This document shows, piece after piece, positions 1 to 13,986 of a stretch of 13,986 bases of DNA (positions are counted from its first letter, which is position 1; each line of letters begins with the position of its first letter). The translations under genes were made by a program, and so were the position numbers. Source of the DNA: a virus (taxonomy: Duplodnaviria; Heunggongvirae; Uroviricota; Caudoviricetes); the IMG/VR virus record IMGVR_UViG_2695420382_000006. One strand, written 5' to 3'. The notes beneath the pieces were generated by a model. That model was not told where the DNA came from. It ran no database searches and saw only the letters and a list, made by a program, of their open reading frames with translations.

Positions 1-2246
1 CCCGCTGGCTCATATTTGCCGCCGGTTCCCGTAAATCCCCCGGTTGCAAAATGGAATTTCGCCGCAGCGGCCTGAATGGCTGTACCACCTGACGCGGATG
101 CGCCGCCACCAACAGCCCCGCCAATGGCGCTGCCGATACTCCCGACAATCCCCACCATTGCCTGCTTAAGCAGAATTTCTGTCATCATGGACAGCACGGA
201 GCGGGTGAAGCTGCGCCAGTTCTGTTCACTGCCGGTCAGCATCGCCGCCATATTCTGTGCAATACCATCAAAGGTCTGCGTGGCTGCACTTTTAACCTGT
301 GACATACTGTCCGTGGCGCTCTCTTCCCACTCACTCCAGCCGGACTTCAGGCCTGCCATCCAGCTCCCGCGAAGCTGGTCTTCAGCCGCCCAGGTCTTTT
401 TCTGCTCTGACATGACGTTATTCAGCGCCAGAGGATTATCGCCATACTGTTCCTTCAGGCGCTGTTCCGTGGCTTCCCGCGCTGCCTGCCGGTCAGTCAG
501 CCCCCGGTTTTTCGCATCAATGGCTGCCCGTTTTGCCCGTTGCTGCTGTGCGAATTTATCCGCCTGCTGCGCCAGCGCATTCAGGTGCTCCTGATACGTA
601 ACCTTGTCACCAAGTGCAGCCAGCTGGCGTTTGTACTCCAGCGTCTCGTCTTTATGCGCCAGCAGGGATTTCTCCTGTGCGGACAGCTGGCGACGTTGTG
701 CCGCCTCCTCCAGTACCGCGAACTGACTTTCTGCCTTCCACAAATCCCGGCGCTGCTGGCTGATTTTCTCATTCGCTCCGGCATGCTTCTCCAGCGTCCG
801 GAGTTCTGCCTGAAGCGTCAGCAGGGCCGCATGAGCACTGTCTTCCTGACGATCGCCCGCATACACCTTCACGCCGGACTGTTTCGGCTTTTTCAGCGTC
901 GCTTCATAATCCTTTTTCGCCGCCGCCATCAGCGTGTTGTAATCTGCCTGCAGGATTTTTCCGTCTTTCAGTGCCTTGTTCAGTTCTTCCTGACGGGCGG
1001 TATATTTCTCCAGCGGCGTCTGCAGCCGTTCGTAAGCCTTCTGCGCCTCTTCGGTATATTTCAGCCGTGACGCTTCGGTATCGCTCTGCTGCTGCGCATT
1101 TTTGTCCTGTTGACGCTGTTGATCTACCCTCTTTTGGGCTGCATCCCGCTCCAGGCGTTTTTTTTCACGATCATCCCAGTAACGCGCCCGTGCTTCATCG
1201 TTAACGAAATAATCATCCTTGCGCAGATTCCAGATGTCGTCTGCTTTCTTAAACGCAGCCTCTGCCTTAATCAGCATCTCCTGCGCGGTATCAGGACGAC
1301 CAATATCCAGCACCGCATCCCACATGGATTTGAATGCACGTGCAGTCCTGTCTGCCCAGGTCTCCAGCGTGCCCATGTTCTCTTTCAGGCGGCGGGTCTG
1401 GTCATCAAACCCTTTCGTTGCGGCCTCGTTCGCCGCCTGCAATGCCCCGGCTTCATCGCCGGAACGCTGCAACTGAGCAACATACGCAATCTGCTCCGCC
1501 GTCACGTTATGGAACTGGCGTGCCATCGCCGTCAGCCCCGACGTCGGGTCTGTGGTCAGCTTCCCGAAGGCTTCAGCGACCTTGTCCACCTCCACGCCGG
1601 ATGCAGAGGAGAAACGCGCCACACTCTGGCTGATGGACGCAATCTGAGCCTCACCGCTTACCCCCGCCTTAACCAGTGCGCTGAGTGACTCGCTGGTCTG
1701 GTTAAACGTCAGCCCTGCCGCCTGCCCGGCTCTGGACAGGACCAGCATACGATCTGCCGTCAGTCCCGCCTGATTACCGGAAAGGACCAGCGTTTTGTTG
1801 AAATCGGACAGGGTTGAGTTGCCCTGATACCAGGCATACGCCAGCGCACCGGTCGCCACCGCCAGCGAGGTGGCCCCCACCATCGGCAGGGTGATCGCGC
1901 CGGCAAGCCCCCTGAACATGGGGATCATCCCGCCGAAGGAGTCCTTAACCTGACCACCCTGTTGCAGCAGGATCAGCCAGGGATTCTGCCCCCCTGCAAG
2001 CTGCGTGGCCACGTCGGTGAACTGTGCAGGCAGCATACGCATGGCGGCTTTATACTGCCCGACGGAAATCCCCGCTTTCTGTGCAGCCAGCGCCTGTCGG
2101 CTCAGCGACTGTTCAACGACTGCCGCTGTTTTTTTCGCATCACTTTCCGTACCGGAAAAATGACGCCTGACTCTGGCCATCTGCTCGTCAAATCTGGCCG
2201 CATCCAGACTCAAATCAACGACCAGATCGCCTACCGGTTCAGCCAT
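1..2246 (-). CDS. H: Tail tape measure protein gpH, partial (N-terminal ~748 codons; 3' end beyond window start)
   Basis: Reverse complement of 2221-2246 translates MAEPVGDLV (lambda gpH N-terminus). Reverse complement of 1-190 translates MTEILLKQAMVGIVGSIGSAIGGAVGGGASASGGTAIQAAAAKFHFATGGFTGTGGKYEPAG, a glycine-rich segment near the gpH C-terminus. Not in the ORF track because no stop lies inside the window; internal stops were not checked along the whole length. Confidence 0.88.
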   Translation of the reverse strand, partial: MAEPVGDLVVDLSLDAARFDEQMARVRRHFSGTESDAKKTAAVVEQSLSRQALAAQKAGISVGQYKAAMRMLPAQFTDVATQLAGGQNPWLILLQQGGQVKDSFGGMIPMFRGLAGAITLPMVGATSLAVATGALAYAWYQGNSTLSDFNKTLVLSGNQAGLTADRMLVLSRAGQAAGLTFNQTSESLSALVKAGVSGEAQIASISQSVARFSSASGVEVDKVAEAFGKLTTDPTSGLTAMARQFHNVTAEQIAYVAQLQRSGDEAGALQAANEAATKGFDDQTRRLKENMGTLETWADRTARAFKSMWDAVLDIGRPDTAQEMLIKAEAAFKKADDIWNLRKDDYFVNDEARARYWDDREKKRLERDAAQKRVDQQRQQDKNAQQQSDTEASRLKYTEEAQKAYERLQTPLEKYTARQEELNKALKDGKILQADYNTLMAAAKKDYEATLKKPKQSGVKVYAGDRQEDSAHAALLTLQAELRTLEKHAGANEKISQQRRDLWKAESQFAVLEEAAQRRQLSAQEKSLLAHKDETLEYKRQLAALGDKVTYQEHLNALAQQADKFAQQQRAKRAAIDAKNRGLTDRQAAREATEQRLKEQYGDNPLALNNVMSEQKKTWAAEDQLRGSWMAGLKSGWSEWEESATDSMSQVKSAATQTFDGIAQNMAAMLTGSEQNWRSFTRSVLSMMTEILLKQAMVGIVGSIGSAIGGAVGGGASASGGTAIQAAAAKFHFATGGFTGTGGKYEPA

Positions 2247-3077
2247 ACCGGACTCCTCCTGCGATCCCTTCTGATACTGTCATCAGCATTACGTCATCCT
2301 CCGTCATGTCCGCCACATCCGGGGAAGCGGGGATAACTTCATTCCCGTCCGGGCCAAAGCGGACACCTCCGGCAAGCCCTGCCGCTTTCTGCATCAGCAC
2401 ATCATCTTCAGGCTCTTCGTCAGCCTCGCGCCGGTTCAGCAGACTGAAATCCAGCGGATGCATCTCCGGATCGCTGAAAAACAGGCTGAGCACGGTGTAC
2501 GTCAGCCCGGAAAAGTGCATATCCAGCAGAACATCATGAAAATAATGGGTACTGTAAAAGCGGTGCCAGTCGGCATACTCCGTGGATGACATCCCGGCAA
2601 GCATGGCGCGCCAGTCGGGTCGCCCCATCTCACGCGCCAGTTTCAGGGCAAAACTCAGCTCACCGTCGAACACTTTCCCGCAGAAACAGGCTCTGCAGGC
2701 CCGGCGTCCTCTGCCTGTTCAGGAGCATCATTCACCACAAACTCATACATACCGGACAGCCGGTACACCACGTTTTCAGCATGAGAAATTGCCTCTGTGG
2801 GCCAGGTGGTAAGCACTTCCTGCTCAATCTGTTTAACGGCTTCATTCATGGACGGCATCTGCGTCTTCTTCGGATGGTTATGCCACAGGGACATCGCAAC
2901 CACAAAAGCGCCGGTTCTGATGGCGTCTTCCACAGTAAACTTCCGGTTGCTGTCTGACTCCGCCTGTTCTGCCTGCCGTTTCATCAGGTCGAGATGCTCA
3001 ATACGCTGCAGGGCTGACAGTTCAGAAAGCGTGACGGTCACACCGTTATGTTCAAATGATTCGGTTTTCAGGAACAT
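2239..3077 (-). CDS. T: Tail assembly chaperone G-T fusion produced by programmed -1 ribosomal frameshift (T-frame part 2239-2679)
   Basis: The 2239-2673 ORF begins with GTG immediately after the slippery heptamer and reads (M/V)FDGELSFALKLAREMG. Its stop at 2239 overlaps the H start at 2246. Arrangement matches lambda G/G-T. Confidence 0.85.
2655..3077 (-). CDS. G: Tail assembly chaperone gpG
   Basis: 140-aa ORF ending ...PVSAGKCSTVS; stop TGA at 2655-2657 confirmed by manual translation. Position between V and T/H as in lambda. Confidence 0.9.
   Translation of the reverse strand: MFLKTESFEHNGVTVTLSELSALQRIEHLDLMKRQAEQAESDSNRKFTVEDAIRTGAFVVAMSLWHNHPKKTQMPSMNEAVKQIEQEVLTTWPTEAISHAENVVYRLSGMYEFVVNDAPEQAEDAGPAEPVSAGKCSTVS
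2673..2679 (-). promoter_or_regulatory. Programmed -1 frameshift slippery heptamer G GGA AAG (minus strand) for G-T synthesis
   Basis: Plus strand 2673-2679 is ctttccc, so the minus strand reads GGGAAAG within G codons GCG GGA AAG, six codons before the G stop. The -1 frame continues into the T ORF. Confidence 0.85.
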
Positions 3078-3092
3078 CGCTGACTCTCCGGA

Positions 3093-3833
3093 TTAACTGG
3101 CGGTGACGTTGATTTCTGCAACCGCAGCAAACTCACCATTACCAGATACGACCGGAATGTTGACCTTGCCTGCAGCAACACCTTTCACGGTGATGGTCAT
3201 ACCACTGACCGACACGGTGGCTTTTGTTTTATCCGCAGACACCGCACGGAAGCTCTTGTCGGTTGCGCCATCCGGCTGGAATGCCACGGTCAGCGTGGTG
3301 CTCTGCCCTTTCACTACGGAAGCACTGGCGGGTGTCACCGTCATGCCGGTCGTCGCCGTCACCGTGCTGCGATCTTCTGCCATCGACGGACGTCCCACAT
3401 TGGTGACCTTCACCGTGCGGGTAATCACCTCCTTCGCCGTCACCGCCTTACCGATACTGCTGACCCAGCCACGGAACACATCGACCGTGCCGTTCGGGAA
3501 GCGGATTTTATAGGCACGGGTATCACCTTCATTAAACCACGCCAGCAGCGCCTGCTGCCCCTGCTCTCCGGGCATCCACGCCAGCGTGAAGCTGGTATCT
3601 CCGGCAGATTTCTGCCCCTGCCCGGTCGCAGTCCAGTCTGCATCTTCATCATCGAGATAGCTGTCGTCATAGGACTCAGCGGTCAGTTCGCCGGGCGTCA
3701 GGTCTTTAACTTTTGCCAGACGCGACCAGTCAACGTCTGAAAGCGGGTTCGCATAAGGGTCACCGCTCCCCTTATAAACCCACAGGGTGGTCCCGGCACC
3801 TTTCACCGGCATTGTAGGATTTGGTACAGGCAT
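3093..3833 (-). CDS. V: Major tail tube protein gpV, with C-terminal Ig-like domain
   Basis: 246 aa from [20 protein letters not shown]. Start ATG at 3833 is preceded by GAGGA. The listed ORF 3093-3863 carries a 10-codon upstream in-frame extension that is probably not translated. C-terminal ~90 aa are T/V/S-rich, typical of an Ig-like fold. Confidence 0.9.
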
Positions 3834-3840
3834 AGCGTCC

Positions 3841-4236
3841 TCACATTTCATAGATAATGACATAAGTCAGATCGGCTGAACTCCACAGGCCCGCATCATC
3901 GTCGCGCCGGTAGTCATAGCCGCTGGCCACCATACTGGTGATCAAATCTGACAGTGCCGGGATATCGCTCATCACCGGATAAATCCGGGACTCCATCCAC
4001 GAATCCAGCTCTGAATCCGGCACCTGAGCAGGCAGGAAAACTTCAATATGCAGCTCCGCCTGCCAGGTATCGCTGTCCAGCTCTTCGCCCGTGTATTCAG
4101 CGCCGGTGAGATAAACGGCAATTGCCGGAAAATCTTCCTCATCAAAAACAGCGGGGCGACCATCAAAAAGCGTCGCCCCGGTGTCATGCTTCTCCAGTGC
4201 ATCCAGTACGGCTGCACGGAGTTCAGTATGTTTCAT
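3841..4236 (-). CDS. U: Tail terminator protein gpU
   Basis: 131-aa [21 protein letters not shown]...; overlaps Z by 4 nt (4233-4236) as in lambda. Confidence 0.9.
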
Positions 4237-4811
4237 CGCTTTATTACCATTCTCAGTTGATGCTGCAGCGCATAGCCCAGCTCTTTCGGAAGACGTTCAC
4301 GCCGTATCCGTTCAATATTCTGTTTAAACGCCGTGGTCAGCGGCACCGCCATCGGGATTTTCACCACATCAATGGGGTAACGGTTTTTCCCGGCCACACG
4401 CTGCATAACATGCCACCGGCCGTTTTTCAGTTGCTGAATAAACGCGCCGGGAATACGACGGTTACCCACCACAAGCACGCTGCCGCCACCTTTCAGGGAT
4501 GAACGCTGCCCCTTTTTATGACGCCTGCGGCGGGACAGGACAACCCGCGCATTACCCAGCTTGATTACGGGCAAATCCCCCCGGTTAACTTTGATTCTGG
4601 CCTGCGGATTTTTGACCGTGGCCCTTTTCAGCCTGGCCCTTTCCTTTACCAGTTTCCGGCGTACCTTTGTCTCACGGGCAACCTGTGACGCAGACTGCGA
4701 TATCGCGGATGAAGCAACGCGGTTAATGGCCATTGCGGCGGCACCGGGCACCGCCGTTTTGCTGATACGGCTGAGGTTTTCAACGGCCTGCTCAAGACCT
4801 TTTATGGCCAT
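4233..4811 (-). CDS. Z: Tail completion protein gpZ
   Basis: 192-aa basic protein MAIKGLEQAVENLSRISK...; synteny between FII and U. Confidence 0.9.
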   Translation of the reverse strand: MAIKGLEQAVENLSRISKTAVPGAAAMAINRVASSAISQSASQVARETKVRRKLVKERARLKRATVKNPQARIKVNRGDLPVIKLGNARVVLSRRRRHKKGQRSSLKGGGSVLVVGNRRIPGAFIQQLKNGRWHVMQRVAGKNRYPIDVVKIPMAVPLTTAFKQNIERIRRERLPKELGYALQHQLRMVIKR

Positions 4812-4822
4812 ACATCCCCCTT

Positions 4823-5176
4823 TCAGCGGCGACGGTTAACGGCAGGCGGTACGCCCCGTCCAAGCCAGAGATGACAACTTCCGCCATCATCCGGCGAAAC
4901 CCGATCTACCCAGAAATTTTCCTCACCGATGGTCAGCGTGTCTCCACGCCGCAGCTGCCGCACCTCATCAGTCCGGACAAACAGGGACGGGCTGGAGCCT
5001 TCAACGCGCACGCCCTGTCCGGCATAGCTGATATTTTCAGGGTCATCAAAAACACCACGTATCACCGCACCTGACTGCTCACCGGATGTCATGGTGGCTG
5101 ACGTTCCCATGTACCCGCGTATCGTTTCATCGGCGCGGGCAATGGCAGCATCGAACAGGTTATCGAAATCAGCCAC
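4823..5176 (-). CDS. FII: Head-tail joining protein gpFII
   Basis: 117-aa ORF MADFDNLFDAAIARADETIRGYMG...; position and length as lambda FII. Confidence 0.9.
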   Translation of the reverse strand: MADFDNLFDAAIARADETIRGYMGTSATMTSGEQSGAVIRGVFDDPENISYAGQGVRVEGSSPSLFVRTDEVRQLRRGDTLTIGEENFWVDRVSPDDGGSCHLWLGRGVPPAVNRRR

Positions 5177-5187
5177 AGCGCCTCCCG

Positions 5188-5586
5188 TTATTGCATTCTG
5201 GCCAGGCCGCGCTCTGTCATTTCGGCTGCCACACCGGCAGAGACACGAAACGCCGTTCCCGGCAGCACAAATGCCACAGGTTTATCCCGCGTGGCGTGAA
5301 GTGCATCAGTATGCAGCGTCACCAGTGCCACGACCGTGACCAGTTCAGCCGTATCCTGAATCACGGTATCCGGCTGCGCTGATACCACCTCATTTTCATG
5401 CCCGGTCAGCACATTTTCCCGGCTGAGAGGGGTGTCCTGACCGGCAGTTTCATCCGTGTCATCAAGCTCTTCTTCCAGCTCTGCCACACGAAGCGCCAGT
5501 TCTTCTTTCGTTCCCGTCAAACTGACATCGCGGTTCAATTGCTCACCCAGCTCCTGAAGACGGGCAATCAGTTCATCTTTCGTCAT
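5188..5586 (-). CDS. FI: DNA-packaging accessory protein gpFI
   Basis: 132 aa from MTKDELIARLQELGEQLNRDVSLTG; the listed ORF 5188-5625 has a 13-codon upstream extension. SD GGAGGAG lies just upstream of the ATG at 5586. Confidence 0.85.
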   Translation of the reverse strand: MTKDELIARLQELGEQLNRDVSLTGTKEELALRVAELEEELDDTDETAGQDTPLSRENVLTGHENEVVSAQPDTVIQDTAELVTVVALVTLHTDALHATRDKPVAFVLPGTAFRVSAGVAAEMTERGLARMQ

Positions 5587-5607
5587 GAACTCCTCCACAG
5601 AGAGAAA

Positions 5608-5625
5608 ATGGCCCCGAAGGGCCAT
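5608..5625 (-). terminator. Stable hairpin AUGGCCC-UUCG-GGGCCAU followed by a U-rich tract in the E-FI intergenic space; terminator-like, attenuator or mRNA stability element
   Basis: Plus strand 5608-5625 is atggccccgaagggccat, a perfect 7-bp stem with a 4-nt loop. On the minus-strand transcript it is followed by UUUUCUCUCUG and then the FI Shine-Dalgarno. Confidence 0.4.
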
Positions 5626-5627
5626 GA

Positions 5628-6653
5628 TTACGCCAGTTGAACGGACACGAACTCATCAGGATCAGCCAGCAGCATCAGCGGTGCTGACTGAATCATGGTG
5701 AACTCACGCGCCGGATCGCCGGTGGTCACCCAGTTTTTCGGGTAACGGGCAGAGGCGTTAATGCCTTCGCGCTGTGCGTCCGCATCCTGAATGCAGCCAT
5801 AGGTGCGCAGACCGCGAGCCTGAGTGTTCCCCAGCACCATCGTGTTGTCCGGCAGGAAGTTCTTTTTGACGCCGTTTTCCACGTACTGTCCGGAATACAC
5901 GACGATGGCCACATCGCCATACATTCCCTTATAGGACACCGCTTTGCCCAGGTCTTTTACCGCTGTCTCCAGCTCGGAATGAGAGCCGCGACGGGTATCC
6001 AGCTTCTCCTTGACGGCTTTGAAGGAACGGAACAGCGCCCAGCCTTTCGGGTCAAACACGATGATATTCACCACACCGCTGGCGTTCAGCGCGTAGGCTT
6101 CGATATCGTCGGTCGGGTCATACGTGGACTTGTCACGCTTGCTCCACTCCGTGACGCCGGACTGTGTGATGTTGTTCGCCGCACTGCGGCCCATATCCAC
6201 CTCAACCGGATCGAAGGCTTCACCGGTCATGGTGTATTTGCCCTTGAGCACGGCAGAAACTGCCTGCATCTCTTCGACCTGAGCAATGGCCAGCTCTTCG
6301 TCACGCATGTTCTGCATGATGATGCGACGGCGGCGGTAAGCCGGGTCCGCCAGATTCTGCGGATCTTCATCCGGCAGGCGACGCAGGGTCATCTGCGGAT
6401 TCACCTCATGCTTGGGTTTGACATATCCCGGCGTAAATTCAGAGGTGGAGCCGCCACGGGAACGGATAACCTCACCGGAAACAATCGGCGAAACGTACAG
6501 CGCCATGTTTACCAGTCCCGGAATTTGTGAGAGATAGACTTTCTCCGTAGTGAAGGGATAGCTCTCACGGAAAAAGAGACGCAGAAACAGCGGATCAAAC
6601 TTAAATTTCTGCTCATTTGCCGCCAGCAGCTGGGCGGTTGTGTACATCGACAT
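5628..6653 (-). CDS. E: Major capsid protein gpE
   Basis: 341 aa from MSMYTTAQLLAANEQKFKFDPLFLRLFF...; the listed ORF 5628-6680 has a 9-codon in-frame upstream extension. Confidence 0.92.
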   Translation of the reverse strand: MSMYTTAQLLAANEQKFKFDPLFLRLFFRESYPFTTEKVYLSQIPGLVNMALYVSPIVSGEVIRSRGGSTSEFTPGYVKPKHEVNPQMTLRRLPDEDPQNLADPAYRRRRIIMQNMRDEELAIAQVEEMQAVSAVLKGKYTMTGEAFDPVEVDMGRSAANNITQSGVTEWSKRDKSTYDPTDDIEAYALNASGVVNIIVFDPKGWALFRSFKAVKEKLDTRRGSHSELETAVKDLGKAVSYKGMYGDVAIVVYSGQYVENGVKKNFLPDNTMVLGNTQARGLRTYGCIQDADAQREGINASARYPKNWVTTGDPAREFTMIQSAPLMLLADPDEFVSVQLA

Positions 6654-6666
6654 AAAAAAATCCCGT

Positions 6667-6693
6667 AAAAAAAGCCGCACAGGCGGCCTTTAG
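6667..6693 (-). terminator. Short GC hairpin flanked by an A-tract and a U7 tract in the D-E intergenic region; intrinsic-terminator-like
   Basis: Minus-strand RNA reads AAAGGCCGCCUGUGCGGCUUUUUUU: a 5-bp GC stem (GCCGC/GCGGC) with loop CUGU followed by seven U. Confidence 0.4.
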
Positions 6694-6708
6694 TGATGAA
6701 GGGTAAAG

Positions 6709-7041
6709 TTAAACGATGCTGATTGCCGTTCCGGCAAACGCGGTCCGTTTTTTCGTCTCGTCGCTGGCAGCCTCCGGCCAGAGCACATCCTCATAACGGA
6801 ACGTGCCGGACTTGTAGAACGTCAGTGTGGTGCTGGTCTGGTCAGCAGCAACCGCAAGAATGCCAACGGCAGCACCGTCGGTGGTGCCATCCCACGCAAC
6901 CAGCTTACGGGTGGAGGTGTCCAGCATCAGCGGGGTCATTGCAGGCGCTTTCGCACTCAATCCGCCGGGCGCGGTTGCGGTATGAGCCGGGTCACTATTG
7001 CCCAGCGGCTGGTAATGGGTAAAGGTTTCTTTGCTCGTCAT
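6709..7041 (-). CDS. D: Capsid decoration protein gpD
   Basis: 110 aa from [27 protein letters not shown]...; the listed ORF has two extra upstream codons (MF). Confidence 0.9.
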
Positions 7042-7050
7042 AAACATCCC

Positions 7051-7773
7051 TTACACTGGTGTGTTCAGCAAATCGTTAACGGCATCAGATGCCGGGTTAC
7101 CTGCAGCCAGCGGTGCCGGTGCCCCCTGCATCAGACGATCCAGCGCAGTGTCACTGCGCGTCTGTGCACTCTGTGGTGCTGCGGCCAGAATACGGCGGGG
7201 NNNNNNNNNNNNNNNNNNNNNNNNNNNNNNNNNNNNNNNNNNNNNNNNNNNNNNNNNNNNNGCAGTGTCACTGCGCGTCTGTGCACTCTGTGGTGCTGCG
7301 GCCAGAATACGGCGGGCCGTTTCCACGGTCATACCGGGGGTTTCGGCCAGCACGCGTGCCTGTTCTTCGCGTCCGTGAGCCTCCTCACAGTTGAGGATCC
7401 CCATAATGCGACTGTTTTCTGCCGCAACCGCTGCGGTGATCTGCGCGTTCACGTCCGGCTGCGCCGCGCTGGCGTTCTCGCCCTCCGTCGCTTGCACCAC
7501 GCCAGTAACGTCAGCCTGCGAAGCAGTGGCTGAAACAGTTGTTGATTGAGTCTCTTTGGTCATTCGCCCTCCTGAGAGACGGGATTTACGTGCATCCAGT
7601 GCATCACGCATGACGGTGATCGCATCGGTACTGTTAACAAGTTCATCAGCCAGTCCGGCATCAATGGCCTCCTGACCGCTGTACACTGCAGCCTCGGTAT
7701 CCAGCACAGCCTGCACGGACAGGCCGGTATATGCCGACACCTTCTGTGCAAACATCCGGCGGGTTGCATCCAT
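7051..7773 (-). CDS. nu3: Capsid scaffolding protein Nu3 (in-frame internal start within C); reading frame interrupted by a scaffold gap and duplicated flank
   Basis: Internal Met at MDATRRMFAQKVSAYTGLS... is residue 136 of the 7051-8178 ORF, which places it at 7773. Without the 117-nt gap-plus-duplication the product would be 201 aa as in lambda Nu3. Ends ...ASDAVNDLLNTPV. Confidence 0.6.
   Translation of the reverse strand: MDATRRMFAQKVSAYTGLSVQAVLDTEAAVYSGQEAIDAGLADELVNSTDAITVMRDALDARKSRLSGGRMTKETQSTTVSATASQADVTGVVQATEGENASAAQPDVNAQITAAVAAENSRIMGILNCEEAHGREEQARVLAETPGMTVETARRILAAAPQSAQTRSDTXXXXXXXXXXXXXXXXXXXXXPRRILAAAPQSAQTRSDTALDRLMQGAPAPLAAGNPASDAVNDLLNTPV
7145..7317. repeat. Direct duplication of ~55 bp (7145-7199 and 7262-7316) flanking an N-run; unmerged overlapping contig ends
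   Basis: The same sequence gcagtgtcactgcgcgtctgtgcactctgtggtgctgcggccagaatacggcggg occurs immediately before and after the N-run; the translated protein repeats RRILAAAPQSAQTRSDT on both sides. Confidence 0.85.
7201..7261. other. Assembly or scaffold gap (61 N)
   Basis: Uninterrupted run of n characters in the supplied sequence. Confidence 0.98.
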
Positions 7774-8448
7774 CCGGGACTGCAATGTTTCCCGGACATC
7801 ATCCGGTAGATGGCTGTAGGGGTTGCCATCCACCTTATGGCTGCCGCTGTAAATCAGCGTGATTTCCACGCCCTGTTTCTCCAGTGCAGCGCCGTAATTA
7901 CTGTGAGCCATCATGACGCCGATGGAGCCTGTCCGGGCGGTCTGCGTGACCAGACGCCGGGAGGCGGCACTGGCAAGCAGCTGACCTGCGCTGCAGTTCA
8001 TGTCATTGGCCAGCGCCCATACCGGCTTTATGTCACGCACACGGGCGATGATGTCAGCGCAGTCAAATGCTCCCGCCACCATTCCGCCCGGTGTGTCCAT
8101 ATCGAGCAGAATGCCGTCCACCATCGGGTCGCTGGCAGCCTGTTGCAGACGGGCGATAATGCCGTTGTAACCGGTCATCCCCGAGTACGGCTGACCAGCG
8201 TGCCGGACACCGGCAGCACGGCGATGCCGTTCATTACCTGATAACTGCGGGCCTGTCGTGGTCCGTCATCATCACCGGATAACGCCAGCGCCGCGGGTGC
8301 CTCTCCGGCAGTCAGGCTGTCGCCGGATACTGCATCCGTCAGGCAGCTGATCCCAAGCTGGCCTGCAAGCGCACAAAAGAAAACCCGCGCATAGGCGGGT
8401 TCAAGCATCAGCGGCTCATTAAAAGCCATGCTGGCAATATGCGGGAGA

Positions 8449-12149
<3,701 letters not shown>

Positions 12150-12175
<26 letters not shown>

Positions 12176-12695
12176 TCAGCAACCCCGGTATCAGTTCATC
12201 CAGCGCGGCTGCTTTGTTCATGGCTTTGATGATATCCCGTTTCAGGAAATCAACATGTCGGTTTTCCAGTTCCGGAAAACGCCGCTGCACCGACAGGGGG
12301 ATCCCGTCGAGAATACTGGCAATTTCACCTGCGATCCGCGACAGCACGAAAGTACAGAATGCGGTTTCCACCACTTCAGCGGAGTCTCTGGCATTTTTCA
12401 GCTCCTGTGCGTCGGCCTGCGCACGCGTAAGTCGATGGCGTTCGTACTCAATAGTCCCTGGCTGGAGATCTGTCTCGCTGGCCTGCCGCAGTTCTTCAAC
12501 TTCCCGGCGCAGCTTTTCGTTCTCAATTTCAGCATCCCTTTCGGCATACCATCTTATAACGGCGGCAGAGTCATAAAGCACCTCATTACCCTTGCCACCG
12601 CCTCGCAGAACGGGCATTCCCTGTTCCTGCCAGTTCTGAATGGTACGGATACTCGCACCGAAAATGTCAGCCAGCTGCTTTTTGTTGACTTCCAT
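12150..12695 (-). CDS. nu1: Terminase small subunit gpNu1 (cosB-binding)
   Basis: 181-aa ORF MEVNKKQLADIFGASIRTIQNWQEQGMPVLRGGGKGNEVLYDSAAVIRWYAERDAEIENEKLRREVEELRQ...; lies directly downstream of cosB. Confidence 0.92.
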
Positions 12696-12716
12696 TGTTC
12701 ATTCCACGGACAAAAA

Positions 12717-12836
12717 CAGAGAAAGGAAACGACAGAGGCCAAAAAGCCCGTTTTCAGCACCTGTCGTTTCCTTTCTTTTCAGGGGGTGTTTTAAATAAAA
12801 ACATTAGGTTACGGCGAAGAAGAACGGAAACGCCTT
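12717..12836 (-). promoter_or_regulatory. cosB: terminase-binding R elements R1 (~12719-12736), R2 (~12761-12776), R3 (~12821-12834) with an AT-rich IHF-like site I1 between R3 and R2
   Basis: Three copies of the core CGTTTCC / GGAAACG in the orientation pattern known for lambda cosB: agaaaggaaacgacag, ctgtcgtttcctttct, and cggaaacgcc near 12825; the AT-rich stretch ttttaaataaaaacatt lies between. Confidence 0.75.
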
Positions 12837-12867
12837 AAACCGGAAAATTGTCATAAATAGCGAAAAC

Positions 12868-12890
12868 CCGCGCGCCTTCCGCCCCGTAAC
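12868..12890 (-). promoter_or_regulatory. cosN-like terminase nicking region, variant core GGGCGGAAGGCG instead of lambda GGGCGGCGACCT
   Basis: Reverse complement of 12861-12892 reads caggttacg-gggcggaaggcgcgcggg-ttttcg; both flanks match lambda cos while the central hexamer differs. Confidence 0.6.
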
Positions 12891-12915
12891 CTGTCGGATC
12901 GCCGGAAAGGACCCG

Positions 12916-12935
12916 CAAAATGATAATAATTATCA
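12916..12935. promoter_or_regulatory. Fur-box-like operator: perfect 7-1-7 palindrome TGATAATAATTATCA (12921-12935)
   Basis: 12921-12935 is a perfect inverted repeat TGATAAT-A-ATTATCA, matching the 7-1-7 reinterpretation of the Fur box; the extended 19-mer matches about 16/19 of GATAATGATAATCATTATC. Sits in the AT-rich intergenic region between cos and the plus-strand accessory ORF. Confidence 0.35.
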
Positions 12936-13083
12936 TCTACATGTCACAACGTGCATCTACGCCATCAAACCACGTCAAATAATCAATTATGACGCAGGTA
13001 TCGTATTAATTGATCTGCATCAACTTAACGTAAAAACAACTTCAGACAATACAAATCAGCGACACTGAATACAGGGCAACCTC

Positions 13084-13317
13084 ATGTCAACGAAGAACAG
13101 AACCCGCAGAACAACAACCCGCAACATCCGCTTTCCTAACCAAATGATTGAACAAATTAACATCGCTCTTGTTCAAAAAGGGTCCGGGAATTTCTCAGCC
13201 TGGGTCATTGAAGCCTGCCGCCGGAGACTGTGCTCAGAAAAAAGAGTTTCGCCTGAAGCAAACAAAGAAAAGAGTGACATTACTGAATTGCTCAGAAAAC
13301 AGGTTAGACCAGATTGA
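13084..13317 (+). CDS. Small hypothetical protein (77 aa), possible ribbon-helix-helix DNA-binding fold
   Basis: ORF MSTKNRTRRTTTRNIRFPNQMIEQINIALVQKGSGNFSAWVIEACRRRL...: a basic N-terminus, then a putative beta-strand (RNIRFP) and two short helices, the layout of RHH proteins. Weak SD (AGGG) 8 nt upstream of the ATG. Divergent from the late operon. Confidence 0.45.
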   Translation: MSTKNRTRRTTTRNIRFPNQMIEQINIALVQKGSGNFSAWVIEACRRRLCSEKRVSPEANKEKSDITELLRKQVRPD

Positions 13318-13374
13318 AGCAATTTAGATAATCGTGCAGACTACGCCCCCTCATATCACATGGAAGGTACTACA

Positions 13375-13785
13375 ATGGCTCAGGTTGCCATTTTTAAACA
13401 AATATTCGATAAAGTGCGAAATAATTTAAACTATCACTGGTTTTATTCTGAACTAAAACGTCACAATGTCTCACATTACATTTACTATTTAGCCACAGAG
13501 AATATTCATCTTGTTCTTGAAAACGATAATACGGTTTTAATAAAAGGACAGGGTAAGGTTGTAAATGTAAGATTTTCAAAAAATAAATGCCTTATAGAAG
13601 CCACCTTAAAAGGATTCAAATCAGGAGAGTTATCATTTTACGAATACAGGAAAAATCTTGCTACAGCAGGGGTTTTCAGATGGATTACAAATATCCACGA
13701 AAACAAAAGGTATTACTATACCTTTGATAATTCATTACTCTTTACTGAGAACATACAGAACACTACACAAATATTTCCGCACTAA
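13375..13785 (+). CDS. Hypothetical protein, 136 aa (alternative start 13360 gives 141 aa); possibly the cos-proximal accessory protein seen downstream of bor in lambdoid prophages (YbcV/DUF1398-like, unverified)
   Basis: Clean ORF with good SD GGAAGG 7 nt upstream of the ATG at 13375. Markedly AT-rich relative to the structural genes. Same strand as the RHH-like ORF. Confidence 0.55.
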
Positions 13786-13986
13786 ATCATAACGTCCGGT
13801 TTCTTCCGTGCCAGAACCGGACTCGCTGGCATGATGAAATATGTGTACCCGGTAACCCCGGTGTGCATCGTTTTTGATTATTCCCGCACACTCGCGCAGA
13901 AGGAGTTCCCCGTCGGGCTACGGTCTCTGTTAATACGGGAATACGGCGACGATTGGATTTGCCCCTATATTTCCAGACATCTGTTA

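Follow-up and report, generated by a model that had tools for sequence, protein, structure and literature searches.

The stretch of DNA analysed here (13,986 bp, referred to below as the window) is the whole of contig CXCV01000106.1 of assembly GCA_001252355.1, a draft genome of Shigella sonnei, in reverse orientation; the two are 100% identical, the N run included (locus L007). The minus strand of the window carries a lambda-like late operon of head and tail genes, as judged from the list of open reading frames (ORFs) and from the gene lists of the sister contigs. The genes Nu1, A, W and B are given in Table 1, and after C/Nu3 there follow D, E, FI, FII, Z, U, V, G/T and the first 748 codons of H. 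Pfam Phage_portal_2 matches B (in the identical gene of the sister contigs), and the 3' end of B overlaps the start of C by 20 nt, an overlap that is also present in the lambda annotation. In the sister contigs, Nu1, A, W, B, D, E, FI, FII, Z, U, V, G, T, H, M and L have lambda-like lengths. A second broken gene was considered for the tail gene H, which is not called in L007, but it was rejected, the frame being open for 748 codons up to the end of the contig. The programmed -1 frameshift heptamer of the tail-chaperone genes G/GT, GGGAAAG, is found at 2679-2673 (-), just before the stop of G, as in lambda.

Table 1. Positions in the window of gene C, its neighbours and the features discussed in the text.
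Feature	Position	Strand	Basis or content
Nu1	12150-12695	-	ORF list
A	10250-12175	-	ORF list
W	10047-10253	-	ORF list
Portal gene B, 533 aa, intact	8449-10050	-	ORF list
C fragment 1, 97 aa	8175-8468	-	Sequence, ORF list; no Pfam domain
Deletion junction, single retained CAGCCG	8188-8193	-	Alignments with lambda and relatives
Stop/start overlap ATGA	8175-8178	-	Sequence; frameshift product
C fragment 2, gpC residues 104-439	7051-8178	-	Peptidase_S49, Ser166 codon, Nu3-identical C-terminal part
Nested scaffold gene Nu3, in-frame start at gpC Met239	7051-7773	-	Transfer by alignment, and translation
Scaffolding artefact	7145-7316		55-mer 7145-7199, stray base 7200, 61 N 7201-7261, the same 55-mer again 7262-7316

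Gene C is present in two pieces. The frame of fragment 1 starts at GTG 8468-8466, with GGAGGAG ahead of it, and ends with ...GTLVSRTRG at the stop TGA 8177-8175; it comprises residues 1-93 of gpC, followed by RTRG from the wrong frame. Fragment 2 lies in the -1 frame, begins at ATG 8178-8176 with MTGYNGIIARLQQ... and runs to ...NTPV at the normal C/Nu3 stop at 7051. In the ATGA where the two pieces meet, the TGA belongs to fragment 1 and the ATG, which corresponds to Met104 of gpC, to fragment 2; the gene callers applied to the sister contigs likewise let a 336-aa gene begin 4 nt inside the 97-aa gene. This is the true length of fragment 2, which reads as 375 codons in the window owing to the gap artefact treated below. 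Nu3 is untouched by the lesion (the lambda annotation puts nu3 at 5132-5737, within C). Taken together, the translated pieces match gpC 1-96 and 104-439. A single continuous C frame of ~439 codons is not found in the window, where a TGA follows codon 97 and the remainder stands in the -1 frame, and on its sequence the split C is judged to be a pseudogene of a lambda-type C, not a working member.

The initial annotation had described the frame from GTG 8468 as running into TGA at 8175-8177, with the rest of C in another frame from 8178 and QPYSGM readable in that downstream frame. These coordinates are right according to both the sequence and the ORF translations, and ...AGQPYSG is indeed read in the -1 frame ahead of ATG 8178. 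The residues named as missing, TRALQP, need to be corrected, because lambda gpC reads V92 S93 R94 T95 R96 A97 L98 Q99 P100 Y101 S102 G103 M104 and thus has only ALQP between VSRTR and YSGM. The terminal RTRG of fragment 1 is the out-of-frame reading of (CC)G TAC TCG GGG ATG A as CGT ACT CGG GGA TGA. After the deletion (8175-8190), CGT ACT CGG matches gpC 94-96 (R-T-R) by coincidence, and it is for this reason that the break seems to come later in the protein than it does in the DNA.

The loss in C of about 19 bp that had been proposed is exactly 19 bp by nucleotide alignment: when positions 8100-8300 are aligned with lambda C by MAFFT, there is one gap of this length and near-identity elsewhere. 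Lambda reads GGT CAGCCG GACGCGGGCGCTG CAGCCG TACTCGG, and the window reads GGT CAGCCG TACTCGG. What is lost is therefore one copy of the 6-bp direct repeat CAGCCG together with the 13-bp spacer. The same CAGCCG-GACGCGGGCGCTG-CAGCCG arrangement is present in two E. coli prophages and in L020, and the sequence GACGCGGGCGCTGCAGCCG marks a C in which the 19 bp are present.

Such endpoints are rare among the deletions that lambda C could undergo. Of the 939 distinct 19-bp deletions possible in lambda C, the observed one is the only one with a 6-bp microhomology, and for lengths of 5-50 bp a microhomology of at least 6 bp is found in 29 of the 43,128 possible deletions (0.07%). The repeat structure is what points to the mechanism, and the repeat-bounded loss of 19 bp would be the product of slipped-strand mispairing or of another microhomology-mediated deletion. 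Assistance by a hairpin was considered and rejected, the DNA fold of the lambda segment being no stabler than that of its shuffles (z = +1.06).

When the region 7900-8500 (601 bp) is used as a query, the matched span is 620 bp in all 25 phage matches listed and in 39 of the 40 E. coli matches listed. The one exception, in E. coli 99_0288 (NZ_CP074769.1; match H32), has a span of 608 bp and carries a different, in-frame deletion of 12 bp in C. This deletion (L010, ~590-610) lies directly upstream of the 19-bp site and removes roughly GTLV of strand 1, and the gene that bears it is annotated as an intact S49 peptidase. This short G+C-rich stretch of C may be prone to small deletions.

The initial annotation had left it open whether the prophage is genuinely defective or the indel is an error of the draft assembly, and it had taken the scaffold gap nearby in the same gene as a ground for suspicion. 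The gap does not bear this out. An identical 55-mer stands on both sides of it, and it is the result of a scaffolder joining two de Bruijn-graph contigs with an overlap of k = 55. Five sister assemblies (L003, L004, L006, L008 and L009) read continuously across the position, and the true sequence there is continuous, with one copy of the 55-mer; in the window, C fragment 2 and Nu3 are each 39 codons too long on account of the gap. A common cause for the gap and the deletion was also considered, but sister assemblies without the gap still carry the deletion. The gap is therefore an unrelated contig-overlap artefact of 55 bp.

A separate irregularity of assembly is seen in L006 (15047-15812; GCA_001253895.1, a contig of 28,960 bp), where gene L is cut at a single N, leaving 190 aa vs 232, and a second Z-U pair follows. 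This truncation and the second Z-U pair are probably a scaffolding join of two lambdoid prophages, and not a real rearrangement.

The distribution of the junction decides between mutation and artefact. At least 24 contigs, taken from further S. sonnei assemblies and from a Logan run, encode exactly the same 97-aa product, and all of them have the junction (41 blocks are indexed for this product in the assembly collection, and 24 contigs were read). These contigs include members of GCA_900487965.1, GCA_001259615.1, GCA_001253895.1 and GCA_001261215.1, and Logan SRR19126783. Over up to ~14 kb they show 0-3 substitutions relative to the window, one of them with an extra 3-bp indel, and their ends differ. 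The few substitutions and the differing contig ends indicate separate isolates of one clone, assembled separately and by different pipelines. The exact 38-mer of the junction also occurs in IMG/VR UViG_2693429733_000004, which matches the window at 100% identity for 11.8 kb and lacks the N gap. Both fragments of C are already deposited in public databases under the name 'minor capsid protein C [Shigella sonnei]'; the contigs that carry them number 26 and 34. In one of the sister contigs (L005, 11659-14217), a 3-bp indel lies in the tape-measure gene H, giving 852 aa vs 853, and there are runs of N upstream of Nu1.

The intact allele is also found in S. sonnei, the source of the intact-allele proteins P0021 and P0024. 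In the S. sonnei contigs L012 and L013, the 19 bp are present and there are otherwise 0 mismatches over 1.2-1.4 kb; in a third, L011, the 19 bp are present with 5 mismatches in 5.8 kb. The prophage of IMG/VR UViG_2667527914_000011 (L020) is also the same; it differs by 10 substitutions in 13.7 kb and has the 19 bp as the sole indel. These undeleted alleles have a continuous C frame that includes the 19 bp, in contrast to the window, and represent the ancestral state. The presence of the intact allele in other S. sonnei and in the near-identical L020 indicates that the deletion is recent, clonal and derived.

Outside this lineage the junction is not encountered. It was not found in 93 phage records, nor in 5,426 complete E. 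coli genomes, in which 4,336 places matched; the full-length E. coli matches listed come in two pieces that span the extra 19 bp, and none of them is a perfect match in a single piece. Functional homologues of C that share the junction, which the initial annotation had named as an observation that would count against its reading, are accordingly seen neither in the phage records nor in the complete E. coli genomes. Scans for the exact junction gave no match in species-representative genomes and none in JGI metagenome contigs. GTDB places Shigella within E. coli, so that the collection of species representatives probably contains no S. sonnei genome and its null result is uninformative.

The possibility that the 19 bp were lost in sequencing or assembly, with an intact C in the real chromosome, draws some support from the nature of the contig, which comes from a fragmented, scaffolded draft with a scaffolding artefact 1 kb off, and from the G+C richness of the missing segment (16 of its 19 bases). 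It has to be set against the fact that several assemblies and pipelines, including the unrelated Logan run and some without the nearby gap, give the junction, on at least 24 contigs in all, and against the endpoints themselves, which fall exactly in a 6-bp direct repeat and thus bear a biological signature. Moreover, S. sonnei drafts with 100% identical flanks contain the 19 bp, and the segment can therefore be both sequenced and assembled. The same recovery of the 19 bp makes a systematic error common to these assemblies, which are possibly all from short reads, very unlikely. An artefact is hence regarded as highly improbable. Of the two options left by the initial annotation, the genuine mutation stands, upheld by the numerous contigs and by the intact S. 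sonnei alleles, and the assembly indel falls. The 19-bp deletion is a real, inherited mutation, and its repeat structure, heritability and derived state are matters of direct observation.

The consequences for the protein follow from where the break lies in the fold. gpC has reportedly been described as a protease (by Medina et al. in 2010). Pfam Peptidase_S49 (PF01343) matches fragment 2 with E = 5.9e-44, covering gpC 150-297. An alignment to Bacillus subtilis SppA (PDB 3RST; E = 4e-22) covers gpC 81-298, beginning with IAVLPVSGTLV (strand 1), and places Ser166 (AGC 7992-7990) at the nucleophile motif of SppA. Since this alignment starts at gpC 81, the break parts strand 1 from the rest of the fold. 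Of the S49 fold, fragment 1 has beta-strand 1 (~81-92) alone, preceded by the N-terminal 80 residues; fragment 2 holds the remaining fold, Ser166 and the scaffold-like tail common with Nu3, without beta-strand 1. Within the ClpP/SppA fold, strand 1 belongs to the core.

Full-length gpC would thus not be made by normal translation, and the protease function is expected to be lost. C is essential in lambda, both by CRISPRi and in the literature (PMC10695390), and it acts with B and Nu3 in the initiation and maturation of the prohead (PMC3224144). Because C is essential, the prophage is most likely non-viable, and infectious heads would most probably be formed only if the protease came from another prophage. 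Such complementation of the C defect could be provided by a second lambdoid prophage resident in this genome.

It may be asked whether the split gene still yields a protease, either by reinitiation at the ATGA or by a low-level -1 slip on CGG GGA UGA. Reinitiation would give a two-piece enzyme or an active form without residues 1-103, and the slip would give gpC without residues 97-102 (ALQPYS). Several features are in keeping with such residual function. The stop and the start overlap as ATGA, and fragment 2 retains the full Pfam S49 match, Ser166 and the Nu3-like tail. If the Gly-tRNA slipped by -1 from GGA onto GGG at the stop, ...SRTRG would be fused to MTGYNG..., and the product would lack only the loop between strand 1 and helix 1. 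In addition, the other morphogenesis genes are all intact, and the in-frame 12-bp deletion of 99_0288, annotated as intact, suggests that the region may tolerate a change of length. However, no canonical slippery heptamer (X XXY YYZ) is present from the junction to the stop, and ATG 8178 has no well-spaced Shine-Dalgarno sequence, a GGGG merely 1 nt upstream being all that precedes it. The core position of strand 1 in the fold also weighs against activity. The split occurs only in a single clonal lineage and was seen neither in the phage records nor in thousands of prophage copies, and the event is too recent for conservation to be informative. A programmed frameshift or a deliberately split gene was likewise rejected, there being no slippery heptamer and no conservation beyond near-identical S. 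sonnei contigs. Residual protease from the split gene is therefore quite unlikely, and it is less likely still that the protease survives (as a two-piece S49 enzyme, or as gpC without the loop ALQPYS) in a prophage that is viable. If it did, strand 1 and the N-terminal 100 residues of gpC could be supplied in trans, or the loop would be dispensable.

Two further features of this prophage lie outside gene C. The canonical lambda cosN is not found in the window; at the corresponding place, 12884-12873 (-), the sequence is GGGCGGAAGGCG vs the canonical GGGCGGCGACCT, a difference at 5 of the last 6 bases. There is hardly any change in the flanks, with one substitution ~25 nt downstream. The canonical cosN is kept in close relatives (the phages 2H10 and PhiR63_1, and an E. 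coli prophage), and another 13 IMG/VR contigs have the variant; with 91 bp across cosN as the query, two complete E. coli genomes give near-identical matches (98.9%). The variant could be an alternative cos of natural origin, or it could be a second defect in packaging. Furthermore, a fragment of an IS3-family transposase (rve_3) is found at L004 1-131, ~110 bp past window position 13986, where it adjoins genes for DUF1398 and DUF3950. The contig evidently ends at a copy of the IS, and the upstream late region of the prophage may be interrupted there. The fragment fits a prophage already decaying in an IS-rich genome.

These features bear on the question of whether the deletion was selected, the host gaining from the disarming of an inducible prophage while keeping the rest of it. 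In favour of selection, C is the sole broken gene seen in ~16 kb of late genes, and isolates collected over a span of years retain the lesion. A single clonal event, however, cannot separate selection from drift or hitch-hiking, and undeleted S. sonnei isolates exist. The IS3-family element, ~1.3 kb upstream of Nu1 in the sister contigs, and the non-canonical cosN imply that the prophage may already have been defective. Selection for the deletion is accordingly considered distinctly improbable.

The reading preferred here, to which a probability of about 0.9 is assigned, is that a 19-bp deletion between short repeats split C in one S. sonnei clone, with loss of the protease and neutral decay of the prophage. 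In the ancestor of this clone, C would have lost 19 bp between the copies of CAGCCG, by slippage or by another microhomology route. By the resulting shift of frame, translation from the GTG would stop after 97 residues, with 336 codons left in the -1 frame behind the ATGA, and any product of fragment 2 would need reinitiation. Nu3 and all the neighbouring morphogenesis genes would stay intact. With the loss of C, the S49-family serine protease that matures the prohead, no infectious heads should be formed without complementation. S. sonnei is a clonal pathogen with a degrading genome, and the outcome would be neutral decay of a prophage in such a host.

For annotation, the split C should be recorded as one disrupted gene and not as two genes for 'minor capsid protein C', and the N gap may be removed as a scaffolding artefact. 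The prophage of the window should not be scored as intact or inducible by prophage predictors. The 19-bp deletion can be used as a simple clonal or lineage marker within S. sonnei.

In comparison with known systems, the gene is an ordinary lambda-type C and the lesion a textbook short-repeat deletion; there is no departure from known kinds, and no new biological question arises. Relative to lambda C/Nu3, the window has ~95-97% nucleotide identity outside the gap, and the order W-B-C/Nu3-D-E, the B/C overlap and the GTG start are common to both. The Peptidase_S49 domain, the Ser166 motif and the internal start of Nu3 are also present in the window. By its homology over the whole length, its S49 domain with the serine, its place between B and D and its nested Nu3, the C of the window belongs to the lambda type. 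The difference is that the 439-codon C of lambda is unbroken, whereas that of the window is divided into pieces of 97 aa and 336 aa. SppA (PDB 3RST, 4KWB and 3BEZ) is of the same fold family, and the serine nucleophile is conserved, but SppA is a cellular membrane-associated peptidase and gpC bears a scaffold-like C-terminal domain.

As to the mutation, spontaneous deletions between short direct repeats, attributed to slipped-strand mispairing, are catalogued in the lacI gene of E. coli. The deletion in C is like these in having a perfect short repeat (6 bp), in keeping one copy and in the closeness of the repeats (13 bp apart). Nothing sets the C lesion apart from them, and the help of a hairpin is not evident. 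As to the prophage, the cryptic lambdoid prophages of E. coli and Shigella likewise combine a point lesion in an essential gene with a nearby IS. The prophage of the window differs in that it keeps most of its late region, which suggests that its decay is recent.

Follow-up and report, generated by a model that had tools for sequence, protein, structure and literature searches.

The 13,986-nt stretch of viral DNA analyzed here (IMG/VR record IMGVR_UViG_2695420382_000006, hereafter the window) raises the question of how a terminase very close to that of phage lambda comes to be paired with a cohesive-end site, cosN, in which five of six adjacent bases differ from those of lambda. The sequence-only reading of the locus had left three explanations side by side: a packaging-defective cos, a different cohesive-end sequence, or a local sequence error. 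The answer that we consider very probable from the comparisons described below is that the window carries a functional lambda-type cos (cosQ-cosN-cosB, then Nu1 and A) in which the right half of cosN is a natural alternative allele. Among the three explanations, that of a different cohesive-end sequence is the one supported, the allele being recurrent and found together with a lambda-identical terminase.

The cos module of the window

Lambda orientation corresponds to the minus strand of the window, on which cos reads GGTTACG/GGGCGGAAGGCG/CGCGGGTTTTCGC, the 12-mer between the slashes being the equivalent of the lambda cohesive end. With its near flanks the site is GATCCGACAGGTTACG GGGCGGAAGGCG CGCGGGTTTTCGCTATTTATGA, and the wider region (window 12930-12830, minus strand), which is GCGGGTCCTTTCCGGCGATCCGACAGGTTACG/GGGCGGAAGGCG/CGCGGGTTTTCGCTATTTATGACAATTTTCCGGTTTAAGGCGT, is collinear with the lambda cos junction. 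The lambda reference NC_001416 starts with GGGCGGCGACCTCGCGGG, and its bp 1-12, GGGCGGCGACCT, are the cohesive end. Alignment of the two 12-mers confirmed the initial claim of five changed bases in cosN, all of them among the last six of the cohesive end: positions 7, 8, 9, 10, and 12 differ (window 12873-12878) and C11 is retained, the hexamer at positions 7-12 being AAGGCG here and CGACCT in lambda. The G+C content of the 12-mer is 10/12 in both forms. On either side the match to lambda is exact, over 16 bases on the left of cosN (GATCCGACAGGTTACG) and over bp 13-34 on its right, and within lambda bp 1-133 outside cosN only 6/127 positions differ. At this rate the calculated probability of five or more differences in six adjacent positions is about 1e-6, and the cluster therefore represents a discrete allele, not scattered point divergence. 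A local inversion was also considered as the origin of the patch and rejected by inspection, because inverting CGACCT gives AGGTCG and not AAGGCG, and the inversion of a longer segment would require additional indels.

Table 1. Features of the cos module and the adjacent terminase genes in the window.
Feature	Position	Strand	Basis or remark
cosQ-equivalent GGGTCCT, packaging-termination element	12908..12914	-	invariant block in alignment
Conserved left half GGGCGG and CG pair 5' of the top-strand nick position	12879..12886	-	invariant in alignment; under selection and conserved (PMC4669245)
cosN cohesive-end equivalent, 5'-GGGCGGAAGGCG-3'	12873..12884 (position 1 = 12884, position 12 = 12873)	-	collinear with lambda bp 1-12
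cosN right half, positions 7-12	12873..12878	-	at least 11 alleles between invariant flanks
Conserved CG pair (lambda bp 13-14) flanking the bottom-strand nick position	12871..12872	-	alignment; PMC4669245
cosB: R3 at 12820-12835, then I1, R2, R1	12720..12835	-	lambda alignment; element positions from PMC9026076
Nu1 (TerS), 181 aa	12150..12695	-	178/181 identical to lambda (98.3%); frame intact
A (TerL), 641 aa	10250..12175	-	638/641 identical to lambda (99.5%); T151S, D185E, T466I; frame intact

The elements surrounding the altered patch are collected in Table 1. The GGGTCCT block is presumably cosQ, a name that we take over from the lambda literature (Wieczorek and Feiss 2001). The stretch that includes it, GGGTCCTTTCCGG, does not vary; it is collinear with lambda and lies at the lambda spacing from cosN, free of indels. 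The lambda-type cosN pattern ACG/GGGCGG....../CGCGGG is found in the window, and its defined bases are invariant across all alleles recovered. On the cosB side, the alignment with lambda runs ungapped over bp 13-133; it includes an identical R3 (bp 50-65) as well as the R2 and R1 sequences, and the distance from cosN to R3 is that of lambda. The claim that cosB and the terminase proteins are near-identical to those of lambda is thus borne out by the gpA and gpNu1 identities in Table 1 and by the unchanged R3 and spacing. W, B, D, E, FI, FII, Z, U, V, G, T, and the part of H that lies in the window are 94-100% identical to their lambda counterparts.

Some further features of the window deserve mention. 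At window position 12850 (lambda bp 35), in the spacer between cosN and R3, A is replaced by C (ATGAAAATT to ATGACAATT); the change accompanies both cosN alleles, being found in the canonical genome 20AR0354 and in several variant IMG/VR loci, and is therefore an independent polymorphism. Beyond cos, the plus-strand ORFs at 13084-13317 and 13360-13785 are YlcI/YnfO-family and DUF1398 (ydfO-like) genes in matching E. coli prophages, and the lambda genes annotated on the far side of cos are different ones (bor, ybcV, and ybcW).

Gene C (prohead protease, minus strand) carries a 19-bp deletion relative to lambda, with its junction at window 8179-8204; the deleted lambda segment, cagccggacgcgggcgctg, lies between CAGCCG direct repeats. 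The frame of the gene is shifted after about residue 96, and tblastn placed residues 1-96 and 99-439 in different frames. This deletion was seen only in the genome of the window itself, represented by IMGVR_UViG_2693429733_000004 (L069), a prophage contig of 28,960 bp that belongs to an isolate genome and matches window 7262-13986 at 100% identity (6,725 bp); it is absent from 32 other loci matching the full-length pattern and from L031, a relative that is 99.9% identical to the window and has the same cosN. At window 7201-7261, inside the C/Nu3 coding region, there is a run of 61 N with about 55 bp of identical sequence duplicated on both sides; it is an assembly or scaffolding gap and gives rise to an apparent 39-aa insertion in C/Nu3 relative to lambda. 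Either the prophage is unable to build heads, owing to a defect in head maturation, or the draft assembly is faulty at gene C. Because gene C is frameshifted, the prophage of the window may make no particles, but neither the gene C defect nor the assembly fault bears on cosN.

Recurrence of the variant cohesive end

The sequence-only reading had proposed to look for the variant among other lambdoid phages and prophages, and it does recur, in complete E. coli genomes, IMG/VR, metagenomes, and GenBank phage records. A 101-nt probe gave near-perfect matches in complete E. coli genomes, seven of which were examined further. The exact variant 12-mer is present in six of the seven, namely APEC E14033 (chicken, Korea), 582 (human, Czech Republic), ETEC1721 (pig, Belgium), NCCP 15734 (stool, Korea), YZ22PE68 (pig, China), and Z1323CEC0019 (chicken, Korea); the seventh, 20AR0354, has the canonical cosN, as do lambda and phage 2H10. 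A 50-nt variant probe, for which seeding is possible only across the variant bases, gave 169 matches, spread over 158 of the 5,426 complete E. coli genomes and including 16 on plasmids (those listed being roughly 36-68 kb in size, several of them about 46 kb). The matching canonical probe found 8,412 places in 4,486 complete E. coli genomes, and the variant accounts for about 2% of the lambda-type cos sites in this collection. In IMG/VR the exact 27-mer occurs in 78 contigs and the canonical pattern in at least 120 rows, while a 24-mer composed of the variant cohesive end and its right flank was detected in 31 metagenome contigs, some of which are labelled human gut or food. When one genome per species was scanned, the allele was found only in Escherichia sp. 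E1V33, and no species-representative genome outside Escherichia contained it with these flanks.

Two GenBank phage records, YDC107_1 (classified as Ravinvirus) and PhiR46_1, carry the allele, both in prophage orientation. PhiR46_1 is an N15-like linear plasmid-prophage with telL/telR ends and ParAB, in which the lambda-like head and tail genes from Nu1 through J are complete and uninterrupted and gpA is identical to that of lambda at 638/641 residues. Its host is listed as E. coli ECOR13 in the GenBank host field, and a literature search on the PhiR phage series yielded no publication on the isolation of PhiR46_1. The E. coli "plasmid" pEC21Z151-46K has the gene order of PhiR46_1 and an identical cos region. 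None of the 78 IMG/VR and 31 metagenome contigs starts or stops at the variant cos (GGGCGGAAGGCG); for this search in IMG/VR, a pattern without the left flank gave the same 78 loci.

The arrangement of cos sites is unusual in two IMG/VR records. The metagenome-derived IMGVR_UViG_3300045988_113976 (56,122 bp) contains the variant cos twice with identical flanks (L039 and L047), which suggests the assembly of a terminally redundant or concatemeric phage genome. In IMGVR_UViG_2623620496_000002 (L032), two cos sites in the same orientation, at about 216 and about 12481, are separated by about 12.3 kb; one has AAGGCG with a lambda-type cosB, and the other has the canonical CGACCT followed by an unlike sequence, TTTATGAGCCTTTTTCGGGTGC, at the place of cosB. 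The pair could reflect a PICI-like or satellite cos beside a prophage.

Probable packaging at the altered site and the alternatives

Published genetics has established that cosN is functionally asymmetric. Many mutations in bp 7-12 are of minimal consequence, and C11G is without effect, whereas its symmetric counterpart G2C reduces the yield about 10-fold; lambda TerL gives equal bursts on cosN-lambda and cosN-N15, the cosN-lambda control yielding roughly 120 pfu per cell (PMC4669245). Natural differences from lambda in the right half have been described for N15 and phiD326 (positions 9 and 12) and for Gifsy-1 (positions 8, 9, and 11), the CG pairs flanking the nicks are conserved, cosQ is without natural variation, and Feiss et al. 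(2015) concluded that bp 7-12 are free of selection (PMC4669245). The cohesive end of mEp213 and LLS is GGGCGGCGCGCT (PMC12315714). A full-text literature search for the exact 12-mer GGGCGGAAGGCG or its reverse complement returned no relevant match; that search did not extend to Vahanian et al. 2017 (Virology 509:140), cited in PMC12315714 as a dedicated survey of how cosN varies in nature.

Compared with lambda cos, the window shares cosQ, the left half of cosN, both CG pairs, and R3 with its spacing, R2 and R1 being present, and is unlike it at cohesive-end positions 7, 8, 9, 10, and 12. N15 (GGGCGGCGTCCG), phiD326, Gifsy-1, mEp213, and LLS resemble the window in that their changes fall only in bp 7-12 and the left half and CG pairs are kept, but the five positions changed here are more than theirs, and the present allele pairs with an essentially lambda TerL whereas the TerL of N15 is diverged (64.9% identical to that of lambda; PMC4669245). 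The laboratory point mutants of Xu and Feiss (1991), as described in PMC4669245, display the functional asymmetry by which the present allele should be tolerated, with right-half changes such as C11G being silent; those are single engineered changes, whereas the window has a natural five-change allele in which C11 is kept. The published tolerance data (PMC4669245) cover single changes or the two-position N15 allele, while in the present allele five positions are changed at once. AAGGCG is a further, fairly common member of the already described natural right-half cosN variants.

If the window carries a functional cos with this alternative allele, then, by the published genetics of lambda, TerS (gpNu1) and IHF would bind cosB, and TerL (gpA) would thereby be placed at a fixed distance from R3. 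The bottom strand would then be nicked between bp 12 and 13 almost irrespective of the sequence of bp 7-12, and the top strand at ACG^GGG, a step that would depend on the conserved left half together with the CG that flanks it. The products would be 12-nt 5' overhangs, GGGCGGAAGGCG and its complement, and the two chromosome ends would be mutually complementary because both derive from copies of the same cosN. From the pairing of the allele with a lambda-identical gpA and from the published tolerance, we infer that TerL would cleave the AAGGCG form efficiently.

A packaging-dead cos would instead mean that bottom-strand nicking is abolished and that the carriers are decaying prophages. The change of five of the six bases beside the bottom-strand nick, position 12 included, fits that view, as do the frameshifted gene C of the window and the carrier Z1323CEC0019, which is a truncated remnant. 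The state of the terminase genes argues otherwise: TerL, regarded as intact when it has an uninterrupted frame of at least 620 aa, is intact in 62/69 variant loci and in 50/64 canonical loci, so that decay is no further advanced in variant carriers than in canonical ones. Intact, lambda-identical terminase genes accompany the allele in many lineages, and the allele itself is exactly conserved over diverged lineages and several cosB-region sequences. In addition, the deposited phage PhiR46_1 carries it with all morphogenesis genes intact, and the changes are confined to the right half of cosN, which is tolerant of changes (PMC4669245). The packaging-defective reading is therefore unsupported, and we regard it as quite unlikely. 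It had also been held that the anomaly would lose its force if the same variant were common in functional lambdoid phages; the variant did prove to be common, and the functionality of its carriers is indicated only indirectly.

For an altered cleavage site, a co-evolved terminase whose nicking specificity matches the new cosN would be a natural expectation. However, no gpA column separates the alleles in an alignment of 101 TerL proteins (49 encoded at variant loci, 52 at canonical ones); the strongest association, N9D, is found in 24/49 variant proteins versus 5/52 canonical ones, and each group has a median identity of 99.4% to lambda gpA. Moreover, in two variant loci, the NCCP 15734 prophage (L004) and L052, gpA is that of lambda at 641/641 residues. 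The nearest-neighbour concordance of the allele with the adjacent 2.6 kb (cosB, Nu1, and A), which is 84%, might be taken to favor co-evolution, but physical linkage alone would yield this value, and on these grounds a matched change in specificity is very improbable. The concordance reflects linkage, and the allele is nonetheless polyphyletic. In the adjacent 2.6 kb, the relative second-nearest to the window is L154, at 0.49% divergence; it carries the canonical cosN, and recombination has therefore transferred the patch of six bases from one nearly identical background to another.

A shifted nick register giving a 10-nt overhang was also considered, as bp 10-16 read GCGCGCG and by inspection provide a second bottom-strand "CG^" two bases inward. 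Such a shift is hardly to be expected, because the nick position in lambda is set by the cosN-to-R3 spacing (PMC4669245, PMC9026076), which is critical according to the work that supplies the R3 coordinates (PMC9026076) and is unchanged here. Lastly, a sequencing or assembly error at cosN, to which a draft assembly with an N gap between duplicated flanks might seem prone, is refuted beyond reasonable doubt because the identical 12-mer recurs in many independent finished genomes and in the 78 IMG/VR and 31 metagenome contigs, including the 99.9% identical L031.

Allele spectrum of the cosN right half

The natural variation at this site was surveyed by scans in which positions 7-12 were left free between the fixed flanks ACGGGGCGG and CGCGGGTTTTCG, the loci counted being from IMG/VR and, in small number, from E. 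coli genomes and GenBank phages. At least 11 alleles were recovered: CGACCT (>120 loci); AAGGCG, the second commonest (87 loci, of which 78 are from IMG/VR); CAGGCG (4 loci); CAGACG (3 loci); AGACCT, GAGCGT, and TGACCT (2 loci each); and AAGCGT, AAGGCT, CGACCG, and CTGACG (1 locus each). GGGCGG, both nick-flanking CG pairs, cosQ, and the cosN-to-R3 spacing are constant throughout, the right half thus being polymorphic within flanks that do not vary. On the left of the AAGGCG allele many different flanks were found, and on the right of cosN, at the place of cosB, at least three distinct sequences. In these comparisons AAGGCG behaves as an old polymorphism that has been shuffled by recombination among the lambda-like packaging modules of Escherichia.

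The importance of the allele beyond annotation is small. Of the lambda-type cos sites, an exact-string search for GGGCGGCGACCT misses about 2% in complete E. coli genomes and proportionally more in IMG/VR, and the sticky end to be expected in cosmid or lambda-packaging work with such prophages changes. The allele also constitutes a natural five-substitution test of the Feiss-laboratory model, in which, with TerS anchored at cosB, the sequence has almost no influence on bottom-strand nicking.

Just one feature is mildly unexpected: the allele spectrum is bimodal, with CGACCT and AAGGCG dominating at five steps from each other and intermediates being rare. This dominance, together with the equal G+C content of the two forms, leaves room for the idea that two cohesive-end "compatibility types," rather than a neutral cloud of sequences, are maintained in the lambda-like phages of Escherichia, although we consider it unlikely. 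The two-base end mismatch involving N15 lowers the yield of viable phage about four-fold (PMC4669245). If compatibility types do exist, a five-base mismatch could block the circularization of hybrid chromosomes, whose two ends come from cos sites of different types, as in polylysogens or co-infections, and the two groups of phages would be partly isolated from each other genetically.

Follow-up and report, generated by a model that had tools for sequence, protein, structure and literature searches.

The palindrome next to cos in the 13,986-nt stretch of tailed-phage DNA analysed here (the window, meaning the whole stretch) is almost certainly a Fur-binding site homologous to the known nohB and nohA sites of E. 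coli. Our fuller explanation, which we consider probable, is that it represents a genuine high-affinity operator for the host Fur protein, the same element as the nohB/nohD and nohA boxes, embedded in a block of DNA that travels with cos, and that its output in this variant would be the occlusion of a promoter directed toward cos. The last component, taken by itself, rests on a predicted promoter and is offered tentatively. The Fur-binding site as such is already known, with a literature extending from 1994 to 2007, and phage lambda also carries one; the only part which may be new is the association with cosQ across the lambda-type phages, of which no description was found in the literature searched. 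Searches for ynfO, ydfO or nohD in connection with Fur, and for a Fur box in connection with terminase or prophage, likewise returned nothing relevant.

The palindrome and its surroundings

The window comprises a lambda-type late region, with Nu1 on the minus strand followed by A, W, B and the remaining head genes; the features around cos are compiled in Table 1.

Table 1. Features at and around the palindrome, in window coordinates
Feature	Position	Strand	Basis or score
Nu1, terminase small subunit, nohA/nohD homologue	12150..12695	-	Pfam Phage_Nu1, E = 2.4e-101
12-nt cohesive end (cosN core), GGGCGGAAGGCG	12873..12884	-	lambda alignment
cosQ, GGGTCCT, packaging-termination subsite	12908..12914	-	curated phage 434 cosQ feature
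Classical 19-bp Fur box: F1 CAAAAT, F2 GATAAT, A, R1 ATTATC	12916..12934	+	16/19
Predicted sigma-70-like promoter toward cos/Nu1: -35 GTGACA (12947-12942), 16-nt spacer, -10 TATCAT (12925-12920)	12920..12947	-	10/12
Fur-box dyad, exact 7-1-7	12921..12935		equals lambda bp 48466-48452
DUF3950 (YlcI/YnfO family) ORF, 77 aa, the gene earlier called RHH-like	13084..13317	+	Pfam PF13132, E = 2e-20
DUF1398 (YbcV/YdfO family) ORF, 141 aa	13360..13785	+	Pfam PF07166, E = 3.3e-43

The special feature of the site is an exact 7-1-7 inverted repeat, TGATAAT-A-ATTATCA (TGATAATAATTATCA), which equals its own reverse complement except for the central base and occurs only once in the window. The overlapping 19-mer CAAAATGATAATAATTATC agrees with the Fur consensus GATAATGATAATCATTATC more closely than any other stretch on either strand of the whole window; matches of at least 14/19 all fall on the site at 12916-12935, and the sole match elsewhere in the window (13/19) is located at 12058-12076. 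The reinterpretation of the Fur box as a 7-1-7 element is said to be that of Baichoo & Helmann 2002. With respect to the 7-1-7 pattern TGATAATNATTATCA, the window dyad scores 14/14, at a background of 0.30 expected occurrences per window with up to three mismatches (dinucleotide shuffles) and about 1.5e-5 per window for the exact dyad (base composition). An earlier note, made from the letters alone, had pointed to such an exact repeat, to agreement with the Fur consensus at about 16 of 19 positions, and to a placement between cos and the plus-strand ORFs, some 150 bp upstream of the latter. All three statements were borne out, the dyad ending 148 nt before the ATG at 13084.

On the cos side, the dyad begins 6 bp outside cosQ, the outermost defined cos subsite, with 233 nt separating its centre from the start codon of Nu1. 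For the definition of cosQ, Wieczorek & Feiss 2001 and Cue & Feiss 1993 are reportedly the sources. The phage 434 record has the curated cosQ 24-30 nt from the right end, and the right-end sequence is identical to that of the window. As defined in the Feiss-lab papers, cos consists of cosQ (7 bp), cosN and cosB, with nothing past cosQ. The cohesive end of the window is a rare variant of the lambda sequence GGGCGGCGACCT; within positions 7-12, a segment that tolerates variation according to the Feiss-lab literature, five of six bases differ. This variant was present in none of 105 IMG/VR cos loci, 102 of which had the lambda sequence; E. coli strain 582 (NZ_CP120568) is 100% identical to the window across 12860-13090.

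On the accessory side, the stretch of 148 nt that leads from the dyad to the DUF3950 start (12936-13083) hardly varies between the window, lambda, DLP12 and Qin. The DUF3950 ORF is a mosaic, near-identical to lambda up to about position 13225 and completely divergent thereafter; its C-terminus is of the 77-aa Qin ynfO type and differs from that of lambda. Two 'CII binding sites', assigned by consensus only and on the opposite strand, are annotated in the phage 434 record, one in the equivalent of 12936-13083 and the other inside the DUF3950 ORF.

Other readings of the local sequence were rejected at this level. For the IHF consensus WATCAANNNNTTR the best match at the dyad was only 7/9; seen from the dyad, the known cos IHF site I1 (in cosB) and the I2 segment (between cosN and cosB) are both beyond cosN (Feiss-lab papers). 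RNA structure was dismissed because the folding of both strands was unremarkable (z = -1.05 and -0.69) and Rfam gave no match anywhere in the window.

Identity with the nohB and nohA Fur sites of E. coli

The region was found in 3983 of 5426 complete E. coli genomes, mostly beside genes annotated as ylcI or ynfO, the names which the DUF3950 ORF bears in the E. coli genome annotation. In K-12, the spacer between nohD (formerly nohB) and ylcI of prophage DLP12 contains the 27-mer AAAATGATAATAATTATCATCTACATG, identical to the window, while the nohA-ynfO spacer of prophage Qin carries the dyad variant of lambda, with a central G. Both sites are published. The nohB site was assigned 25.3 bits, the third-highest value in a table of strong Fur clusters, and the nohA site, at position -233, 22.3 bits with a positive gel shift at 150 nM Fur (Chen 2007, PMC2189734). 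As cited in the entries of that paper for these two sites, the reference for nohB is the Fur titration work of Stojiljkovic 1994, and nohA had come out of the in vivo selection for Fur sites by Vassinova & Kozyrev 2000; in both approaches the recovered site was carried on a plasmid. In the same entries, the exact window variant, i.e., the DLP12 sequence, is referenced to the titration study only, and the gel shift concerns the Qin/lambda variant (PMC2189734). Furthermore, nohB is listed among the Fur-regulated genes in reviews.

The coordinates agree with this assignment. Addition of 1976 bp, the difference in the nohA start, to the nohA coordinate 1634624 of Chen 2007 leads exactly to the Qin dyad centre at 1636600, and for nohB, the coordinate given in Chen 2007 and the dyad centre in DLP12 are 777 bp apart. 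The published nohA site and the window share their distance from the start codon of the Nu1-type gene, -233. The difference of 777 bp we take to reflect the known shift in numbering between the two versions of the K-12 genome in that part of the chromosome. The earlier note had proposed the Fur-box identity, and on this point it can be upheld: the identical DLP12 sequence and the lambda variant in Qin are published Fur-binding sites, and the position weight matrix comparison it had in mind is provided by the published model, which places the identical K-12 sequence in the top ranks (PMC2189734). Its remark that no description had been established was wrong, both boxes being in the literature. 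Together with the site in CFT073 described below, three dyad variants each have some evidence for binding of Fur.

Conservation beside cosQ

A Fur-type dyad follows cosQ in lambda, 434, 21, phi80, N15, HK225, and the Stx1a and PhiR12 phages, with unrelated flanks beyond it (Table 2). In N15 both outer bases of the dyad are changed symmetrically, such that the dyad is kept. In phi80, N15 and the class-D phages the nearest gene converges on cos, so that phi80 and N15 have no divergent accessory gene to be regulated at this place.

Table 2. Sequence following GGACCC at the right end
Phage	Sequence after GGACCC
window / 434	GCAAAA-TGATAATAATTATCA
lambda	GTAAAG-TGATAATGATTATCA
phi80	GCAAA-TGATAATAATTATCA
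21 / CFT073	GAAAA-CGAGAATAATTATCA
N15	GTAAA-CGATAATAGTTATCG
HK225	GCAAA-CGATAATAATTATCA
Stx1a phage	GCGAAAA-TGATAATGGTTATCA
PhiR12_1	GAGAAAA-TGATAATGATTGTCA

A broader survey was based on IMG/VR cos loci sampled by patterns that exclude the dyad (182 loci, 73 haplotypes). Scored against the 7-1-7 pattern, 59 of the 73 haplotypes reached 11-14 of 14 and the remaining 14 did not exceed 8, with none at 9 or 10; beyond the motif, over 25 different flanks were counted. Anchored on the dyad, the consensus AAA-TGATAAT-R-ATTATCA-TTT corresponds to an extended Fur array (F-F-x-R-R hexamers); the profile was derived from the motif-positive haplotypes only and is therefore partly circular, the independent evidence being the bimodal distribution of scores. 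[quoted passage not shown] Since viable phages exist without it and its distance from cosQ varies, packaging does not depend on the dyad. The box is inherited with cosQ and not with the neighbouring accessory genes.

A scan with the cosQ-proximal 16-mer over one genome per species returned 120 loci, 7 of them in a real cos context and the rest by chance, which makes it no guide to taxonomic breadth; most of the seven look like contaminating lambda DNA. The assemblies in which lambda-type right ends turned up were those of Kitasatospora, Oceanobacillus and Veillonella, besides metagenome-assembled genomes of Chromatiales, Pseudomonadales and Nanosynbacter. Five of these six loci have the lambda variant and one the window type, and two begin exactly at the cohesive-end junction; they are probably lambda or lambdoid DNA contaminating the assemblies.

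Occupancy, promoters and possible targets

Fur ChIP-exo and fur-deletion expression data are available from the supplements of the nine-strain study of Gao et al. 2023 (PMC10164565). In CFT073 under iron-replete conditions, a ChIP-exo peak at 1424699-1424711 is positioned between the terminase operon and a divergent unit (PMC10164565). It falls on CGAGAATAATTATCA, the 21-type variant of the dyad, with the offsets from the lambda-type cos and the terminase start unchanged. Deletion of fur in this strain derepressed genes on both sides (log2 +2.33, +2.95 and +2.13, i.e., 4- to 8-fold): on the accessory side C_RS07340 and C_RS26755, by 5- to 8-fold, and among the terminase-side genes the fifth alone, the small-subunit gene not being listed as derepressed (PMC10164565). 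The CFT073 divergent unit may represent genuinely iron-regulated prophage cargo. Past the dyad, the 21/CFT073-type flank encodes a small secreted Cys-rich ORF, with a TonB-family lipoprotein nearby that adjoins iss/bor (CFT073 NC_004431, 1423000-1427500; phage 21).

In the same study, no Fur ChIP-exo peak was reported at DLP12 or Qin in MG1655 and W3110, or at lambda DE3 in BL21(DE3). Multi-mapping of reads was considered as the cause of the absent K-12 peaks and can be at best a partial one, the copies differing at several bases near the dyad. Upon deletion of fur, the transcripts of nohD, nohA, ydfO and ybcV were unchanged in MG1655, and in W3110 they were lower, not higher (PMC10164565). 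No derepression of ynfO, ydfO, ylcI or ybcV was seen in the K-12 fur-deletion RNA-seq data. The decrease in W3110 extends over large parts of DLP12 and Qin, with appY among the genes affected, and therefore is probably an indirect, strain-specific effect on prophage regions rather than local control by Fur; the log2 values were -4.1 for appY, -5.3 for ybcW, -3.7 for ybcV, -5.1 for ynfO and -2.0 for ydfO, without such a change in MG1655. In vivo evidence is mixed, with a top-ranked site that gave no ChIP-exo peak in K-12 or BL21(DE3). The earlier note had envisaged a Fur peak over the site in lysogens and fur-dependent transcription beside it. Both exist in CFT073, at the 21-type variant; for MG1655, W3110 and BL21(DE3) the peak did not materialize, and the response of transcription was absent in MG1655 and downward in W3110.

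One further peak deserves comment. A ChIP-seq summit at 1634625 in MG1655, in the K-12 numbering of that study, is 1 bp off the Qin dyad centre, the antibody being directed against FNR (Myers et al. 2013, PMC3688515). This summit appears in a table of ten operons classed as Fur-repressed and described as known to be bound by Fur (PMC3688515). The Qin peak is not cleanly assignable to either Fur or FNR, because the antibody is anti-FNR and the Qin variant matches the FNR consensus TTGATNNNNATCAA at 8 of 10 positions. Anti-FNR summits were also obtained on the nine other loci described as Fur-bound, which would reflect either sites shared by Fur and FNR or a signal coming from Fur. That the dyad is an FNR site, or one shared by FNR and Fur, is very improbable: the near-coincident summit and the 8/10 match speak for it, but the window variant reaches only 7/10, the ten loci lack FNR-dependent expression, and the phylogenetic consensus has the 7-1-7 spacing of Fur and not the 5-4-5 spacing of FNR.

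In the vicinity of the site a single good promoter match was obtained, the predicted sigma-70-like promoter on the minus strand, and the Fur dyad covers its spacer and -10 element. For the promoter as predicted, this arrangement is the classical geometry of Fur repression. Both the nohA and nohB Fur clusters have been noted to overlap a predicted promoter of more than 4 bits (Chen 2007, PMC2189734). The minus-strand promoter is limited to the 434/DLP12-type variant; the -10 of lambda fails the scan, other lineages have weak matches, and in the haplotype profile the columns of the would-be cos-directed -35 are nearly information-free. On the plus strand, no promoter of at least 9/12 was detected in 12880-13095, where the best candidates reach 8/12 and have poor -35 elements; the sole one of these able to serve the DUF3950 ORF sits 20 nt past the box. 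The promoter annotation found under the match to HK629 was discarded, as it belongs to bor and is distant from the site.

On these grounds the preferred mechanism may be sketched as follows. Iron-loaded Fur dimers would bind the dyad and its A/T-rich flanks, as shown elsewhere for the same or a variant sequence. In the 434/DLP12-type variant, the box would overlie the spacer and the -10 element of a sigma-70 promoter close to the consensus and reading across cosQ-cosN-cosB into Nu1 and A, and bound Fur would occlude this promoter. Such occlusion may be what the literature describes as repression of nohA and nohB by Fur.

The target favoured in the earlier note was a different one, namely the accessory operon on the plus strand, divergent and consisting of DUF3950 followed by DUF1398, which would become iron-controlled prophage cargo. 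We regard this as unlikely for the window. In its favour are the divergent orientation of the operon relative to the late genes, with the box upstream of its first ATG, the derepressed CFT073 genes beside a homologous box under a ChIP-exo peak, and the changes of ynfO, ydfO, ylcI and ybcV in W3110 after deletion of fur. Against it, MG1655 does not respond, the direction in W3110 is wrong for repression, the cargo genes of CFT073 are unrelated to those of the window, and the plus-strand promoter candidate is poor and lies past the box. Moreover, phi80, N15, HK225, Stx1a, PhiR12 and class-D phages retain the box without the DUF3950 gene. The proposal has little to support it here, derepression on the accessory side being confined to the 21/CFT073-type lineage, and any control of the DUF3950/DUF1398 genes by Fur in the present lineage is at most secondary. 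The same distribution bears on the fallback that the product of the neighbouring gene, the DUF3950 (RHH-like) protein, uses the palindrome as its operator. The idea is suggested by the location of the palindrome, which precedes a gene for a small putative DNA-binding protein, but it is ruled out by the many phages (21 among them, in addition to those just named) that have the dyad with no DUF3950 gene beside it; in addition, the gene is 148 nt off with no promoter between, and binding of Fur already accounts for the dyad. We give it hardly any credence. A chance palindrome devoid of function, the other fallback, has nothing in its favour beyond the AT-rich sequence, and its probability is negligible in view of the expectation of about 1.5e-5 per window, the conservation across lineages with bimodal scores, and the experimental binding of Fur.

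A further question is whether the dyad is primarily a cis element of cos, i.e., an extension of cosQ/R4 acting in termination, right-end protection or injection, with Fur as an architectural co-factor or an incidental ligand. In support of this, cosQ is the only invariant neighbour, 5-7 nt away in the named lineages and followed by more than 25 classes of flanks, and no conserved promoter architecture surrounds the dyad. In the phi80 record, 55 bp including the dyad are labelled 'cosQ; aka R4 region'. The standard cos test fragments (lambda 48446-182) contain the dyad, so that its contribution was not separated in the literature examined. On the other hand, IdasGreatGrand and 4A7 do without it, as do 14 of the 73 haplotypes, its spacing to cosQ is variable, the Feiss-lab definition of cos stops at cosQ, and the conserved bases of the dyad are exactly those of the Fur consensus. 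Judged from sequence and natural phages, the dyad lies outside the curated 7-bp cosQ and does not qualify as a cos subsite. We consider the chance of such a primary cos function to be slim. A related view, doubtful at present but worth stating, sees in the Fur box an old element kept by selection at the right chromosome end in lambda-type cos phages, through which Fur and iron would act on a function tied to cos and not on accessory genes; candidates for the function would be packaging termination, protection or handling of the right end, and gating of transcription into the terminase operon.

To return to the Fur operator as the preferred reading, the site ranks among the strongest predicted Fur sites of E. 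coli, yet no target has found general agreement, and its in vivo occupancy varies from strain to strain. Co-inheritance with cosQ, independent of the neighbouring genes, hints at a role at the chromosome end or at the entry to the terminase operon, and a cos-linked role, if true, would tie the iron status of the host to late functions of the phage.

Comparison with known systems

The closest relative is the nohB (nohD) box of DLP12, with the identical 27-mer between a Nu1 homologue and ylcI. DLP12 is a decayed prophage with a truncated late operon, whereas the window has an apparently intact lambda-type head/terminase module and a variant cohesive end. The nohA box of Qin, which corresponds to lambda 48452-48466, occupies the homologous place, at -233 relative to the start codon of the Nu1-type gene. 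It differs in the central base (G in place of A in the window) and in the base preceding the dyad (again G in place of A). Through these changes, Qin and lambda have TATCAC as the cos-directed -10 where the window has TATCAT, and no longer give the promoter match. The CFT073 prophage site, with its 21-type right end, lies at the same distances from cosQ and the terminase start codon; its dyad CGAGAATAATTATCA is degenerate (12/14), and the accessory genes, coding for a secreted Cys-rich protein and a TonB-family lipoprotein, are unrelated.

In comparison with the canonical 19-bp Fur boxes of iron-uptake genes, the architecture is the same, and the window variant also has the overlap with a -10 element and spacer, here of a predicted promoter. 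In contrast to the canonical boxes, it is not located beside an iron-acquisition gene, and its putative regulatory output is inconsistent between strains. Finally, the lambda cosQ/R4 region resembles the present case in that the dyad is immediately adjacent and co-inherited, the phi80 record lumping both; cosQ itself is a 7-bp element which ends 6 bp before the dyad, and phages having cosQ without the dyad exist.

Follow-up and report, generated by a model that had tools for sequence, protein, structure and literature searches.

What does a lambda-type prophage carry immediately beyond its cos site, and do the two small genes found there in the present case belong together? The window analysed here, that is, the whole stretch of 13,986 nucleotides, is a lambda-type prophage whose orientation is reversed relative to the usual lambda map. 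The original prediction described two ORFs near cos as an AT-rich, horizontally acquired module, combining a ribbon-helix-helix (RHH)-like protein with a 136-aa protein devoid of recognizable motif. Both genes in fact belong to already catalogued, near-ubiquitous E. coli families and are in this sense already known; they add nothing new as features, and count among the uncharacterised genes of E. coli and lambda. We lean towards reading the region as the usual accessory segment at the right end of lambda-type prophages, whose K-12 equivalent is ynfO-ydfO in Qin, with ORF1 under the control of FNR. The useful addition would be a candidate FNR promoter ahead of the DUF3950 gene, as inferred here, which, if real, provides a condition in which to seek a phenotype for both genes.

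Layout of the cos-proximal locus

The ORF list and the gene coordinates place both plus-strand ORFs where they had been predicted. The main features are as follows, in window positions.

12873..12884, unstranded: cosN cohesive-end segment, from alignment with lambda-type, DLP12 and Qin cos regions
12916..12934, unstranded: Fur-box-like sequence, in agreement with the Fur consensus at 16/19 positions and including the palindrome ATGATAAT-A-ATTATCAT
13010..13023, unstranded: perfect FNR box TTGATCTGCATCAA; its centre precedes the ATG of ORF1 by 67.5 nt
13045..13050, plus strand: candidate -10 element GACAAT, proposed from spacing; the FNR box would then lie at about -40.5/-41.5 (class II), with a predicted start at about 13057-13058
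13084..13317, plus strand: ORF1, 77 aa, DUF3950 (YlcI/YnfO) family, basic, pI 10.9; conserved domain in codons 1-50 (13084-13233)
13305..13332, plus strand: sigma-70-like promoter match TAGACC-16-GATAAT, across the ORF1 3' end and the 57-bp gap, 9/12 consensus match
13362..13367, plus strand: Shine-Dalgarno-like GGAAGG, 7 nt ahead of the ATG at 13375, read from the sequence
13375..13785, plus strand: ORF2, 136 aa (141 aa from 13360), DUF1398 family, 31% GC
13843..13868 (hairpin) and 13871..13875 (TTTTT), plus strand: terminator-like element, from RNA folding
13954..13986, unstranded: terminal 33 nt of IS2 (IS3 family), inserted 168 bp 3' of ORF2; context, outside the module

The predicted cos-proximal position is well supported. 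Nu1 lies at 12150-12695 on the minus strand (Pfam Phage_Nu1, E 2e-101), next to a gpA-like large terminase gene on the same strand (10250-12175), and the end of the lambda record aligns to position 12885. The window carries a variant cosN, the reverse complement of which is GGGCGGAAGGCG instead of the canonical GGGCGGCGACCT; this variant is common to 14 IMG/VR contigs. A GGGTCCT sequence on the minus strand (12908-12914) is cosQ-like and probably corresponds to the cosQ of lambda.

In lambda, a single late transcript starts at pR', takes in the lysis genes and continues across cos into Nu1. It comprises 27 genes, and its polarity under CRISPRi has been described (PMC10695390). By analogy, ORF1 and ORF2 would be antisense to late transcription, as is bor. 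The two ORFs had been predicted to be divergent from the late operon; this holds with respect to Nu1, yet on the lambda model they would sit inside the late unit, in antisense orientation.

The open frame of ORF2 extends from an ATG at 13360 (141 aa), and a second in-frame ATG at 13375 gives the 136 aa and the 57-bp gap of the original prediction. The RefSeq start of the same gene is the ATG at 13375; the construct used for the structure of the YdfO homologue (PDB 2HH8) corresponds to the longer form. The GGAAGG motif is unchanged across five alleles, which begin to diverge directly 3' of it. Either ATG, 13375 or 13360, may be the one in use.

Downstream of ORF2, the hairpin and T-run at 13843-13875, at which a consensus terminator scan made no call, form the right border of a variable cargo slot, homology with the diverged allele L056 being regained from 13847. 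Similarity to relatives ends at 13953, and the IS2 end begins at the next nucleotide; E. coli genomes contain its 33-mer at 10,489 sites, in features annotated as IS2 transposase.

Two catalogued families in a mosaic region

ORF1 is a DUF3950 (YlcI/YnfO) protein. It matches Pfam PF13132 (DUF3950) with 72.8 bits (cut-off 25), NCBIfam NF041551 (YlcI/YnfO) with 35.2 bits (cut-off 30) and also phrog_949, and it is 96% identical to RefSeq YlcI/YnfO proteins. The core motif of the family, K/R-x-I-R-F-P followed by N-F-S-A-W-V-x-E/D-A-C, occupies residues 13-18 and 36-45, and all 26 aligned family members give a DUF3950 match. The C-terminal tail is allele-dependent.

ORF2 is a DUF1398 protein, orthologous to E. 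coli YdfO and YbcV and to lambda p78. The original prediction had proposed a check for a YbcV-type relationship, and the match to Pfam PF07166 (DUF1398) reaches 147 bits (cut-off 22) and covers profile positions 1-119 of 119. ORF2 also matches phrog_413 and the NMR structure of YdfO, 2HH8 (E 1.4e-69 over residues 1-140, about 80% identity), and is 76% identical to the lambda-type p78. Its GRAVY is -0.41 and, as far as can be judged by eye, neither ORF has an evident signal peptide or transmembrane segment. DUF1398 has been labelled 'head protein' (phrog_413) and 'envelope protein'; both labels were set aside, as the sequence lends them no support and shows no evident signal peptide or membrane segment. 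An AF2 model of ORF2 built from 20 close homologues reached a pLDDT of 47 and was left out of fold searches. No function for DUF1398 or DUF3950 was found in a search of the literature.

An RHH fold is our best guess for ORF1; it is plausible, indeed rather likely, but unproven. In the AF2 monomer model (pLDDT 67), residues 1-18 are coil and are followed by helices at 19-32 and 34-52 and by a weak helix at 60-73, with G33-S34-G35-N36 flanked by the first two. Phage P22 Arc and Mnt (RHH, Pfam Arc PF03869) are likewise small and phage-encoded, and share with the ORF1 model two helices after a short N-terminal segment; ORF1 differs from them by its long basic N-terminal arm and its extra C-terminal helix. 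Residues 12-33 of ORF1 align in register with residues 9-30 of Arc, including helix A and the Gly turn, with an hhalign probability of 13% and a P of 0.002, which is not significant. A profile of diverged DUF3950 proteins, compared with Arc (the query sequence of which was checked against PDB entries) or with an Arc/Mnt alignment, is also in register, with N-I-R-F-P opposite N-L-R-W-P, again below threshold (hhalign P 0.002-0.003, probability 10-13%). The DUF3950 profile further aligns with the RHH protein CdbA, at an E-value of 0.27. Foldseek with the ORF1 model against PDB and BFVD gave no significant match; no significant RHH match in PDB emerged from HMM searches based on two DUF3950 alignments, and no Pfam Arc or RHH match reached gathering level. 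ORF1 is a probable RHH-like DNA-binding protein, and its product would be a small dimeric regulator with a strand at about T12-F17, helix A at 19-32, a turn at G33-N36 and helix B at 37-50.

The genomic context of one homologue supports such a role. In the satellite-like element L046, a DUF3950 gene is divergent from a primase operon, which is a typical position for a regulator, and three 12-nt direct repeats of the GTGCACAAACAC type lie between them; similar repeats are found in two other loci, L047 and L067. In the window itself, two operator candidates were discarded: an inverted repeat at 12982-13014, of which L056 deletes 8 bp of one arm, and a repeated 9-mer, TGCATCWAC, which in part is merely the FNR box.

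Both ORFs are protein-coding and under purifying selection. At the composition of ORF2, the chance of 141 open codons is about 9e-6, and an ORF of at least 136 aa arose in 3 of 2000 shuffles of the region; dN/dS is about 0.2 for this gene, with a pS between alleles of up to 0.47. For codons 1-50 of ORF1, comparison with L056 reveals 17-18 synonymous and 4-6 non-synonymous differences, i.e., a dN/dS of about 0.05. As for base composition, the module had been called markedly AT-rich, which is true of ORF2, whose 31.4% GC makes it the lowest 411-nt stretch in the window (mean 55.2%, sd 5.4%), but not of ORF1, which is only moderately low at 44.4% (Nu1, 52.7%; gpA-like gene, 54.0%).

The region is widespread: of the 5426 complete genomes of E. 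coli, 5061 contain a match, and so do 177 phage records, lambda included. The ORFs, whose lack of conservation would have counted against the prediction, are conserved. An apparent spread of the pair to Pseudomonas, Kitasatospora, Flavobacterium and others was traced to contamination with lambda control DNA, on contigs of about 3.5 kb and about 48 kb.

Across these loci, a conserved block from cosN to about codon 50 of ORF1 is followed by swappable cargo, and there is no fixed gene pair. When six cos regions are aligned, hardly any position varies within the 200 bp that separate cosN from the start of ORF1, and in L006 the block from cosN to ORF1 is nearly unchanged even though cosB and Nu1 have been replaced (Nu1 is 36% identical). 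Homology between alleles is lost at about ORF1 codon 50 and regained at about 13847, and three cargo versions occupy the interval: a sole DUF1398 gene in Qin and the window; ybcW/p79, DUF1398 and bor in lambda and DLP12; and unrelated small ORFs, as in L056, which keeps ORF1, has no DUF1398 gene and carries a 52-aa hydrophobic ORF on the opposite strand.

The closest known counterpart is Qin, where ynfO (b4533) and ydfO (b1549) lie beside nohA in the same layout to the base: nohA on the minus strand, 389 bp including cos, ynfO (77 aa), 57 bp and ydfO (136 aa). Over its full 77 residues, ORF1 has 97% identity to the Qin-type allele, which is preceded by the same FNR and Fur sites, whereas the ydfO allele differs from ORF2 (about 76-80% amino-acid identity). 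Unlike Qin, the window has the variant cosN and the IS2 end. The lambda right end and the ylcI-ybcW-ybcV-borD region of DLP12 share the cos-flanking block, with a DUF3950 domain 95% identical over 55 aa and a DUF1398 protein 76% identical to ORF2, both genes being on the bor strand. In lambda, HK630 and DLP12, however, p79/ybcW lies on the opposite strand between the DUF3950 and DUF1398 genes, adding about 560 bp, and in lambda and DLP12 the tail of the DUF3950 protein is shorter than, and different from, that of ORF1 (YlcI has 64 aa). The DUF3950 ORF is annotated as ylcI in K-12 and is unannotated in the lambda-type records examined.

The idea of a horizontally acquired 'moron' survives in part. 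An AT-rich accessory insert does lie next to cos, replaced by other versions among otherwise collinear relatives and deviating in base composition at ORF2; the two genes are nonetheless not a single acquired unit, DUF1398 being one of several cargoes. Candidate elements of its own include the FNR box with class II geometry, the promoter-like site before ORF2 and the hairpin with its T-run. Like the lambda morons bor and lom, ORF1 and ORF2 lie among late genes, vary in content between relatives and are dispensable for plaque formation, and ORF2 shares with this type of moron its atypical composition and may have a promoter and terminator of its own. In contrast, Bor and Lom reside in the outer membrane and have established phenotypes, and expression of the ORF1 and ORF2 homologues in lysogens is documented for K-12 cryptic-prophage copies only.

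Fur and FNR sites of the cos-flanking block

Binding of proteins to the Fur and FNR boxes of the block has been shown in published work, on identical K-12 sequence (PMC2189734, PMC1802558). The 16/19 match to the Fur consensus was equalled in 0 of 200 shuffles. The box lies 233 nt from the Nu1 start, which corresponds to the Fur site at nohA -233 that was confirmed by gel shift (PMC2189734), and it overlaps a leftward sigma-70-like promoter match on the minus strand (12947 to 12920).

The FNR box occurs once in the window, where 0.01 occurrences are expected by chance, and the 24 nt around it are the reverse complement of the K-12 FNR site that Grainger et al. located by ChIP-chip and EMSA at nohB and at 'nohA/ydfO' (PMC1802558). 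An exact copy of this 24-mer is present in 47 of 68 loci, among them those of the lambda-type phage HK630, DLP12 and Qin. Diverged loci likewise carry an FNR box matching at 9/10 positions or better, 67.5 nt (L056), 66.5 nt (L063) and 63.5 nt (L065) upstream of the ATG of the ORF1 homologue; for each locus, a box so placed has a chance probability of 0.001-0.002. In L063 and L065 the homologues are DUF3950 genes with identities of 49% and 46%, located in genomic islands, where the flanks are no longer alignable. At an equal offset, a -10-like hexamer is present in each: GATAAT in L056, GACAGT in L065 and TAAAAA/AAAAAT in L063. A consensus promoter scan found no sigma-70 promoter ahead of ORF1. 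From the box at matching distance and the -10-like hexamers in diverged DUF3950 loci, we infer that FNR activates ORF1: the gene would be transcribed rightward from a class II promoter, with the box at about -41.5 and GACAAT as the -10 element, in which case lysogens would make its product when oxygen is absent.

The FNR site, and perhaps also the Fur site, which were earlier assigned to nohA/nohB, thus probably belong to the DUF3950 gene, and the published sites may have been tied to the wrong neighbour. The FNR-site lacZ fusion of Grainger et al. had low activity and displayed marginal FNR effects only; judging by the primers, it ended at the nohA ATG and would have reported on the nohA direction, and the ORF1 direction appears to be untried (PMC1802558).

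With regard to ORF2, the TAGACC-16-GATAAT match is possibly a separate promoter, and the ORF1 3' end and gap region that contains it is near-invariant in five alleles. An Rfam search found nothing. The ORF2 product would be a soluble cargo protein, expressed by read-through, from a promoter of its own within the gap, or by both routes; judging from the 31% GC of the gene alone, H-NS probably silences it. The protein would be of use to the lysogen and not to lytic growth. Consistent with this last point, knock-down of lambdap78 leaves plating unaffected (EOP 1.3-1.9), indicating that the DUF1398 gene is not needed for lytic growth (PMC10695390).

Alternative readings and data on homologues

The linkage of a putative RHH protein with a second small gene raises the question of a toxin-antitoxin or abortive-infection/exclusion pair, in which ORF1 would be an RHH antitoxin and autorepressor and ORF2 a toxic effector. 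The original prediction already doubted a type II pair, rightly so: the genes are not strictly linked and no toxin family was found. In lambda and DLP12 they are about 690 bp apart with the oppositely oriented p79/ybcW between them; L056 has ORF1 without DUF1398, other diverged DUF3950 genes lack a DUF1398 partner, and, conversely, DUF1398 genes occur with no ORF1 homologue detected nearby (L034, and ycgX beside bluR). The same ORF1 (97% identical) is moreover combined with ORF2 alleles that are just 76% identical, PADLOC gave no significant match and Pfam no toxin family. In addition, an ASKA clone overexpressing YbcV could be obtained and its glycogen phenotype scored, evidence against strong toxicity (PMC2853380). 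This reading, which we consider very unlikely, is rejected.

A role of ORF1 in packaging, for instance in helping or blocking the terminase at cosQ/cosN or in protecting the prophage cos, would account for its constant distance of about 200 bp from cosN, for the persistence of the cosN-ORF1 block next to the replaced cosB and Nu1 of L006, and for the conservation of the cosN-proximal 125 bp or so beyond that of ORF1 synonymous sites. It would also fit the fusion of the homologue P0302 to an N-terminal segment of Terminase_2 and the listing of YlcI/YnfO genes in capsid-forming PICIs (PMC13612085). However, a gene antisense to the late transcript, as lambda suggests for ORF1, would be poorly placed for a late function, diverged homologues reside in islands where no cos or terminase was detected, and the known cos elements together with the Fur and FNR sites can explain the conserved DNA. 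Small cos fragments, besides, suffice for the packaging of cosmids. Finally, the lambda genes of the region were scored as non-essential (PMC10695390). The orientation of the gene and the existence of homologues far from any detected cos lead us to disfavour a packaging role, which appears highly improbable.

Conservation of ORF1 could alternatively operate mainly on the DNA, through cis elements or recombination, its product being unimportant or not binding DNA and ORF2 being the sole functional cargo. Conservation of the flanking non-coding DNA equals or exceeds that of ORF1, a mosaic junction falls within the gene at about codon 50 and the evidence for an RHH fold is below threshold, all of which would be expected under this reading. 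We nevertheless regard it as improbable, given the excess of synonymous over non-synonymous changes in the 50 codons compared with L056, the retention of the core motif by homologues of 36-56% identity in other contexts and the DUF3950 match throughout the aligned family. A more far-reaching proposal, which we think unlikely, views the cos-flanking block, with its Fur box, FNR class II promoter and DUF3950 RHH-like domain, as a host-signal switch that lambda-type cos phages have retained: a small RHH regulator would be made anaerobically and in an iron-dependent manner, and would act on cos/late-operon DNA or on the cargo. If this were true, gut-like conditions would influence how the prophage behaves or how fit the lysogen is, and FNR control would be a trait of the whole DUF3950 family, at a site so far assigned to nohA/nohB and nohA/ydfO.

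Our preferred reading remains that of a standard accessory region equivalent to Qin ynfO-ydfO, and several reports describe the behaviour of such homologues. In K-12, ybcW and ylcI form a convergent excludon, detected in 50% or more of the RNA-seq samples (PMC12288877). The divergent region between ybcV and ybcW carries a PdhR site, and ybcV mRNA is reduced 10-fold in a pdhR mutant (PMC7660256). Two statements about ydfO were not retained: the claim that YdfO overexpression raises resistance to oxidative stress (PMC4077768), for which the paper cited concerns YfdO and not YdfO, and the listing of ydfO as an essential protein (PMC8229198), which conflicts with the viability of a strain lacking all nine cryptic prophages (PMC3105296). 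Expression of ydfO itself increases 12- to 116-fold in the presence of ionic liquid (PMC4077768). In BL21(DE3), ybcV/ybcW are up more than 1000-fold (PMC7827196), a rise that may reflect late transcription of DE3.

A variant cosN and a neighbouring Fur-box-like site

The DNA-packaging region between Nu1 and ORF1 of the window contains two sites of note:

12873-12884: variant of the cosN cohesive-end sequence (reverse complement GGGCGGAAGGCG)
12916-12934: Fur-box-like palindrome, 16/19 to consensus

The cosN of lambda reads GGGCGGCGACCT, from which the window variant differs by 5 changes in 6 nt, and this canonical form is present in all of the other fetched loci that span cos (11/11). The window variant is a natural cos type, because the same variant is common to 14 IMG/VR viral contigs. 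The Fur-box-like palindrome is located 30-50 bp away from cosN, where it shares sequence with a promoter-like site that points leftward. In position it matches a published Fur site of K-12, 'nohA -233', which was confirmed by gel-shift (PMC2189734).

DUF3950 genes in phages and in satellite- or island-like elements

Among the fetched relative loci (L-numbers), the features relevant to the DUF3950 domain of ORF1 are:

L001 (HK630), 389-553: DUF3950 domain ORF, same in lambda-type records
L056, 3074-3550: DUF3950 allele with unrelated downstream DNA
L046, 3879-3933: direct repeats upstream of a diverged DUF3950 gene
L047, 507-552: direct repeats, likewise
L067, 2642-2789: direct repeats, likewise
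L046, 4001-4390: P0302, a DUF3950 homologue of 129 aa

In lambda-type phages, the domain is encoded between cos and p79 (95% identical over 55 aa); the fetched HK630 record carries no annotation for this ORF, and the matching stretch of the lambda record J02459.1 has no listed features. In L056, the near-invariant block that starts at cosN is the same, while the DUF3950 gene is 61 aa long with a different tail, and unrelated AT-rich DNA replaces DUF1398. This DNA carries, on the opposite strand, an ORF for a 52-aa hydrophobic protein that had no match in an NCBIfam search.

Diverged DUF3950 genes are also found in satellite- or island-like elements (L046, L047 and L067), where they are preceded by direct repeats of the motif GTGCAC(A)NACAC / GTGTGCATAC, spaced by 20-25 bp. 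From their sequence, these repeats could possibly be operators or iterons; an FNR box was looked for at these three DUF3950 loci and none was found. In the satellite-like L046 element, the P0302 gene is flanked by an integrase on one side and a primase operon on the other, and its product has a DUF3950 domain and, after it, an N-terminal segment of Terminase_2 (E 1.7e-6).

Apparent host range and published function of the two families

The lambda right end is found in assemblies of unrelated taxa, including Pseudomonas, Kitasatospora, Flavobacterium and Brevibacillus (L012-L033, L038-L040 and, among the hits, many ENA contigs of ~3.5 kb). The contigs that carry these copies measure either ~3.5 kb or ~48 kb, and their ORFs are often frameshifted. 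They look like contamination by lambda control or spike-in DNA, the smaller size being consistent with the nanopore control amplicon. Such contamination seems to inflate the apparent host range of the DUF3950 and DUF1398 families.

Overexpression of YdfO, a K-12 DUF1398 protein, has been said to increase oxidative-stress resistance (PMC4077768, citing PMC3105296). The cited source does not bear this out: it reports on YfdK, YfdO and YfdS of prophage CPS-53, not on YdfO.

An IS2 end downstream of ORF2

13954-13986: end of an IS2 (IS3-family) element, last 33 nt of the window

Homology between the window and related phages ends at 13953, and the insertion point lies 168 bp downstream of ORF2. 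By analogy with lambda, late transcription would run into the inserted IS2, and the prophage may be defective as a result.
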